NCBI GenBank assembly: GCA_036391385.1
Contig: DASWAA010000232.1
Location: 1-61,727 of the forward strand
DNA: 61,727 nucleotides
Reading direction: 5' to 3'
Source of the DNA: Streptosporangiaceae bacterium
GTDB taxonomy: Bacteria > Actinomycetota > Actinomycetes > Streptosporangiales > Streptosporangiaceae
The notes under the pieces were generated by a model. It was not told the DNA's origin, made no database searches, and was given only the letters and a program-made list of their open reading frames with translations. This document shows, one piece after another, positions 1 through 61,727 of this stretch; within the stretch, counting starts at the first letter, position 1, and each line of letters begins with the position of its first letter. The position numbers and the translations under genes were made by a program.

Positions 1-1
1 G

Positions 2-946
2 GCTGTGCTCGGCCTGCTCGCACCGCTCACCGACCGGCCGCTGGCCGACGAACTGGCCGCGGCGGGCGTGACCGCGATCAGTCTCGACCTGATCCCGCGG
101 ACGCTCTCACGGGCGCAGCCGATGGACGCGCTGACATCCCAGGCCAACATCGCGGGCTACAAGGCTGCCCTGATCGCGGCGGCGACGTTCGGGCGGTTCT
201 TCCCGCTGCTGATCACCGCCGCGGGCACCGCCCGGCCAGCCAAGGTTCTCGTCCTGGGCACCGGCGTGGCCGGCCTGCAGGCCATCGGTACCGCCCGGCG
301 GCTCGGGGCCGTTGTCAGCGCCTACGACGTCCGCCCGGAGACCAAGACCGAGGTCGAGTCCCTTGGCGGCACGTTCATAGAGCTGACCTCGGTCGGCCCG
401 GCCGGCGGCAGCGGCGGCTACGCCCGTGCCCTCACCGATGCCGAGCGCGCCGCCCAGCAGGCCGAGCTGACCGGCCACATTGCCAGGCATGACGTCGTAA
501 TCACCACTGCCCAGGTTCCTGGCCGACGGCCGCCACTGCTCGTCACCAGTGACGCGATCAAGTCGATGGCGCCGGGATCGGTCCTGGTCGACATGGGCGC
601 GAGCGCGCTCGGCGGGAACGTCGAGGGCTCCGCGCCCGGCGAGACGATCGTCACCGGCAACGGCGTGACGATCGTCGGCGCCGACAACCTGCCGTCCTCG
701 ATGGCAGCCGCGGCTTCGGCGATGTACGCAAGGAACATCAGCTCGCTGCTGACCTATCTGGCCAAGGATGGCGAGCTCACGATCGACCTGACCGATGAGC
801 TCGTGGCGGGCGTCGTAGTCGCCCACGCCGGGAAGGTCATCCATCCGGCCCTCGCCCCGGCAGACAGTGCGCCAGCCCCGGAGCCGCCGCCACAGGACGC
901 GGGTACCGCCCCGGACGAATCGACCCAGCCCGCCCCGGGCAAGTGA
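2..946 (+). CDS. pntAA: NAD(P) transhydrogenase subunit alpha part 1 (PntAA), 5' end cut by window edge
   Basis: The frame of ORF 5..946 is open to base 2. It has the Rossmann motif VLVLGTGVAGLQAIGTARRLGA and alanine-dehydrogenase/PNT-like sequence (QANIAGYKAALIAA). It is followed directly by pntAB and pntB. Confidence 0.9.
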   Translation, partial: AVLGLLAPLTDRPLADELAAAGVTAISLDLIPRTLSRAQPMDALTSQANIAGYKAALIAAATFGRFFPLLITAAGTARPAKVLVLGTGVAGLQAIGTARRLGAVVSAYDVRPETKTEVESLGGTFIELTSVGPAGGSGGYARALTDAERAAQQAELTGHIARHDVVITTAQVPGRRPPLLVTSDAIKSMAPGSVLVDMGASALGGNVEGSAPGETIVTGNGVTIVGADNLPSSMAAAASAMYARNISSLLTYLAKDGELTIDLTDELVAGVVVAHAGKVIHPALAPADSAPAPEPPPQDAGTAPDESTQPAPGK

Positions 947-962
947 GCGGGAGGTACCTGAC

Positions 963-1295
963 ATGCTGCTAACGGACTTCATCATCTTCGTGCTCAGCCT
1001 GTGGGTGGGCTTCGAGGTCATCAGCAAGGTGCCAGCCACCCTGCACACGCCGCTGATGTCAGCGGCGAACTCGATCCACGGCATCGTGCTGGCCGGAGCG
1101 ATCGTCATCGCCGCGACGGCCCACAACGTGGTCGGCTACATCCTCGCCTTCGTCGCCGTCGCCTTCGCCGCCATGAACGTTGTCGGCGGCTACGTCGTCA
1201 CCGGCAGGATGCTCAAGATGTTCAAGCGCCGGGTCGTGCCGGCGCCCGCAGCTCCCGCGGTCGAGGCGAGCCCGAACGGCAAGGCGGCGGCATGA
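963..1295 (+). CDS. pntAB: NAD(P) transhydrogenase subunit alpha part 2 (PntAB), small membrane subunit
   Basis: The internal ATG at 963 of ORF 867..1295 gives a 110-aa hydrophobic protein (MLLTDFIIFVLSLWVGFEVISKVPATLHTPLMSAANSIHGIVL), typical of PntAB. Its stop overlaps the pntB start (ATGA). Confidence 0.85.
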   Translation: MLLTDFIIFVLSLWVGFEVISKVPATLHTPLMSAANSIHGIVLAGAIVIAATAHNVVGYILAFVAVAFAAMNVVGGYVVTGRMLKMFKRRVVPAPAAPAVEASPNGKAAA

Positions 1296-2758
1296 GCGGC
1301 TCCTTCAACACCGTCATCCAGCTGATCTACCTCGCAGCTGCCTCGTGCTTCGTACTCGGCCTGCACCTGATGAACAACCCGGCCACTGCGCGCCGCGGCA
1401 ATCAGGTCTCGGTGGCCGGGATGGTGGCCGCCATCGGGGCCACCGGCGCGCTCGTCATCCACCAGGGGCTCATCGACACCACAGGCTGGATCGTGATCGC
1501 CGCCGGGATCGGTGTCGGCGGCGGACTGGGCCTGTACACGGCCAGGACGGTCAAGATGACCGCGATGCCGCAGCTCGTCAGCATCTTCAACGCCGTCGGC
1601 GGCGGCGCGGCCGCGCTGGTGGCGATCAGCGACTATATGGAGCTGACCACGGCTAAGCCGTTCCACCTGGCGACGATCAGCTACGCGAAGCTGGCCGCGG
1701 GGACGGCCGTCCACATCCCGGCGGCCACGTCAGTGACCACGCTGCTCGATGTGATCATCGGAGCGGTGACATTCTCCGGCTCGATCATCGCCGCCGGGAA
1801 GCTCCAGGGCGTCATCACCTCGGCTCCGGTCTCCTTCCCCGGTGCCCGGATCGTGAACCTGCTGCTCGCAGCCGCGGCGGTCGGCGTTGGCGCGTACGTG
1901 ATCGCCTCCCCGACCATGATCGGCCTGGGCATCGTCATCGCGGCCGCCCTCATCTTCGGCGTCTCCATGGTCATGCCGATCGGCGGCGCCGACATGCCGG
2001 TGGTCATCTCGCTGCTGAACGCGTTCACGGGTACCGCCGTGGCGATGGCGGGCTTCGTGATCAACAACACCGCGCTGATCATCGCCGGCGCGCTGGTGGG
2101 TGCGTCCGGAGGAATCCTGACCAAGCTGATGGCCGACGCGATGAACCGCTCTATTCCTAACATCATGCTGGGCGGCTTCGGCTCCGGCGACGCCGTGGCG
2201 GCGGTTGCCGCCACGGGCGGAGCCGGGGTTCAGTCAATCGCCGCCGACGACGCGGCGATCCAGCTCGCCTACGCGTCCAAGGTCGTCATCGTCCCCGGCT
2301 ACGGGCTCGCCGCGGCGCAGGCACAGCATGAGGTCGCCGCACTCGCCGACCTGCTGGAATCGCGTGGCGTAGACGTCAGCTACGCGATCCACCCGGTAGC
2401 CGGCCGCATGCCCGGGCACATGAACGTACTGCTCGCGGAGGCCAACGTGCCCTACCCGCTGCTCAAGGAGATGGACGAGATCAACCCGGAGTTCAGCCGG
2501 ACCGACGTCGCGCTCGTGATCGGGGCCAACGACGTCACCAACCCGGCGGCCCGGCGGCCGGGGACCGCGATCTCCGGAATGCCGATCCTCGACGTCGACG
2601 CGGCCAAGTCGATCATCGTGATCAAGCGCTCGATGGGGCATGGCTACGCGGGCATTGACAACGAGCTCTATACGAACCCTAAGACGTCCATGTTCTTCGC
2701 CGACGCCAAGAAGGGGCTCGCCGAGCTGACCGCCTCCGTCAAGACGCTCGTCGGCTAA
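1292..2758 (+). CDS. pntB: NAD(P) transhydrogenase subunit beta (PntB)
   Basis: ATG 1292 overlaps the pntAB stop. The N-terminal half is polytopic. The C-terminal NADP(H) domain carries VIVPGYGLAAAQAQH, HPVAGRMPGHMNVLLAEA and VIGANDVTNPAA. Confidence 0.92.
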   Translation: MSGSFNTVIQLIYLAAASCFVLGLHLMNNPATARRGNQVSVAGMVAAIGATGALVIHQGLIDTTGWIVIAAGIGVGGGLGLYTARTVKMTAMPQLVSIFNAVGGGAAALVAISDYMELTTAKPFHLATISYAKLAAGTAVHIPAATSVTTLLDVIIGAVTFSGSIIAAGKLQGVITSAPVSFPGARIVNLLLAAAAVGVGAYVIASPTMIGLGIVIAAALIFGVSMVMPIGGADMPVVISLLNAFTGTAVAMAGFVINNTALIIAGALVGASGGILTKLMADAMNRSIPNIMLGGFGSGDAVAAVAATGGAGVQSIAADDAAIQLAYASKVVIVPGYGLAAAQAQHEVAALADLLESRGVDVSYAIHPVAGRMPGHMNVLLAEANVPYPLLKEMDEINPEFSRTDVALVIGANDVTNPAARRPGTAISGMPILDVDAAKSIIVIKRSMGHGYAGIDNELYTNPKTSMFFADAKKGLAELTASVKTLVG

Positions 2759-2880
2759 TCTCCGGGCCGGATCCACCCGCCGTGACACGGACGGGACCGG
2801 TGCCCGTTATGCCAGGTAAAATAAGTGCTTTTAGAATCTTTTATTATCCCTATTATTACCTATCTCATTTATACGGGCTA

Positions 2881-2909
2881 TTGACAGATCGGACATCTAT
2901 TCCTATTAT
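2881..2909 (+). promoter_or_regulatory. Near-consensus sigma70/HrdB-type promoter (TTGACA-17 nt-TATTAT) inside an AT-rich islet
   Basis: TTGACA lies at 2881..2886, followed by a 17-nt spacer and TATTAT at 2904..2909. GGAGGA is at 2937..2942 and the ATG at 2947. Confidence 0.6.
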
Positions 2910-2946
2910 GGACGGGCCCATCATTCGTCGTGGCTCGGAGGAATCG

Positions 2947-3534
2947 ATGAAGCGCGCTCTGCCATTACTACTCACCGTGACCGGCCTGATCGTGTATAGC
3001 GGCAGCCCGATCGCCTTCGCGGCCCGAAGCCAGCAAGGCCCGACCGCTCACAATCCCTACTGCGTCGCGCACGCCGTGCCGATCGGAAGTTCTCAGCCGG
3101 TCGTGATGCGCTGTTTCCGCACCTTCGCGGCGTCGATCAGGGCAGCTACCGGTGGCCTGGTGCGCCTGCCCGCCTCGGCACGGCCTGGCTCCGTAACGCC
3201 CGACCAGATCAACCGCAGGGTCGAGGCTGCCCAATCGCCGACGGCGACCTATGTCATCGGCATCGATTTCGAGAACGTCAACTTCGGTGGCCAGTCGGCA
3301 ACGTTCATCGAGTCGAGCAAATGCGGTAACTACGAGATCTCCAGCATGCCGACCGGATGGAACGACATCGTGTCCTCGGTCAGCACCGCCAGTGGCTGCG
3401 CCACGACGCTCTGGCAGAACGTCGACTTTTCTGGTACGACGTTCAATGTCGGCAAGAACGGCACTGCGTCAAGCATGGGCTCGTTCAACGACCAGGCATC
3501 CTCGCAGAAATGGTGCCCAAGTAAACCCTGCTGA
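2947..3534 (+). CDS. Secreted beta/gamma-crystallin-fold (peptidase inhibitor I36-like) protein
   Basis: ATG 2947 is preceded by GGAGGA. The signal peptide is MKRALPLLLTVTGLIVYSGSPIAFA. The C-terminal half has two Greek-key-like repeats (IDFENVNFGGQSATF...WNDIVSSVS and LWQNVDFSGTTFNV...FNDQASSQKW). GC content is visibly lower than in the neighbouring genes. Confidence 0.65.
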   Translation: MKRALPLLLTVTGLIVYSGSPIAFAARSQQGPTAHNPYCVAHAVPIGSSQPVVMRCFRTFAASIRAATGGLVRLPASARPGSVTPDQINRRVEAAQSPTATYVIGIDFENVNFGGQSATFIESSKCGNYEISSMPTGWNDIVSSVSTASGCATTLWQNVDFSGTTFNVGKNGTASSMGSFNDQASSQKWCPSKPC

Positions 3535-3561
3535 GTACCCGGTCTGCGAAGGACCCAGGAT

Positions 3562-3609
3562 GGGTACGGTGGCCCCGATCTGGCTCAGGGAATCGGGGCC
3601 ACCGTACCC
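3562..3609. terminator. Bidirectional hairpin between convergent genes (18-bp perfect stem, 12-nt loop)
   Basis: GGGTACGGTGGCCCCGAT (3562..3579) pairs perfectly with ATCGGGGCCACCGTACCC (3592..3609). It sits between the stop at 3534 (+) and the stop at 3615 (-). Confidence 0.6.
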
Positions 3610-3614
3610 GGCTC

Positions 3615-4145
3615 TTATCGGCCAGATCGCCCGGCTGACCGGACGGCCGCCGGAAGGCCGAGATTCGCGCAGGTACCTGGCGAGCCGGGAAATACTGCCG
3701 CGGAACCGTCGTGCAGGGTGCACACGACGAGGGCGGGAATGCGATGACTTCCAGTCGACGACTTGGCGCGCTCATTCGCCCCGACCCGCAGGAAACCCTG
3801 CTGATACAAAGCGGCGCACGCATCGTGCGCACGCCTGACCTCAGACCGACCGCCGAGGGTGCCAGGCGCGAAGACCATGGTGTAGTAGCCGTCAGTCGCG
3901 TCCGCGACTGTGTAGCAGCGCGCCTGTGACTTGTTGGTCAGGGGCTGATAGGACGCGATCGCGAAGGCCGCGGCCCCGGTCGCCAGCACCATCGCCGCGG
4001 CTCCGGCGACAACCGCGGCCGGCTTCCCGTGCCGGCGGCCCGACCTGGCCCCCGAGCGCCGCACCACGTCTTCAAGCTGGCGCCGAGCAGCCTTCCGCCG
4101 ACGTGCCGGCAGCACCGGCATCCGGTCCGGGTGGAAATAGCTCAT
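3615..4145 (-). CDS. Single-pass membrane protein co-transcribed with the ECF sigma factor (possible anti-sigma factor)
   Basis: It starts 19 nt after the sigma-factor stop. It has an Arg-rich N-terminus, one TM helix (AAVVAGAAAMVLATGAAAFAIA) and a Cys-containing extracytoplasmic domain. No HxxxCxxC zinc anti-sigma motif was seen. Confidence 0.5.
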   Translation of the reverse strand: MSYFHPDRMPVLPARRRKAARRQLEDVVRRSGARSGRRHGKPAAVVAGAAAMVLATGAAAFAIASYQPLTNKSQARCYTVADATDGYYTMVFAPGTLGGRSEVRRAHDACAALYQQGFLRVGANERAKSSTGSHRIPALVVCTLHDGSAAVFPGSPGTCANLGLPAAVRSAGRSGR

Positions 4146-4163
4146 CTGCGCACTCCAGTGTCC

Positions 4164-4760
4164 TTATACATGCTGAGGGTCCGTGCGCTGCATCGCCTGG
4201 ACTCCATGTCCGGCCAGGTCTCGCAGGCGCTGCCTGGCTCTGGAGAGCCGTGAGCGCACGGTGCCCTCGGGCACGCCGAGCGCGACCGCGGCCTCGGCGT
4301 ACGTCAGCCCGCCCCAGTCGCAGAGCGCGATCACCTCGCGTTCCGACGGCCGCAGGTCCTCCATCGCGCAGAGCAGGTGACGCGCGAGGCGCTCCTGATC
4401 GACCCGGGCGGCGGCGTCGACGGCGATATCGAGCACTTCCTCTGGTGGCGGGAGCTTCGCGAGCAGCTGACCATGGCGGCGCAGCGTCCGCTGTGCGTTG
4501 CGGGTGGCGTTGTTGGCCACGCCGAGGAGCCACGGGAGTGCCGAGTCGCCGCTGAACCGGACTTCGTGCCGCTTCCGCCACGCCTCGAGGAAGACGGCCG
4601 AGGTGAGATCCTCGGCCATCGACCAGGACCCGGTCCGGCTGAAGCAGTGCGCGTAGACTCGGTCGGCATACCGCTCGAAGAGCTCGCCGAAGGCCTCGCC
4701 CGCGAACTCATTCGCGGCCTGCGACCAGAGTTCCTCGTCGCTCGCCGAGCGCCACTCCAT
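4164..4760 (-). CDS. ECF (sigma-70 family group 4) RNA polymerase sigma factor
   Basis: The internal start MEWRSASDEELW (ATG at 4760) of ORF 4164..5297 gives 198 aa. Region 2 reads FGELFERYADRVYAHCF...AEDLTSAVFLEAW. The region 4 HTH reads LRPSEREVIALCDWGGLTYAEAAVALGVPEGTVRSRLSRARQRL. Confidence 0.88.
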   Translation of the reverse strand: MEWRSASDEELWSQAANEFAGEAFGELFERYADRVYAHCFSRTGSWSMAEDLTSAVFLEAWRKRHEVRFSGDSALPWLLGVANNATRNAQRTLRRHGQLLAKLPPPEEVLDIAVDAAARVDQERLARHLLCAMEDLRPSEREVIALCDWGGLTYAEAAVALGVPEGTVRSRLSRARQRLRDLAGHGVQAMQRTDPQHV

Positions 4761-4844
4761 CCCCACACATCTATATGTCCGGCAGCTGTCGTTGAGTTCC
4801 ATAATGAACGGCCTAGCGCTAGTCCCGAAGGGAAGAGTAGCCCT

Positions 4845-5780
4845 GTGAGCACCATCGACGCAGACCTCGAAACGGCCGTGCCCCCCGTCGTGGACGACGG
4901 TCGTGAGCTCAGCGCAGCCAGGATGGCCCAGGTGGGCGACATGGCGGTGCGGCGCCTGCTGCCGCTGCGGGCACGGCGGAGCGTCGGCGCGTGGTGTTTC
5001 GTCGACCATTACGGGCCGATGTCGGTCGACGGGCAGACTGGCATGGCTGTGCCGCCGCACCCGCATATCGGCCTGCAGACGGTCACCTGGCTGATGGCGG
5101 GCAACGTACTGCACCGGGACAGCCTTGGCAGCGAGCAGATGATCCGGCCTGGACAGCTGAACCTGATGACCGCAGGCCGCGGAATCGCGCACGCCGAGGA
5201 GTCGCCGGCCGAGCACGACCCGCAGCTGCACGGCGTACAGCTGTGGGTGGCGCTGCCGGACGCCGCCCGGCTGGCGGACCCGGCCTTCGAGCATCACGCG
5301 GAGCTGCCGGTCACCCGCCAGGGCGGCCTGACCATTACCGTGCTGCTCGGGTCACTCGCCGGGGAGCTGTCGCCGGCCCGGACGTTCTCCAGCATCGTCG
5401 GGGCAGAGCTAGCGGCGCGGTCAGAATCACAGGAGCGGATCGCCGTCGACCCGTCCTTCGAGCACGTCATGTTCGTGACCGGCGGCTCGGCACTCGTCGA
5501 CGGGGCCGAGCTCGCCCCTGGCAGCCTGCTTTACCTGGCTCCGGGTCGGGAGGTCGTGCCCGTGGCGACTGCCGGGAGCGCCACGATGATGCTGCTCGGC
5601 GGCGTCCCCCTTGGCGAGCCGTTGCTGATGTGGTGGAACTTCGTGGCGCGCACGCCGCAGGAGATCGAGGCCGCGGTCACCGACTGGCGCGCTGGCAGGT
5701 TCGGTGAGGTCGGCGGGTATGACGGCGAGCCGCTCGCGGCGCCGCCGCTTGATGCCCGCAGGCTGATCTCCCGGCGCTAA
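4845..5780 (+). CDS. Pirin family (bicupin) protein
   Basis: GTG 4845 is preceded by GGAAGAG. The sequence contains RRLLPLRARRSVGAWCFVDHYGP...PPHPHIGLQTVTWLMAGNVLHRDSLG...MTAGRGIAHAE...GVQLWVALP, which is classic pirin. The longer track ORF from 4377 would run antisense through the sigma factor gene. Confidence 0.85.
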   Translation: MSTIDADLETAVPPVVDDGRELSAARMAQVGDMAVRRLLPLRARRSVGAWCFVDHYGPMSVDGQTGMAVPPHPHIGLQTVTWLMAGNVLHRDSLGSEQMIRPGQLNLMTAGRGIAHAEESPAEHDPQLHGVQLWVALPDAARLADPAFEHHAELPVTRQGGLTITVLLGSLAGELSPARTFSSIVGAELAARSESQERIAVDPSFEHVMFVTGGSALVDGAELAPGSLLYLAPGREVVPVATAGSATMMLLGGVPLGEPLLMWWNFVARTPQEIEAAVTDWRAGRFGEVGGYDGEPLAAPPLDARRLISRR

Positions 5781-5845
5781 GCCTCCAGGAGGCGCGGCCT
5801 GCAACGGGCGGTACGGGGTCTGGCGGAGCCGGCACGGGGGGCGGC

Positions 5846-7588
5846 CTACCGCAGCTCGCGGGCGTCCAGGATCGCGATCAGCCTGCGCTTGCGCTTCTGC
5901 TCGTCTCGCAGCGCTCGCAGGTAGGCGCCGAACTCCTCCTGCGTGCCGAGCCGGTCGTGACACGCCCGAGCCGAGACGAGCAGCCTGGCGAGCCGCTGAT
6001 AGGCGCGCTCGCCGGTCCGCGTCCGCAGCCCTGCGACCTGCCGCAGGTAGACGGCTAGCGCGTCGGCGGGGCGAGTCCGCGCGGCCAGGTCGGCCAGGCG
6101 GAGCCACTGCTCCTCGCTCGCCGCACCGCGCGCCGCTTCCCACGCCGCATCCAGGTCACCGTCGTCGATCAGCACGTCGACGATGACGGCGCCGGCCGGC
6201 GCTGGTCCGGGGCCGGATCCGCCCCGGTCCGCCGTGGCGTCAGAGCGCAGCAGGTCACGTGCCCAGTCCCTGACGGCGGGCCAGGTGCCCGCCCGTTGCC
6301 CTTCGGCACGGAGCTGCCGGTAGGAGGTCAGGTCGCGCGCGATCGCGAACCTGCCCCGCCGGACGGCAAGCGCGTCGGCACCGCGGCCTGCTGCCAGGTA
6401 TCGCTCCGCGACGAAATCGGTCAGCTCTTCCGGCGCAGCGGCCGATTCGGCGAGACCGCGCTCGGCCCAGGCCAGCGCCTCAGCCCGCCTGCCCGCCCGG
6501 TCGAGCTCGCGCGCGATCTTCAGGTGCTTGCGGTCAGGCTCGTCGTGCCCGGCCGCGATCACGCCCACGAGCGCGTCTGTGTCACCCATCAGCTGCAGCA
6601 GTCGCTCAAGCGCCTCCTGCTCGCCTGATCCTGGCTGGCTTGCCTGCCACGCCTCGCTGAGCTGCTCGCGGAGCCGGTGCAGGCCTGCCGCGCCGAGAGC
6701 GTCGGCGTAGCCGGCGAAGTCAAGCCAGAGAATGTCCTGCCGGCGCACGCCGTGCTCTGCGAGGAAGTCGGCGAGCCGTACCGCGTCGGGCGGCGCGACA
6801 CCGCACGCGGCGAGATGGCTCGCCGCCAGGTCAGCGGCAGCGGCGCGGATCACGCCCGACGAGTCCCTGGCGTTCCGGCACGACCTGCTGACGGCGCCGA
6901 TGGCCTGCTCGGCTACCGCGATCGCACCACTTGGATGCCCGGAGCTGACCACCATCGCGACGGCGGCCGCCGCCTCCCGTACCCGGCGGGCGTAGCGCCA
7001 GGCGTCGCCCTCCTCGAGGTACCCGTACGGCGACAGCTCCCGCGCATCGAGCAGGTCAGCCATCAGGGCGCTGACCGAGGTCAGGTCCCCGGCTCCCGCT
7101 GCCGCTCGCAGCTCCAGGCGCCGACGCCACTCCAGGTCCTCGACCAGCTGCTCGGCGATCAGGGAAAGCAGTTCGTCGCGGCTGCGCGAGTCCAGCCATG
7201 ACCTGAGCCGGCCGGCGCCGGCCCGCTCGCCTGCGGCTGGCGCTGCCCCGGCTCGAGCGTGAGCACGCCCGCTGCCACGCTGCGCGGGCACGATTACTGC
7301 ATTGCGCGCAATGGCCAGCCCGACCGCGACGCAATGCTTACAGAAGAATCCCTCCCGTCCTTGCGGGCAGGTGCATTCCCCCCTGATGCCCCCGGCACCG
7401 TCCGGTCCTGGCAGGGTCAGCACGACCTCGTAGTCGGCGGAGCCGCGGACCGAGGCCATGATCTGGTATGCCGATGCCGTGATCCCGTCGACCGCGTCCA
7501 GGTACTCGATGCCGCGCTCGAACGACCGGACTCCTGCCGCAGCACGCAGGTCCGCCTCGGTGAAGGTGTGCCGGCCGACGGTGGCCAC
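5846..7588 (-). CDS. SWIM zinc-finger protein with long alpha-helical repeat C-terminal region
   Basis: The SWIM CxCxnCxH signature is ECTCPQGREGFFCKHCVAV near the N-terminus. The remaining roughly 480 aa are Ala/Leu/Arg-rich and helical. Confidence 0.75.
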   Translation of the reverse strand: MATVGRHTFTEADLRAAAGVRSFERGIEYLDAVDGITASAYQIMASVRGSADYEVVLTLPGPDGAGGIRGECTCPQGREGFFCKHCVAVGLAIARNAVIVPAQRGSGRAHARAGAAPAAGERAGAGRLRSWLDSRSRDELLSLIAEQLVEDLEWRRRLELRAAAGAGDLTSVSALMADLLDARELSPYGYLEEGDAWRYARRVREAAAAVAMVVSSGHPSGAIAVAEQAIGAVSRSCRNARDSSGVIRAAAADLAASHLAACGVAPPDAVRLADFLAEHGVRRQDILWLDFAGYADALGAAGLHRLREQLSEAWQASQPGSGEQEALERLLQLMGDTDALVGVIAAGHDEPDRKHLKIARELDRAGRRAEALAWAERGLAESAAAPEELTDFVAERYLAAGRGADALAVRRGRFAIARDLTSYRQLRAEGQRAGTWPAVRDWARDLLRSDATADRGGSGPGPAPAGAVIVDVLIDDGDLDAAWEAARGAASEEQWLRLADLAARTRPADALAVYLRQVAGLRTRTGERAYQRLARLLVSARACHDRLGTQEEFGAYLRALRDEQKRKRRLIAILDARELR

Positions 7589-7678
7589 ATCGCCTATTGA
7601 ACAACACGGCGCTGACAGCGGCGAAATGGCCGATCAGCCCATTACCCGGCCCAATCGCGGATCCGCGCCAATGCGCAA

Positions 7679-7710
7679 GGGCCTGACCGCTGCCACCAGC
7701 GGTCAGGCCC
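7679..7710 (-). terminator. Stem-loop 19 nt downstream of tRNA-Glu (14-bp stem, CCAC loop)
   Basis: GGGCCTGACCGCTG-CCAC-CAGCGGTCAGGCCC forms a perfect inverted repeat. On the minus strand it follows the tRNA 3' end. Confidence 0.55.
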
Positions 7711-7728
7711 TTGCCTGCTGCACTCAAG

Positions 7729-7801
7729 TAGCCCCGACCGGATTTGAACCGGCGCTACCGCCTTGAGAGGGCGGCGTCCTGGGCCGCTAGACGACGGGGC
7801 C
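7729..7801 (-). tRNA. tRNA-Glu (anticodon CUC)
   Basis: The minus-strand sequence is GGCCCCGTCGTCTAGCGGCCCAGGACGCCGCCCTCTCAAGGCGGTAGCGCCGGTTCAAATCCGGTCGGGGCTA. It folds as a cloverleaf with anticodon stem CCGCC/GGCGG, loop CT-CTC-AA and T-loop TTCAAAT. CCA is not encoded. Confidence 0.93.
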
Positions 7802-7996
7802 AGGTACATCGATCACTACAGTCGGCCGCCAGGCTAGCGCATCGCGGCGAGTGCGTGCGCCAGATCCAGTAGGACAAGACACACAAAAACGCAGCATAAC
7901 GCAAGACCTGCCAGACCGTGACATGCGCGGCGCAGCCAACCCCGAAGTGGAGCAACACTGGCTGCCCAGAAGGCAGGCTGTGCTTGGCGCACGTCG

Positions 7997-8068
7997 CTGG
8001 GGTACCAGGACTCGAACCTAGACTAACGGGGCCAGAACCCGTCGGGCTGCCAATTACCCCATACCCCA
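7997..8068 (-). tRNA. tRNA-Gln (anticodon CUG)
   Basis: The minus-strand sequence is TGGGGTATGGGGTAATTGGCAGCCCGACGGGTTCTGGCCCCGTTAGTCTAGGTTCGAGTCCTGGTACCCCAG. It has anticodon stem ACGGG/CCCGT, loop TT-CTG-GC, T-loop TTCGAGT and the U1-A72 pair typical of tRNA-Gln. Confidence 0.93.
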
Positions 8069-8104
8069 TGGGATCGAGCCCTGCCGGGCTCGGGTCGCCT
8101 GAGA

Positions 8105-8134
8105 AGCTTAGCCGAAGCGCGCTAGTACATCCAA
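8105..8134 (-). promoter_or_regulatory. Candidate promoter for the tRNA-Gln/tRNA-Glu pair (TTGGAT-18 nt-TAAGCT on the minus strand)
   Basis: The minus-strand -35 TTGGAT is at 8134..8129 and the -10 TAAGCT at 8110..8105, about 37 nt upstream of the tRNA-Gln 5' end. This is a by-eye match only. Confidence 0.3.
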
Positions 8135-8189
8135 CCGGGCTGGCCTCGCCGACCGCGCCCCGCCAGCCGCGCCCGCCTGGCGCCTGACC

Positions 8190-9035
8190 CTAGTCGCGGT
8201 CGGTCACCGGGTTGCTGAGCGTGCCGATCCCTTCCACGGTGACGCTGACCTCGTCGCCCTTGTCCATCGGCCCGATGCCGGCGGGCGTGCCGGTCAGCAG
8301 CACGTCGCCGGGCAGCAGGGTCATGACCTGGCTCACGAACACCACGAGAGACCGTACGTCGTGCAGCAGCAGCGAGGTTCGCGAGTCCTGCTTCACCTCG
8401 CCATTCAGCCGGGTCGTCAGGGCCAGGTCGGCCGGATCAGCCTCCGTCTCGATCCACGGCCCGAGCGGGCAGAACGTGTCGAAACCCTTCGCCCTGGTCC
8501 ACTGGCCGTCCCTGGCCTGCAGGTCGCGGGCCGTGACGTCGTTGGCACAGGTGTAGCCGAATATCACCTCGCCGGCCCGCTCAGCCGGGACCTCGCGGCA
8601 GAGCCTGCCGATCACGACGGCCAGCTCGCCCTCGTAGTCGACCCGCTCGCTGAGCCGCGTCGGCCGCATGATCGGGTCACCGGGACCGCAGACCGCCGTC
8701 GAGGGCTTGAGAAAGATCACCGGCTCGGCGGGCGGCTCGCCGCCCATCTCCCTTGCGTGGTCGGCGTAGTTCTTCCCGATGCAGATGACCTTGCTCGGCA
8801 GGATCGGAGCGAGCAGGCGGACCTGCGCCAGCGGGAAGCGGGCGCCGGTTAGCTTGATGTCCTCTGCTCGCCCGCCAAACGGGTGCCCGGCGAGCTGGGC
8901 CACGATCAGCTGATCGGTCTCGTGGCCTGCGATGGTCCCGTTGACCGGACCAGGCCCGGGATCAGAGCCTGCGTCCGCGGCCACGACGAGCCCGTAGCTG
9001 ACCTCTGCGTTGTGTGAGAACCTGGCGATCCGCAT
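8190..9035 (-). CDS. Fumarylacetoacetate hydrolase (FAH) family protein
   Basis: The internal start MRIARF (ATG 9035) gives 281 aa. FAH-family motifs are KVICIGKNYADHAREMG, IFLKPSTAV, DYEGELAVVIG and LLPGDVLLTGTPAGIGPM. Confidence 0.88.
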   Translation of the reverse strand: MRIARFSHNAEVSYGLVVAADAGSDPGPGPVNGTIAGHETDQLIVAQLAGHPFGGRAEDIKLTGARFPLAQVRLLAPILPSKVICIGKNYADHAREMGGEPPAEPVIFLKPSTAVCGPGDPIMRPTRLSERVDYEGELAVVIGRLCREVPAERAGEVIFGYTCANDVTARDLQARDGQWTRAKGFDTFCPLGPWIETEADPADLALTTRLNGEVKQDSRTSLLLHDVRSLVVFVSQVMTLLPGDVLLTGTPAGIGPMDKGDEVSVTVEGIGTLSNPVTDRD

Positions 9036-9087
9036 GACCGAAGCGTACCGACGGTCGTCCTGGCCACCCAGGCAGCCGGGTGGTCCT

Positions 9088-9333
9088 TTACTGCAGGTAC
9101 TCCTCGACTTCGGACGACGAGCGCGGTGCGGCCAGGCTCTCGTCGCCGCCGAACTCCCGCCGGGCCCGGCGCTGCCGCAGCAGATCCCAGCACTGGTCCA
9201 GGGCCTCTTCAGCAGACTTGAGCGCGGCCTGCTCCTCTTCGCTCGTGAGCTCGCCGACGGCGAGCCGTGCCCGCAGTGCGCGCTCGGTCTGGATGAGGTC
9301 GTCGATGCGCCCGAGTATCTCCTTGTCGTCCAT
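9088..9333 (-). CDS. Small conserved actinobacterial protein (DUF2630-like)
   Basis: This 81-aa protein reads MDDKEILGRIDDLIQTERALRARL...EEEQAALKSAEEALDQCWDLLRQRRARREFG, the pattern I recognise from DUF2630 proteins. Confidence 0.7.
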   Translation of the reverse strand: MDDKEILGRIDDLIQTERALRARLAVGELTSEEEQAALKSAEEALDQCWDLLRQRRARREFGGDESLAAPRSSSEVEEYLQ

Positions 9334-9426
9334 GCATCTACCCTACGACCGGACCGCCCGGCCACCTCGCTCCCGCCTCGGAACCTGAGTCATCCCGCAG
9401 CAGAACTGGCTATCCCGTTGCCAGGA

Positions 9427-10722
9427 TTACCTGGATGCGCGCGGTGCGGCCCAGATCGCGCCGAGTGCGATGACGAGGGCAAGCGCGACGGGAAGGATAA
9501 GGGCGGTGGCGAGTCCGGCCGCACTGGCCAGACCGCCGATCAGGACCGGGCCGCAGAGCAGGCCCATGTACCCGACTCCCATGACGATGCCGATCGCACC
9601 CGCAGGCCGGCCCGGCCGCGCCTGGCCGGCCAGGGTGATCAGCTGAGGAAACGTGCAGGACAGCCCGGCACCATAGATCGCGAAGCCGGCTACCGCGCCA
9701 GGCGGGCTGGCCGTGATCAGCACCACGGCCATCCCGGCCGCTGCCATCAGGCCGCCAGCCCGCAGTATCGCCATCGAGCCGAACCTGGCCGCCAGCCGAT
9801 CACCGGCCAGCCTCCCGGAGGCCATGGTCAGCGCGAAGGCAGCGAACCCGAGCGCGGCGAACCCGGCCGAGGTACCGACGTTGTCGCGCAGGTAGACCGC
9901 GCTCCAGCCGTCGGCGGCGCCCTCGCCGAGCAGCGAGCAGAACGCCAGCAGGCTCAGTACCAGCAGCGGTGACACCCGGCGCAGTGGCCTGGCCGCGGAC
10001 CCAGCCTCCGGCCCGTCCGGCCCATCCGACCCGGCGGGCTCGCTGGTGACCCCTCCCGCAGAACCTGGAGTAGTCACAGTCACTGGCGCCTGCTGAGGCC
10101 GCCCGGCGGCGGCCAGCGGACCGGATTCCGGATTCGGCATCAGCCAGGCACGGGCCAGGATCGCGAGCACGGCAAGCGGGACGGCGACAGCGGCGAAGTC
10201 GATCGCCGGCCGTACGCCTGCCCAGGCGAACGCACCGCCGATCAGCCCGCCTGCCAGGGCACCGAAGCTGTAGCAGGCGTGAAAAGAGGTCATCAGGGGA
10301 CGACCGCGCGCCTGCTCTACCTGTACTGCCTGGGCGTTCATGCTGACGTCGAGCACCCCGACGGCGATGCCGAAGGCGAGCATCCCGGCCATCAGCGCGG
10401 GCTGGCTCGATGCGACGCCGAACGAGACCGGCAGCAGCGCCACGGCGGCACCGCCGGCCATCGTCGGGGTCCGGCTGCCCGTCCGGTCGATGAACGCGCC
10501 GGCGATCGAGGCTACGGCGAAGGAGCCGGCCGGGCCTGCCAGCAGCGCGAGCCCGAGCATGCCGTCTGACAGGTGCAGCCCGTGAGCGAGTGCGGGGATG
10601 CGCGCCAGCCAGTCGCCGTTCGTGATACCGAGAACGACGAAGTACGCGATCACGGCCAGGCGTGCACGGTGTAGCCGGCTCCGCTCGGCAGCGCCGGCTA
10701 CACCGCCGCCGGCCAGGATCAA
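9427..10722 (-). CDS. MFS transporter (start uncertain)
   Basis: It is polytopic with about 12 hydrophobic segments. The proposed TTG start at 10722 overlaps the ilvE stop (TTGA). The longer track ORF to 10938 would overlap ilvE by about 220 nt. Confidence 0.7.
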   Translation of the reverse strand: MILAGGGVAGAAERSRLHRARLAVIAYFVVLGITNGDWLARIPALAHGLHLSDGMLGLALLAGPAGSFAVASIAGAFIDRTGSRTPTMAGGAAVALLPVSFGVASSQPALMAGMLAFGIAVGVLDVSMNAQAVQVEQARGRPLMTSFHACYSFGALAGGLIGGAFAWAGVRPAIDFAAVAVPLAVLAILARAWLMPNPESGPLAAAGRPQQAPVTVTTPGSAGGVTSEPAGSDGPDGPEAGSAARPLRRVSPLLVLSLLAFCSLLGEGAADGWSAVYLRDNVGTSAGFAALGFAAFALTMASGRLAGDRLAARFGSMAILRAGGLMAAAGMAVVLITASPPGAVAGFAIYGAGLSCTFPQLITLAGQARPGRPAGAIGIVMGVGYMGLLCGPVLIGGLASAAGLATALILPVALALVIALGAIWAAPRASR

Positions 10723-11834
10723 AGGATCTTGTGCACCCAGCCGTACGGGTCCGGCAGTCTGCCGAACTGGATGCCCATGAGTTCCTCGCGGAGCCGCAGG
10801 GTCACCGGGCCAGGCTGGCCGTCGCCGACCTTCCAGCTCCCGGTCGCGCCCTTGACCTCGCCAACCGGGGTGATCACCGCGGCCGTGCCGCAGGCGAAGA
10901 CCTCGGTGATCTCGCCAGACTCGCACCCTTCCCGCCACTGCTCGACCGAGATCTGGCCCTCCGACACCCCGATTCCCAGGTCAGGGGCGAGCGTCAGCAG
11001 CGAGTCCCTGGTGATGCCGGGCAGCAGGGAGCCGGTCAGGGCCGGCGTCATGATCCTGGCATCCGAGCCCGAGCCGTAGACGAAGAACAGGTTCATCCCG
11101 CCCATCTCCTCGACCCAGCGGCGCTCCACCGCGTCGAGCCACACGACCTGGTCACAGCCGTTGTCGATGGCCTGCTGCTGGCCGACGAAAGAGGCGGCGT
11201 AGTTACCGCCGGTCTTGGCCTCGCCGGTGCCGCCGCGGGCGGCCCTGATGTACTCCTCGGATAGCCAGACCGACACGCCGCGCAGCCCGCCGGTGAAGAT
11301 ACCGCCCGACGGCGAGGCGATCACGAGGAACAGGTAGGAGCTGGCCGGACGGCCCACGCCGAGTGCCGCCGTCGTCGCGATCATGAACGGCCGAAGGTAC
11401 AGGCTCTGCTCCGGCCTGGTCGGCACCCAGTCCTTGTCGTGCGTGACAAGCAGCTCGATCGCCTGGACGAACGCGTCCTCGGGCAGCTCCGGCATGGCCA
11501 TCCTGGCGGCTGACCGGCGGAATCGCGCCGCGTTGGCGTACGGCCGGAAGGTCACGACCGGACCGGATTCCTGCCGGTAGGCCTTCATCCCCTCGAAGAT
11601 TTCCTGGCTGTAGTGCAGGACGGCGGTCGCGGGATCGAGCACCAGCGGACCATAGGGCTCGAGCTTGCCGTCGTGCCAGCCGCGGTCGGTCGACCAGCGA
11701 AGCGAGACCATGTGGTCAGTAAAGACCTGGCCGAAGCCAGGAGACTCAAGCAGGCTGGCTCTGACCTCCTCGGGCACTCGCTGCTCGGCTGCGTGGAGAT
11801 CGAAATTTATCCTCGGTATCAGGCTGGCGTTCAT
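10719..11834 (-). CDS. ilvE: Branched-chain amino acid aminotransferase
   Basis: ATG 11834 is preceded by AAGGGAGGA. The sequence contains FTDHMVSLRW...LHYSQEIFEGMKAY...ANAARFRRSAARMAMPEL...LYLRPFM...GEAKTGGNYAAS...GMNLFFV. Confidence 0.92.
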   Translation of the reverse strand: MNASLIPRINFDLHAAEQRVPEEVRASLLESPGFGQVFTDHMVSLRWSTDRGWHDGKLEPYGPLVLDPATAVLHYSQEIFEGMKAYRQESGPVVTFRPYANAARFRRSAARMAMPELPEDAFVQAIELLVTHDKDWVPTRPEQSLYLRPFMIATTAALGVGRPASSYLFLVIASPSGGIFTGGLRGVSVWLSEEYIRAARGGTGEAKTGGNYAASFVGQQQAIDNGCDQVVWLDAVERRWVEEMGGMNLFFVYGSGSDARIMTPALTGSLLPGITRDSLLTLAPDLGIGVSEGQISVEQWREGCESGEITEVFACGTAAVITPVGEVKGATGSWKVGDGQPGPVTLRLREELMGIQFGRLPDPYGWVHKIL

Positions 11835-12013
11835 CGCAGATCCTCCCTTGCGCGGACCACAGCGCCGTTGCTCGATCCGCTGCGGCAACCGTCCCTGCCG
11901 ACGGCCCGCACTTACCATCTTGACCACTTACCAGTGCGGCTGGCCACCCGGCTGACAGGAGTCGGCGAGGCCAGTCGCCTGACGTCGCCGACCGGCCTCC
12001 CGGGCAGCGGCGC

Positions 12014-12214
12014 CTAGCCGGGTACTCGCTCGGCTATGTCGTCGCCCACCTCAGCCGTGCTGCGGGCAGCCCGCTCACCCTGACGCTCAAGCAGGTCCTC
12101 GGCGACCGCTTGCCCGATCCTTGATGCGTCCGCAGCCATGCCAAGATGTTCGCACAGCATCGCCGCCGACAAGATCGCGGCGGTCGGATCAGCAATCCGC
12201 ATACTGCGCACCAT
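12014..12214 (-). pseudogene. leuB: 3'-terminal remnant of 3-isopropylmalate dehydrogenase (last ~60 codons only)
   Basis: RIADPTAAILSAAMLCEHLGMAADASRIGQAVAEDLLERQGERAARSTAEVGDDIAERV matches the LeuB C-terminus (compare mycobacterial GIADPTAAIMS...HLG...TSDVGERIAAAL, from memory). An in-frame TAA lies 3 codons upstream of the ATG, and the neighbouring gene ends 16 nt away. Confidence 0.8.
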
Positions 12215-12230
12215 GCGCGGATCTTAGCGG

Positions 12231-15077
12231 TCAGCTAGCCGTGCTGCGGGCAGTGCCCGCGGCATGGTCGGCCCCTATAGGCTCAGCGGGGCCCGCAGGC
12301 ACCGGCTCCGCCGGGCCCGCCGGCGGCGATCCGGACACCGCGTACATCGCCAGCGGGGCGACGCCCGGGCCCTGGCCGAGGCCGCAGCCCATGGCCACCA
12401 GGTCCGCCCGCTGCTGCGGGTCGCCTATGCCCTCGGCGATCACCTCGATGCCCAGGTCACCGGCGAACGCGATGATAGTCCTGGTGAGCAGGGCAAGCGT
12501 CGAATCCGACGCGAGTCCGGCGACGAGCGAGGAATCGATCTTGACCACGTCCACTCGCTGCTGGCGCAGATAGGCCAGCGACGCGTAGCCGGTGCCGAAC
12601 GACTCGGCGGCCAGCCTGATGCCCTTGCTGCGCAGCCCGGCCAGCGCGATCACCATCGGCCTGGGACACTCGATCAGCTCGTGCTCGGTGATCTCCAGCG
12701 TGAGGGCCTGCGGTGCCAGCTCGGACTCCTCGAGCGCCGCGAGCACCGAGGCGACGAGCCGAACTCCGCTGACCTGGCGGAGGGTGCAGTTCACCGACAG
12801 TCCGACCTGGCGGCCCTGTGATCGCCAGGCGGCGACCTGGCGGCAGGACTCGCGAAGCACCCAGCCCGTCAGCTGGGCGGCCAGGCCAGATTCCTCGGCG
12901 ACTTCCCGCAGCTGGTCTGACGGGATCGTGCCGTCGGAACGGCACCAGCGCACCTGCGCCTCGACCTCGCGCACCGCCCCGGTGGCCAGGTCGACGACCG
13001 GCTCGTAACCGATCTCCAGCCCCCCGCCGGCGATCGCCTGACGCAGTTCGCCTGCTAGCTCGGCCCGCCTTAGCGCGTCAGCCTGCATCGGCGCGGTGAA
13101 GACCTCGACCCGGCCGCCGCCCGCGTCCTGCGCCTTCGCCAGAGCGACGGTCGCGTGGCCGAGCAGGTCCGCGGCCGCGCTGGCCGCGCCCATCGCGACT
13201 CCGACACTGGCGGTCAGCGTGACCTCCCTGGCCGCGACGCTGAACGGCTCGGAGGCGACCTGGCCGGCGAGATGCTCGGCCAGGTCGACGACCTCTCCGG
13301 CGGACATGGCTTCGGTCAGCAGGACCACGAACTCGTCGCCGCTCCACCGGGCGACGGTCGCCGGCGGCGGCACCGCGCCGCGCAGGCGCCGGCCAGCCTG
13401 GGCAAGAACGAGGTCACCGCCCGCCTGCCCGACCAGGTCATTGACGGTGGTAAAGCTGTCGAAGTCCACGAGGATCGCGGCCACGACGAGCTGAGGCAGG
13501 CCAGCCTCCCGCGCCGCGGTGTCGTGCCCGGCAGGCGCGCTCCCGGCAGGCGCGCTCCCGGCAGCCTCCGCCTCGCCCGGCTGCTGCCCGTGAGCTCCCG
13601 CGACCAGACTCTTGACCCGGTCCTCGACGTAGGCACGGTTCGGCAGGCCGGTCAGCCCGTCGTGGAATGTCAGATGGGTCAGCTCCCGGCGCAGCGCGAC
13701 CCGGTCGCTGACGTCGCGCGCGGCGACCAGCAGCCTGGCCGGCTGGTCTGGCTTGCCGTAACGCGACAGCGTGCACTCCACGTGCCGCCAGGAGCCGTCG
13801 GCTCCCCTGATCCGGCCGGCGAACAGCGCGGTCCCGGCCACCGCTCGGAGCCCGGTGACGGCTGCCCTGACTCCGGCTGGCCGGTCCTGCGGATGCACCA
13901 GACCGGCCAGGTGCACCCCGGCAAGCTGCCGCGGCGAGTACCCGAACTCCGCGACCCCCTGGCTGACGTACTCGACCGTGCCGGCCAGATCACAGATCAC
14001 GATCGCGGCGCCGGTCGCGTCCGCCAGCGCACGGAAGATACTGCCGGAGTCGTGCGCGCTGGCCGCCACGGCGCTGGCCTGCCTGGCCAGGCCGGCCAGC
14101 CTTGCCACCAGCAGCAAGACGATGAACGAGCCAGTCACCGCGAGAGCTCGCGTGGTCACCCGGCCGCCGAGCGCGTAGCCGGTGACGACCAGCGCCGCCG
14201 TGGCCACCGCGACTAGGGCGGCGATCGTCGCAGGGCCAGCCAGGAGGCCCGCGGGCCGATGCGCCGCCGGCTCCGGTGCCCCGGACCTGGGCTGGCCAGC
14301 CAGCACGGTCCAGCCTGGCGCCGCCGGAGCGAGCGCGAGCAGCGCGATCGCCACGACTGTCGCCACCCGCGGGCCGGCTCCCGCGACCGTGCCCGCAGCC
14401 CGGTCCCCTACCGCCAGCGAGTCGCCGATGGTGATCACGACGAGCGCGAGTACCGGCAGCAGAGTCAGCCGCAGCTTCCTGAACACGATCCGCAGCAGTA
14501 CCCCGAGCGTTATCAGGTCGGCAACCGGGCGTATCAGTACCAGGGCGAACGCGGCCCGCCCCACGCCGGAACCGGTGTATTCCGGCCAGTAAAGCGTCAC
14601 CAGGCAGATCGCGAACAGCGCTCCGACAAGCAGGCAGCTATCAAGCACGATCCCGCTTGCCGGTCCGCTCCGGCGGGCAGGCCCGGCGGACGCGGCGGAA
14701 CCCGCGGGCCCGGCCTGGCCGCCCGGCTCGGCGCCGCCAGCGTCGCGGCGAAGCCGGCTGAGGCCGGGCGCTCCGGCCTGGTCAGCCTCTCCCGGGACGA
14801 ACGGCGAGGTGAGAGTAGCCAGGCCGATCACGATCGCCGGCAGCGCGGCGAGACTGATCAGGTCGGCCAGTCGAAGCGGCTGCGGCCCGCCGATCAGCCC
14901 GCCGAGCGCCTGCTGCACCGTACCGCCCGCAGCCAGGCAGACCGCCGCGACCGCGAGCCAGCGATATCCGTTCTTAACGGAGTCCTCGGGATGGGTCGAT
15001 GCCCGCAGCAGGCGCACGCACGCGGCAGCTGCCACGAGCGTCCAGGTGGCTGACCACGCCAGCACCGCCGGGCTCAC
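12231..15077 (-). CDS. Membrane-bound PAS-GGDEF-EAL protein with degenerate catalytic motifs
   Basis: It has a polytopic N-terminal region of about 330 aa and a PAS-like segment. The GGDEF domain reads HDGLTGLPNR...RWSGDEFVVLL. The EAL domain reads EAQVRW, EITEHE, ESFGTGYASL, KIDSSLV, AEGIGD and GQG. Confidence 0.88.
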   Translation of the reverse strand: MSPAVLAWSATWTLVAAAACVRLLRASTHPEDSVKNGYRWLAVAAVCLAAGGTVQQALGGLIGGPQPLRLADLISLAALPAIVIGLATLTSPFVPGEADQAGAPGLSRLRRDAGGAEPGGQAGPAGSAASAGPARRSGPASGIVLDSCLLVGALFAICLVTLYWPEYTGSGVGRAAFALVLIRPVADLITLGVLLRIVFRKLRLTLLPVLALVVITIGDSLAVGDRAAGTVAGAGPRVATVVAIALLALAPAAPGWTVLAGQPRSGAPEPAAHRPAGLLAGPATIAALVAVATAALVVTGYALGGRVTTRALAVTGSFIVLLLVARLAGLARQASAVAASAHDSGSIFRALADATGAAIVICDLAGTVEYVSQGVAEFGYSPRQLAGVHLAGLVHPQDRPAGVRAAVTGLRAVAGTALFAGRIRGADGSWRHVECTLSRYGKPDQPARLLVAARDVSDRVALRRELTHLTFHDGLTGLPNRAYVEDRVKSLVAGAHGQQPGEAEAAGSAPAGSAPAGHDTAAREAGLPQLVVAAILVDFDSFTTVNDLVGQAGGDLVLAQAGRRLRGAVPPPATVARWSGDEFVVLLTEAMSAGEVVDLAEHLAGQVASEPFSVAAREVTLTASVGVAMGAASAAADLLGHATVALAKAQDAGGGRVEVFTAPMQADALRRAELAGELRQAIAGGGLEIGYEPVVDLATGAVREVEAQVRWCRSDGTIPSDQLREVAEESGLAAQLTGWVLRESCRQVAAWRSQGRQVGLSVNCTLRQVSGVRLVASVLAALEESELAPQALTLEITEHELIECPRPMVIALAGLRSKGIRLAAESFGTGYASLAYLRQQRVDVVKIDSSLVAGLASDSTLALLTRTIIAFAGDLGIEVIAEGIGDPQQRADLVAMGCGLGQGPGVAPLAMYAVSGSPPAGPAEPVPAGPAEPIGADHAAGTARSTAS
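13527..13564. repeat. In-frame 15-nt tandem repeat (2.5 copies) inside the GGDEF-EAL gene
   Basis: CCCGGCAGGCGCGCT occurs twice, followed by CCCGGCAG. On the minus strand it encodes GSAPAGSAPAG in an inter-domain linker. Confidence 0.8.
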
Positions 15078-15387
15078 TTCGGCCCTCCCAGCCCTTCCGC
15101 CCCATCCATGCTTCCCGCCTGTCCCCTTTCAATGGCCGCAGCCCCAGCGATAGTGCGTGATTGAGAGAAATGAACTGCCCTGGCTCCCCACTGCAGAAGG
15201 CGGCGCTGCGGCCTGCGGGAGACGTTGTTCCAGGCGACTGAGGCCGACTTTACGTGCCTCAGGTCACGCTTCGATTGAGGAAAGACGTACGACCGACGAC
15301 AAGTTCCGCAGAGTCGGCTCAGCGCGGGTCGGCTGCGCCACGTGCGCGCCGGTTATTCGGCTGATCCGGGAGCCGGATCCGGCGTGG

Positions 15388-16302
15388 TCAGTACTCGCCG
15401 GTGATGACGTTGACGAGCGGGGTGCCAGTCAGGTACCGCTCGACCTGCGCGCGCAGGAAGCCAAGTACGGCCAGTGCCGAGACGGCCGTCGTCGCGGCGA
15501 TGTGCGGCGTAATCAGGGCGTTCGGCATGGACCACAGCGGATGCCCGGCCGGAAGCGGCTCAGGGTCGGTCACGTCGAGCGCGGCATGCAGGCGGCCGGT
15601 CCGCAGCTCAGCGCACAGGTCGTCGGTCACGACCAGCGTGCCGCGAGCGACGTTGACGAGCAGCGCGCCGTCCTTCATCGCCGCCAGAAACCCGGCGTCG
15701 ACCATGCCGATGGTCGCCGCGGTCACCGGCGCGAGCATGACGACGACGTCGGCTTGCGGCAGCAGCCCGGGCAGGTCAGCGATCGGGTGCACGCCCTCCC
15801 TGGCCGACCGGGCCACGCGCACGATTGTGGCGTCGAATCCGGCCAGCCGCTGGTCGACCGCGGCTCCGATCGAGCCGTAGCCGACGATCAGGACCGTCCG
15901 GCCGGCCAGCGATCCGGTGAACCTGTTCGACCAGCGCCCGGCCGCCTGCTCGGCGGCGAAGTACGGGAACTGCCGCAGCGCCGCCAGGATCGCCGCCACC
16001 ACCCATTCGGCGGTACTTGCGTCGTGCACGCCGCGGGCGTTGCAGAGCACCGCCCCGGCGGGGACGTGCGGCCGAAGCACGTCGATGCCGGCCGTCAGTG
16101 TCTGCACGACCTTGAGCCCGGGCATGGCGTCGAGCGCGGCCACCGCCGGCGCGCGCGGGAACAGCGGGGGGACGTAGAACTCCACCTTCGCCGCCGACGC
16201 AGGCAGGTCCGTGCCGTCGTCCGGGTCGACCACCTCGATCTCGACCCCGTCGAGGCCGTCGAGGGCGCTGACCACCGCCTGGAGCGGGACCCAGATCAGC
16301 AT
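15388..16302 (-). CDS. D-isomer-specific 2-hydroxyacid dehydrogenase family protein (NAD-binding)
   Basis: It has the Rossmann motif GRTVLIVGYGSIGAAV, and also LLVNVARG and the C-terminal ITPHIA characteristic of the family. Confidence 0.85.
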   Translation of the reverse strand: MLIWVPLQAVVSALDGLDGVEIEVVDPDDGTDLPASAAKVEFYVPPLFPRAPAVAALDAMPGLKVVQTLTAGIDVLRPHVPAGAVLCNARGVHDASTAEWVVAAILAALRQFPYFAAEQAAGRWSNRFTGSLAGRTVLIVGYGSIGAAVDQRLAGFDATIVRVARSAREGVHPIADLPGLLPQADVVVMLAPVTAATIGMVDAGFLAAMKDGALLVNVARGTLVVTDDLCAELRTGRLHAALDVTDPEPLPAGHPLWSMPNALITPHIAATTAVSALAVLGFLRAQVERYLTGTPLVNVITGEY

Positions 16303-16305
16303 CTG

Positions 16306-17868
16306 TCAGCCCTGAGCGAGCTGGCGCAGGATCAGCTCACGGACGCTGGCGGCGTCTGCCTGGCCGCCGGTCGCCTTCATGACCGCGCCGACCAGCGCTC
16401 CGGCAGCCGCGGTCTTCCCGTCGCGGATCTTCGCCGCGATATCGGGGTTGGCGGCGATGGCCTCGTCGACCGCGGCGGCGAGCACGCTCGTGTCGGTGAC
16501 CACGGCCAGGCTCCGGGCCGCCACTACCTCGTCCGGCGATCCCTCACCGGCAAGTACGCCGTCAAGCACCTGCCTGGCGAGCTTGTTGTTCAGCTCTCCG
16601 GAGGCCACGAGCTCACAGATCCTGGCTACCTGGGCCGGGGTTACCGCGAGCGCGCCGAGCTCCGCGCCGACCTCGTTCGCCCGCCTCGATAGCTCGGTGA
16701 GCCACCAGTTACGAGCCTGATCGGCGGGCGCTCCGGCCGCGACCGTCTCGGCGACGAGCTCCAGCGCGCCGGCGTTGCGCAGGGCGGTCATGTCGAGCTC
16801 GGACAGCCCGAGCTCCGCCTGCAGCCTGACCCGCCGCGCCGCGGGAAGTTCAGGCAGCCCGGCCCTGATCAGCTCCACCCACTCCGCCGCCGGAGCGACC
16901 GGCACCAGGTCGGGCTCGGGGAAGTAGCGGTAGTCCTGAGCCTCTTCCTTGCTGCGCCCAGGTGTCGTGGAGCCGCTGTCCTCGTGGAAATGCCTGGTCT
17001 CCTGCACGATCCGGCCGCCCGCGTCAAGAATCCCGGCCTGCCGCTCGATCTCCGATCGCACGGCCCGCTCTACCGAGCGCAGCGAGTTGACGTTCTTGGT
17101 CTCGGTCCTGGTACCCCATCGCGCCGACTCCGGTGGCGCGATCGAGGTGTTGACGTCGCAGCGCATCGAGCCCTGCTCCATGCGCACATCGGAGACGCCG
17201 AGCGCGCGCACCAGGTCGCGCAGCTCGGTCACGTAGGCCCGGGCGACCGTCGGTGCCAGCGCACCGGTCCCGGCGACCGGCTTCGTCACGACCTCGACCA
17301 GCGGGATCCCGGCCCTGTTGTAGTCGACGAGCGAGTACTCGGCACCGTGGATCCGACCGGTCGTCCCGCCGACATGCAGCGACTTACCGGTGTCCTCCTC
17401 CAGATGCACCCGCTCGATGCCGACCCGGAAGGTACGGCCGTCCACCTCCACGTCGAGCCAGCCATCGGTGCATAGCGGCTCGTCGTACTGCGAGATCTGG
17501 AAGTCCTTCGGCATGTCGGGATAGAAGTAGTTCTTCCGCGCGAACCGGCACCAGGACGCGATCGAGCAGTTCAGGGCAAGCCCGATCCTGATCGTGTACT
17601 CGATCGCCGCCTCGTTGATGACCGGCAGCGAGCCAGGCAGGCCGAGGCAGACCGGGCAGACCGCCGAGTTGGGATCGGCGCCGAACACCGTCGGGCAGCC
17701 GCAGAACATCTTCGAGTTCGTGCCAAGCTCGATATGGGTCTCCAGCCCGATCACCGGGTCGTACCTGTCGACGGCCTCGTCGAACGGGACCGGCCGGCTA
17801 GCCACGCTCATGGTCGCCGCCAGGTTCGCCTGCGTCATCGTCGCGCTCCCGTCATCGCGGCGCGTCAT
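16306..17868 (-). CDS. gatB: Asp-tRNA(Asn)/Glu-tRNA(Gln) amidotransferase subunit B
   Basis: ATG 17868 overlaps the gatA stop (ATGA). The sequence contains [21 protein letters not shown]...[14 protein letters not shown]...[21 protein letters not shown]. Confidence 0.93.
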
Positions 17869-19403
17869 CTCCCTGCCTCCGCCGCCACGCCGTCCGCGAT
17901 GGCGATGCCTTTCGCCTCGGATAGCAGCGGGTGCCCGCGTCGCTGGTCGAGCGCGCCCTCGATCGCGGCGCCAACCCGGTAGAGCCGGTCGTCCGCGAGC
18001 ACCGGCGCCATGATCTGCAGGCCCACCGGCAGGCCGTCCTCCGGGGCAAGGCCGCACGGCACCGACATCGCCGCGTTGCCCGCCAGGTTGCCGGGGATCG
18101 TGCACAGGTCGGCCAGGTACATCGCCATCGGATCGTCGGCTCGCTCGCCGATCGGGAAGGCGGTGGTCGGCGTGGTCGGCGATATCAGCACGTCCGCCTG
18201 GTCGAACGCGGCGGCGAAATCGCGCGCGATCAGCGTGCGGACCTGCTGCGCCTTACCGTAGTAGGCGTCGTAGTAGCCGCTGGACAGCGCGTAGGTGCCG
18301 AGCATGATCCGGCGCTTGACCTCGGCTCCGAAGCCGGCCGCCCTGGTCAGGCTCATCACCTCCTCGGCGCTGGCCACCCCGTCGTCGCCTACCCGCAGCC
18401 CGTAGCGCATCGCGTCGAACCTGGCCAGGTTGGACGAGCACTCACTCGGCGCGATCAGGTAGTAGGCGGGCAGCGCGTAGCTGAAGTGCGGGCAGGACAC
18501 CTCGGTGATCTTGGCGCCCAGCGACTCGAGCAGCTCGACCGCCTCGTTGAACCTGGCGATCACGCCAGGGGCGTAGCCCTCGCCGCCGAGCTCGGTTACC
18601 ACGCCGACCCGCAGCCCAGCCACGTCCGCGTTCCTTGCCGCCGTGACCACGGCAGGCACCGGCGCGTCCAGCGAGGTCGAGTCACACGGGTCGTGCCCGG
18701 AGATCGCCTCGTGCAGCAGCGCCGCGTCGAGCACGGTGCGCGACAGCGGCCCCGGCGTGTCCAGCGACGACGCGAACGCCACCAGCCCGTACCTGGAGGA
18801 CCCGCCGTAGGTCGGCTTGACGCCGACCAGGCCGCAGACAGCGGCCGGCTGGCGGATCGAGCCGCCGGTGTCGGTCCCGATGCCCAGCGGTGCCTGGTAG
18901 GCGGCGACCGCTGCCGCCGAGCCGCCCGACGATCCGCCCGGTACCCGGTTCAGGTCCCATGGGTTGCGGGACGGCCCGAACGCCGAGTTCTCCGTCGAGG
19001 ACCCCATGGCGAACTCGTCCATGTTTGTCTTGCCGAGTATGACCACCCCGGCCGCGCGCAGCCTGGCCGTGACCGTGGCGTCGTACGGCGGCTGCCAGCG
19101 GGCGAGGATCTGCGACCCGCAGGTCGTCGGCATGTCGGTCGTGGTGAAGACATCCTTGAGCGCCAGCGGGACTCCGGCCAGCGGCCCGAGCGGCTCCCCG
19201 GCCGCACGTCTGGCGTCGACCGCACGGGCCGCTGCCAGCGCCTGCTCCTCGGCCACGTGCAGGAACGCCCGGACCTGGACATCGGTCAGGGCGATCCGGT
19301 CAAGATGCGCCCTGGTCAGCTCGACGGAGCTGACCTCGCCGGCAGCGACCGCGGCGGCCATCTGCGCGGCCGTCAGCGTGATCAGCTCGTTGTGACCGGT
19401 CAT
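17865..19403 (-). CDS. gatA: Asp-tRNA(Asn)/Glu-tRNA(Gln) amidotransferase subunit A
   Basis: It has the amidase signature [13 protein letters not shown]...[13 protein letters not shown], and sits between gatC and gatB. Confidence 0.94.
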
Positions 19404-19405
19404 CG

Positions 19406-19702
19406 TCAGTCCTCCGCAAGGATGCGAGGAACCCGGAACCGTCCCTGCTCGGCGGCCGGTGCCTGGGCGAGTGCCAGGTCGGCGCCGAGCGGCGGCACGA
19501 TGACATCCTCGCGGAAGACGTTGGTGAGCTCGGCGACGTGGGTGGTCGGCGGGATGTCGACGGCCGCGACCTCCTGCACCCTGGCCACGGCACCGATGAT
19601 CACGTCGAGCTGCTCGGCGAAGTGCTCGAGCTCGGCGTCACTGAGCGCGAGCCTGGACAGCCTGGCGAGGTGGGCTACCTCATCACGGGTAATGGACACC
19701 AA
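19406..19702 (-). CDS. gatC: Asp-tRNA(Asn)/Glu-tRNA(Gln) amidotransferase subunit C
   Basis: This 98-aa protein reads [36 protein letters not shown]. Its stop lies 2 nt upstream of the gatA start. Confidence 0.9.
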
Positions 19703-19783
19703 GCCATCCTAGAGGCCGCCCGCTAGCCGGACCGAGCGCATTAGGCCTGCCGGCCCGCGCTGCGCCCGCGATCCGGCTCTGGC

Positions 19784-21973
19784 TCACGCTCCCGGTGCCG
19801 CGGCGAGCTCGGTGCCGGACACCGCCTGGACCGGTCCGGAGCCGAGCGGACCGGCACCGATCGGACTTGGCCCGATCTGGCCGGGCCGGTGCAACCGCAC
19901 GGGGGACCCGTGTGCCCGGCGGCGCATGCCCGAGACCGGATCCTGAGCGAGGCGCTCGGTCAGCCACTCCGTGGCCCTGACGGCATCGAGCGGCCTGGCG
20001 AAGTACCAGCCCTGCGCGCCGTCGCAGCCGATCTTGCGCAGCGCCGCGGCGACGGCCTCGGTCTCGACGCCCTCCCCGATCGAGCGGATTCGCAGCGACT
20101 GGGCCAGCCGGACGAGTGACTCGACGGTCGGGGCCCGCTCCGGGCAGTCAGGAAGCCCGCTGACCAGGGAAGGTGCGAGCTTCACCTCACTGACACCCAG
20201 CCTGGTGAGGTGCGCCAGGGAAGAGTAACCGGTACCGAAGTCGTCGAGGCTGATCCCGACGCCTAGCTCGGCGAGCGCCTTAAGCACCTCAGCCGACTGG
20301 CCGGCCCGGCCGGCCAGCACCTGCTCGTCGACATCCAGCCGCAGCGCGCACGGCTTCAGGTCGTGCTTGCGCAGGGCCTGGGTGACCAGGTCGACTATGT
20401 GCAGGCCGAGCAGGTCCCTGGCCGGAAGGTTGACCGACACCTGCACGCACAGCCCGGTGCTCCACCATCTCGCCGCCTGCGCGAGCGCCCTGTCGACGAC
20501 CAGTGAGGTGAGCTCGCTGGTCAGGTGTGACTGCTCGGCCAGGCCGATGAACTCGGACGCCTCGAGCACCCCGCGGCGCGGATGCCGCCAGCGGGCGAGC
20601 GCCTCCATCCCGATCACCTGCTCGTCGGCGAGCAGGATCTTGGGCTGGAAGTGCAGCTCGATCTCGCCGTTGTGGATGGCGCCGCGCAGGTCCCCGAGCA
20701 GCGCGAGCCGCTCGGCGGAGTTACGGTCCGAATCAGCCTGGTACCGCTCGATGCCGGTAAGGCGCTCCTTGGCGACGTACATGGCGACGTCGGCGCGCTG
20801 CATGAGCTGCTCGAAGGTACGGGCGTCGTCGGGGTAGATCGCGATCCCGATGCTGGCCTGTACCCGGAAGGTCATCGTCTCAAGGCCCAGCGGCTCGGCG
20901 AGAGCGGCCCGGAGCCTGGAGGCGACCTCCCTGGCGGCAGCGGCTTCCTTGACGGCCGGGAGCAGCACGGCGAACTCGTCGCCGCCTAGCCGGGCCACGA
21001 CGTCGCCTGGCCGGACGCTGTGCGCGAGCCGGTGCGCCACTACCTGGAGCAGCCGGTCGCCGACGGCATGCCCCAGGGTGTCGTTGACCTGCTTGAGCCC
21101 GGTGCTACGGTCCAGGTCGATCAGCAAGAACCCGACCTTGGCTCCGCTGCTCCCCGCGCTGGCCAGCGCCTCCGCGCTGCGGCGCGCCAGCAGTTTCCTG
21201 TTGAGCAGGCCGGTGAGCTCGTCGTGGCTCGCCTGGTGCTCCCGCTGCACCGAAGTCGCCGCGCTGAAATACAGGGCCGCGAGCGGCAGTGCCAGCAGGG
21301 CGACGATCAGCGCCGACTTTGTCGTCATCACCACCGTGACCAGGGGCGCGGTCCCGAACAACAGCACGTGCGACAGCGCCTGGAAAGCCAGGTGCGTCCG
21401 CACGACGGCCAGGGGCGGCGTCCGGCTAGCGAGCGCGATCGCGCAGGCCACCAGGCTGAAGTTGACCACGAAGTAGGCCACCCCCGCGAGTCCCAGGATC
21501 ACGAGCTTCGCACCGTGCGGCACCCACGGGTCACCGATCTGGGGCCTGACGCCGGCCATCAGCAAGACCCCTTCGGCGGCACCCAGGCTCAGGCTGAGCT
21601 GGGCGGCGTTGAAGGCGACTCGCTGCGCTGAGTTGCGCTGGGCAAGGCCGATGACGACGACCGCAGCGGCGCGCAGCAGGACGGCGACGGGGAACCCCCA
21701 GTACATCAGCGCGGCCACGGTGATGGTCTTCGACACGGCCGCCCCGTCGCAACCGGCTCGCCCGGGAGTCGGGATCCGCCAGATCTCGCCGACGAGGATC
21801 ATCCCTCCGACGACCCAGAACAGCGGCTGGGTCAGGAGCGTCTCAGCGTGATGCATCTGCTGGGCGGTCGCGAGCACCAGGACCGCTCCGGCTGCAGTGA
21901 CCGCGGTCATGAATATCCACGGCGGAGAGCCTGGACGCGGTCCGACATTGCGCATGTCGTTCGGGTTCCTCAT
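19784..21973 (-). CDS. Membrane-bound GGDEF-EAL protein with canonical motifs
   Basis: It has a polytopic N-terminus. Motifs are HDELTGLLNR...RLGGDEFAVLL, EALARWRHP, DDFGTGYSSLAHL, KLAPSLV and EGVETE...GCDGAQGWYFARP. The start was chosen at ATG 21973 (MRNPND); the track ORF starts 18 codons earlier. Confidence 0.88.
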   Translation of the reverse strand: MRNPNDMRNVGPRPGSPPWIFMTAVTAAGAVLVLATAQQMHHAETLLTQPLFWVVGGMILVGEIWRIPTPGRAGCDGAAVSKTITVAALMYWGFPVAVLLRAAAVVVIGLAQRNSAQRVAFNAAQLSLSLGAAEGVLLMAGVRPQIGDPWVPHGAKLVILGLAGVAYFVVNFSLVACAIALASRTPPLAVVRTHLAFQALSHVLLFGTAPLVTVVMTTKSALIVALLALPLAALYFSAATSVQREHQASHDELTGLLNRKLLARRSAEALASAGSSGAKVGFLLIDLDRSTGLKQVNDTLGHAVGDRLLQVVAHRLAHSVRPGDVVARLGGDEFAVLLPAVKEAAAAREVASRLRAALAEPLGLETMTFRVQASIGIAIYPDDARTFEQLMQRADVAMYVAKERLTGIERYQADSDRNSAERLALLGDLRGAIHNGEIELHFQPKILLADEQVIGMEALARWRHPRRGVLEASEFIGLAEQSHLTSELTSLVVDRALAQAARWWSTGLCVQVSVNLPARDLLGLHIVDLVTQALRKHDLKPCALRLDVDEQVLAGRAGQSAEVLKALAELGVGISLDDFGTGYSSLAHLTRLGVSEVKLAPSLVSGLPDCPERAPTVESLVRLAQSLRIRSIGEGVETEAVAAALRKIGCDGAQGWYFARPLDAVRATEWLTERLAQDPVSGMRRRAHGSPVRLHRPGQIGPSPIGAGPLGSGPVQAVSGTELAAAPGA

Positions 21974-22170
21974 AGCGTCCTCACGGGCCGCCGGATTTAA
22001 CCGGGGGGGTACCGGTACGTGAATCACAGTCGGCAGCGTACTTGTGCCGTCACACCTGACGAAGCCATACGCATACTATCTGTTACTAGACGCCTTGTCG
22101 TAGTTAACTAATTACAGAATGCGAAGTGTCCTGGTAGCAGGCGGTAAGCGCCGCACCGTCGGACGGCGAG

Positions 22171-25424
<3,254 letters not shown>

Positions 25425-25490
25425 ATCCTAGCGACCGGGTCTGTCGCCCTGCTGTGGCTCGCCTGAGCAGGAAGCGCCAGATCCTGGCGG

Positions 25491-26597
25491 CTACGCCGTG
25501 GTCGCGACCGCGGCCGTAGCCGCGATCGTCGCGCTGCCGAGCACGGTGTCGCCGTCGTAGAGCACAGCGGCCTGTCCCCTGGCGACGCCGCGAGCCGGCG
25601 TGTGCAGCGCGATGAACAGCGATCCGTCCTCCAGCCAGCAGGTCGCCTGGCAGACCTCCCCGTGCGCGCGCAGCTGGACGGTTGCCTCGATCGGGCGCTC
25701 GGGCGGCTCGCAGCCGGTCCATACTGGCCTGACGGCAGTGATCTGGCCGACCTCGAGCGCCCTGGCCGGGCCGACCCTGATCGTGTTCGAGGCAGGCTCG
25801 ATGTCGAGCACGTACCGGGGCTTGCCGTCCGCGGCCGGGCGGGCGAGCCGCAGGCCGCGGCGCTGCCCGACAGTAAAGCCGTAGCTGCCGTCATGCCTGC
25901 CGATGACCTGGCCATCAGGGTCGACGATCGGGCCGGGGGCTGAGCCGATCCTGCGCTGGAGGAAGCCGCGGGTATCACCATCGGCGATGAAGCAGATGTC
26001 GTGGCTGTCCGGCTTGTCCGCCACGGCCAGGCCACGCCTGGCCGCCTCGGCCCGCACCTGCTCCTTGGTGGAGTCGCCGAGCGGGAACATCGCACGGCTC
26101 AGCTGCCCCGGCGTCAGGACGGCGAGCACGTAGGACTGATCCTTCGCCGGGTCGACGCTGCGGACCAGCCGCGGGTGCCGGGCGCCGGCCAGCGGCTCGA
26201 GCCGCGCGTGGTGGCCGGTGCAGACGGCGTCGAAGCCGAGCGCGACGGCACGGTCGAGCACCGCGGTGAACTTGATCTTCTCGTTGCAGCGCAGGCACGG
26301 ATTGGGCGTGCTGCCGCTGGCGTACCCGGCGACGAAGTCCTGCACTACGTCGGCGTCGAACCGGTCGGCCATGTCCCATACGTAGAACGGGATCCCGATC
26401 ACGTCGGCCGCCCGCCTGGCGTCCCTGGCGTCTTCCAGCGTGCAGCAGCCGCGAGCGCCGGTCCGGTATGAACTCGGGTTCGCCGAGAGCGCGAGATGCA
26501 CGCCGGTTACCTCGTGCCCCGCCTCGGCGGCCCTGGCGGCCGCGACGGCCGAGTCGACCCCGCCGGACATGGCCGCGAGCACGCGCAGCCCGGTCAC
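25491..26597 (-). CDS. mnmA: tRNA 2-thiouridine(34) synthase
   Basis: GTG 26597 overlaps the upstream stop (GTGA). The PP-loop is [15 protein letters not shown], and it also has [12 protein letters not shown] and ATGHHARL-like CTGHHARL. Confidence 0.92.
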
Positions 26598-27865
26598 CGG
26601 CCCGCCCGCCTGGCCCGCTCGACGACCTCGCCAAGCACCGCGGCGAGCGACTCGACGTCCTCCCGCGTGCTCGTCCAGCCCAGCGAGAACCGCAGCGAGC
26701 CGCGGGCTCGCGCATGGTCTGCGCCCATCGCCAGCAGCACGTGGCTGGGCTGTGCGATCCCCGCCGTGCAGGCCGACCCGGTTGAGCACGCGATGCCCTT
26801 CGCGTCGAGCAGCATCAGCAGGGCATCGCCCTCGCAGCCCGGGAAGGAGAAATGCGCATTGCCTGGCAGCCGGTACGCTCCAGGTTCCGGCCCGTTCAGG
26901 ACGGCATCGGGAACGATCACGCGGACCCGCTCAACGAGCAGGTCACGTAGCTCGCCGACCTGAGCGGCGTGCTCTTCCCTGCGCGCGGCCGCATGCTCGA
27001 CCGCGACCGCGAATGCCCTGATTCCGGCCGTGTCGAGCGTCCCCGACCTGACGTCGCGCTCCTGGCCTCCGCCGTGCAGGACCGGCACAGGCTCCTCGCC
27101 GCGCGCCAGGAGCAGCGCCCCCGATCCCACCGGGCCGCCGAGCTTGTGCGCCGTGATCGTCAGGGCCGTCGCTCCGCTCGCGGCCAGGCTGACCGGCAGC
27201 TGCCCGGCGGCCTGGACGGCGTCGCTGTGGAACGGTATGCCGTGCTCGGCGCACACCTGCGCAAGCTCGCTGACCGGCTGGACGGCGCCGACCTCGTTGT
27301 TCGCCCACATCACGCTGACCAGCGCGACGCTGGCCGGATCCGGCTCGATCGCCTCCCGCAGCACGTCCGGGCTGAGCAGGCCCGACCTGTCTACCGGCAG
27401 GTACTCGACGACCGCGCCCTGGTGCCTGCCGAGCCATTCCGCGCAGTCGAGCACGGCATGGTGCTCGATCGAGGTAGCCAGGACCCGGCGCCGCGGCCGC
27501 GGGCCGTCCTGACGCGCCCAGTACAGCCCTTTGACCGCCAGGTTGTCGGCCTCGGTACCACCGCTTGTGAGAACGACTTCGCTTGGCCTGGCCCCGTACA
27601 CCTGCGCGATCTGCTCACGTGACTCCTCGACCACCCGACGGGCCCGGCGGCCCGCATTGTGCAGCGAGGAGGGATTCCCGGTCTGGGCCAGTTCCTCGGT
27701 CATCGCGGCGACCGCCTCGGGCAGCATCGGCGTCGTCGCGGCATGATCAAGGTAGACGCGTGCGTCAGCGTCGCGCCGTACCTGGACCACTGCACCCGGA
27801 TGGTCGCTGGCAGCCGGCCTGGCGGCGATTCCGGGGAGGTCGCCGACTGGTTCGAGGTTCGCCAT
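26594..27865 (-). CDS. Cysteine desulfurase (NifS/IscS-like, class V aminotransferase); start uncertain
   Basis: The sequence contains YLDHAATTP...[23 protein letters not shown] (PLP lysine) and the catalytic-loop SSGSAC-like STGSACTAG. It is coupled to mnmA. Confidence 0.88.
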
Positions 27866-27917
27866 GGTGATTCCAGCCTAACGGGACGCTAACGCCACTA
27901 GGCCCAGGCAGTTTCAT

Positions 27918-27962
27918 GGTCACGGCGGGATTGCCGCTCCAGGGCGGGATCCCGCCGCGACC
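27918..27962 (-). terminator. Stem-loop downstream of etfA
   Basis: GGTCACGGCGGGAT (27918..27931) pairs with ATCCCGCCGCGACC (27949..27962) with one bulge. It lies 12 nt after the etfA stop on the minus strand. Confidence 0.45.
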
Positions 27963-27973
27963 ATGCCATCGGA

Positions 27974-28927
27974 TCAGCCCTTGCGCTTGCCGATCTCCTC
28001 GACAAGCTGCGGCACGACCTTGAACAGGTCACCCACCACGCCGAAGTCCGCGAGCTCGAAGATGGGCGCTTCCGGGTCCTTGTTGACCACCATGATCGTC
28101 TTGGACGTCTGCATCCCGGCCCTGTGCTGGATGGCTCCGGAGATGCCCACGGCCACATAGAGCTGCGGGGAGACGGTCTTGCCGGTCTGGCCGACCTGAA
28201 ACTGATGCGGGTACCAGCCAGCGTCGGTCACGGCACGGGACGCTCCAACCGCGGCGCCGAGTGAGTCGGCGAGCTGCTCGATCAGGGCCATGTTGTCGGC
28301 GGAGCCGACACCGCGCCCGCCGGACACCACGATGGAAGCCTCGGTGAGCTCTGGCCGCTCACCGCGCTGCTGCACGACCCGCCCGGTGATCCGCGCCTGC
28401 CTGGCCGCGTCGCTGACCGTGATGCTGACCGGCTCGATCACCGCCGGCCCGTCGGCCGGCTCGGGAGTGATCGCGTTCGGGCGCACCGCGATGATCGGCG
28501 TTCCGGTCCTGACGCGCGAGTTCACGTTGATCGCGCCGCCGAAGATCACCTGCTCGGCGCTGAGGTCGTCCGCGAGGCCCACAACGTCGGTCAGGATGCC
28601 CCAGCCGGTCTTGACCGCGAGCCGACCGCCGATCTCACGGCCCTCGGCAGTGCTCGGCAGCAGCACCGCGGCGGGGGAAGCCTGCCTGGCCAGTTCGGCC
28701 AGCAGTTCGGCCTTTGGCGCTACGACGTAGTCGTCGAACTCGGGCCCGTCAGCCACGTAGATCTTCGCCGCGCCGTACCCCGCGAGCCGCTCCTGCGCCT
28801 CTTGCGCGCCGGGGCCGGTCCAGACCACGGCGGGCTCGCCGAACCGTCGTGCGAGCGTCACAAGCTCGACGGTGACCTTCTTGACAGTCTCGCCTTCATG
28901 CTCGGCGAGTACCAGGATCTCAGCCAT
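27974..28927 (-). CDS. etfA: Electron transfer flavoprotein subunit alpha
   Basis: The sequence contains [10 protein letters not shown]...[10 protein letters not shown]...[11 protein letters not shown]...[29 protein letters not shown]. Confidence 0.93.
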
Positions 28928-28947
28928 TGTCGGCAGCCTTTCCGCCC

Positions 28948-29727
28948 TCAGATGAACTTGCGTCCGGCGAGGAACTCGGCTGCCTTGCTGCCGCCGTCGC
29001 CTTCGTCGGTCACGACCGTGCCTGCCTGCCTGGGCGGCCGCTTCGCGAAGCTCAGCACCTCGCTGGCAGCGTTGGCCAGCCCGACGACGGCCGGGTCGAC
29101 CCCGGCGTCGGCCACGCTCATGGTCTGTACCGGCTTCTTCTTAGCCGCCATGATCCCCTTGAACGACGGGTACCGCGGCTCGTTGATCTTCTCGACCACG
29201 CTGACCACGGCGGGCAGGGTGGCCTCGACGGTGTCGTACCCGTAGTCGGCCAGCCGGTTGATGGTGATCGCCGTTCCGTCGATCTCCACCTTGCTGGCAT
29301 AGGACAGCTGCGGGACGCCGAGCCGCTCGGCCAGCATCGCCGGGAGCACTCCCGTCCGCGCGTCGGTCGACTCCGAGCCGAGTATCACCAGGTCGAAGCC
29401 GATCTGCCCGAGCACGGCCGCGAGGGCGGCCGAGGTGCCGAGAGTGTCGGAGCCAGCCAGCGCCTCGTCGACCAGGTGCACGGCCTTGTCCGCGCCCATC
29501 GACAGCGCCTTGCGGATCGACTCGGTGGCACGGTCCGGGCCCATCGACAAGATGGTCACCTCGCCACCGTGCGCCTCGGCGAGCCTGAGGCCCTCTTCGA
29601 TCGCGAACTCGTCAAGCTCGTTGATGACTGCATCGGCAGCGTCTCGGTCGAGCGTGGAGTCCGATTCCCTGAGCGTGCGCTCGGACCACGTGTCGGGTAC
29701 CTGCTTTACGCAGACGACGATGTTCAT
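28948..29727 (-). CDS. etfB: Electron transfer flavoprotein subunit beta
   Basis: The sequence contains MNIVVCVKQVPDT...NELDEFAIEEGLRL...VTILSMGP...DLVILGSESTDARTGVLPAMLAERLG. Confidence 0.93.
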   Translation of the reverse strand: MNIVVCVKQVPDTWSERTLRESDSTLDRDAADAVINELDEFAIEEGLRLAEAHGGEVTILSMGPDRATESIRKALSMGADKAVHLVDEALAGSDTLGTSAALAAVLGQIGFDLVILGSESTDARTGVLPAMLAERLGVPQLSYASKVEIDGTAITINRLADYGYDTVEATLPAVVSVVEKINEPRYPSFKGIMAAKKKPVQTMSVADAGVDPAVVGLANAASEVLSFAKRPPRQAGTVVTDEGDGGSKAAEFLAGRKFI

Positions 29728-29892
29728 GATCGGCGGCCGACCTCCCTGTCTGTGCTAGCCCGGGCAGGGATGTGCATCCCTGCTTTGCCAACCCGAGCAG
29801 TGCAAGCCTGCCAAACGGGGCAAGCGACCCGCATTCCGGGTCCTGGCATTGCGCTCCCGACTATGTTACTGGCTAGTAGCATAGCTCCGAAC

Positions 29893-30741
29893 TCAGGCCT
29901 GCCGCTCTGCCAGGCTCACCACGTTGGCGAGCAGCATCGCCCTGGTCATCGGCCCGACGCCGCCAGGCATCGGGGCCAGCCAGCCGGCTACCTCGGCGAC
30001 TTCCGGGTGGACGTCGCCGACCAGCCCCTCGCCTGTCCTGGTGATCCCGACGTCGAGCACCGTGGCGCCTGGCCTGATCATGTCAGCGGTGACCAGGCCA
30101 GGCTTCCCGGCGGCGGCCACCACGATGTCCGCGTTGATCGTATGGGTCTTGAGGTCGACGGTTCCGGTGTGACAGAGGGTCACGGTGGCGTTCTCGCTCC
30201 GCCTGGTCAGCAGCAGGCCGAGTGGCCGTCCGACGGTGACTCCGCGGCCGATGACGGTGACGTTCGCGCCCGCGACGGGTACCTGGTAACGGCGCAGCAG
30301 CTCGACGATTCCCAGCGGGGTGCAGGGAAGCGGAGCGGGCTCGCCGAGTACCAGCCTGCCGAGGTTCATCGGGTGCAGGCCGTCGGCGTCCTTGTCCGGG
30401 TCCATCAGCTCGAGCACCGGCTGGCTCGCCAGGCCCGCGGGCAGCGGAAGCTGGACGATGAACCCGGTGCACTCCCGGCTGGCGTTGAGCTCAGCGACGA
30501 CGTCCTGCACCTGCTGCTGACTGGCGCTCGCCGGCAGGTCCCGCCGGATGCTGGCAATGCCGACCTGCGCGCTGTCCTTGTGCTTGCCGGCCACGTAGAC
30601 GGCGCTGCCGGGGTCGTCACCGACCAGGACGGTGGCCAGCCCGGGGACGATGCCACGAGCGGCCAGTGCGGCCACCCGCTCGGTGAGTTCGGCGCGGATG
30701 GCGGCGGCTGTGGCCTTGCCGTCCAGGATGATCGCGGTCAC
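29893..30741 (-). CDS. folD: Bifunctional methylenetetrahydrofolate dehydrogenase/cyclohydrolase
   Basis: The GTG 30741 start ([16 protein letters not shown]) aligns with the usual FolD N-terminus; the track ORF starts 14 codons earlier. Motifs are [43 protein letters not shown] and PGGVGPMT. Confidence 0.9.
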
Positions 30742-30815
30742 TGGCTCATTCTGGCCGGCCGGCGACGGCCGGGCGAGCCGCACCCGGCCAGCGGCGCGCC
30801 GGCGAGGACCAGCAC

Positions 30816-32423
30816 TCAGTGGAAGAAGTGCCGGACGCCGGTGAAGTAGAGGCTGATACCCGCCGCCTCCGCGGCCTCGATCACCTCGGCGTCCCGGACG
30901 GAGCCGCCCGGCTCGGCGACCGCGCGCACGCCGGCTTCCGCAAGCACCTCGAGCCCGTCGGCGAACGGGAAGTACGCGTCGCTCGCCGCGACCGAGCCAG
31001 CCGCCCGGTCACTCGCACGAGCGACGGCGAGTCTCGCCGCGTCCACCCGGTTGACCTGGCCCATGCCGATCCCGACCGACGCCTGCCCGCTGGCGAGCAG
31101 GATCGCGTTGGACTTGACGCTGCGGCAGGCGCGCCAGGCGAACTCCAGGTCGGCAAGCACGTCGCCGGCCGCCCCCGGGCCGGCGGCCAGCTGCCAGCCC
31201 GGCACCCGGTCCCCCGCCTCGGCGACGGCGTCGGCTGCCTGCATGAGCAGCCCGCCGCCGACCTGCCGCCACTCGACCGCCGCCCCCGCGCCCTGCGGCA
31301 GGGCACCGGCATCGCTCGTCCATCCCTCGGGCTGCGCACAGCGCAGGAGTCGCTGGTTCTTCTTCCTGGTCAAGATCTCCAGGGCGGCCGGCTCGAATCC
31401 GGGTGCGATGATCACCTCGGTGAAGATGTCGGCGATCTGGCCGGCCAGTTCGGCGGTGACCGCCCTGTTCGCGGCGATCACCCCGCCGAACGCGGAGACC
31501 GGGTCGCAAGCATGAGCCTTGCGGTGCGCCTCGGCGATGTCGGCACCGAGCGCGATCCCGCACGGATTTGAGTGCTTCATGATCGCAACGCAAGGTTCGG
31601 CGAACTCGTGAGCGGTGCGCCAGGCCGCATCGGCATCGACATAGTTGTTATAGGACATCGCCTTGCCGTGCAAGACGTCGGCGCCCGCTACTCCCTGACC
31701 GGCTGGCGCGCCGGCCGCCACGTACAGGGCCGCGCGCTGATGCGGGTTCTCGCCGTAGCGGAGCACGTCCCTGCGGTTCCACACGGCCGCGACCAGGTCG
31801 GGCCAGCCGGTCTGGCCGGCGGTCTCGTCCGGCGCGTAGGCCGACGCGAACCAGGATGCGATCGCCGCGTCGTAGCGCGCGGTGTGCGCGAACGCCTGGG
31901 CCGCCAGCCGCTTGCGCTGCTCGCGGGTGAACCCGCCTGCGGCCAGGGCCGCCTCGATCTCGGCGTAGCCGTCCGGGCTGGTGACGACGGCGACACTGGC
32001 GTGGTTCTTCGCCGCGGCCCTGACCATCGCCGGTCCGCCGATATCGATCTGCTCGACGCACTCCTCCTCGGCCGCCCCGCTGGCGACGGCCTGAGTGAAC
32101 GGATAGAGATTGGACACCAGGAGCTGGAACGGCGCGATCCCGAGCCGGTCGAGCTGCGCGGCGTGAGCTGGGTCCCGCAGGTCGGCGAGCAGTCCCGCGT
32201 GGACGCCCGGATGCAGCGTCTTGACCCGGCCGCCGAGGCACTCGGGGAAGCCGGTGACCGTCTCGACCTGAGTCACGGGGACACCTGCCGCCGTGATCGT
32301 CGCGGCTGTGCTGCCGGTGGAGACGATCTCTACGCCAGCGGAGTGCAGCGCCCTGGCGAGTCCCGCAAGCCCAGTCTTGTCGTACACGCTGACGAGTGCC
32401 CTGGTTATGGCAGTCCTGCTCAC
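30816..32423 (-). CDS. purH: Bifunctional AICAR transformylase / IMP cyclohydrolase
   Basis: GTG 32423 overlaps the purN stop (GTGA). The sequence contains [12 protein letters not shown]...STGSTA...[16 protein letters not shown]...HSNPCG...AFGGVIA...FTGVRHFFH. Confidence 0.93.
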
Positions 32424-33046
32424 CGCGCAGATCCCTCCTGATGTCCGATCGTGACCCTGCGACCGCTGACCGACCATCCCTTGCCGAGCATCGCCGTGAC
32501 CGTCTGTACCAGCAGGGAGCGCTCGGCGGTCTTCACCCGCTCGGTCAGCGTCTCTTCGTCGTCGTCGGGGCGTACCGGCACGGCCGCCTGGGCGACCACC
32601 GGCCCGGAGTCGATGCCAGCATCGACAAGGAAGATCGTGCAGCCGGTGACCTTGACCCCGTACTCCAGTGCGTCGCGGACCCCGTGCATGCCGGGGAAGG
32701 ACGGCAGCAGAGCCGGGTGCGAGTTGATGCAGCGGCCCGAGTACTCGGCGAGGAAACGTGGCCCGAACAGCTTCATGAACCCCGCGCAGACGATCAGATC
32801 CGGGCGATAGCTCAGGCAGGTAGCGGTCAGCGTCTCGTCCCAGCCGCTACGGTCGGCGAAGTCGCCAACCCGGCAGACGAACGTCTCGATGCCCGCCGAC
32901 TCCGCCCGGCTGGCCGCCTTCGTGTCAGGCCGGTCGGCCCCGACGGCCACGATCTGTGCCTGCGCCGAGCCATCCGCCAGCGCGTCGATCAGGTGCTGCA
33001 GCAGCGTCCCCTCGCCAGACACCAGAACAAGCAGGCGTGATCGCAT
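32420..33046 (-). CDS. purN: Phosphoribosylglycinamide formyltransferase
   Basis: The sequence contains [19 protein letters not shown]...CAGFMKL...[15 protein letters not shown]...[19 protein letters not shown]. Confidence 0.92.
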
Positions 33047-33061
33047 GCGGCCACCCTAACC

Positions 33062-34117
33062 GTGCTGGCGTCAGCGCTCGCGTGCGGCTGCGCGCGTTCC
33101 GCCGTGCCGGGAGTGCTCTTTGCCAGACGGTGGCTGGTGCGTGCCCTAGTGGTGCCCGTCCGGCGTACTCTTGGCGAGCCGGCCAGCCCCGGCCTGGGCG
33201 GACGGGCTAGCTGGTTAACTGGTAATGAACCAGGACTCAGCACGCGTAGCAGCACCGAGGACCGGAGGGACCCACTGCCCGCCGAAACCAGCCCGCGACA
33301 AGCTCAGGGCGACCCCGATCAGCAGGACGGCACGAGACGGACCGCGAGCGCGGGCCAGTCCGATCGGCCGGAGTCAGCCGACCAGCCGCAGGCCGCCCTC
33401 CCCGGCCTGCCGAGGCTGTTCTTCGCTGAGCAGCCAGATTCGGCGCAGGGGGCGGCACCGCAGTGGGACCCGCCACAAGGCCAGCCCTCCGGGCAGCCGC
33501 CGCCACAAGGCCAGCCGTGGGGCCCGCCGCAGGCTCCCGGCCAGCCGCCACAAGGCCAGCCGTGGGGGCCTCCGCAGGCTCCCGGCCAGGGTCCAGGCAA
33601 GCTCGGGTTCGGCGACCGGCCCGTGCCGCAGCGCGCTCGTCCGGGAAGCGGTCAGCAGCGGACCAGGCAGCCGGACCGTGAGCTGAGGCAGCGCGCGATG
33701 GCCGCGCTCGTCCTGGCCTTGCTGAGCCTGGCGGGAATCCTGCTCGGCTGGAACTCCATCGTGCACCGCGGTGTCTACTTGCTCTTCTTCGGCGCGGTCG
33801 TGGGCATCGCCGCCTGCGTGATCGGCATTACCGCGCTGGTCAAGGCCCGGCGGACCGCCTCCTTCCGGCCGCGCGGCGCCGCGGGCGGCATCGTCCTCGG
33901 CACTCTCGCCGTCGCGCTGACCATTCCCACGATCGTGATCTACCTCGCGTTCCCGGCTCAGTTCAACACCTACGTCAGGTGCGCGAGCCAGGCCCAGACG
34001 ACCCAGCAGCAGCAGGCCTGTTACAACAACTTCCGCAAGTCGGTGATGAACGCCGTCGTCGGGTCGGGCGGCGGACGGATCACGGTCAGGTCAGGGCAGC
34101 GCGGAGGGGTCGCCTGA
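33062..34117 (+). CDS. Pro/Gln-rich membrane protein (Rv0954-like position next to purN/PerM); start uncertain
   Basis: The low-complexity N-terminal part contains PPQGQPWGPPQAPGQ repeats. It is followed by 3 hydrophobic helices (ALVLALLSLAGILLG, VYLLFFGAVVGIAACVIGITALV, GIVLGTLAVALTIPTIVIYLAF). The GTG at 33062 is only 15 nt from the divergent purN start; in-frame GTGs at 33137, 33149 and 33152 are alternatives. Confidence 0.6.
   Translation: MLASALACGCARSAVPGVLFARRWLVRALVVPVRRTLGEPASPGLGGRASWLTGNEPGLSTRSSTEDRRDPLPAETSPRQAQGDPDQQDGTRRTASAGQSDRPESADQPQAALPGLPRLFFAEQPDSAQGAAPQWDPPQGQPSGQPPPQGQPWGPPQAPGQPPQGQPWGPPQAPGQGPGKLGFGDRPVPQRARPGSGQQRTRQPDRELRQRAMAALVLALLSLAGILLGWNSIVHRGVYLLFFGAVVGIAACVIGITALVKARRTASFRPRGAAGGIVLGTLAVALTIPTIVIYLAFPAQFNTYVRCASQAQTTQQQQACYNNFRKSVMNAVVGSGGGRITVRSGQRGGVA
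33500..33589 (+). repeat. In-frame 45-nt tandem duplication encoding PPQGQPWGPPQAPGQ x2
   Basis: Copy 1 (33500..33544) and copy 2 (33545..33589) differ at 2 positions. A partial third copy lies just upstream (about 33470). Confidence 0.85.
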
Positions 34118-35512
34118 CGGGCGCGGTGCCGTGCCATCGGTTTCGCCTGCCCATCTGTCGAGATAGATGACGTGACCGTCGTCCGCGGGCCGACCGGGCT
34201 TGATTCGCTGGCCTGACGGCGGCGCGGCGTCGGGCGCCGCCTGCACCGATGGCCAGCGCGCCCGCACGATCCACCAGTTCGCCGCGCCCGCGGTGATCGC
34301 CGCCGCCAGGCCGACCTCCAGGACGGCCACGGCACCGACCTGCCAGGCCGACGGCCCTACTGCCGACATCCGGCCGTCACCGAGCGGGCCGCCGGCGAAG
34401 GCAGCCAGCACGGCCAGCACGACGCCAGTGAGCAGGCCGCTGCAAAAGCCCCTGACCGGTGCCGACTCAAGGACCGTCGTCGGTGCCACCCGCACGACAA
34501 GCAGGCCGCCGATCGCCCCGGCCAGATAGGGGATCGCGAGCATCACGGCCCCGAGCCAGCCTGGTCCCGAGCCATGCGCGCCGACAGGCAGCGCTGCCAG
34601 CAGCGGGAACGCGGGCAAGGGGCCGACGACGGACCCGGTCGGCGCCACGACCGTGCCGGCGCCTACCGCGAAGCCCGGTCCGAGCATGTACGCGATGGCC
34701 CACAGCACAGCGTTGGGCAGGTAGGCAAGCTGGGCGAGCAGAAGCAGCCCGGACCCGACGATGCCCGGACTGAGCAGCTGGTAGACGGCACCGTACCTGT
34801 GCACGTCCCCGGCGAGGGCCAGGGCCGTCGCCATAGCTCCCGCGGCGACGAGCACGGCAAGAGATGCCGCTGTCCCGGCTAGCACCGAGCGCATGCGCAC
34901 TGACATCAGCGCACCCAGCTGAGTCCACGGTGCCAGCGCACGGGCCGCTCCGAGTGCCGCGGCGCAGAACGAGATGGTGAAGCCCGCCAGCACTGCCTGC
35001 GGTACCGACGCGGCAGCGAGTCCGGACCTGCTGGCGATCGCCAGTGCCCCGGCCAGTGCCGCATAGGGCAGGGCGACGGTCAGCGCCACCGCGAGCGCCT
35101 GCCGCAGCCCGGTGACGGCGTGGCCGCGCACCACCGACCGGCCGGCCCGCCACAGCAGGGTCCCGGGCAGCAGCACCAGGCCGAGTGGCAGCATGCCGAT
35201 CCGGCCAGCACCGGCGACCTGGACCTCGGCGTGGTGACCAGCCAGCCAGAGCACGGCGGCGGTGCGCAGCACGCCGGCCAGGCCGAGGCCGAGATGCGGA
35301 GCGGCGATCCAGCCGACCAGGACCAGCATCGTCACCGTCGCCAGTCCGGCCCCGGCAGCCGTGACTGCCGCCCAGGCCCCGGCGACGAGCAGCGGCCTGG
35401 TCATGCCAGGCCAGGCGGTCTCGCCCGGCCTGGCCCCGCCGGTCCCCTGGCCGTCCTGCGCAGCGAGCCGGGCACTACGGGCCGAAGTCGTCACAAGACT
35501 CAACCCTGGCAA
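34091..35512 (-). CDS. Polytopic integral membrane protein, PerM-like (DUF6350-type)
   Basis: This 473-aa protein has about 10 Ala/Leu/Gly-rich TM segments. It sits between sucD and purN as M. tuberculosis perM does (from memory). It overlaps the convergent upstream gene by 27 nt. Confidence 0.65.
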   Translation of the reverse strand: MPGLSLVTTSARSARLAAQDGQGTGGARPGETAWPGMTRPLLVAGAWAAVTAAGAGLATVTMLVLVGWIAAPHLGLGLAGVLRTAAVLWLAGHHAEVQVAGAGRIGMLPLGLVLLPGTLLWRAGRSVVRGHAVTGLRQALAVALTVALPYAALAGALAIASRSGLAAASVPQAVLAGFTISFCAAALGAARALAPWTQLGALMSVRMRSVLAGTAASLAVLVAAGAMATALALAGDVHRYGAVYQLLSPGIVGSGLLLLAQLAYLPNAVLWAIAYMLGPGFAVGAGTVVAPTGSVVGPLPAFPLLAALPVGAHGSGPGWLGAVMLAIPYLAGAIGGLLVVRVAPTTVLESAPVRGFCSGLLTGVVLAVLAAFAGGPLGDGRMSAVGPSAWQVGAVAVLEVGLAAAITAGAANWWIVRARWPSVQAAPDAAPPSGQRIKPGRPADDGHVIYLDRWAGETDGTAPRPSGDPSALP

Positions 35513-35562
35513 TCGCGACCGGCACGCCGTTGGAGGCGCGCCGGAAGCCCCGCGCCCGGTAA

Positions 35563-36450
35563 TTAGCTGCCCTGCATCAGCTCCCGGGCCAGGAGGGCGG
35601 TCTCGCTGGGAGTCCGGCCCACCTTGACTCCCACCTTCTCCAGCGCTTCTTTCTTAGCCTGGGCCGTGCCGGCCGACCCTGAGATGATCGCGCCCGCATG
35701 GCCCATCGTCTTGCCTTCGGGCGCGGTGAAGCCGGCGACGTAGGCGACGACCGGCTTGGTGACGTTCGCCTCGATGAAGGCAGCGGCCCGCTCCTCGGCA
35801 TCACCGCCGATCTCGCCGATCATCACGATCGCGTCGGTCTCCGGGTCGTCCTGGAACGCCTGCAGGCAGTCGATATGCGTGGTGCCGATGATCGGGTCGC
35901 CGCCGATACCGACACCAGTAGAGAATCCGATGTCCCGCAGTTCGTACATCATCTGGTACGTCAGCGTTCCCGACTTGGAGACCAGGCCGATCCGGCCCTC
36001 GCTGGTGATGTCGGCCGGGATGATCCCGGCATTGGACTTACCGGGCGAGGCCACGCCCGGACAGTTCGGCCCGATGATGCGGGTGGCGTTACCGCGCGAG
36101 CAGGCATACGCCCAGAAGGCCGCCGTGTCGTGCACGGGGATGCCCTCGGTGATGACGATGACCAGGCCGATTCCGGCATCCACCGCCTCGATCACGGCGT
36201 CCTTGGTCCCGGCGGGCGGCACGAAGACGACGGAAACGTCGGCGCCGGTGGCGGCCATCGCGTCACCGACCGTCCCGAAGACGGGAACGCTGGCTCCGCC
36301 GAGCTGTACCGACTGGCCGGCCTTGCGCGGGTTGGTGCCGCCGACCACGCTGGTGCCGGCCGCGATCATCCTCGCGCCGTGCTTGCTCCCCTCCGAGCCC
36401 GTGATGCCCTGGACGATGACCCGGCTGTCGCTAGTGAGGAAGATCGCCAT
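35563..36450 (-). CDS. sucD: Succinate--CoA ligase subunit alpha
   Basis: ATG 36450 ([21 protein letters not shown]) lies 1 nt after the sucC stop. The sequence contains [14 protein letters not shown] and the catalytic His in GHAGAII. Confidence 0.94.
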
Positions 36451-36451
36451 C

Positions 36452-37648
36452 TCATGCTCCCGTCGCGGCCAGGCTGGCCAGCTCGGCGGCGCGCCGCGCC
36501 GCGTCATCCATCGTCGCTACCTGCTCGACAACGGCGATGCCAGCCTCGGTCAGGATCCGGCGGCCCTCGGCGGCGTTGTTGCCGTCCAGCCGGACCACGA
36601 TCGGGTGGCGCACCTGCTCGCCCCGGTCAGCGAGGATCCCGATCGCCGTCACGATGCCGTTGGCGACGGCGTCGCAGGAGGTGATGCCGCCGAAGACGTT
36701 GACCAGGACGGAACGAACCGACGGGTCGGACAGCACGATGTCCAGGCCGTTGGCCATGACCTCGGCCGACGCGCCGCCGCCGATGTCGAGGAAGTTCGCG
36801 GGCCTGATGCCGCCGAAGTCCTCTCCTGCGTAGGCGACCACATCGAGCGTCGACATGACCAGGCCTGCGCCGTTGCCGATGATGCCGACGGCGCCGTCGA
36901 GCTTGACATAGTTCAGGTGCTTGGCCTTGGCCCGCGCCTCGATCGGGTCGGCTGACTCCGGATCGGCGAACTGTGCGTGCTCCTGCCGGAAGGCAGCGTT
37001 GTCGTCGAGCGTCACCTTGCCGTCGAGCGCGACGACCCGGCCGTCCTTGGTGAGGATCATCGGATTGACCTCGACGAGCGTGGCGTCCTCGTCGGTGAAG
37101 ACCGCCCACAGCCGCTCGGCGAGTTCGGCGGCGCCGGCCGCCGCCTCCGCCGGAAGGCCGCCCGCCTGGATGATCTCGGCAGCCTTGGCCCGGTCAACGC
37201 CTGCCAGCGGGTCGATCCCGATCCGCGCGACCGCTTCGGGGCTGGTATGGGCTACTTCCTCGATCTCCATGCCGCCCTGCACGGAGCAGATCGACATGAA
37301 CTGCCGGCCCGCCCGGTCGAGCAGGAAGGACAGGTAGTACTCCTGCGCGATGTCGCTGGCTTCCTCGACCAAGACCTTATGCACGGTGTGGCCCTTGATG
37401 TCCATGCCGAGGATCTGCGTCGCCTTCTCGAAGGCGTCGTCCGGGCCGTCGGCCACCTTGACGCCCCCGGCCTTGCCCCGGCCGCCGGTCTTGACCTGGG
37501 CCTTGACCACGACCCGCGGCTGGCCGGCCGCGGCCAGCTCGGCCGCGATGGCCCGCGCCTCCTGCGCCGTGTGAGCGACCTTGCCGCCCGGCACTGGCAC
37601 GCCGTACTCGGCGAAGAGCTCTTTTGCTTGATGCTCGAACAAGTCCAC
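36452..37648 (-). CDS. sucC: Succinate--CoA ligase (ADP-forming) subunit beta
   Basis: The GTG 37648 start gives [20 protein letters not shown]. The sequence contains [43 protein letters not shown] and [10 protein letters not shown]. Confidence 0.94.
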
Positions 37649-37779
37649 GTCTGGGGGTCCGTCCTGACTGATGCTGCGGCTCGGCTCGCAGCGATGCCCA
37701 CACATCCGGATTGTCTTCGGCGCCGCCCAAGCAGCGGCCGCCCGCCAGGAAGCCTAGCGGTCAGCCAGTGCCCGCCTGG

Positions 37780-38193
37780 TCAGCCGGCCCGGGATTGCGC
37801 CTTCGCGCCAAGCGCTGACTGGACCCAGTCCGCGATCTCGTGGGTCGGCGCGCCCGGCGTGAAGATCTTCGCGACCCCCATCGCCTGCAGTTCGGCGATG
37901 TCGGCGTCGGGGATTATTCCGCCGCCGAACACCACGATGTCGGTCGCGCCCTGCTCGCGCAGCAGCTCGAGCACCCGCCCGAACAGCGTCATGTGCGCGC
38001 CCGACAGGATGGACAGGCCGATCGCGTCGGCGTCCTCCTGCACGGCGGCGGCCACGATCTGGTCGGGCGTCTGGTGCAGCCCGGTGTAGATGACCTCGAC
38101 CCCCGCGTCGCGCAGCGCCCGCGCCACGACCTTCGCGCCGCGGTCATGCCCGTCCAGGCCAGGCTTGGCGATGATGACCCGGATGCTTCCCAT
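37780..38193 (-). CDS. Stand-alone cobalamin(B12)-binding domain protein (acyl-CoA mutase small-subunit type)
   Basis: ATG 38193 is preceded by GGAGGGCGCAGGAG. The sequence contains [35 protein letters not shown]...[14 protein letters not shown]...VVFGGGIIP, i.e. the DxHxxG...SxL...GG B12-binding signature. Confidence 0.85.
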
Positions 38194-38279
38194 GACTCCT
38201 GCGCCCTCCAGCCGCGAATGCCTCACCCGCAGCGTATCCGGTCCACAGCCGGGAGAGCCGGCGGCATCGGCTGGTTCAG

Positions 38280-40526
38280 CTATAGCTTCTCGATCGGCGC
38301 GTAGCGCAGCAGCAGGTGCTTGATGCCGTACTCCTCGCCGAAGTCCACCTTGGCCTCGGGGTCGTCGCCGCGGCCCTCGACGGACAGCACCCGCCCGAGG
38401 CCGTAGCTGTCGTGGTTGACCAGGTCGCCAGGCTGCAGCGCGGGCACCGGCCGGTTGCCCGGCGCGTTGACGCCGGCCCGGCGCGCTAGTCGCTCGGAGG
38501 CCGGTGACAGCGACGACGAGGCCGCCGAGGCATCGCGGCGCCAGTCGAGCAGCTCGGCCGGGATCTCGGACAGGAACCTGGACTGCTTGTGGTAGGCGGG
38601 CCGGCCCCACCACGCGCGCGCCACGGCGCGAGTCAGGTACAGCCGCTCCCGTGCCCTCGTGATCCCGACGTAGGCGAGCCTGCGCTCCTCCTCAAGCTCC
38701 CGGTCGTCGTTGATCGACCGCTCGTGCGGGAAGACGTTCTCCTCCATCCCGGTGAGGAAGACGACCGGGAACTCGAGCCCCTTGGCGGTGTGCAGTGTCA
38801 TCAGCGTGACCAGCCCGCCGTGGTCGGGACCCTCGGGAATCTCGTCGGCATCGGCGACCAGCGACACCTGCTCGAGGAAGGCAGCCAGCCCGCCGCCCGC
38901 GTTACGCGCGTCGAATTCCCTGGCGACCGATACGAGCTCGGTGAGGTTCTCCGCCCGCCCGGCGTCCTGCAGGTCGCTGGAGGCCTCGAGCTCGGCGATG
39001 TACCCGGTCCGGTCGAGTACGGCCTCGGCCAGGTCCCCGACCGGCGTGCCGGATTCGGCTGCCTGCCTGAGCTCGGCGATCAGCTCGTTGAAGGCCTCGA
39101 TCGCCTTCACCGAGCGGGCCGGCAGCCCCGGGACGTCCGCCGGGCGCGCGAGCGCGGCGGCGAAGGGGATCCTGTCCCTGGCACCCAGGCCGGCCACGTA
39201 CTCAAGGGCCCGGTCGCCGATGCCGCGGCGCGGCACGTTGACGACCCGGCGCAGCGAGATCTCGTCCTGCGGGTTGGCGATCAGGCGCAGGTACGCCAGC
39301 AGGTCACGGACCTCACGGCGCTCGTAGAACCGGACCCCGCCGACCACCTTGTACGGCACGCCCGCCCGGATGAACACCTCCTCGAACACGCGCGACTGCG
39401 CATTGGTTCGGTAGAAGACGGCCACGTCGCCTGCAGTGGCGTCGCCGGCGTCGGCGAGCTTGTCCACCTCCTCGGCGACGAACGCCGCCTCGTCGTGCTC
39501 GCTGTCGGCCACATAGCCGGTGATCGGCGGGCCGCTGCCCGCGTCTGACCACAGGTTCTTCGGCATCCGGCCGGTGTTGCGCGCGACGACGGCGTTCGCG
39601 GCGGCGAGGATGTTCTGCGTCGAGCGGTAGTTCTGCTCGAGCAGGATGACCCTCGCGCCGGGGAAGTCGCGCTCGAACTCGGTGATGTTGCGTATCGTCG
39701 CGCCGCGGAATGCGTAGATTGACTGGTCCGCGTCACCGACCACGCACAGCTCGGCGGGCGGCATGAAGTCGTCGCCGGCGAGCTGACTGGCCTGGCCTCC
39801 GCCGACGAGTTCCCTGATCAGCACGTACTGGGCGTGGTTGGTGTCCTGATATTCGTCAACGAGGACGTGGCGGAACCGTCGCCGGTAGGCCTGCGCCACG
39901 TCAGGCAATGCCTGCAGCAAGTTGACGGTGACCATGATCAGGTCGTCGAAGTCCATCGCGCCGGCCGCGACGAGCCGCCGCTGGTACTCACCGTACGCCT
40001 GCGCCAGCGCCTTCTCCCGGTAGCCCGACGCCCGGGACGCCGCGGTCTCGTAATCGAGCAGCTCGTTCTTGAGCGTGCTGACCCGCCCGGCCATCGCCTT
40101 CGGCGGGTGGTACTTGGGATCCAGGTCAAGCTCACGGCAGACCAGCGCCATCAGCCGTTCGGAGTCGGCCTGGTCGTAGATGGTGAACGAGGACGGGTAA
40201 CCGAACCTGCTCGCCTCCCGGCGCAGGATCCGCACGCAGGCCGAGTGGAAGGTAAGGAGCCACATGCCGCGCGCCCGGGCGCCGGTGAGTGCCTGGGCGC
40301 GGGCCGCCATCTCCCCGGCCGCCTTGTTGGTGAACGTGATCGCGAGGATCTCAGGCGGTGCCACGTCCCGCTCGGCGACCAGGTACGCGATCCGGTGCGT
40401 GAGCACCCGGGTCTTGCCTGAGCCCGCCCCGGCGACGATGAGCAGCGGGCCGCCCTCGTGCAGCACGGCCGCGCGCTGCTGCGGGTTCAGTCCGTCCAGG
40501 AGGGAGTCAGCCGCCGTCATGGTCAC
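38280..40526 (-). CDS. pcrA: ATP-dependent DNA helicase PcrA/UvrD (SF1)
   Basis: The sequence contains LNPQQRAAV, the Walker [57 protein letters not shown] and YVGITRA. Confidence 0.93.
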
Positions 40527-40585
40527 CTGTTCACCTTAGGCGCTGGCGCTGACAGCGAGGTGCCGCTGCCGGAAGGCGGCTGGGT

Positions 40586-41170
40586 TCAGCGCTGGCCAGG
40601 CAGCGCGACCAGTTCGGCTGGCACGATCGTCACGGGGAACGGCCGCTCGGCCTTGAACGCCTCATCGCCGCTGACCTCGGTCACCTGACGATAGCTGCCG
40701 CGTCGCAGCTCGAAACAGGTCAGCCGCGGCCGGTCGAGACTTGGCGTCATTATCCAGTACCACGAGATGCCGAAGCCCGCGTAGACGTCCTTCTTCCTGT
40801 TCCTGTCGTAGATCGCAGTGGAAGGCGACGCTACCTCGATGGCCAAATCGGGCGGGCTGCTGACGGACTTCTCGGTCAGCCTGAACTCATCCGCACGGAT
40901 GACGAGAAGGTCAGGAATCCGATACTGGCTCGCTGACATCGCCACCCCGTTTCCCGAGACCACCACGTACTCGGCCGGGCAGGCACTGCCCAGCATCATC
41001 TGCAGCCGGGCAACTACCAGCTGATGGACGTTCGCGGGGGCGGGGGACATGACGATCACCCCGTCATCGAGCTCGTACCGGTTGCCGTCGTCCGGCAGCA
41101 GGTCGAGGTCCTCGACGGTCAGCGGCCGGTCGTCCGGCAGCCCGGTCCTCTGCGCGGTCATGACACTCAT
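40586..41170 (-). CDS. Uma2-family (DUF820) putative restriction-endonuclease-fold protein
   Basis: The ATG 41170 start gives 194 aa. The sequence contains LTVEDLDLLPDDGNRYELDDGVIVMSPAP...PDLLV...PPDLAIEVASPST...DRNRKKDVYAGFGISWYWI, the typical Uma2 PD-(D/E)xK pattern. Confidence 0.8.
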   Translation of the reverse strand: MSVMTAQRTGLPDDRPLTVEDLDLLPDDGNRYELDDGVIVMSPAPANVHQLVVARLQMMLGSACPAEYVVVSGNGVAMSASQYRIPDLLVIRADEFRLTEKSVSSPPDLAIEVASPSTAIYDRNRKKDVYAGFGISWYWIMTPSLDRPRLTCFELRRGSYRQVTEVSGDEAFKAERPFPVTIVPAELVALPGQR

Positions 41171-41293
41171 AGTGCCCTTCGTCGTGCTCCGCGCGCCAGC
41201 CAGCAGAGTGTCATGACCGCCACCTTGCCAGGCAGCACCGACAGTCCGGCGCGGTTTGCTAGCCCGCACCGACCGACCGCGCGGATCAGCGGA

Positions 41294-42859
41294 TCATTCG
41301 TCAGGGACGAGGGTCGGGGTCGCCCTGGTCAGGGTCTCCTTCCTGAAGAATGCCGGTGCGACCACCCGCATGTAGATGAAGAGCAGCAGGCCGACCAGGG
41401 CCGCACCAGCCGCGATCACGAACGGCCCGCCGACCTGCCAGTGGATCCCCGGTACAGTCCAGTAGGTGTAGTCGTTGCCGGTCGCGAAGTCGTAGTCGAG
41501 CCACGCGCTCCAGCCGCCGAGGAACCACAAGATCAGCGCTCCGGTCACCGGCAAGATGCCCTGCATCCACAGGTTGCGGGCGCTGGTCCTGAGATTCCTG
41601 CGGTAATACCAGGCGCAGGCGAACCCGGTCAGCCCGTAGTAGAAGGCGATATACAGGCCGAGTGCGGTGACCGCGTCGCCGAAGACGCCGGTGGCGTTCG
41701 AAACGTAGTTGATCGACACGTAGAACCCGATCGACACCACGCCCATGACGATCGTGGACACGGACGGGGTCAGGAACCTCGGATGGATCTTCGCGAACGA
41801 CGTCGGCAAGGCCTTGTAGGCAGCCATCGACAAGGTGGTCCGCGCCGTGGGCAGGATCGTGGTCTGGGTCGACGCCGCCGCCGAGGACAGCACCATCAGC
41901 AGGAGCAGGTGGTAGAAGACCGGCCCGGCCCCGGTCGTGCCGAAGATCGCGTTTGACTGCACGGAGAGCACGTCGCCGGCGTTGGCGAGGTTGCCGAGGC
42001 CGTTGCCCTTGGTGCCGATCCCGGCGAACGACTGCATGGACAAGATCACGAGGGTGTAAATGGCCAGCAGGATGATGGTGGACAGGATCGCCGCCCGTCC
42101 GGGCGTGCGGTGCTTGTCCTTGGTTTCCTCGTTGACCGCGACGGCGGTGTCCCAGCCCCAGTAGATGAACACCATCAGGATGATGCCGCTGACGAAAGCG
42201 CTGAACGAGGGGACATTGAACGGGTTGAGCCAGGACCAGTGCGGCGTCAGGTGACCGGCCGGAGCTGACCCGGTGCCGACTTTCACCAGCGCGGTCACCG
42301 AGAGCACGGTCAGCATGACCAGTTCGATCGACAGCAGGACCTTCTGGAAGTTCGCCGAGACCTCGATGCCGATGTAGCAGATGAGGGTCATCAAGATGAT
42401 CCAGATGACCCCGCCAAGCAGCACCCAGCTGCTCGTCGGGTTGCTGCCAATTCCCTTGGCCCCGAATTCCAGGAATACATACACGCTGGCCACCTGGGCG
42501 AGGCTAGCCATCACGATCACGTCGGCGGCCACGATCGCCCAGCCGCCGGCCCAGCCCGATTTCGGCCCGAACGCGCGCGTCGCCCAGGTGAACGTGGTGC
42601 CGCAGTCCGGGTCGGCCTTGTTCATCTCGCTGTAGCCGATCGAGGTGAGCAGCATCGGCACGAACGCCAGGATGGCGATGACCGGTGACTGCAGGCCGAC
42701 AGCAAGCACGACGAAGACGAGCGTGGCCGCGATGCTGTAGGCGGGCGCGACGGACGCTGTCGCGATCACCGTGCTTGAGATCAGGCCGAGCGCGCCGGCC
42801 TTCAGCCCTTTCTCAACCGGCTGCTCGGCCGGCTCGATCAGTCGCCCACTCGCCGTCAT
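41294..42859 (-). CDS. APC-superfamily amino acid/polyamine permease
   Basis: ATG 42859 is preceded by GGGGAGGG. This 521-aa protein has about 12 TM segments. Its N-terminus reads GLKAGALGLISSTVIATASVAPAYS...GYSEMNKADPDCGTTFTW. Confidence 0.85.
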   Translation of the reverse strand: MTASGRLIEPAEQPVEKGLKAGALGLISSTVIATASVAPAYSIAATLVFVVLAVGLQSPVIAILAFVPMLLTSIGYSEMNKADPDCGTTFTWATRAFGPKSGWAGGWAIVAADVIVMASLAQVASVYVFLEFGAKGIGSNPTSSWVLLGGVIWIILMTLICYIGIEVSANFQKVLLSIELVMLTVLSVTALVKVGTGSAPAGHLTPHWSWLNPFNVPSFSAFVSGIILMVFIYWGWDTAVAVNEETKDKHRTPGRAAILSTIILLAIYTLVILSMQSFAGIGTKGNGLGNLANAGDVLSVQSNAIFGTTGAGPVFYHLLLLMVLSSAAASTQTTILPTARTTLSMAAYKALPTSFAKIHPRFLTPSVSTIVMGVVSIGFYVSINYVSNATGVFGDAVTALGLYIAFYYGLTGFACAWYYRRNLRTSARNLWMQGILPVTGALILWFLGGWSAWLDYDFATGNDYTYWTVPGIHWQVGGPFVIAAGAALVGLLLFIYMRVVAPAFFRKETLTRATPTLVPDE

Positions 42860-42971
42860 CGCGCACCCTCCCCTGGTCTTCACCTCAGCGGCGTGTGGCA
42901 CGCTGAGGCTGCGGGGGGTACAAGGATGCTTCCCCGCACCGACCGCTTTCACGACTAATAGGATCGCCAAG

Positions 42972-44180
42972 ATGCGCATACTGCTCGTCGGAGCCGGCGG
43001 AGTTGGCACCGCGTTCGCGCGGATCGCGGCGCGCCGGCAGTTCGCTGACCTGGTCGTCTCCGACTACGACCTGGGCAGGGCGCAGCGCGCGGCGGAGGCC
43101 AGCGACCGCTACCAGGCCGTCAGGATCGACGCCAGGGACGAAGACGCGGTTGCCGGGCTGCTTGCTGAGCACTCCTGCGACGTGCTGATGAACGCCGCCG
43201 ATCCGAGGTTCGTGATGCCGCTGTACCGCGCGGCGCTACGGTCTGGAGCGCACTACCTCGACATGGCGATGTCCCTGTCGCATCCGCACGAGGACGCTCC
43301 CTACAGCAAGACGGGCGTCAAGCTGGGCGACGACCAGTTCGCGATGGCAGACCAGTGGGAGCAGCGCGGGAAGCTGGCCCTCGTCGGCATCGGGGTCGAG
43401 CCGGGGCTGTCCGACATCTTCGCCCGGCATGCCGCGGACACGATGTTCAGCGAGATCGACGAGATCGGCGTGCGGGACGGCGCGAACCTGGCGGTGCGGG
43501 GATACGACTTCGCGCCCACGTTCTCGATCTGGACGACCATCGAGGAGTGCCTGAACCCGCCGGTGATCTGGGAGGCGGACCGCGGCTGGTACACGACCCC
43601 GCCGTTCAGCGAGCCTGAGGTGTTCACCTTCCCGGCCGGCATCGGCGCGGTGGAGTGCGTGAACGTCGAGCATGAGGAAGTGCTGCTGATCCCGCGGTGG
43701 GTGCGGGCCCGGCGGGTGACGTTCAAGTACGGCCTCGGCGAGGAGTTCATCGGGGTGCTCAGGACGCTGCACAAGCTCGGCCTCGATGCCACCGCGCCGG
43801 TCAGCGTCGGCGGCGCCCAGGTCTCGCCGCGTGACGTCGTCGCCGCCTGCCTGCCCGATCCCGCTGGCCTCGGCGCGAAGATGACCGGGCTGACCTGCGC
43901 TGGCACCTGGGTCACCGGTACGGGCAAGGACGGCGCGCCGCGTGAGGTGTACCTGCACCATGTGGTGGACAACGCCTGGTCGATGGCCGAGTACGGATCG
44001 CAGGCCGTCGTATGGCAGACCGCGGTCAACCCTGTCGTGGCCCTGGAGCTGATCGATTCCGGCGCCTGGTCTGGCGCCGGCGTGCTCGGGCCAGAAGCCC
44101 TGCCCGCCCAGCCGTTCCTCGACCTGCTCACCGACTACGGCTCCCCCTGGGCTTGCGAGGAGCGGACGCCTGCCCGCTGA
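42972..44180 (+). CDS. Saccharopine dehydrogenase-like NAD(P)-binding oxidoreductase
   Basis: The ATG 42972 start gives MRILLVGAGGVGTAFARIAA (Rossmann fold). The sequence also contains LALVGIGVEPGLSDIFA and WTTIEECLNPPVIWE, typical of the saccharopine-dehydrogenase / carboxynorspermidine-dehydrogenase family. Confidence 0.8.
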   Translation: MRILLVGAGGVGTAFARIAARRQFADLVVSDYDLGRAQRAAEASDRYQAVRIDARDEDAVAGLLAEHSCDVLMNAADPRFVMPLYRAALRSGAHYLDMAMSLSHPHEDAPYSKTGVKLGDDQFAMADQWEQRGKLALVGIGVEPGLSDIFARHAADTMFSEIDEIGVRDGANLAVRGYDFAPTFSIWTTIEECLNPPVIWEADRGWYTTPPFSEPEVFTFPAGIGAVECVNVEHEEVLLIPRWVRARRVTFKYGLGEEFIGVLRTLHKLGLDATAPVSVGGAQVSPRDVVAACLPDPAGLGAKMTGLTCAGTWVTGTGKDGAPREVYLHHVVDNAWSMAEYGSQAVVWQTAVNPVVALELIDSGAWSGAGVLGPEALPAQPFLDLLTDYGSPWACEERTPAR

Positions 44181-44219
44181 CCGGGCATGCGCTGAAGAAA
44201 GGAAACGGAGATACCCGCT

Positions 44220-45641
44220 ATGAAAGAACTGCGGAATTTTGTCGGAGGCCAGTGGGCCGATTCGGTCGACAGCAGGCGGGAGGAGCTGATCAACCCCTCC
44301 ACGGGCGAGGCGTTCGCGACCACGCCGATCTCTGGTCCGGCCGATGTGGACGCCGCCTTCAAGGCGGCCGCCGGCGCCTTCGAGACCTGGCGGGACGCGA
44401 CCCCGTCGGAGCGGAGCCTGGCGCTGCTGCGGATCGCCGACGCCATCGAGGCCCGGGCCGACGAGTTCGTGGCGGCCGAATCTGAGAACACCGGCAAGCC
44501 GCTCGGGCTGACCAAGTCCGAGGAGATCCCGCCGATGGTAGACCAGATCAGGTTCTTCGCCGGCGCGGCGCGGATGCTGGAGGGCAAGTCGGCCGGCGAG
44601 TACATGTCGGGGTTCACCTCGATGATCAGGCGCGAGCCGGTCGGCGTGTGCGCCCAGGTCACGCCGTGGAACTACCCGATGATGATGGCCGTCTGGAAGT
44701 GGGCGCCCGCCATCGCCGCCGGCAACACCATCGTGCTCAAGCCGTCGGACACCACACCGGTGAGCACCCTGATGATGGCCGAGCTGATGAACGAGTACCT
44801 GCCGGCCGGCGTGATCAACGTCATCTGCGGCGACAGGGATACCGGCCGCGCCCTGGTAGCGCATCCGGTGCCGCGCATGGTGTCGATCACCGGCAGCGTG
44901 CGCGCGGGCAAGGAGGTCGCGGCCGAGGCGGCGTCCGGCCTCAAGCGGGTGCACCTCGAACTCGGCGGCAAGGCTCCGGTCATCGTCTTCGACGACGCCG
45001 ACCCGGCTAAGGCTGCCGAGGCGATCGCCATCGCCGGCTACTTCAACGCGGGCCAGGACTGCACGGCGGCCACCAGGGTGCTGGCCGGCCCCGGCGTGCA
45101 CGACGACTTCGTCGACGCGCTCGTGGAGCAGGCCAAGGGCCAGGTCACCGGCGGGCCCGACGTCGAGGCCGACTTCGGGCCGCTCAACAACGCCCGCCAG
45201 CTTGACCGGGTGGCAGGCTTCATCAGCCGGCTGCCCGACCACGCGAACGTCCTGACGGGCGGCCAGCGCGCCGGGTCTCGCGGCTTCTTCTTCGAGCCGA
45301 GCGTGGTCAGCGGCCTGCGGCAGGACGACGAGATCATCCAGAACGAGGTCTTCGGCCCGGTCATCACCGTGCAGCGGTTCACCGACGAGGCGCAGGCCCT
45401 CGCCTGGGCTAATGGCACCGAGTACGGTCTGGCGTCCTCTGTCTGGACCTCCGACCACGGCCGCGCGATGCGGATGGCGCGGGCGCTGGACTTCGGCTGC
45501 GTCTGGATCAACACGCACATCCCGCTGGTCGCCGAGATGCCGCACGGCGGCTTCAAGAGCTCCGGCTACGGCAAGGACCTGTCGATGTACGGCTTCGAGG
45601 ACTACACCCGCGTCAAGCACGTGATGTCCTCGCTCGACTAG
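44220..45641 (+). CDS. NAD-dependent aldehyde dehydrogenase (gamma-aminobutyraldehyde dehydrogenase-like)
   Basis: The sequence contains TPWNYPMMMAVWKWAPAIAAGNTIVLKPS, HLELGGKAP, the catalytic Cys in NAGQDCTAATR, and GGFKSSGYGKD. Confidence 0.9.
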   Translation: MKELRNFVGGQWADSVDSRREELINPSTGEAFATTPISGPADVDAAFKAAAGAFETWRDATPSERSLALLRIADAIEARADEFVAAESENTGKPLGLTKSEEIPPMVDQIRFFAGAARMLEGKSAGEYMSGFTSMIRREPVGVCAQVTPWNYPMMMAVWKWAPAIAAGNTIVLKPSDTTPVSTLMMAELMNEYLPAGVINVICGDRDTGRALVAHPVPRMVSITGSVRAGKEVAAEAASGLKRVHLELGGKAPVIVFDDADPAKAAEAIAIAGYFNAGQDCTAATRVLAGPGVHDDFVDALVEQAKGQVTGGPDVEADFGPLNNARQLDRVAGFISRLPDHANVLTGGQRAGSRGFFFEPSVVSGLRQDDEIIQNEVFGPVITVQRFTDEAQALAWANGTEYGLASSVWTSDHGRAMRMARALDFGCVWINTHIPLVAEMPHGGFKSSGYGKDLSMYGFEDYTRVKHVMSSLD

Positions 45642-45650
45642 TCGCTCCGA

Positions 45651-45701
45651 GCAGCCCCGGCGCACGTCTGCCGCGCAGCGGCACGCCGCGCGCCGGGCTG
45701 C
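45651..45701 (+). terminator. Compound GC-rich stem-loop after the aldehyde dehydrogenase gene
   Basis: GCAGCCCCGGCGC (45651..45663) pairs with GCGCCGGGCTGC (45690..45701) with one bulge. It encloses an inner hairpin GCCGC-GCA-GCGGC. Confidence 0.45.
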
Positions 45702-45740
45702 CGCCCCGATGTCGTTGCCGCGAGCCGTAGCATCGGGGGG

Positions 45741-46457
45741 GTGAGTGATGACAGCGCAGTGCAGCGGGTCCTTGTCGTTACGGCTCATCCGGACGACGTG
45801 GATTTCGGTGCGGCGGGGACGATCGCGACCTGGACCGACGCGGGAATCGAGGTCGTCTACTGCGTGGTGACCGACGGCGACGCGGGCGGCAGCGACCCGT
45901 CGGTGAGCCGCACCGACATGGCGGTGCGGCGCCAGGCCGAGCAGATCGCGGCGGCCAAGTGCCTCGGCGTCAGCGACGTGCGCTTCCTCGGTTATCCGGA
46001 CGGCAGGGTCGAGCCTTCGCTCGCATTGCGCCGTGACATCACGCGCGTCATCCGCCAGGTCAGGCCCGATCGCGTGGCCTGCCCGTCGCCGGAGCGCAAT
46101 TACACCCGGATCCCGGCGAGCCATCCCGACCACCGCGCGGTGGGTTCTGCCGCGCTCGACGCTGTCTATCCCGATGCCAGGAACGTGTTCGCGTTCCCCG
46201 AGCTCGCCGCCGAGGGACTTGAGGCCTGGACCGTCCCTGAAGTCTGGATCTTCGGCGGACCTCAGCCCTCGCATTTCGTCGACGTCACCGGCACCTTCGG
46301 GCGGAAGATAGCCGCGCTCCGAGCGCACGAGAGCCAGACCGGCCACATGCCGGACCTGGAGGACATGCTGCGCGGCGCGCTCGCCCGGGCCGCCACTGCG
46401 GCCGGCCTGCCCGAGGGGCGCCTTGCCGAGGCGTTCCAGGTACTCCACATCCCGTGA
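45741..46457 (+). CDS. PIG-L/LmbE family N-acetylglucosaminyl deacetylase
   Basis: The family signature is VLVVTAHPDDVDFGAAGTIATW...VYCVVTDGDAGG...HPDHRAVG. Confidence 0.85.
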   Translation: MSDDSAVQRVLVVTAHPDDVDFGAAGTIATWTDAGIEVVYCVVTDGDAGGSDPSVSRTDMAVRRQAEQIAAAKCLGVSDVRFLGYPDGRVEPSLALRRDITRVIRQVRPDRVACPSPERNYTRIPASHPDHRAVGSAALDAVYPDARNVFAFPELAAEGLEAWTVPEVWIFGGPQPSHFVDVTGTFGRKIAALRAHESQTGHMPDLEDMLRGALARAATAAGLPEGRLAEAFQVLHIP

Positions 46458-46758
46458 CCGGCGTGGGCGCCGGCGGCGCCGAAGAATGAACCGGCCCCGG
46501 CCACCGGGTCACTTCGCCGCCGGCGGCGGCACCCTCGGCTAGTCACTGCCACGTGGGCCGAGCAGGCGCCGCCGGCCCCGGTCTCGGCAGCGCCTGCTGG
46601 GCCCTTCGTTCCCGTGACAAGCTTCCCTTCCGGCGAATATTCCTACTAACCTTGTATGTTAGTCGAGAATATAGGAAGATAGCTCGCGGACGGCCTGCCG
46701 GCTGACCTGAGCAGCGGGCAGCCGGCCACGCACGCCAACCCCCTTGCTAGGAGAGCGA

Positions 46759-47877
46759 ATGCGCAAGCTGATGAAGATCGCCGCCAGTGCGGCCGTGCTG
46801 GCAAGCGCCGTGACACTGATCGCGGGCCCGGCCCTGGCCGACCCGGTCAACGGCAGCGGCAGCCCGGTGACGCCAAAGGAGACCGACGTCGTCAGCGTCG
46901 GATCTGACACCAGCGAGTACCTGGTCGACCAGCTGGCGTTCGATTACAACAAGTCGCACTCGACCGGCCCGCGCCTGTACAGCTGGGACGCGGTAAACCC
47001 GGTCACCGGGCTCACCGACAACATCAAGACGAAGTTCGGCTGCACCGCGATCGTGCGGCCGAACGGGGCGACCGCGGGCCTGACAGCCTTCTACGCGAAC
47101 GCGAAGACCAGCGACGGCAAGCACTACTGCATCGACTACGTCCGCTCCGCCCGTGGTCGCAGCTCCACCGACCCGGCGAAGGGGCCGGGCGGGGTGACCT
47201 TCGTCGCCCTGGCCAAGGACGCCATCAGCTACGCGGCCAACGCCACGACCAACGCTCCGCATAACCTGACCACGGCCCAGCTGAACGCGATCTACACCTG
47301 CACCGCCACCGCCTGGAACCAGGTCGGCGGCACGAGCACCGACACCATCCAGGCGTTCCTGCCGCAGACCGGCTCAGGTCTTCGCACGTCCTTCCTCAAG
47401 GCGATCGGCGTCGCAACGCCCGGCTCGTGCGTAAACAGTTCCGTGCAGCAGAACGAGGGGACTGACCCTCAGTTCAAGGGGAACGCCGACGCGCTCGTGC
47501 CCTACTCGGTCGCCAAGTACATCTCACAGCGCTACCACTCCGCCAAGTGCGGCGTGAAGCCGACCGCCACTCAGAACAGGTTCGGCTGCGACGAGCATGG
47601 CGCCTTCATCCTGAACTCCGTCAACGGCACCAAGCCGACGACCGGCACCGGCACCGGCACCACGATCAATCCGCTATTCAGCGCCAAGTTCATCAACGCG
47701 ATCTATGACGTGGTGCGGTGGGCTCAGACCAGGGACAACATCCCGGCCTACCTCGAGCCGTTCTTCGCCTCGGCTTTCGCCACCACCAGGGGCTGGATCT
47801 GCTCGAACACGACCGCCAGGCAGGACCTCATCAACTACGGATTCCTGCCCACGCCCTTCTGCGGCACCGGCTCCTGA
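46759..47877 (+). CDS. Secreted PstS-family (PBP_like_2) substrate-binding protein, Cys-rich, no lipobox
   Basis: ATG 46759 is preceded by AGGAGAG. The signal peptide MRKLMKIAASAAVLASAVTLIAGPALA|DP contains no Cys. PstS-like motifs are VSVGSDTSEYL, NGATAGL, LTTAQLNAIYTCTATAWNQVGG and PQTGSGLRTSF. The mature part has about 10 Cys. Confidence 0.75.
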   Translation: MRKLMKIAASAAVLASAVTLIAGPALADPVNGSGSPVTPKETDVVSVGSDTSEYLVDQLAFDYNKSHSTGPRLYSWDAVNPVTGLTDNIKTKFGCTAIVRPNGATAGLTAFYANAKTSDGKHYCIDYVRSARGRSSTDPAKGPGGVTFVALAKDAISYAANATTNAPHNLTTAQLNAIYTCTATAWNQVGGTSTDTIQAFLPQTGSGLRTSFLKAIGVATPGSCVNSSVQQNEGTDPQFKGNADALVPYSVAKYISQRYHSAKCGVKPTATQNRFGCDEHGAFILNSVNGTKPTTGTGTGTTINPLFSAKFINAIYDVVRWAQTRDNIPAYLEPFFASAFATTRGWICSNTTARQDLINYGFLPTPFCGTGS

Positions 47878-47932
47878 CTACCGCTCCGCCCCGCACACCA
47901 GCCAGCGCAACGAACGCACCGAAGGACACCCC

Positions 47933-48556
47933 ATGCACCTCACCATCGGCCGCCGGGCCCGCCTCACCGTCCTGGGCGCCGGCCTGATCACCGCGGCAGC
48001 GGTCGCACTGTCCGCTACGGGCCCCGCCCTCGCCGACACGACCGACACCGGCGGCACCGCGACCATCACGATCCCCCGCAGCTACATCGTCCATCTCGCG
48101 AAGTCCGGTGTCGTCCTGCTCGCCGGCGCACCATCCACCTCGAGCTACACCGCCGGGCCGGGCAACTTCTCCAGCACCGATGCCTACACGCTGCCTGTCA
48201 CCGGCGGAAACGGCGAGGTAAGCAACTTCTACGGCACCGTCGACCTCGGCGGCACCCTGGTCGTCATCAGCGCCGCTCACAGCCAGACGGCCACTATCAC
48301 CGACCTGAAGATCAACTTCTTCAACGGCACCCTCACCGGAGTCATCGATGGTGCCGCCCGTCCCGTCACCATCGCCTACATCAGCGGCAACCTGTCCTCG
48401 AGCACGGGAACGGGCACCGAGACCTTCACGGCCACGCAGCTCGCCTTCGGCGCCAGGGCCGCCGCCGCGCTCAACACCGCGCTCGGCACCACGGTCTTCG
48501 CCAGGGCGACCAACCTCGGCAGCCTCAGCACCACCTACGACGTCACCGTCAGCTAG
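47933..48556 (+). CDS. Secreted Thr/Gly/Ser-rich protein of unknown function (RR-containing signal peptide)
   Basis: ATG 47933 is preceded by GAAGGA. The signal peptide is MHLTIGRRARLTVLGAGLITAAAVALSATGPALA|D. The mature part looks beta-rich (TITDLKINFFNGTLTGVIDG...VTIAYISG). It has no Cys and no anchor. Confidence 0.65.
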   Translation: MHLTIGRRARLTVLGAGLITAAAVALSATGPALADTTDTGGTATITIPRSYIVHLAKSGVVLLAGAPSTSSYTAGPGNFSSTDAYTLPVTGGNGEVSNFYGTVDLGGTLVVISAAHSQTATITDLKINFFNGTLTGVIDGAARPVTIAYISGNLSSSTGTGTETFTATQLAFGARAAAALNTALGTTVFARATNLGSLSTTYDVTVS

Positions 48557-48588
48557 CACGACCCGCAGGCCAGACAGGGAACGGAGGC

Positions 48589-48621
48589 GCGTCGCGGCTG
48601 GTGTCGTCACCACCGCGACGC
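48589..48621 (+). terminator. Intra-operon stem-loop followed by a T-rich tract (attenuator or mRNA-stabilising hairpin) before pstC
   Basis: GCGTCGCGG (48589..48597) pairs with CCGCGACGC (48613..48621). The stem can extend via GGAGG/CCTCC (48583..48629), and is followed by TGTTTCTC. Confidence 0.45.
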
Positions 48622-48649
48622 TTCCTCCTGTTTCTCGCTCAGATAGCTA

Positions 48650-49663
48650 GTGGTTGGGAACGTGATGTACGCACCAGCAGTGGACCAGGCTGAGCAGGAC
48701 GTGCCGCGCGTCATAGTCGCCGCGGCCACCGCCGGTGACAGGGTCTTCCGCGGCCTGCTCCGCGCAGCCGGCGTCACCGTGCTGGCCATCACGGTCCTGA
48801 TCCTGGTCTTCCTCGTGCTGCGCTCGGTCAGCGCCTTCCAGCGCGCGGGGCTGGGCTTCTTCACGACGCAGAGCTTCTACCCGGAGACCAGCGACCAGTT
48901 CGGCGTCGCGGCGCTGCTGCCCGACTCGGCGATCATCGCTGTAATCGCGCTGGCCGTCGCCCTGCCGGCGGGCGTGGCGATCGCTATCTATATCTCCGAG
49001 TACGCGCCGCCGCGCCTGCGCGGACCGATGATCGCGGTGGTCGACCTCATGGCGGCCATTCCCAGCATCATCTTCGCGCTCTGGGGCCTGTTCTTCCTGA
49101 TGCCGAGGATTCTCGGCACCGACCAGTGGCTGTCGCGCTGGCTCGGCTCGTTCCTGCCGGTCTTCCAGTTCACCAAGGCTCAGACGCCGGCCAACTACGT
49201 GGGAGCGATGTTCATCGCCGGCTCGGTGGTCTCCCTGATGGTGATCCCGATCATCACCTCACTGTCCAGGCAGGTCTTCTCCCAGGCGCCGCAAGGCGAG
49301 CGGGAAGCCGCCTACTCGCTCGGCTCCACCCGGTGGGGCATGATCCGCACCGTCGTGCTGCCTTTCGGCCGGGCGGGCGTGATCGGTGCCAGCATGCTCG
49401 GCCTGGGCCGTGCGCTCGGCGAGACGATCGCCGTCACCTTCATCCTGACGCCGCTGACCTACACGCTGAACCCGCACATCCTCGAAGGCGGCGGTAACTC
49501 GATCACCGCCGAGATCGCGAACTTCGTGACCCAGTACGACTCCAAGGGCGTCGCCGCGCTGCTGGCCGCCGGCCTGGTGCTCTTCGTAGCGACGCTTATC
49601 GTCAACAGCCTGGCCTCGGTCGTGATCAGCCGATCCCGGTCCGGCGCCCTGACCGCGGACTGA
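48650..49663 (+). CDS. pstC: Phosphate ABC transporter permease PstC
   Basis: It has 6 TM segments and the EAA-loop region ...EAAYSLGSTRWGMIRTVVLPFG...GLGRALGETIAVTFIL typical of PstC. The start could be GTG 48650, GTG 48662 or ATG 48665. Confidence 0.88.
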   Translation: MVGNVMYAPAVDQAEQDVPRVIVAAATAGDRVFRGLLRAAGVTVLAITVLILVFLVLRSVSAFQRAGLGFFTTQSFYPETSDQFGVAALLPDSAIIAVIALAVALPAGVAIAIYISEYAPPRLRGPMIAVVDLMAAIPSIIFALWGLFFLMPRILGTDQWLSRWLGSFLPVFQFTKAQTPANYVGAMFIAGSVVSLMVIPIITSLSRQVFSQAPQGEREAAYSLGSTRWGMIRTVVLPFGRAGVIGASMLGLGRALGETIAVTFILTPLTYTLNPHILEGGGNSITAEIANFVTQYDSKGVAALLAAGLVLFVATLIVNSLASVVISRSRSGALTAD

Positions 49664-49667
49664 TCCG

Positions 49668-50828
49668 ATGACACAGCAGACGCGTGTGCTCGTACCCGTA
49701 CGGCCATCGCCTGACCCCGAAAGTGACCAGCTGCCTGCCGAGAGCCGGCTCCGCCTGCGGCGTGCCACTTCCGAGGGGACCGCGACGTTCGCCGGCGCAG
49801 CGGCCGCGGCCCTCGGCCTGGTCTGGCTGATCTACGAGCGCGTGCTGCCCTTCTCCGGTGCGCTCGGCTTCTGGCTGACCTGGTACGTGGTCTTCCTGGT
49901 GCTGTACACGGTCATGGCGCGGCTGCAGTCAGACCGCCTCGCCGCCAGGGACCAGCTGGCGTCGGTTGCGTTCGGCACGGGCGGCGTCGTGGCCTTCCTG
50001 ATCGTCGTCGAGGAGGTCGGCTACACGCTGCTACGAGGATCCGGCGCCGTCTTCCACCTCAACTTCTGGACTCAGGCGATGTCGTTCGCCGGGCCCGACA
50101 GCCCGATGACGATCGGGGGCGTGCTCCATGCGATCGTCGGATCGCTTGAGCAGCTGGGCATGGCCACCACGATTTCCGTGCCGCTCGGGGTGACCACGGC
50201 ACTGTTCCTCTCCGAGATCGGCGGCGGGCTCGCGCGGACCGTCAGGACCATCGTGGAGGCGATGACGGCCCTGCCTGACCTCATCGCCGGCCTGTTCATC
50301 TACGCGTCGCTCGTGCTCAGCCTCGGTGTCGCCAAGAGCGGGTTCTGCGCGTCGGTCGCCATCGCGGTGACGATGATGCCGATCGTCGCGAGGGCGTCTG
50401 AAGTAGTGCTCCGGCTGATACCCGCAACGATCAAGGAGGCGTCCTGCGCACTGGGCGCCAGTCAGTGGCGCACGGTGTGGAACGTGGTGCTGCCCACCGC
50501 CAGGTCCGGCCTGACGACCGCCGTGGTGCTGGCCATGGCACGCGGTATCGGCGAGACCGCTCCGGTGCTGCTCGTGGCCGGTTACACGAAGGAGCTGAAC
50601 CTCAACCTTTTCAGCGGCCCGCAGACCAGCCTGCCGCTGTTCATCTACGACTCCGTGCATGTGCTCGGCACGAATGCCTATGTCGAGCGCGGCTTCGGGA
50701 CCGGCTTCGTCCTGGTCGTGGTGGTGCTCGCGCTGTTCGCGGCTGCGCGCAGGCTCGGCGGCTCGGCGCCCGGCGAGCTCACCAGGCGGCAGCGCCGCAG
50801 ACTAGCCAGAGAGGCAGCCAGCAGATGA
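49668..50828 (+). CDS. pstA: Phosphate ABC transporter permease PstA
   Basis: The sequence contains KEASCALGASQWRTVWNVVLPTARSGLTTAVVLAMARGIGETAPVLLVAGYT, typical of PstA. It follows pstC after 4 nt. Confidence 0.88.
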   Translation: MTQQTRVLVPVRPSPDPESDQLPAESRLRLRRATSEGTATFAGAAAAALGLVWLIYERVLPFSGALGFWLTWYVVFLVLYTVMARLQSDRLAARDQLASVAFGTGGVVAFLIVVEEVGYTLLRGSGAVFHLNFWTQAMSFAGPDSPMTIGGVLHAIVGSLEQLGMATTISVPLGVTTALFLSEIGGGLARTVRTIVEAMTALPDLIAGLFIYASLVLSLGVAKSGFCASVAIAVTMMPIVARASEVVLRLIPATIKEASCALGASQWRTVWNVVLPTARSGLTTAVVLAMARGIGETAPVLLVAGYTKELNLNLFSGPQTSLPLFIYDSVHVLGTNAYVERGFGTGFVLVVVVLALFAAARRLGGSAPGELTRRQRRRLAREAASR

Positions 50829-53203
50829 CCATTGCCCGGATAAGCAGGGCGGTGCCAGCCATCCTCGGCATCGCCGCCATGAGCGCCGGCATCGTGCTGC
50901 TGCCCGCGGTACCCGGATCGATGGCGGCGACGAGTCCGAGCCCGTCGGCGAGCACCAGTCCGTCCTCTAGCCCGACCGGTAATCCGAGCCCGACCGGCAC
51001 CCCGGGCCCGACCCGCTCTCCCGCTCCCAGCGGGTCCCCCAGCCCGAGTCCGACCAGGTCGCACCACAAGGTGCCCGGAGGCACGACCGTGCCGGGGCCG
51101 CGGATGTGGGACCCGGCGCACCAGAGGCTCTTCCCTGGCCACAGCACCGTGACGGTCAGTCAGACCAGCAGCCTGGTGAACGAGATGGTGCACGTCTCGT
51201 GGACTGGCTTCACGCCGAGCAGCGCGGTGCTCTACGACCAGACGGCCACCGACTACCCGGTCATGGTCGTCGAGTGCAATTCCGCCAGGCCCCGGACCTG
51301 GAAGCAGTGCTATGGCGCCGACAACGGCGGCGTGCAGGGCGCCTTTGGCCCGTTCGGGCCGATGAACGCCGCCTATGCGACAACGGCGCCGAACGGCAGC
51401 GGCGAACTCGACATCCAGATCCTCACTCTGGCCGAGAACCAGATGCTCGGCTGCAGCGTGCGCCACCTGTGCTCGCTCGTCGTCGTGCCGAGCCAGGGCG
51501 GCAACACCCTGACCAGCCCGGCCGGCTGCCACGACCACAGCCTCGACGCCGGCGGCACGGACCTTGGCGAGTTCGCCTTCAGCAGCCAGACCGGCTCTTG
51601 CTCGTGGGCGGACCGGATCGTGGTTCCGCTCGCCTTCGCGCCAGCGCCTGCCAACTGCCCGATCAAGAACGCGAGTTTCACCGCGATCGGCTCGCCGATG
51701 CTGGCCAGGGCCATGAACCAGTGGCGCGCCGGGCTCTGCTCCTCCTCCAGCCCGCTGGCCATCACCTACAACTCGGCCCTGAGCGAACCCGAGGCCATCG
51801 CCGCCCTCCCGAGCGGCCTCGGTGACATAGCGCTGACCACCCGGCCGGGCCCGGCCCAGGTCTCGCCGGGCAAGACCTACACCTACGCTCCGGTCGCCGT
51901 CTCGGCGGTGGCGATCGCTTACTGGGTCGACAACCCGGTCACCGGGAAACCAGTCCGCTCGCTCAGGCTCGACCCGCGACTGGTCGCCAAGCTCGTCACG
52001 CAGTCATACAGCTTCGAGAACGAGGGCTGCGGGCATGGCACGCCGCCGAAGACCATCGGCTGCGACGGCGCGGTCGACGGCAACCCCTTCAGCCTGTTCG
52101 ATGACCCTGAATTCCAGAAACTGAACCCGGGAGTCAGGGCACCAGGCGGAAGCGGTGCGGCCTTCCAGGTTCCCACGGTCGTTTCCGGGCACAGCGACCT
52201 CACCTGGGAAACAACGCGGTGGATCGCGGCGAGCAAAGACGGCAACAGCTTCCTCCAGGGTCAGTTCGATCCCTGGGGAATGCACGTCAATACCGACTAC
52301 CTCGGCATGCATTACCCGACGGACGCCTTCACCGGCCAGGATTCCTATCCGGTCATCGCCCACAAGTACAGCCCGGTCTTCCCGCTCAGCATGGTCGCGA
52401 GCTATCAGGCGCAGAACTGGGACCCGGGCACGGACTGGGAGAAGGACCCGTTCGGAAACTTCCCCAGAGACCCGATCGAGGTGCCGGGTGAGCGCGCGCT
52501 GTTCGCCATCCTGGACGAGGGCGACGCGGCGGCCTTCCGGTTCCCGGTGGCCAGGCTGCTCAACAGCAAGGGCCGCTACGTCGCGCCGGACGCGGCGTCG
52601 ATGGCGGCGGCCATCCCGTCCATGGTCACCAGCCCGGCCAGCCACATCACCCAGCAGGTCGACTACGCCAGCCAGAACGCCAGCGCCTACCCGCTGACGA
52701 TGGTCATCTACGCTATGGTCCCGACCAGCGGCGTCAAGCCCGCCAAGGCAGCCTCGATCGCCAGGTTCCTGGACTACGTCGCCGGACCCGGCCAGACCCC
52801 CGGTGCCCGGCCCGGTCAGCTCGCCCCTGGTTACCTGCCGCTCCCGGCGAACCTCAGGGCGCAGACCCGCACCGCGGCCGCCGAGGTGCTGAGCCAGTCA
52901 GGCGGCAGCGCGAATCCGAGCCTGGGGCAGTCCGCCAGCCCAAGCCTGCCGGCCATTCCCAGCACGAGCCCGGCGGCGAGCCCGTCCCCGAGCCGGCTCG
53001 GCCAGGCAATCGTGACGGTCGCGCTGAAGCGGGCGCAGACGGCGGGCCTGATCAGGTACGCGCTCCCCGTCCTGCTCGTCGTCGCAGGCGCCGCCACCCT
53101 CAGCGGAGCCTCGTCTCTCATGCTCGGTGCGGCCGACGCCGCGACGCGGACCCGGCTGCGGCGCCTGCGGCAGATCCGCCTGACCTGGAGGAGAAAGCCA
53201 TGA
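50825..53203 (+). CDS. Large secreted, C-terminally TM-anchored protein: PST-rich linker, Cys-containing beta-domain, degenerate PstS-like domain
   Basis: ATG 50825 overlaps the pstA stop (ATGA). The signal peptide is followed by SPSPSASTSPSSSPTGNPSPTGTPGPT. The PstS-like C-terminal half contains YPLTMVIYAMVPTSG, ARFLDYVAGPGQ and GYLPLPANL, but has VVSGHSDLTWETTRW where RSDGSGTT is expected. The C-terminus is a hydrophobic helix plus TRTRLRRLRQIRLTWRRKP. Confidence 0.75.
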   Translation: MTIARISRAVPAILGIAAMSAGIVLLPAVPGSMAATSPSPSASTSPSSSPTGNPSPTGTPGPTRSPAPSGSPSPSPTRSHHKVPGGTTVPGPRMWDPAHQRLFPGHSTVTVSQTSSLVNEMVHVSWTGFTPSSAVLYDQTATDYPVMVVECNSARPRTWKQCYGADNGGVQGAFGPFGPMNAAYATTAPNGSGELDIQILTLAENQMLGCSVRHLCSLVVVPSQGGNTLTSPAGCHDHSLDAGGTDLGEFAFSSQTGSCSWADRIVVPLAFAPAPANCPIKNASFTAIGSPMLARAMNQWRAGLCSSSSPLAITYNSALSEPEAIAALPSGLGDIALTTRPGPAQVSPGKTYTYAPVAVSAVAIAYWVDNPVTGKPVRSLRLDPRLVAKLVTQSYSFENEGCGHGTPPKTIGCDGAVDGNPFSLFDDPEFQKLNPGVRAPGGSGAAFQVPTVVSGHSDLTWETTRWIAASKDGNSFLQGQFDPWGMHVNTDYLGMHYPTDAFTGQDSYPVIAHKYSPVFPLSMVASYQAQNWDPGTDWEKDPFGNFPRDPIEVPGERALFAILDEGDAAAFRFPVARLLNSKGRYVAPDAASMAAAIPSMVTSPASHITQQVDYASQNASAYPLTMVIYAMVPTSGVKPAKAASIARFLDYVAGPGQTPGARPGQLAPGYLPLPANLRAQTRTAAAEVLSQSGGSANPSLGQSASPSLPAIPSTSPAASPSPSRLGQAIVTVALKRAQTAGLIRYALPVLLVVAGAATLSGASSLMLGAADAATRTRLRRLRQIRLTWRRKP

Positions 53204-54795
53204 TCCCTCGTCTGCTTCGGGCTCGGGCACGAATGGCGGCCGCCACGCTGGTCGCTGTCGGAGCGGTCGCGGCGGCCGCGCCGCCGGCGAGAGCGGTGAG
53301 TTACGTCGCGATCAGCGGCTCTGGCTCGTCCTGGAGCGCGGTAGCGCTCGACCAGTGGCAGCAGGACCTGCGGCCCAGCGGCCTGGTCATCAACTACAAC
53401 CCGGACGGCTCGGCGGCCGGCCGCGGTGACTACATGGCCAACCAGGATGACTTCGCCGCATCGGACCCACCCTTCCGAAACGGCCAGGATCAGCTCGGCG
53501 GAACCGGGGCCGAGCATCCGACCCAGGGTTACTCCTACATACCTGACACCGCCGGCGGCACCGCGTTCATGTACCACATCGATGTCGCCGGAAAGCTGGT
53601 CACGAACCTGCGGCTCTCGGGCCTGACCCTGATGAAGATCTTCACTGGCGCGATCACCAACTGGGACGACCCGGCGATCACCAGGGACTACGGCGCCCAG
53701 CTTCCGAGCCTGCCGATCACGCCGGTGATCAGATCGGACGGATCAGGGGCCACGTTCTTCTTCACGCGCTGGATGGCGCACATGTTCCCGGCGCAGTGGA
53801 ACGCGTTCTGCCAGAAGGTGAAGCCGGGCATCCGCCTGCCCTGCGGCCAGACCGAGTTTTACCCGCTGTTCGGAAACGCCAAGTCCGAGAACGGCTCCAA
53901 CAACGTGGCCACCTACATCACGGCCAGCTACGGAAACGGCTCCATCGGCTATGACGAGTACGCTTATGCTCTGAATTCCCACTATCCGGTCGTTAAGCTG
54001 CTCAACCCGGCCGGCTACTACGTGCTTCCTACCGCATCGAACGTGGCCGTCGCGCTCACCCAGGCGCAGATCAACGAGAACCCGGCCAGCCCTGACTTCC
54101 TCCAGCAGAACCTGGACTCGGTCTACACCTACACCGACCCGCGCTCCTACCCGCTGTCCAGCTACAGCTACCTGATCGTGCCGCGGGCCGGCAGCCACCA
54201 GCCGACAAACTTCACCGCGGCCAAGGGGCGGACACTGAGCACCTTCGTCGACTACCTGCTCTGCTCCGGCCAGCGCGAGGTTGCGGCTCTCGGATACTCG
54301 CCGCTGCCGCTGAACCTGGTCAAGGGCGGCCTCCTGCAGAACTCCAGGATCCCCGGCGCCGTGCCAGGGCCCAGCCCCACGACGCTGGCCGGATGCAGCA
54401 ACCCGACCTTCACGGGCGGCCAGCTCACCCTGCTGACCACGGCCCCGCAGCCCTCACCGTGCGACAAGCTTGGCGAGCCGCTCGACTGTGTGGTCGTCAA
54501 CGGGAAGGCGGCCACTCCGGGCGCCGCCGGAACATCGCCGTCCGCGGACGCCTCACCCGGCGCGGCCTCTCCGTCCGGCGGCGCTATCCCCGCCGGACCG
54601 GTGACCGGTACGTCTGGCCCGTCCGGACCGCAGGCCCCGCTCGCCGTTACTCCGGTCGTCGTGAACGTCGCGGCCAGCGGCCCTAGCAAGCTGGTGCTGA
54701 GCGTGCTGACCGCGCTTGCCATCGTCTGCGCCGTGATACTGCCGCCCGCGCTCGGCGGATGGCTGCGCCGCCGGCGCCGTCAGGGACTGGGCTGA
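53200..54795 (+). CDS. PstS-family substrate-binding protein with C-terminal TM anchor (no lipobox)
   Basis: ATG 53200 overlaps the upstream stop (ATGA) and is preceded by GGAGGAG. Motifs are ISGSGSSWS, PDGSAAGRGDY...DFAASDPPF, IFTGAITNWDDPAI, VIRSDGSGATFFFTRW, SYPLSSYSYLIVP and GYSPLPLNL. It ends in a Pro/Ser/Gly linker, then LVLSVLTALAIVCAVILPPALGGW plus RRRRRQGLG. Confidence 0.8.
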   Translation: MIPRLLRARARMAAATLVAVGAVAAAAPPARAVSYVAISGSGSSWSAVALDQWQQDLRPSGLVINYNPDGSAAGRGDYMANQDDFAASDPPFRNGQDQLGGTGAEHPTQGYSYIPDTAGGTAFMYHIDVAGKLVTNLRLSGLTLMKIFTGAITNWDDPAITRDYGAQLPSLPITPVIRSDGSGATFFFTRWMAHMFPAQWNAFCQKVKPGIRLPCGQTEFYPLFGNAKSENGSNNVATYITASYGNGSIGYDEYAYALNSHYPVVKLLNPAGYYVLPTASNVAVALTQAQINENPASPDFLQQNLDSVYTYTDPRSYPLSSYSYLIVPRAGSHQPTNFTAAKGRTLSTFVDYLLCSGQREVAALGYSPLPLNLVKGGLLQNSRIPGAVPGPSPTTLAGCSNPTFTGGQLTLLTTAPQPSPCDKLGEPLDCVVVNGKAATPGAAGTSPSADASPGAASPSGGAIPAGPVTGTSGPSGPQAPLAVTPVVVNVAASGPSKLVLSVLTALAIVCAVILPPALGGWLRRRRRQGLG

Positions 54796-54800
54796 GCCGC

Positions 54801-55694
54801 GTGTCGGAGATCCAGGTCACGGTAGATCCCAGGGTAGATCCCAGCCCGGTCGCGCTCACCCCGAGCCCTGGCCGCAGGAATGGCGCCAGTTCCTGGCCGC
54901 ACGGGGCTGGAGTCGGGCTGACCCTGCTCGGCGTCTTCCTGCTCGGTTTCCTGGCGTACCTCTATGCCGCCTCAGGCATCCAGGAGGCTCGCGCGCAGTC
55001 GACCGCCTTCGCCACCTTCAGGTATGAGCTTGGCCAGCAGACGGCGCCGCTGGACGCGGTGACGCCTGGCACGCCAGTCGCGCTGCTTGACATCCCGGCG
55101 ATCGGCATCCAGAACATGGTCGTCGTCGAGGGGACCGCTCCGGAGAACCTCACGCTCGGGCCTGGCCACCTGCGTGACTCGCCACTGCCCGGAGAAAGCG
55201 GAGTGTCGGTGATCCTCGGGCGGCGTGCCACCTTCGGCGCGCCGTTCGGCCGGCTGCCCGGGCTGCGCCGTGGTGACAAGATCACGGCGATCACCGGCCA
55301 GGGCAGGGCCTCGTACACGGTCATGGCCATCGGCGACAGCGGACACCTCGTCGAGGACCCGGCACCGAACCGGCTGCTGCTTGTCACCGCCTGCTCGGCG
55401 GCCGTGCCCACCTCGTACTGCTATTTCGATGCCGATCTCACCTCCGCTCCGCAGACCGACCCGGGCGGGCGCCCGCCGATCACGGCTGCCGAAACACCGC
55501 TGAGCGGTGACAGCAGTGCCCTGGTGCTCGCCCTGGTTTGGGGCCTGGCCCTGGTGATCATCTCGGCGGCCGGCACCGTCGCCGCCGCACGCTGGTCGCC
55601 AGGGCTTGCCTACCTGGCCGCTACCCCCCCGGCGCTGGCCGTGCTGTGGAACCTCTATCAGAGCCTCGCGGCGCTGCTGCCGAACGTGTACTGA
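54801..55694 (+). CDS. Sortase-fold membrane protein (class E-like) apparently lacking the catalytic His and Arg
   Basis: GTG 54801 lies 5 nt after the upstream stop. There is an N-terminal TM helix ([21 protein letters not shown]). The sortase-like core reads [30 protein letters not shown]...[32 protein letters not shown]...[10 protein letters not shown]. There are extra C-terminal hydrophobic helices. Confidence 0.65.
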
Positions 55695-55744
55695 CGGACC
55701 GTGACGCTGATGACCGCACCTTCGATCGCAGGGAGAGCGAACCG

Positions 55745-56557
55745 ATGATGCCAGCCAAGTTTCCCGCGGATGTCGACTGCGCACAGCAGCTTTCCGGCCT
55801 GACCGCGCAGGACGTGTCGGCCTGGTTCGGCGACCGCAAGGTGCTCGACCGGGTGTCACTGACCATGAATCCCGGTACGGTCACCGCCTTGATCGGCCCG
55901 TCTGGCTGCGGAAAGTCGACCTTCCTGCGCGTCCTGAACCGGATGCACGAGATGGTCCGCGGTGCCTCGCTCGCTGGCCAGGTGCTGCTCGACAGCACTG
56001 ACATCTACGATCACGCGCAGCGGCCGACCGAGGTCAGGCGGCGGATCGGAATGGTCTTCCAGAAGCCGAACCCGTTCCCCGCGATGTCCGTCTACGACAA
56101 CGTGGCCAGCGGGCTCAAGCTGGCCGGAATCAAGGTCAGCGACAAAGACGGCCTGGTCGAGACCAGCCTGCGCCGAGCAGGGCTGTGGCACGAGGTGCAC
56201 AGGCGACTGCGGGCCCCGGGCGCATCACTATCCGGCGGCCAGCAGCAGCGGCTGTGCATCGCCAGGGCGCTTGCGGTATCGCCCGACGTCCTGCTGATGG
56301 ACGAGCCATGCTCTGCGCTCGACCCGACATCGACGCGGCGGATCGAGGACACCATCGCCGAACTGCGCGATCAGGTCACCATTGTGATCGTCACGCACAA
56401 CATGCAGCAGGCTGCTCGGGTATCGACAGAGTGTGCGTTCTTCCTCGCAACCGAGCAGGCTCCCGGCCACATTGTCGAGGCGGGCCCGACGGAGCAGGTA
56501 TTCGGGGCACCGGCTGACCCGCGGACGGCCGACTACGTGCATGGCAGGTTCGGCTAG
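55745..56557 (+). CDS. pstB: Phosphate ABC transporter ATP-binding protein PstB
   Basis: ATG 55745 is preceded by GGGAGAG. It has the Walker [24 protein letters not shown], the signature [14 protein letters not shown], the Walker [21 protein letters not shown] and the PstB-type C-terminus DYVHGRFG. Confidence 0.93.
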
Positions 56558-56712
56558 CCGGGAACTTGCGGACGCAGCACGAGGGCCCCGATCTAAGCCG
56601 GGGCGATATAGCGGTATTCGCCGCGTGCGATTGGGGAATGGGGACTGGTGCGCCTCGGCTGGCAGTTCTAAGTTGGCATCAGGCGCATCAGCCGTCTCGG
56701 AGGAGCCAGCGC

Positions 56713-57180
56713 ATGACCCAGATCAAGGTAACGGTCGACGGTGTCAGCTACGCCGACCAGGTAGAGCCCCGGCTATTGCTTGTTCATTATCTCAGGGACG
56801 TGCTCGGCAAGACCGGCACGCCAGTCGGCTGTGACACGTCCAACTGCGGCGCGTGCACGGTGCTGATGGATGGCGTCTCGGTCAAGAGCTGCTCTGTGCT
56901 GGCCGTGCAGGCCGACGGCACCGACATCACCACCATCGAGGGCCTCGCCAACGGCGAGTGGCACCCGCTGCAGAAGGCGTTCCACGAGGAGCACGCGCTC
57001 CAGTGCGGCTACTGCACGCCTGGAATGATCCTGGCGGCGGCCGACCTGCTGCGGGACAACCCGAACCCGACCGACGAGCAGATTCGCGACGGACTCGAGG
57101 GGAACCTCTGCCGCTGCACTGGTTACGAGCACATCGTCCGCGCCGTTCGGCGCGCCGCGCAGGCAGGAGCGGGCCAATGA
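56713..57180 (+). CDS. (2Fe-2S)-binding small subunit of a xanthine-dehydrogenase/CODH-family molybdoenzyme (CoxS-like)
   Basis: ATG 56713 is preceded by GGAGGAG. The sequence contains [16 protein letters not shown]...SC...ITTIEGL...[10 protein letters not shown]...[12 protein letters not shown]. Confidence 0.92.
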
Positions 57181-59558
57181 CCACGACCGCTGAGTCACCA
57201 GCCGCCGAAATTGGCCGGGCCCGCCGGCGCAAGGAAGACGCCAGGCTGGTCACCGGTCAGACCACCTGGACCGACAACCTGACACTGCCGGGGATGCTGC
57301 ACATGTGCTTCGTGCGCAGCCCGTACGCGCACGCCAAGATCACCTCTGTCGACGTCAGCGCCGCCCGCGAGATGCCCGGCGTGGTCGCCGCGTTCTCCGG
57401 AGCTGACTTCGCCGACGAGCAGGGCAGCCTGCCGTGTGCCTGGCCGGTCACCCCCGACATCGTGATACCGCCGCACCCGCCGATGGCGACCGACGAGGTC
57501 CGTTATGTCGGCGAGGCTGTGGCCGTCGTGATCGCCAGGGACAGGTACGCCGCCGCCGATGCCGTAGCCGGCGTCGACGTGAACTACGAGCCGCTCGAGC
57601 CGGTACTCGACATGCGCACCGCGCTGGAGGAGAACTCGCCGAAGGTGCACGAGGCCGGGAACAAGAGCTACGAGTGGGTCTTCGCCAACGGCGACCTGGA
57701 CGCGGCGTTCTCCGGCGCGCCCGTCGTCCTCGAGCGCACCTACCGGCAGCAGCGACTGATCCCGTCCGCGATGGAGCCGCGATCGGTCGTGGCGTCCTGG
57801 CTCGGTGACGACGTCACGCTCTGGTCGGCCACCCAGATACCGCACGTGCTGCGGTTCGCGATCGCGGCGTTCTTCGGGATCCCCGAGCAGTCGATCCGGG
57901 TGATCGCGCCGGACGTGGGCGGCGGCTTCGGCTCCAAGCTCCAGGTCACCGCCGAGGAAGTCCTCTCCGTGCTGATCTCGCGCAGGCTCGGCCGGCCAGT
58001 CAAGTGGACAGAGTCGCGCAGCGAGGGCAACCTGACCGTGCACCACGGCCGCGACCAGTGGCAGCGGATCAAGATCGCCGCTGATAGCGACGGCCGCATC
58101 CGCGGCCTGAACGTCGACCTGCTCGCCGACATGGGCGCATACCTCATGCTGGTCACTCCCGGCGTGCCGCTGCTCGGCGCCTTCATGTTCCCTGCCATCT
58201 ACAAGATGGACGCCTACTCGTTCAAGTGCACCGGTGTCTTCACCACCAAGATGCCGACCGACGCGTACCGCGGCGCGGGCCGCCCGGAGGCGACCTTCGC
58301 CATCGAGCGGATCATGGACGAGCTTGCCACCGAAATCGGCGTGGACCCGCTCGAGATCCGCGAGCGGAACTGGATCAAGCACGAGGAGTTCCCCTACACC
58401 ACGATCTGCGGTCTGACCTACGACTCGGGGAACTACGAGGCAGCGACCGCCCGTGCCAGGGAACTGTTCGGCTACGACGCTCTGCGAGCGGAGCAGGCGG
58501 AACGAAACGCCCGGGGTGACACGGTCCGGCTGGGTATCGGCGTCTCGACTTTCACCGAGATGTGCGGCCTGGCTCCGTCCCGCGTCCTAGGCAGCCTGGC
58601 CTACGGGGCCGGCGGCTGGGAGCACGCCTCGATCAGGATGCTGCCGACCGGCAAGGTCGAGGTGGTCACCGGATCGAGCGCTCACGGCCAGGGCCACGAG
58701 ACGGCGTGGAGCCAGGTCGTGGCCGATCAGCTCGGCGTCCCGTTCGAGGACATCCGGGTTCTGCACGGCGACACCCAGATCTCGCCCAAGGGAATGGACA
58801 CCTACGGCTCGCGGTCGCTCGTGGTCGGCGGCATGGCCCTGGTCGGCGCCTGCGACAAGGTGATCCAGAAGGGCAAGGTCATAGCCGCGCACATGATGGA
58901 GGCCAGCGAGAACGACATCGAGTTCGTCTCCGGGCGGTTCCAGGTACGCGGCGACCCCGAGAACGGGCGCTCGATCCAGGAGGTCGCGCTCGCCACCTTC
59001 GCGGCGCACAACCTGCCCGACGGTGTCGAGCCATCGCTCGATTCCGACGCGACGTACGACCCGGACAACTTCTCCTTCCCGCACGGCACCCACCTGTGCG
59101 CGACCGAGGTAGACACCGAGACCGGGATGGTGAAGATCCGCTCGTACGTAGCGGTGGACGACGTCGGCGTGGTCGTCAACCCGCTGATCGTGGACGGCCA
59201 GGTACACGGCGGCATCGCCCAGGGAATCGGCCAGGCCCTGTACGAAGAGGCGGTCTACGACGATGCGGGCAACCTGCTGACCACGACCCTGGCTGACTAC
59301 CTGGTGCCCTCGGCGGCCGATCTGCCGTCGTACGTCACCGAGCGGACGGTGAGCCCGGCGGCGAACCGTCTCGGCGTCAAGGGCGTCGGCGAGGCCGGAA
59401 CGATCGCCTCGACACCGGCCGTGGTGAACGCCGTCGTCGACGCGCTACGCCCGTTCGGAGTCAGGGACGTGACGATGCCGTGCTCGCCCGAGCGCGTCTG
59501 GCGCGCGATCGAGGCGGCCCGCAGCGGCGCGGCGAACAGCAACGGAGGTGCGGCATGA
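57177..59558 (+). CDS. Molybdopterin-binding large subunit, form-II CoxL-like (AYRGAGR active-site loop)
   Basis: ATG 57177 overlaps the small-subunit stop (ATGA). The N-terminus reads RRKEDARLVTGQ..W.DN. The active-site loop PTDAYRGAGRPEA maps to 58254..58292 (AYRGAGR = 58263..58283). Confidence 0.9.
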   Translation: MTTTAESPAAEIGRARRRKEDARLVTGQTTWTDNLTLPGMLHMCFVRSPYAHAKITSVDVSAAREMPGVVAAFSGADFADEQGSLPCAWPVTPDIVIPPHPPMATDEVRYVGEAVAVVIARDRYAAADAVAGVDVNYEPLEPVLDMRTALEENSPKVHEAGNKSYEWVFANGDLDAAFSGAPVVLERTYRQQRLIPSAMEPRSVVASWLGDDVTLWSATQIPHVLRFAIAAFFGIPEQSIRVIAPDVGGGFGSKLQVTAEEVLSVLISRRLGRPVKWTESRSEGNLTVHHGRDQWQRIKIAADSDGRIRGLNVDLLADMGAYLMLVTPGVPLLGAFMFPAIYKMDAYSFKCTGVFTTKMPTDAYRGAGRPEATFAIERIMDELATEIGVDPLEIRERNWIKHEEFPYTTICGLTYDSGNYEAATARARELFGYDALRAEQAERNARGDTVRLGIGVSTFTEMCGLAPSRVLGSLAYGAGGWEHASIRMLPTGKVEVVTGSSAHGQGHETAWSQVVADQLGVPFEDIRVLHGDTQISPKGMDTYGSRSLVVGGMALVGACDKVIQKGKVIAAHMMEASENDIEFVSGRFQVRGDPENGRSIQEVALATFAAHNLPDGVEPSLDSDATYDPDNFSFPHGTHLCATEVDTETGMVKIRSYVAVDDVGVVVNPLIVDGQVHGGIAQGIGQALYEEAVYDDAGNLLTTTLADYLVPSAADLPSYVTERTVSPAANRLGVKGVGEAGTIASTPAVVNAVVDALRPFGVRDVTMPCSPERVWRAIEAARSGAANSNGGAA

Positions 59559-60412
59559 TCCCGGCCAAGTTCGACTACGTCAGGGCAGGCTCGGTCGACG
59601 AGGCAGTGCGGGCGCTGGCCGAAGGCGGCGAGGACGCCAAGGTCATCGCGGGCGGGCAGAGCCTGCTGCCGCTGCTGCGCCTGCGGCTCGCCAACCCGGA
59701 CCTGCTCGTCGACATCGGCGGTATCGACGAGCTCCGCGGCGTCATCGATCACGGCGACTCGCTGCTGATTGGCGCTCGGACCACGCACTATCAGGTCGTG
59801 CACGACCCGCTGATCGGCGAGCACTGCGGGCTCCTCGCGGAGGCTGCGGCGACAGTGGCCGACCCGGCCGTCCGGCACCGCGGTACGCTCGGCGGCTCGC
59901 TGGCCCACGCCGACCCAGCCGGTGACCTTCCGGCCGTGGTGCTCGCGCTCGGCGCCACCATGGTGGCGCGCGGTCCCGGCGGCGAGCGCGAGATCGCCGC
60001 GTCAGACTTCTTCGTCGACTACCTGACCTCCGCACTCGACCCCGGAGAGATCCTGACCGGGGTACGGGTACCCAAGCTCGGCGGGGACTGGGGCTATCGT
60101 TACGAGAAGTTCCACCGGACCGCGCAAGCCTGGGCGATCGTGGGCGTGGCCGCTCTGGCCAGGCGCTCGAACGGGCACGTTGCGGAGGCCAGGATCGGGC
60201 TGACCAACATGGGGTCGGTTCCGGTCAGGGCCAGCGCGGCCGAGGCGGCCGCTGCGGGCGCCGAGGCAACCCGCGAGGCGCTCAGCGCCGCTGCGGCGGG
60301 CGCGGCCGATGGCACTGAACCACCGGCGGACCTGCACGGAGCGCCCGACTACCGGCGTCACCTTGCCCAGGTCCTGACCGGCCGAGCATTGGCAGCGGCG
60401 GCAGGAGCTTAA
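59555..60412 (+). CDS. FAD-binding medium subunit (CoxM-like)
   Basis: ATG 59555 overlaps the large-subunit stop (ATGA). The sequence contains FDYVRAGSVDEAV..L....DAKVIAGGQSLLPLLRLRLA...HRGTLGGSLAHADPAGD. Confidence 0.9.
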   Translation: MIPAKFDYVRAGSVDEAVRALAEGGEDAKVIAGGQSLLPLLRLRLANPDLLVDIGGIDELRGVIDHGDSLLIGARTTHYQVVHDPLIGEHCGLLAEAAATVADPAVRHRGTLGGSLAHADPAGDLPAVVLALGATMVARGPGGEREIAASDFFVDYLTSALDPGEILTGVRVPKLGGDWGYRYEKFHRTAQAWAIVGVAALARRSNGHVAEARIGLTNMGSVPVRASAAEAAAAGAEATREALSAAAAGAADGTEPPADLHGAPDYRRHLAQVLTGRALAAAAGA

Positions 60413-60416
60413 CAGC

Positions 60417-61373
60417 ATGGAACTGGAGCACTCATTCACTGTCCCGGTCCCCAGGAGCCGGGCGTGGGATGTGCTGCTCGACGTGGAGAGGGTGGCGCCC
60501 TGCATGCCGGGCGCCACCCTCGACTCGGTCGACGGCGACGAGATTCACGGCAGGATCAAGGTCAAGGTCGGCCCGATCAACATGACGTACGCGGGCACCG
60601 CGCGCTTCGTCGAGCGGGACGCCGAAGCTGGCGTGGTGACGCTCGAGGCCTCCGGCAAGGAGACCAAGGGTGCCGGCACCGCGTCGGCCTCGGTCAGGTC
60701 GGTCCTGGAGGACCACGGGAACGAGACTCACGTCAGCGTTAAGACGACGCTGAACGTGACCGGCAAGCCGGCGCAGTTCGGCCGCGGCGTCATGAACGAG
60801 GTCGGCGGCAAGCTGCTCGGCATCTTCGCGACGAACCTCGCCGACCTGCTAGCCACCCTGGAGGAGGGCGAGGCGGCGCCGGCCGAGGCCGCTGCCGCAG
60901 GGGCGGCCACCGCGCCCGAGGCGCTGCTCGACGAGCCGGTCGACGAGCTCAAGCTCCCGGCGAGGGCAACCGCGAGCCTGCACAACGCCGGAATCGGGAC
61001 GCTCGGACAGCTGGCAGTCAAGACCGACGACGAACTGCTGGCGATCGACGGCATCGGGCCGGCCACGATCGTCGACATCAAGGCCAAGCTCGTCGAGCAC
61101 GGCCTGACACCAGGGCAGGCAAGAGCCGACATGGCCGAGGCCGCCGAGGCCGGGATCGCTCCCGCCGGCGCACAAGCAGCGACCGCGAGCACACCAGCCG
61201 CCGGACGCCCGGCCACGGCGCGGGCGGCGGCGCATCAGCTAGAGGACGACGCGATCAACCTGATCAAGGTGGCGGGCATGCCGATGCTCAAGCGAGCGAT
61301 CCCGGTGCTCGCCGGCCTCGCCGCCGCTCTGCTGATCGGCCTGCGCCGCAAGCTACGCCGGCGTAACCGCTGA
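60417..61373 (+). CDS. CoxG-like SRPBCC domain fused to an RNA-polymerase-alpha-CTD-like helix-hairpin-helix domain and a C-terminal membrane anchor
   Basis: The N-terminus MELEHSFTVPVPRSRAWDVLLDVERVAPCMPGA...KVGPINMTYAG...NVTGKPAQFGRGVMNEV is CoxG-type. Residues about 174-230 (PVDELKLPARATASLHNAGIGTLGQLAVKTDDELLAIDGIGPATIVDIKAKLVEHGL) resemble RpoA alpha-CTD. The C-terminus reads AIPVLAGLAAALLIGLRRKLRRRNR. Confidence 0.8.
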   Translation: MELEHSFTVPVPRSRAWDVLLDVERVAPCMPGATLDSVDGDEIHGRIKVKVGPINMTYAGTARFVERDAEAGVVTLEASGKETKGAGTASASVRSVLEDHGNETHVSVKTTLNVTGKPAQFGRGVMNEVGGKLLGIFATNLADLLATLEEGEAAPAEAAAAGAATAPEALLDEPVDELKLPARATASLHNAGIGTLGQLAVKTDDELLAIDGIGPATIVDIKAKLVEHGLTPGQARADMAEAAEAGIAPAGAQAATASTPAAGRPATARAAAHQLEDDAINLIKVAGMPMLKRAIPVLAGLAAALLIGLRRKLRRRNR

Positions 61374-61410
61374 CGGCGCCCGCCGTCCGTGCAGTGCTGC
61401 CCGGGCGGCG

Positions 61411-61426
61411 GCCCCGCCGTCGGGGC
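61411..61426 (+). terminator. Short GC hairpin after the coxG-like gene
   Basis: GCCCCG-CCGT-CGGGGC lies 38 nt after the stop. There is no obvious T-tract. Confidence 0.35.
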
Positions 61427-61667
61427 GTCACGTTGCCCGGGCCGCGGCATCGTGCCCGGGCCGCCGTTCCCGGCATGGCTCGGGTTCAGGTCGGCCGCGG
61501 CCGCACCGGTCGCCGTGTCGCCGCCTGATCCCTGCCAGCGCCGGTCCGCTTCCGCTATTTTGCTGATTGCCACCGCCGCGGGAGGTGGGTACCAAATTAC
61601 CTATATCAACTTTTACGGTATCTTCACAGCAACGACTCATCTTCCCGCGTTTCAAATAGCAGGACCG

Positions 61668-61673
61668 TATAAT
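61668..61673 (+). promoter_or_regulatory. Perfect TATAAT -10 hexamer 7 nt upstream of an ATG (possible leaderless transcript start)
   Basis: TATAAT at 61668..61673 sits in the only AT-rich stretch of the 3' end of the window. An ATG at 61681 opens a frame that runs to the window edge. I found no convincing -35. Confidence 0.3.
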
Positions 61674-61680
61674 GTCGCTG

Positions 61681-61727
61681 ATGCGTGAGCTCGCCGCCCC
61701 TGGCAGTGACTGCGCACATATTCGTAC
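61681..61727 (+). CDS. Possible 5' end of an unidentified gene running off the window (MRELAAPGSDCAHIR...)
   Basis: The frame is open from ATG 61681 to the end of the window, with an alternative in-frame ATG at 61672. It is too short to identify. Confidence 0.25.
   Translation, partial: MRELAAPGSDCAHIR

Follow-up and report, generated by a model that had tools for sequence, protein, structure and literature searches.

Introduction

In several ABC importers, such as GlnPQ, OpuA and those with archaeal transmembrane (TM)-anchored binding proteins, the receptors are held at the membrane by the translocator, sometimes several per transporter, and the tether is a lipid, an N-terminal TM segment or a direct fusion; we know of no such importer with a separate adaptor protein, and of none with a sortase-derived one. 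The PstS receptors of mycobacteria are lipoproteins whose phosphate sites are intact; to our knowledge, none of them is anchored by a C-terminal TM segment, carries an Ig-like N-domain or is associated with a sortase homologue. The canonical PstSCAB importer of E. coli consists of five subunits, with one soluble or lipoprotein PstS, and has been resolved by cryo-EM (9K3S and 9K3X; PMC12976172). The locus described here was found in the window, that is, the whole 61,727-nt stretch of DNA analyzed, and combines pst genes with anchored PstS-type proteins and an apparent pseudo-sortase. No description of this combination was found in the literature or public annotations, in agreement with the earlier note, which knew of no described Pst system of this composition.

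Organization of the Locus

Eight co-directional, tightly packed ORFs (g1–g8, Table 1) were confirmed at 46759-56557, with the coordinates and junctions of the first reading. All eight had actinobacterial codon bias (GC3 0.84-0.92). The g4/g5 and g5/g6 junctions were ATGA overlaps, the g3–g4 and g6–g7 gaps were 4 and 5 nt, respectively, and the remaining intergenic gaps of the cluster were 55, 93 and 50 nt; the genes are presumably co-transcribed. The start of g7 was ambiguous: GTG at 54801 gives the 297-aa product, and ATG at 54759, used in public gene calls, gives 311 aa and overlaps g6. The region upstream of g1 contained a sigma-70-like match at 46614-46641 (GTGACA, 16 nt spacer, AATATT) and an AT-rich stretch (~46625-46680); neither a PHO box nor the PHO-box-like repeats seen in relatives were recognizable there. 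Profile searches (Pfam, NCBIfam) bore out the PstC, PstA, PstB, PstS-family and sortase assignments of the earlier note, and profiles, with AF2 models and Foldseek for g5 and g7, showed a PstS fold in g5 and g6 and a sortase domain in g7.

Table 1. Features of the pst-type locus in the window.
Feature	Description	Coordinates	Strand	Basis
Upstream intergenic region	Putative promoter	46458..46758	+	Sigma-70-like consensus match only
g1	Secreted, unanchored, divergent PstS-family-2 binding protein, 372 aa	46759..47877	+	PF12849, TIGR02136
g2	Small secreted protein, 207 aa	47933..48556	+	No recognizable family
g2–g3 gap	GC-rich intercistronic RNA hairpin before pstC	48578..48634	+	MFE, z score
g3	PstC-type permease, 337 aa	48650..49663	+	TIGR02138 246.6 bits > cut-off 196.45
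g4	PstA-type permease, 386 aa	49668..50828	+	TIGR00974 185 bits vs 193.45
g5	Secreted/anchored two-domain protein, 792 aa	50825..53203	+	AF2 model, Foldseek, BLASTP, TIGR00975 partial match
g6	PstS phosphate-binding protein, 531 aa	53200..54795	+	PF12849 2.7e-32; TIGR00975 2.1e-49
g7	Putative sortase-fold pseudoenzyme, 297 aa (alternative start 54759)	54801..55694	+	Sortase PF04203 3.6e-13
g8	PstB-type ATPase, 270 aa	55745..56557	+	TIGR00972 335.6 bits vs 343.2

Translocator and PstS-Type Proteins

The translocator would consist of PstC (g3), PstA (g4) and PstB (g8). The TIGR00974 match covered residues 102-362 of g4, and its hydropathy profile, set against those of the two PstA proteins of locus L032 (canonical and expanded), revealed an N-terminal extension with two extra hydrophobic segments. 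The g8 product shared 70-73% identity with PstB from the modules of Tenggerimyces and Dactylosporangium.

The g6 product had a signal peptide, a ~100-aa low-complexity linker, a conserved C-terminal TM helix and an RRRRR tail. It aligned to the solved PstS structures 8ODS (1.8e-27) and 2Z22, with the GSGSS, GS, DFAASD and RSDGSGAT motifs kept. Its phosphate site was almost intact (Ser38, Asp56, Arg135, Asp137, Ser139 and Gly140 unchanged; Ser/Trp for Thr10/Phe11; Ala at the position of E. coli PstS Thr141), and its score was below the PstS equivalog cut-off (168 vs 205). First read as an additional receptor, g6 is probably the primary receptor of the system itself, and as a phosphate receptor it would be held by its long flexible linker and C-terminal TM helix, not as a lipoprotein.

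The earlier description of the 792-aa g5 product as secreted or anchored stands, while a plain "unknown" gives way to two recognizable domains in the AF2 model (pLDDT 75.7). A signal peptide and a Pro/Ser linker precede a Cys-rich Ig-like beta-sandwich (~87-280), residues ~284-690 adopt a PstS fold whose phosphate site is degenerate, and a linker, a TM helix (~743-766) and an Arg-rich tail follow, the anchor being conserved. Foldseek matched the model to PstS structures (E 1e-13, TM 0.75-0.82), with PstS3 (4LVQ) at the top, and g5 was 26% identical to g6 (7e-12, BLASTP). The altered ligand positions (R to V and G to D in "VSGHSDLT") were invariant within the g5 family. All g5 and g6 homologues had a TM helix and a basic tail, and neither LPXTG nor LAXTG was found in g5, g6 or their homologues.

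The g1 product carried a signal peptide but no lipobox Cys, matched PBP_like_2 (PF12849, 2.4e-9) and TIGR02136 (49 bits, cut-off 206.6), and aligned to Clostridium PstS 4Q8R (8e-7), whose "sREDGSGTRdaF" is replaced by "lPQTGSGLRtsF". Genes similar to g1 stood beside the module in L025, L030, L031 and L034, as well as in the window clade. For g2, there was no Pfam or NCBIfam match above threshold and no sequence match in PDB; orthologues were present only in the nearest relatives (L001-3, L006, L007, L017), and no homologue was found in distant clusters. The hairpin between g2 and g3 had an MFE of -48.5 kcal/mol (z = -3.2), and hairpins of similar strength and unrelated sequence occupied the same position in L001, L003, L006, L011, L016 and L020. 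The g1 product, and in the window clade also that of g2, would be soluble secreted binding proteins, which may be made in excess because the hairpin lies upstream of pstC. Since the g1 and g5 sites are altered, orthophosphate may not be the physiological ligand, or not the sole one.

The Sortase-like Protein

In the g7 product, a TM helix at the N terminus is followed by a sortase domain predicted to lie outside the cytoplasm and then by two C-terminal helices that form a membrane hairpin, the last residues being LLPNVY; this hairpin and the LLPN(L/V/T)x end were kept across the whole family (~220 clusters at 50% identity). The class E sortase model gave 66.6 bits (cut-off 160), and the low-confidence AF2 model (pLDDT 61.6), from which the secondary structure was taken, matched only sortases among structure matches at E<=1e-3. 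Three alignment methods agreed in placing Arg141 at the catalytic His position, which was R or K in 139/139 close homologues, 123 of the 134 cluster representatives and 113 of the 119 further homologues. Outside the window clade, the nucleophile position was D, E, A, G, S or T in the representatives and homologues examined, and His and Cys occurred together in no g7-family sequence examined. The catalytic Arg was not conserved either, the SrtA-Arg197 position being Asp or Glu in the window clade. The window g7 itself keeps a Cys at the nucleophile position, in a TLxTC-like "LVTAC", and within the window clade this residue co-varied perfectly with a second Cys (both in 127 sequences, neither in 12). 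Because the AF2 model is poor, the proposed Cys198-Cys207 disulfide is drawn from this co-variation. Judged by its sequence, g7 looks like a non-catalytic pseudo-sortase, and residual or altered chemistry may persist in the window clade, since the window g7 keeps the nucleophile-position Cys. Sortase-mediated surface tethering, which the first reading had considered, is unlikely: the catalytic His is missing from g7 and the Cys from its family outside the window clade, and neither LPXTG nor LAXTG is present in g5 or g6.

Conservation of the Module

A total of 33 contexts were examined, namely, 24 Trebonia-clade loci (species-level genomes) and nine distant loci. Genes for PstC, PstA, an anchored PstS, a g5-like and a sortase-like protein occurred together in 24/24 and 9/9 of them, respectively, and pstB was present in every complete locus. 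This core set, with frequent 4-nt overlaps that point to translational coupling, supports the proposal that the additional proteins of the membrane and the extracytoplasmic space are linked in function with the transporter. The arrangement of the window is not due to chance, since it recurs in the 24 species-level Trebonia-clade genomes at g5 identity down to 45%. The module was found in at least four Actinomycetes orders and one Acidimicrobiales MAG; the distant loci belonged to Tenggerimyces flavus, Dactylosporangium sp., and Acidimicrobiales, Jatrophihabitantaceae and other MAGs, with homology confirmed by BLASTP at identities as low as 28% (g5) and 38% (g7). Both the g6-like/g5-like and g5-like/sortase-like pairs had 4-nt overlaps in seven of the nine distant loci, one locus had a single such overlap and one had none. 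The usual order elsewhere was pstB-pstC-pstA-PstS(anchored)-g5-like-sortase-like, while in the window clade pstB is shifted to the end and g5 and g6 are swapped. Consequently, the genes lying between pstA and pstB, initially taken as the defining feature, reflect a lineage-specific order, as pstB leads in most other loci. The earlier note had raised scavenging of polymeric or organic phosphate as a possibility; no hydrolase was conserved in the cluster, and no phosphonate, phosphite or arsenate metabolism genes were conserved in the neighbourhoods. Big_3_5 Ig-repeat and/or WxLIP_PGBD-like proteins adjoined the module in L027, L029, L030, L031, L033, L034 and L035, and among these, L027 and L030 also encoded proteins with genuine LPXTG and LAXTG motifs; the Big_3_5/WxLIP-like surface genes were absent from the window, L025 and L032.

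The MAG contig L032 carried a canonical pstSCAB and a PhoB-like regulator together with the expanded cluster. The regulator lay ~1.3 kb and the canonical pst genes ~2 kb past the sortase-like gene that ends the cluster. All four canonical products were above the NCBIfam cut-offs, whereas the scores of the expanded cluster matched those of the window, with core components below or near the equivalog cut-offs. Because this relative has the canonical pstSCAB alongside, the system is probably a separate paralogous Pst subfamily and not an enlarged housekeeping operon.

Discussion

With modest confidence, the locus is interpreted as a distinct paralogous Pst-type phosphate ABC importer of soil Actinomycetota with tethered receptors and a non-catalytic, sortase-derived adaptor. 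The g7 protein would descend from a class-E-type sortase that lost its transpeptidase activity, and it is probably a non-catalytic membrane adaptor. Its sortase domain, its C-terminal hairpin, or both, would grip the C-termini of g5 and g6, which resemble sorting signals, and keep the receptors beside PstCA, whose PstA carries two extra N-terminal helices. The larger g5 protein would also be tethered, and it would serve either as a docking or scaffold subunit or as the receptor of a different ligand. We infer that phosphate is the substrate and that these proteins form a complex with the predicted membrane topology.

A Pst-derived ABC system for another ligand (phosphite, arsenate, organophosphate, phosphonate or a metal-phosphate complex), or a phosphate sensor whose specificity is set by several PstS-fold proteins, is unlikely but deserves consideration. 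It would fit the low scores of the core components, unlike those of the canonical copy with which they coexist in L032, and the replacement of key phosphate ligands in g1 and g5 by residues conserved in their own families. However, the ligand set of g6 is nearly whole, g8 is highly conserved and PstB-like, and no conserved metabolism gene for phosphonate, phosphite or arsenate lies nearby. Improbable to a greater degree is that g5, g6 and g7 form a surface or adhesion apparatus with the neighbouring Big_3_5 and WxLIP-like proteins, sharing an operon with Pst without being transporter subunits. Such neighbours in seven loci and the LPXTG/LAXTG proteins of L027 and L030 speak for it, but the surface genes are missing from the window, L025 and L032, whereas the core genes always occur together (with pstB in complete loci), start-stop overlaps join the permease genes to g5 and g6, and g6 is a bona fide PstS-type receptor that makes sense only with a Pst translocator.

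It is very doubtful that g7 is a dedicated sortase, active and with an unusual specificity, which cleaves non-canonical signals of g5 and g6 and attaches these proteins covalently to the wall for surface phosphate capture. Genes for a sortase and its own substrate are commonly paired, the sortase domain of g7 has a Cys in "LVTAC", and the hydrophobic segment and positive tail of g5 and g6 are typical of sorting signals. Against this stand the Arg/Lys at the His position in all close homologues and most of the family, the Asp/Glu at the SrtA-Arg197 position and the disulfide-like co-variation of Cys in the window clade. The Cys is missing from all sequences examined outside this clade, yet the operon association persists; no conserved LPXTG/LAXTG-like pentapeptide precedes the TM helix; and a PstS linked to the wall would be unable to dock on PstCA. 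An ordinary housekeeping pstSCAB with a functionally meaningless chance insertion of unrelated genes can practically be dismissed: the gene content of pst operons does vary among bacteria, but homologous accessory genes accompany Pst-like genes in 33/33 contexts of at least five orders, the association holds down to the lowest identities found for g5 and g7, and the Pst genes found with them make up a subfamily of their own with lower scores.

Comparison with Known Systems

The comparison suggests known ingredients, a Pst importer and a sortase fold, in a combination for which we found no description. The iRhom pseudoproteases have lost active-site residues, kept client binding and membrane segments, and act as membrane scaffolds; g7 may be likened to them by analogy, fold and biology being unrelated and the scaffold role of g7 only putative. 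M. tuberculosis, too, is an actinobacterium whose genome encodes multiple PstS-fold proteins and multiple Pst systems (PstS1-3, two Pst systems; PMC4996455; 1PC3, 4LVQ).

The best sequence matches of g7 were class E sortases (S. coelicolor SrtE1, PMC5148588; PDB 5UUS, 5GO5, T. fusca SrtE), with which it shares the N-terminal TM anchor, "GPGH", "PG..G", the "G(H/R)R..G.PF" block and the "LxLVT" strand. It differs from them in the replacement of His by Arg/Lys, the absence of Cys from the family at large, the unconserved catalytic Arg and the added C-terminal two-helix membrane hairpin with its conserved LLPN end; moreover, its operon encodes no LAXTG substrates.

The window and canonical PstSCAB have in common PstC, PstA, PstB and a PstS-fold receptor with phosphate-ligand motifs. 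In contrast to the canonical system, a TM helix at the C terminus anchors the receptor of the window, the N-terminal part of PstA contains two additional hydrophobic segments, the core scores are below or near the equivalog cut-offs, with one relative (L032) having the canonical system too, and a g1-like divergent soluble PstS-family protein is encoded in the window clade and several distant loci, while a degenerate PstS-fold protein (700-1000 aa) and a putative pseudo-sortase are co-encoded in 33/33 contexts.

Organization of the Locus and Its Flanks

The eight ORFs described in the earlier note as an expanded pst-type operon are all present on the + strand with a GC3 of 0.84–0.92, the G+C content of the window being about 70%. 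The tight junctions claimed for them hold: ATGA overlaps join g4 to g5 and g5 to g6, and g6 and g7 are 5 nt apart; g3 and g4 are separated by 4 nt, and the gaps elsewhere are 55, 93, and 50 nt. The intergenic region preceding g1 is 300 nt. On the 5′ side, the operon adjoins genes for a saccharopine dehydrogenase, an aldehyde dehydrogenase, and a PIG-L deacetylase, and on the 3′ side, a CoxSLM-type molybdenum dehydrogenase; since these flanking genes belong to unrelated metabolism, the unit was delimited to positions 46759–56557. Downstream of the CoxSLM-type dehydrogenase genes lies an unusual fusion of a CoxG domain with a helix-hairpin-helix resembling the C-terminal domain of the RNA polymerase alpha subunit (PF06240 and PF03118). 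A window-wide search found no second Pst system elsewhere in the window. It should be noted that the start of g7 is ambiguous: public gene calls use ATG at 54759 (311 aa, overlapping g6 by 37 nt) versus GTG at 54801 in the first reading, and the first approximately 30 residues of g7 are not conserved among homologues.

Coordinates of the operon genes, of elements in the window, and of features at related loci (L025, L027, L029–L031, and L033–L035, distant loci or contigs; L032, a MAG contig with both Pst types)
Feature	Sequence	Coordinates	Remark
g1	window	46759–47877	soluble, PstS family 2
g2	window	47933–48556	small secreted protein
g3	window	48650–49663	PstC
g4	window	49668–50828	PstA
g5	window	50825–53203	792 aa, Ig-like domain and PstS fold
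g6	window	53200–54795	anchored PstS
g7	window	54801–55694	297 aa, sortase fold
g8	window	55745–56557	PstB
ATGA overlap g4/g5	window	50825–50828	
ATGA overlap g5/g6	window	53200–53203	
Retained part of upstream element	window	~46603–46619	promoter-proximal
AT-rich stretch	window	46625–46680	
GC-rich RNA hairpin	window	48578–48634	between g2 and pstC
PstA N-terminal extension	window	49668–49960	
PstA N-terminal extension	L032	2610–2950	expanded-type PstA
TM helix of g5	window	53040–53120	
CoxG fusion gene	window	60417–61373	
Canonical pstSCAB and PhoB-like response regulator	L032	11220–16028	− strand
Surface-protein flank	L027	1–2540	
Surface-protein flank	L029	1–602	
Surface-protein flank	L030	12549–19801	
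Surface-protein flank	L031	12629–19846	
Surface-protein flank	L033	1–1303	
Surface-protein flank	L034	9927–18795	
Surface-protein flank	L035	1–1942	
Small cytoplasmic protein	L025	2855–3193	
Small cytoplasmic protein	L030	1373–2271	
Small cytoplasmic protein	L031	2910–3488	
Small cytoplasmic protein	L034	1429–1965	
Mobile-element genes	L029	11720–20868	Acidimicrobiales MAG, after the module

Transporter Core and Receptors

Textbooks present Pst as the high-affinity importer of phosphate, from which bacterial phosphate signalling also takes a central input, and its make-up is considered invariant (S, C, A, and B2). Compared with this set, which has one soluble or lipoprotein receptor, the operon encodes three PstS-fold proteins, two of them TM-anchored, together with g2 and g7. 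Profile-HMM searches of the products, as the earlier note had proposed, recovered the PstC, PstA, PstB, PstS, and sortase families, the PstS-family-2 match of g1 being weak. The g3 product scored 246.6 bits against TIGR02138 (PstC equivalog), above the cut-off of 196.45; g4 scored 185 bits against TIGR00974 (PstA), slightly below the cut-off of 193.45 and by far its best match, over profile positions 8–265 of 272; and g8 scored 335.6 bits against TIGR00972 (PstB, cut-off 343.2). The g6 product matched PF12849 (2.7 × 10−32) and, with 168.3 bits, TIGR00975 (PstS, cut-off 205), and it aligned end to end with the solved PstS structure 8ODS (1.8 × 10−27) and also with 2Z22. In the alignment with 2Z22 and 8ODS, the ligand motifs GSGSS(W), GS, DFAASD, and RSDGSGAT are retained, so that Ser/Trp, Ser, Asp, Arg, Asp, Ser, and Gly of the PstS ligand set are kept and the sole change is Ala at the position of E. 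coli Thr141; the phosphate ligands of E. coli PstS are Thr10, Phe11, Ser38, Asp56, Arg135, Ser139, Gly140, and Thr141.

The g1 product scored 49.1 bits against TIGR02136 (PstS family 2), below the cut-off of 206.6, and resembles the Clostridium-type PstS 4Q8R (8 × 10−7), with a phosphate loop reading PQTGSGLR in place of REDGSGTR; the loop expected of the family is 'RxDGSGTR'. The same loop variant ('PQxGSGxR') is present in the g1-like proteins of two distant loci, L025 and L030, and a g1-like protein is found beside several distant clusters. Both g1 and g2 carry signal peptides, with neither a lipobox nor an anchor.

The AlphaFold2 model of g5, built on 72 homologues (pLDDT 75.7, pTM 0.73), predicts a signal peptide, a disordered Pro/Ser linker, a Cys-rich beta-sandwich (residues ~87–280), a PstS-like domain (~284–690), a second disordered linker, and a C-terminal helix (743–766). 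The Foldseek comparison suggested in the earlier note matched the PstS-like domain to PstS structures (E = 1 × 10−13, target TM 0.75–0.82), and this domain is a paralogue of g6 (BLASTP identity = 26%, E-value = 7 × 10−12). Its ligand positions are changed, 'RSDGSGAT' being replaced by 'VSGHSDLT' and 'DFAASD' by 'GDIALTT'. Because the replacing residues (G289, S290, P291, E321, P322, T338, V452, G455, S457, and D458) are invariant among the 72 homologues, the site was considered remodelled and not decayed. The match of the N-terminal domain to neocarzinostatin-type apoproteins (E-value of about 5 × 10−3) was taken as a generic resemblance of Ig-like folds and not as a sign of common descent. 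No Pfam family was found in the g5-like proteins of the distant clusters, save for one weak PBP_like_2 match.

C-Terminal Anchors of g5 and g6

The C-termini of g5 and g6 consist of a linker of low complexity, followed by a hydrophobic helix and a tail rich in Arg, and a TM helix followed by a basic tail was found in every complete g5-like and g6-like protein of the distant clusters. No LPXTG or LAXTG pentapeptide was found in g5, g6, or those of their homologues that were examined. The TM helix of g5-like proteins, in the window as well as in the distant loci L025, L027, and L029–L034, opens with (A/V)(L/M)P ('RYALPVLL', 'RWALPMLL', 'AWALPIAA'), while the TM helices of g6-like proteins end in xP(A/P/V)LL followed by Arg runs. 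These motifs may be vestiges of sorting signals or recognition motifs.

In L027 and L030, neighbouring genes that are unrelated do encode genuine LPRTG and LASTG signals. Three kinds of protein recur beside the module at distant loci, and none of them occurs in the flanks of the window operon: Big_3_5 Ig-repeat proteins, which are frequent there (one ending in LASTG, a TM helix, and RRRR); WxLIP_PGBD-like proteins, which have a TM helix at the C-terminus; and a family of 200–295 aa (one member ending in LPRTG, a TM helix, and RRRRK). In some distant loci, genuine sortase substrates thus adjoin a sortase that appears dead.

The Sortase-Fold Protein g7

The g7 product contains a sortase beta-barrel domain (PF04203, 3.6 × 10−13), and its PDB sequence matches are all sortases; against the class E model NF033747 (class_E_sortase), it scored 66.6 bits, below the cut-off of 160, and all other class models scored still lower. 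In three independent alignments (MAFFT with S. aureus SrtA, phmmer against the class E sortases 5UUS and 5GO5, and hhalign of the family profile against SrtA), Arg141 of g7 was aligned to the catalytic His (SrtA His120; class E 'AGHR'; 'avaGHRvgkGAPF'). The family census was an exhaustive phmmer search against 1.84 billion cluster representatives, which gave 220 clusters at E ≤ 1 × 10−30, mostly full length and including the C-terminal region. The His position is occupied by R (137) or K (2) in 139/139 close homologues and by R/K in 123 and H in 11 of 134 cluster representatives; H was also found in 6/119 further homologues. At the nucleophile position, the representatives carry D (51), E (24), A (20), G (9), S (8), T (7), or other residues, Cys being found in the window sequence alone and absent from the other 133 full-length representatives and from 118 further homologues. 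No examined family member has both His and Cys.

The Cys of the window sequence, Cys198, is of the TLxTC type ('LVTAC') and is followed nine residues on by Cys207. The two positions co-vary perfectly among the 139 close homologues (127 with both, 12 with neither), and on this co-variation the pairing is a putative disulfide signature rather than a lone nucleophile. At the position of SrtA Arg197, where the alignment is less certain, g7 has Asp212; D or E is found there in 127/139 close homologues, and the position is variable across the family. Conserved in the family instead are a GPGH motif, a 'GR..FG.PF' block, a 'RLTLVT' strand, and a C-terminal pair of hydrophobic helices that closes with LLPN(L/V/T)x. 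True class E sortases are not known to have this C-terminal two-helix segment.

The AlphaFold2 model of g7 (pLDDT 61.6) has an N-terminal helix, a beta core, and a C-terminal helical hairpin, and its matches with E ≤ 1 × 10−3 were sortases only. The alignment behind it was shallow, with no sequence less than 66% identical to g7, and the model was relied on for secondary structure and for no more than a weak check of the fold, not for disulfide or groove geometry. From its sequence, g7 looks catalytically dead, and the labels 'sortase' and 'class E sortase' attached to its family are probably a systematic mis-annotation.

Conservation and Distribution of the Module

A g5 search through genomes representing one GTDB species each gave 24 loci. 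They come from Trebonia kvetii 15TR583 and from MAGs of Trebonia, 'Streptosporangiaceae', and Actinomycetota. All complete loci have the order g1, g2 or a second g1 paralogue, pstC, pstA, g5, g6, g7, pstB, with g5 identity down to 45%. Distant loci were found with a profile of remote g7 relatives, and the neighbourhoods of nine matches were inspected; these were picked among the best-scoring family members on long contigs and are not a random sample. They comprise Tenggerimyces flavus (Propionibacteriales), Dactylosporangium sp. NPDC005572 (Micromonosporales), one Acidimicrobiales MAG, one Jatrophihabitantaceae MAG, and five other actinobacterial contigs. The neighbourhood survey called for in the earlier note thus shows a sortase-fold gene recurring with Pst genes in 24 loci of the Trebonia clade and in nine distant ones.

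In all nine distant loci, a PstA-type gene is followed by a g6-like anchored PstS (467–703 aa) and a g5-like gene (694–1034 aa), with the sortase-like gene directly after the latter. A PstC-type gene precedes the PstA-type gene in eight of them, and the PstB gene is located at the front of the cluster or nearby. In seven of these loci, 4-nt overlaps join the g6-like gene to the g5-like gene and the latter to the sortase-like gene. BLASTP identity to the window proteins was 70–74% for PstB, 47–51% for PstC, 48–51% for PstA, 38–48% for the g6-like, 28–30% for the g5-like, and 38–41% for the g7 proteins. From this recurrence, it was concluded that the invariant core consists of PstCAB, the anchored PstS, the g5-like protein, and the pseudo-sortase. 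The window clade departs from the distant loci only in gene order (pstB last, g1 first, and g5 before g6) and in having g2. The placement of the additional genes between pstA and pstB, which the earlier note regarded as characteristic, therefore stands for the window clade but does not define the system, the distant loci being usually ordered otherwise. In the NCBI annotation, each piece has its own label: PstC, 'phosphate ABC transporter ATP-binding protein', 'PstS family...', 'hypothetical protein' for the g5-like proteins, and either 'sortase' or 'class E sortase'.

Small cytoplasmic proteins are encoded upstream of or inside four distant clusters (table); one has a faint DUF1508 match, several contain 'WRL(V/I)AANNR', and none is present in the window. 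In the Acidimicrobiales MAG (L029), the module is followed by genes for an IS66 transposase, a DDE_3 transposase, three tyrosine recombinases, and two reverse transcriptases, a region that looks like a mobile-element hotspot.

Two Pst Clusters on One Contig

On the MAG contig L032, a canonical pstSCAB set with a PhoB-like response regulator lies on the strand opposite to the expanded cluster; beyond the terminal sortase-like gene of the latter, the regulator gene follows at about 1.3 kb and the canonical pst genes at about 2 kb. The canonical proteins all score above the NCBIfam cut-offs (PstS 293.6, PstC 284.7, PstA 286.8, PstB 383.7), whereas those of the expanded cluster score 184.2, 247.5, 199.5, and 335.8, respectively, near-identical to the window's. 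PstA of the expanded type (window g4 and its counterpart on L032) has an N-terminal extension of 60–100 aa with two extra hydrophobic segments, which the canonical PstA of L032 does not have. These sequence differences suggest that the expanded cluster is probably a separate paralogous Pst subfamily.

Regulatory Elements and g2

The hairpin between g2 and pstC has a predicted energy of −48.5 kcal/mol (z = −3.2), and six relatives (L001, L003, L006, L011, L016, and L020) have about equally strong hairpins at this intercistronic position, though with unrelated sequences. Analogy to other ABC operons suggests that it might act inside the operon as an attenuator or stabiliser, giving more binding protein relative to the membrane components. 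An upstream element, 'GTT(A/C)ACCAAGAAATCACATACCCGCC...CGTTCCCTTGTCGC', is conserved in nine relatives (L001–L003, L006–L008, L011, L017, and L023), approximately 120–200 nt before the first binding-protein gene, and contains GTTCACC-like repeats phased at 11 nt; these resemble Streptomyces PHO boxes. In the window, just the promoter-proximal 'CGTTCCCGTGAC' of this element is kept, and an AT-rich stretch is present instead. No PHO box was recognisable upstream of the window operon; two or three loose GKTCAYY matches were considered unconvincing because the background is 2.3 per kb. An Rfam scan of the operon found nothing. The g2 product had no sequence match in Pfam, NCBIfam, or PDB, and no g2 homologue was found among the small proteins of the distant clusters.

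Interpretation of the Module

The conserved module consists of a Pst-type translocator, a C-terminally anchored PstS with a near-intact site, an anchored protein with a remodelled PstS fold and an Ig-like domain, and a sortase-fold membrane protein whose family lacks the sortase catalytic residues. Beside a role of g7 as an adaptor, several rival readings were considered. That g7 is an active, if unusual, dedicated sortase anchoring g5 and g6 was rejected because of the catalytic-residue statistics together with the absence of a pentapeptide motif. Less probably than the adaptor reading, the module might handle a different ligand or act as a sensor; the altered site of g5 speaks for this and the ligand set kept in g6 against it. 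A surface apparatus that only shares the operon is unlikely in view of the 4-nt gene overlaps and the recurrence of the same core at distant loci, and chance, against which this recurrence also speaks, is very unlikely.

In the adaptor model, g6, tethered through a linker of about 100 residues, would hand phosphate to PstCA. The g7 protein would cleave nothing and would keep a client-binding role, its sortase domain, its membrane hairpin, or both holding the sorting-signal-like C-termini of g5 and g6 and thereby setting these proteins beside PstCA, perhaps at the extra helices of PstA. The g5 protein would either bind another ligand as a receptor or serve the soluble g1 and g2 as a platform. 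The tripartite C-termini of g5 and g6 and the (A/V)(L/M)P on the outer side of the g5 TM helix suggest an ancestral set of sortase and substrates frozen into a non-covalent complex. In its full form, the proposal is tentative and somewhat doubtful: the g7 family would be a sortase lineage without catalysis, the first of its kind, and would supply ABC importers with a new type of subunit, whose former substrate groove and new membrane hairpin grip vestigial sorting signals (e.g., the (A/V)LP of g5 and the xPxLL-Arg tail of g6) of TM-anchored PstS-fold proteins, assembling a multi-receptor phosphate-capture complex on PstCA; a sortase–substrate pair would thus have turned into a permanent complex, widespread in soil Actinomycetota where phosphate is scarce.

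If a conserved second type of Pst system is real, ABC importers can recruit dedicated extra membrane subunits, in this case receptors tethered to the membrane, a PstS-fold protein whose site is remodelled, and a pseudoenzyme derived from a sortase; the latter would form the first apparent non-enzymatic branch of the sortase superfamily, with about 220 clusters at 50% identity. The hosts are soil bacteria (Trebonia and relatives, Dactylosporangium, Tenggerimyces, and Acidimicrobiia), and Trebonia is reported mainly from acid soils; therefore, the system may matter for how phosphorus is obtained when little phosphate is available. It can be tested by experiment, as three of its carriers are in culture: T. 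kvetii 15TR583, T. flavus, and Dactylosporangium sp. NPDC005572.

Comparison with Known Systems

Open-access full texts were found to describe neither a sortase homologue in pst operons, nor a sortase family that lacks the Cys, nor a PstS anchored at its C-terminus, and the open-access literature on pseudo-sortases, Trebonia, and class E and F sortases yielded nothing relevant. In Actinoplanes missouriensis, all five sortase candidates belong to the ordinary enzymes of classes E and F. The accessory subunit within this Pst-type variant is possibly of a new kind. Canonical PstSCAB has five subunits (PMC12976172); the locus would, from its sequence, work like such an importer, yet its composition is not the canonical one. 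Among the closest known systems are also the multi-PstS loci of M. tuberculosis (PMC4996455) and the class E sortases (PMC5148588), with which g7 has the fold in common but, at the level of its family, not the catalytic residues.

Follow-up and report, generated by a model that had tools for sequence, protein, structure and literature searches.

Gene organization of the pseudo-sortase locus

The window analyzed here is a stretch of 61,727 nucleotides from a Streptosporangiaceae bacterium (contig DASWAA010000232.1), and it contains a Pst-like ABC transporter gene cluster. Every gene and feature given with coordinates below lies on its plus strand. The first PstS-like binding protein of the cluster (46744..47877; PBP_like_2, 37.8 bits) is separated from a PstC-like permease (48650..49663) by a gene for a small secreted protein, and a PstA-like permease (49668..50828) is encoded next. 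Both permeases match BPD_transp_1, and their genes, as well as that of the first binding protein, are syntenic in relatives. In a 788-aa protein (50837..53203), residues 568-682 match TIGR00975 with 53 bits, which marks a partial PstS-like domain at the C-terminal side, and the protein carries a transmembrane (TM) segment with a basic tail; this tail is conserved, and the protein is found in the cluster at nearly all loci. A 531-aa PstS-like protein (53200..54795; PBP_like_2, 113 bits; TIGR00975, 168 bits, under the cut-off of 205) is encoded upstream of the gene of interest (54801..55694), which is designated here as the pseudo-sortase gene, and a PstB-like ATPase (55745..56557; ABC_tran, 123.5 bits; TIGR00972, 335.4 bits, slightly under the cut-off of 343.2) is encoded directly downstream of it.

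This arrangement is a general feature of the homologues. About 100 loci were inspected, comprising 80 from named genomes (Streptosporangiaceae MAGs, Trebonia, Actinocrinis, many Kitasatospora and some Streptomyces sp.), which were judged where the flank suffices, and 20 from diverse Actinomycetes genomes. At all of these loci, the homologue is surrounded by an accessory Pst-like cluster consisting of PstC, PstA, PstB and tail-anchored PstS-like proteins. Where the flank suffices, nearly all loci of the window type and the Kitasatospora type have the gene for the 531-aa protein directly 5′ of the pseudo-sortase gene, and the PstB-like gene follows the pseudo-sortase gene in all window-type loci. 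In more diverse genomes, a Big-like gene is located between the 531-aa-type gene and the pseudo-sortase gene, and the gene order of the cluster varies among the 20 diverse genomes. On contig C408, the same genome also carries a canonical pstS gene (349 bits) and a canonical pstB gene (346.8 bits), each scoring above its cut-off. It further encodes a canonical class E sortase in which His, Cys and Arg are intact, as well as a second, Cys-less paralogue of the pseudo-sortase, which belongs to another copy of the accessory cluster. As the canonical class E sortase and pstS/pstB are present elsewhere in the genome, the pseudo-sortase is neither the housekeeping sortase nor a part of the housekeeping Pst system, and on its gene context it is assigned to the accessory Pst-like system.

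Domain layout and sortase fold

The pseudo-sortase gene encodes 297 aa in the list of open reading frames when translated from the GTG at 54801, from which residues are numbered throughout; with the alternative in-frame ATG at 54759, the product would be 14 residues longer (311 aa). The N-terminal membrane anchor (residues ~36-57, 54906..54971) is a 22-residue hydrophobic run within a helix that spans residues 32-78 in the AlphaFold2 (AF2) model. It is preceded by Arg24 and Arg25 and is extended to residue 78 by a stalk helix in the same model. The predicted extracytoplasmic β-barrel (residues ~90-215, 55068..55445) was delineated by the AF2 strands, Foldseek and hhalign, and its modeled strands comprise residues 92-98, 103-110, 135-139, 160-165, 168-179, 191-197 (β7) and 206-213. 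Two extra membrane helices (residues 239-264 and 267-292, 55515..55676; AF2 pLDDT ~96), which are connected by a short RWSP loop, are placed at the C-terminal side of the barrel, and both are kept, to the last residue, in nearly all members of the family. The polypeptide terminates in the conserved LPNVY (55677..55691; family consensus LLPNL[YL]), in which Pro294 is present in 131 and Asn295 in 96 of 133 family representatives. A pair of TM helices at the C-terminus with an LLPN-x-[YL] end characterizes the family and is also seen in this protein, whose end reads LLPNVY.

Regarding the fold, the Pfam Sortase profile (PF04203) matches with 49.8 bits against a cut-off of 26.6, and residues 96-199 align on profile positions 1-108 of 125. 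The NCBIfam class_E_sortase model (NF033747) gives 66.6 bits, which is under its cut-off of 160, with a match confined to residues 42-176, and the protein falls far under the cut-off of every curated NCBIfam sortase class. The AF2 model built from 103 diverse family members has a pLDDT of 92.2 and a pTM of 0.84; a model built from 24 close homologues only (pLDDT 47) was not usable. When the former was compared with the PDB using Foldseek, nothing but sortases appeared among the matches listed (best 50), with SrtD from C. perfringens (4d70, TM 0.79) as the best match and SrtE from S. avermitilis (5go5) at a TM of 0.72 and an rmsd of 3.0 Å. A profile-profile comparison of the family with canonical class E sortases using hhalign gave a probability of 99.86%. 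The Pfam score, the confident AF2 model and the sortase-only Foldseek matches confirm the fold assignment, and the protein is, by its modeled fold, a member of the sortase superfamily. An earlier note, made from the DNA alone, had recognized a sortase fold with additional C-terminal TM helices and had proposed a profile HMM and an AlphaFold model for comparison; both features hold under this comparison, the Pfam match lying above its cut-off and the model superposing on SrtE and SrtD.

Replacement of the catalytic triad

The catalytic positions of sortases were mapped onto the pseudo-sortase in four ways: an alignment of the family profile with the class E sortases 5go5, 5go6 and 5uus from the PDB, an hmmalign alignment of four canonical class E sortases from genomes of relatives to the family model, the hhalign profile-profile alignment, and the MAFFT alignment that underlies the tree described below. 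The canonical set consists of the four class E sequences and the 5go5 fragment. Most sortases in the relatives are of class F (LRLITCGG). All four mappings agree that the catalytic His corresponds to Arg141, the catalytic Cys to Ala197 and the catalytic Arg to Tyr206. Arg141 (codon cgg, 55221..55223) occupies the His position in all alignments, with GRR replacing GHR; the segment around it aligns on VAGHRRTYGDPF of 5go5 and on the matching segment of 5uus, and Arg141 also aligns on the GHR of the four canonical class E sortases. Ala197 (55389..55391), the last residue of β7, and Tyr206 (55416..55418), the first residue of β8, were placed by the profile alignments and by MAFFT. No gaps occur from Leu192 to Leu213 in the alignment to canonical class E, and the family consensus RLTLVT[S/A] at β7 mirrors the canonical LTLxTC pattern. 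Cys198 (55392..55394) thereby comes to lie one residue past the old nucleophile position, and the pairing of this Cys with the canonical Cys was seen only in one short, non-significant pairwise stretch (score -3.5). Cys198 as a retained nucleophile is rejected on the profile alignments, hhalign, MAFFT and the tree.

Because the profile alignments put Arg141, Ala197 and Tyr206 at the three positions, none of the three catalytic residues is judged to be in place: His, Cys and Arg are all replaced according to these alignments. The barrel is thus predicted to be catalytically dead, the loss of activity being deduced from the replaced triad. Residual chemistry is conceivable in principle, as Cys198 adjoins the old active site and an Arg could act in catalysis. 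The earlier note had read a His-to-Arg replacement at 55221..55223 and a missing catalytic Arg, and every alignment bears out the former, while Tyr206 accounts for the latter. Its third reading, that the nucleophile Cys is kept at 55392..55394, has to be withdrawn, since the canonical TLxTC Cys falls on Ala197.

The replacements are not peculiar to the window. An exhaustive search of 1.84 billion representatives retrieved 4440 relatives, including 220 at E<=1e-30, and the family comprises 220 clusters at 50% identity, almost all of which align to the last residue of the query. In an alignment of 133 sequences, made up of the query, its paralogue on contig C419 and 131 full-length sequences that each represent one cluster at 50% identity, the His position is occupied by Arg in 116, Lys in 8 and His in 9 sequences. 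Ser (60 sequences, 45% of the family), Ala (54) and Gly (7) are found at the Cys position, where Cys itself is present in 0, and Arg is retained at the Arg position in 33 sequences, the others having Val, Thr, Ala, Ser or Tyr. An intact His/Cys/Arg triad was found in none of the 133 representatives. The query fits the family pattern, in which the nucleophile position has no Cys (Ala197 in the query) and the His position is Arg, Lys or His (Arg141 in the query). As for the suggestion in the earlier note that relatives might share both the His-to-Arg change and the loss of the catalytic Arg, the first part holds for the great majority, and the second part does not hold throughout, with the Arg still present in the 33 sequences mentioned above.

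Order of loss and conservation of the family

To place these states in order, a maximum-likelihood tree (quick search, SH-aLRT support only) rooted on four canonical class E sortases was used. Its deepest branches carry His-[Ser/Ala]-Arg and the next ones Arg-Ser-Arg, followed by later branches with Arg-[Ala/Ser]-[Thr/Val] and then Arg-Ala-Tyr, inside which a clade with two Cys residues (CC clade) is nested. From the branching order in this rooted tree, the catalytic Cys is the first residue to have been lost, the His the second and the Arg the third, and the Cys pair was gained late. The Ser found at the Cys position of many members, and above all the His-Ser-Arg combination retained in five representatives on the deepest branches, raises the question of serine-type descendants that still cleave, in which case the protein of the window would be a further-decayed relative of active enzymes. 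This explanation is very improbable: Ala is nearly as common as Ser and is also found in His...Arg backgrounds, and the protein of the window itself has Ala, so that the idea is silent on its own activity.

A profile search of 301 evenly drawn Actinomycetes genomes at E<=1e-40 detected members in 74 genomes and in 45 of 151 genera, and most of these members extend to the C-terminal end of the profile. The dN/dS ratio is 0.15-0.25 against orthologues at 71-80% amino-acid identity, and many columns, including the C-terminal LLPN, are invariant or nearly so throughout the family. As judged from these ratios, the invariant columns and the 74 genomes carrying members, the gene is not decaying and is under purifying selection. 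The disappearance of all catalytic residues could also be expected of a functionless class E sortase pseudogene in decay, yet the reading frame is intact, the synteny is fixed, the AF2 model has a high confidence, and the family alignment contains dozens of invariant columns. The chance of such a pseudogene is negligible; this candidate is refuted by the conservation data (dN/dS and invariant columns).

Family members are labeled "class E sortase", "sortase" or "sortase A" by NCBI and JGI. No paper on pseudo-sortases, Cys-less sortases or sortase homologues in pst operons was found in the literature searched.

The Cys198-Cys207 pair

Cys207 (55419..55421), identified as the partner of Cys198 by co-occurrence, lies one residue past the catalytic Arg position. 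Both residues are present in 24 of 24 close homologues, and neither was ever found singly; sister sequences have Gly, Ala or Glu at position 198 and Val, Leu, Ile, Thr, Met or Gly at position 207. Proteins of the CC clade contain exactly two Cys residues in 20 of 24 cases, and sister proteins contain none in 14 of 20. Among the 133 family representatives, Cys at positions 196-199 occurs in the query alone. The CC clade is monophyletic and nested in the family (SH-aLRT 97), and every sequence with Cys198 and Cys207, the query among them, belongs to it. Since Cys198 is never seen without Cys207 and is confined to a single nested clade of a family that otherwise has Ser or Ala at the Cys position, it is regarded as derived, and on this distribution the two residues are a single, late, paired gain in the clade of the window. 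Two co-gained Cys residues in an extracytoplasmic domain, located on both strands of one hairpin, are most simply explained by a disulfide, and Cys198 and Cys207 probably form such a bond, stapling the β7-β8 hairpin. In an ideal antiparallel hairpin, residues 198 and 207 are diagonal rather than directly cross-strand, which counts against the putative disulfide.

The same residues bear on the second alternative of the earlier note, an enzyme with rewired chemistry. According to this alternative, Cys198 would serve as a nucleophile, aided by Arg141 or His123, and would process the anchored PstS-like neighbors. The invariance of Cys198 in the clade of the window, its location beside the old active site, and the conservation of His123 of the GPGH motif in 124 of the 133 representatives would fit such an enzyme. 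Nevertheless, Cys198 is one residue off the canonical position, it was gained late within a Cys-less family that has the same operon context, and its constant association with Cys207 in otherwise Cys-free proteins is the signature of a disulfide. GPGH is, moreover, also conserved in active class E sortases, whose catalytic His is a separate residue. Rewired thiol chemistry is therefore unsupported, and we regard it as improbable.

C-terminal tails of the neighboring PstS-like proteins

A hydrophobic helix followed by a basic tail forms the C-terminal end of both large PstS-like neighbors, the 531-aa and the 788-aa proteins. The tail of the 531-aa protein consists of VVNVAAS..., the TM segment LSVLTALAIVCAVILPP and RRRRR, and tails of this type are conserved in ~80 loci with the consensus ...VTGQVVNVAA..P.K.LLSVLTALAI..AV..PP.LG.WLRRRRR. 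A [DN]PxTG motif, whose PxTG core is reminiscent of LPXTG, opens this tail in Kitasatospora and in the majority of the diverse genomes. The motif is located 66-77 residues from the C-terminus in 41 of 81 tails, whereas the protein bodies contain it 3 times in 36,544 residues; the strict motif and the body control were used for this count, as a looser PxTG is confounded by low-complexity linkers rich in Gly, Pro and Thr. In the clade of the window, the motif is reduced to (GP)VxVTGQVV, and the 531-aa protein of the window itself reads VTPVVVNV, having lost the PxTG core. We interpret these tails as remnants of sortase sorting signals, the enzyme partner of which turned non-catalytic. Such relics lend support, short of proof, to a continued recognition by the barrel and the membrane helices. 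As the window's own tail is devoid of PxTG, any recognition there would have to use other features of the tail.

A sortase homologue that occupies sorting signals might also act as a decoy or guard, preventing the active class E sortase of the genome from cleaving the tails, so that the binding proteins stay anchored in the membrane instead of being linked to the wall. An active class E sortase is indeed encoded in the same genome, and a relic PxTG is present in many partner tails. The tails, however, do not contain the LAxTG of class E substrates, and in the clade of the window even PxTG is absent; a guard function is accordingly considered improbable.

Proposed role of the pseudo-sortase

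The replaced triad, the Cys-less family, the purifying selection and the Pst-like operon with its tail-anchored proteins all favor what the earlier note had offered as its first alternative, namely, a pseudo-sortase serving as a scaffold or substrate-binding module. In our best reading, which is given a probability of roughly 0.6, the protein would be a non-catalytic pseudo-sortase that acts as an accessory, tethering subunit for the tail-anchored binding proteins. The tethering role is drawn from synteny, tail conservation and analogy. In this role, the barrel would no longer cut and the old substrate groove would still be used. The groove, together with the three membrane helices, may hold the C-terminal tails of the neighboring binding proteins non-covalently, thereby keeping these proteins at the membrane and docking them to PstC/PstA. 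The pseudo-sortase would then be a fixed accessory subunit of the transporter, in which the putative Cys198-Cys207 disulfide may staple the β7-β8 hairpin. A more specific version, which we put forward tentatively and at somewhat less than even odds, has the dead barrel acting as a receptor that clamps relic [DN]PxTG...TM...poly-Arg signals and is a permanent docking subunit of an accessory phosphate-type importer, with a disulfide-locked hairpin in the clade of the window.

The same synteny and tail conservation would also be expected if the dead barrel recognized the tails only during biogenesis (insertion, folding or hand-over), as a transient assembly factor that never becomes a stable subunit, and sortases naturally bind their substrates transiently. 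The two conserved extra membrane helices and the invariant LLPN end, on the other hand, suggest fixed intramembrane contacts, and a purely transient factor is deemed unlikely.

Sortases are usually regarded as uniformly catalytic, whereas the family described here is a conserved branch, carried by about one-fourth of the sampled Actinomycetes genomes, that has no triad and yet is under selection. Its fixed link to a transporter operon suggests that the sortase fold is used here in a non-enzymatic way, and if the receptor reading is true, a sortase pseudoenzyme would for the first time have a defined non-catalytic job. The family also provides a stepwise natural record of the conversion of an enzyme into a pseudoenzyme, in which Cys, His and Arg were lost and a new Cys pair was acquired. 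For Kitasatospora and many soil actinobacteria, the annotations "class E sortase" and "sortase A" inflate sortase counts and misdirect the prediction of substrates. A role in accessory phosphate-type uptake is directly testable in cultured carriers, such as Kitasatospora. What the present analysis adds is the recognition of the Cys residues as a paired, clade-specific gain, the order of triad loss, and the [DN]PxTG relic in the partner tails.

Comparison with known systems

The best matches in both sequence and structure are class E sortases, represented by SrtE (5go5/5go6), SrtE1 from S. coelicolor (5cuw), SrtF from C. diphtheriae (5uus) and SrtE from T. fusca (9iok). The N-terminal anchor, GPGH, the G-x-R-x-T-[FY]-G-x-PF segment and the 8-residue length of the β7-β8 loop are common to these enzymes and the pseudo-sortase. 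Unlike class E, the pseudo-sortase has Arg141/Ala197/Tyr206 in place of the triad, two extra C-terminal TM helices and the LLPN end, and it is encoded in a Pst-like ABC operon, whereas class E sortases are found alongside LAxTG surface proteins. Class C (pilin-polymerizing) sortases, which are among the Foldseek matches listed, likewise combine the barrel with N-terminal and C-terminal membrane segments. These enzymes, with an intact triad, a lid and a single C-terminal helix, are encoded in pilus gene clusters, in contrast to the two helices, the missing triad and the Pst-like operon of the pseudo-sortase.

Catalytically dead membrane proteins that still bind clients are known in eukaryotes as iRhoms and Derlins, which have the rhomboid fold. 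The likeness to the pseudo-sortase is a functional analogy alone, as the fold is unrelated and the proteins are non-homologous; in both cases, a membrane-embedded fold without catalysis is nevertheless conserved, presumably for client binding. Dedicated sorting enzymes are paired with C-terminal tripartite signals in sortase/LPXTG, exosortase/PEP-CTERM and rhombosortase/GlyGly-CTERM. The pseudo-sortase locus resembles these pairs in that a sorting-enzyme homologue is encoded next to proteins whose end combines a short motif with a TM helix and a basic tail. Unlike in these pairs, the homologue is devoid of catalytic residues, and in the clade of the window the motif of its neighbors is degenerate or missing.

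Among actinobacterial ABC uptake loci, the znu cluster of C. diphtheriae (ZnuABC and ZnuE/F/G) contains extra binding proteins located at the membrane or cell wall, one of which has a sortase signal and one of which is localized by a mechanism independent of the six known sortases (PMC12445094). The transporter family and the ligand differ from those of the pseudo-sortase locus, and the abstract of that study describes no sortase homologue at the znu locus (PMC12445094). The PstSCAB importer shares PstC-, PstA- and PstB-like genes and PstS-like proteins in one operon. The accessory system of the window departs from PstSCAB in having tail-anchored rather than lipoprotein binding proteins, and in the addition of the 788-aa protein and the pseudo-sortase.

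Canonical pst and sortase genes of the genome

Canonical pstS and pstB genes are located on another contig of the same genome (C408, 5804-6745 and 8544-9287), where they score 349 and 346.8 bits, respectively, each exceeding its NCBIfam cut-off. Therefore, the Pst-like cluster of the window is an accessory system. Directly after its PstB-like gene lies a coxS/L/M-type molybdenum hydroxylase cluster (56566..60412), which is kept at this position in most Streptosporangiaceae-type loci (L004-L045) and is not found there in Kitasatospora. The canonical class E sortase of the genome, a 245-aa protein, is encoded on contig C75 (L001:1252-1989) with its AAHD, LITC and YR motifs all intact; the gene immediately preceding it is membrane glycosyltransferase-like. 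The other sortase genes of related genomes (L089-L113) are mostly class F-like (LRLITCGG...), with a few of class E.

Pseudo-sortase paralogue and triad variants

A second pseudo-sortase of 317 aa, 39% identical to that of the window, is encoded on contig C419 of the same genome (L003:1180-2133; L115:3289-4236). Arg occupies its His position, and it lacks any Cys (VTTAGTGW). The genes flanking it encode a Big-like protein with a tail anchor and a PstS-like protein, and a PstB-like gene (C442) and an SBP2-like gene (C80) are probably members of this second cluster. Among the 133 family representatives, the three catalytic positions read His-Ser-Arg in five and His-Ala-Arg in two. These representatives, which include P0252, P0262, P0176 and P0223 and none from the window, form the deepest branches of the family tree, and they may be intermediates or serine variants. 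Triad-less members from Kitasatospora, Yinghuangia and Streptacidiphilus (P0288-P0361) are labelled “class E sortase”, “sortase” or “sortase A” in NCBI and JGI records, which is likely a systematic misannotation.

C-terminal tails of the partner proteins

The tail of the 788-aa protein (53050..53203), which corresponds to the Big-like tails in L004-L085 and L116-L135, carries a TM helix followed by a long basic tail. The conserved juxtamembrane pattern G..R[YFL].LP marks the start of the helix; in close relatives, A-Q-T-[AS]-G or N-P-x-T-[ST]-G comes before this pattern. Regarding the 531-aa PstS-like protein (tail at 54540..54795; corresponding tails in L046-L085 and L117-L133), [DN]PxTG is present in 41 of the 81 related tails, 66-77 residues from the C-terminus; the protein bodies, used as a control, contain three occurrences in 36,544 residues. 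C-terminal to the motif lie a TM helix containing LTAL...PP and, after it, an RRRRR tail. In the clade of the window the motif is reduced to VTGQVV, and in the window's own protein to VTPVVV. The core of the [DN]PxTG motif resembles LPXTG.
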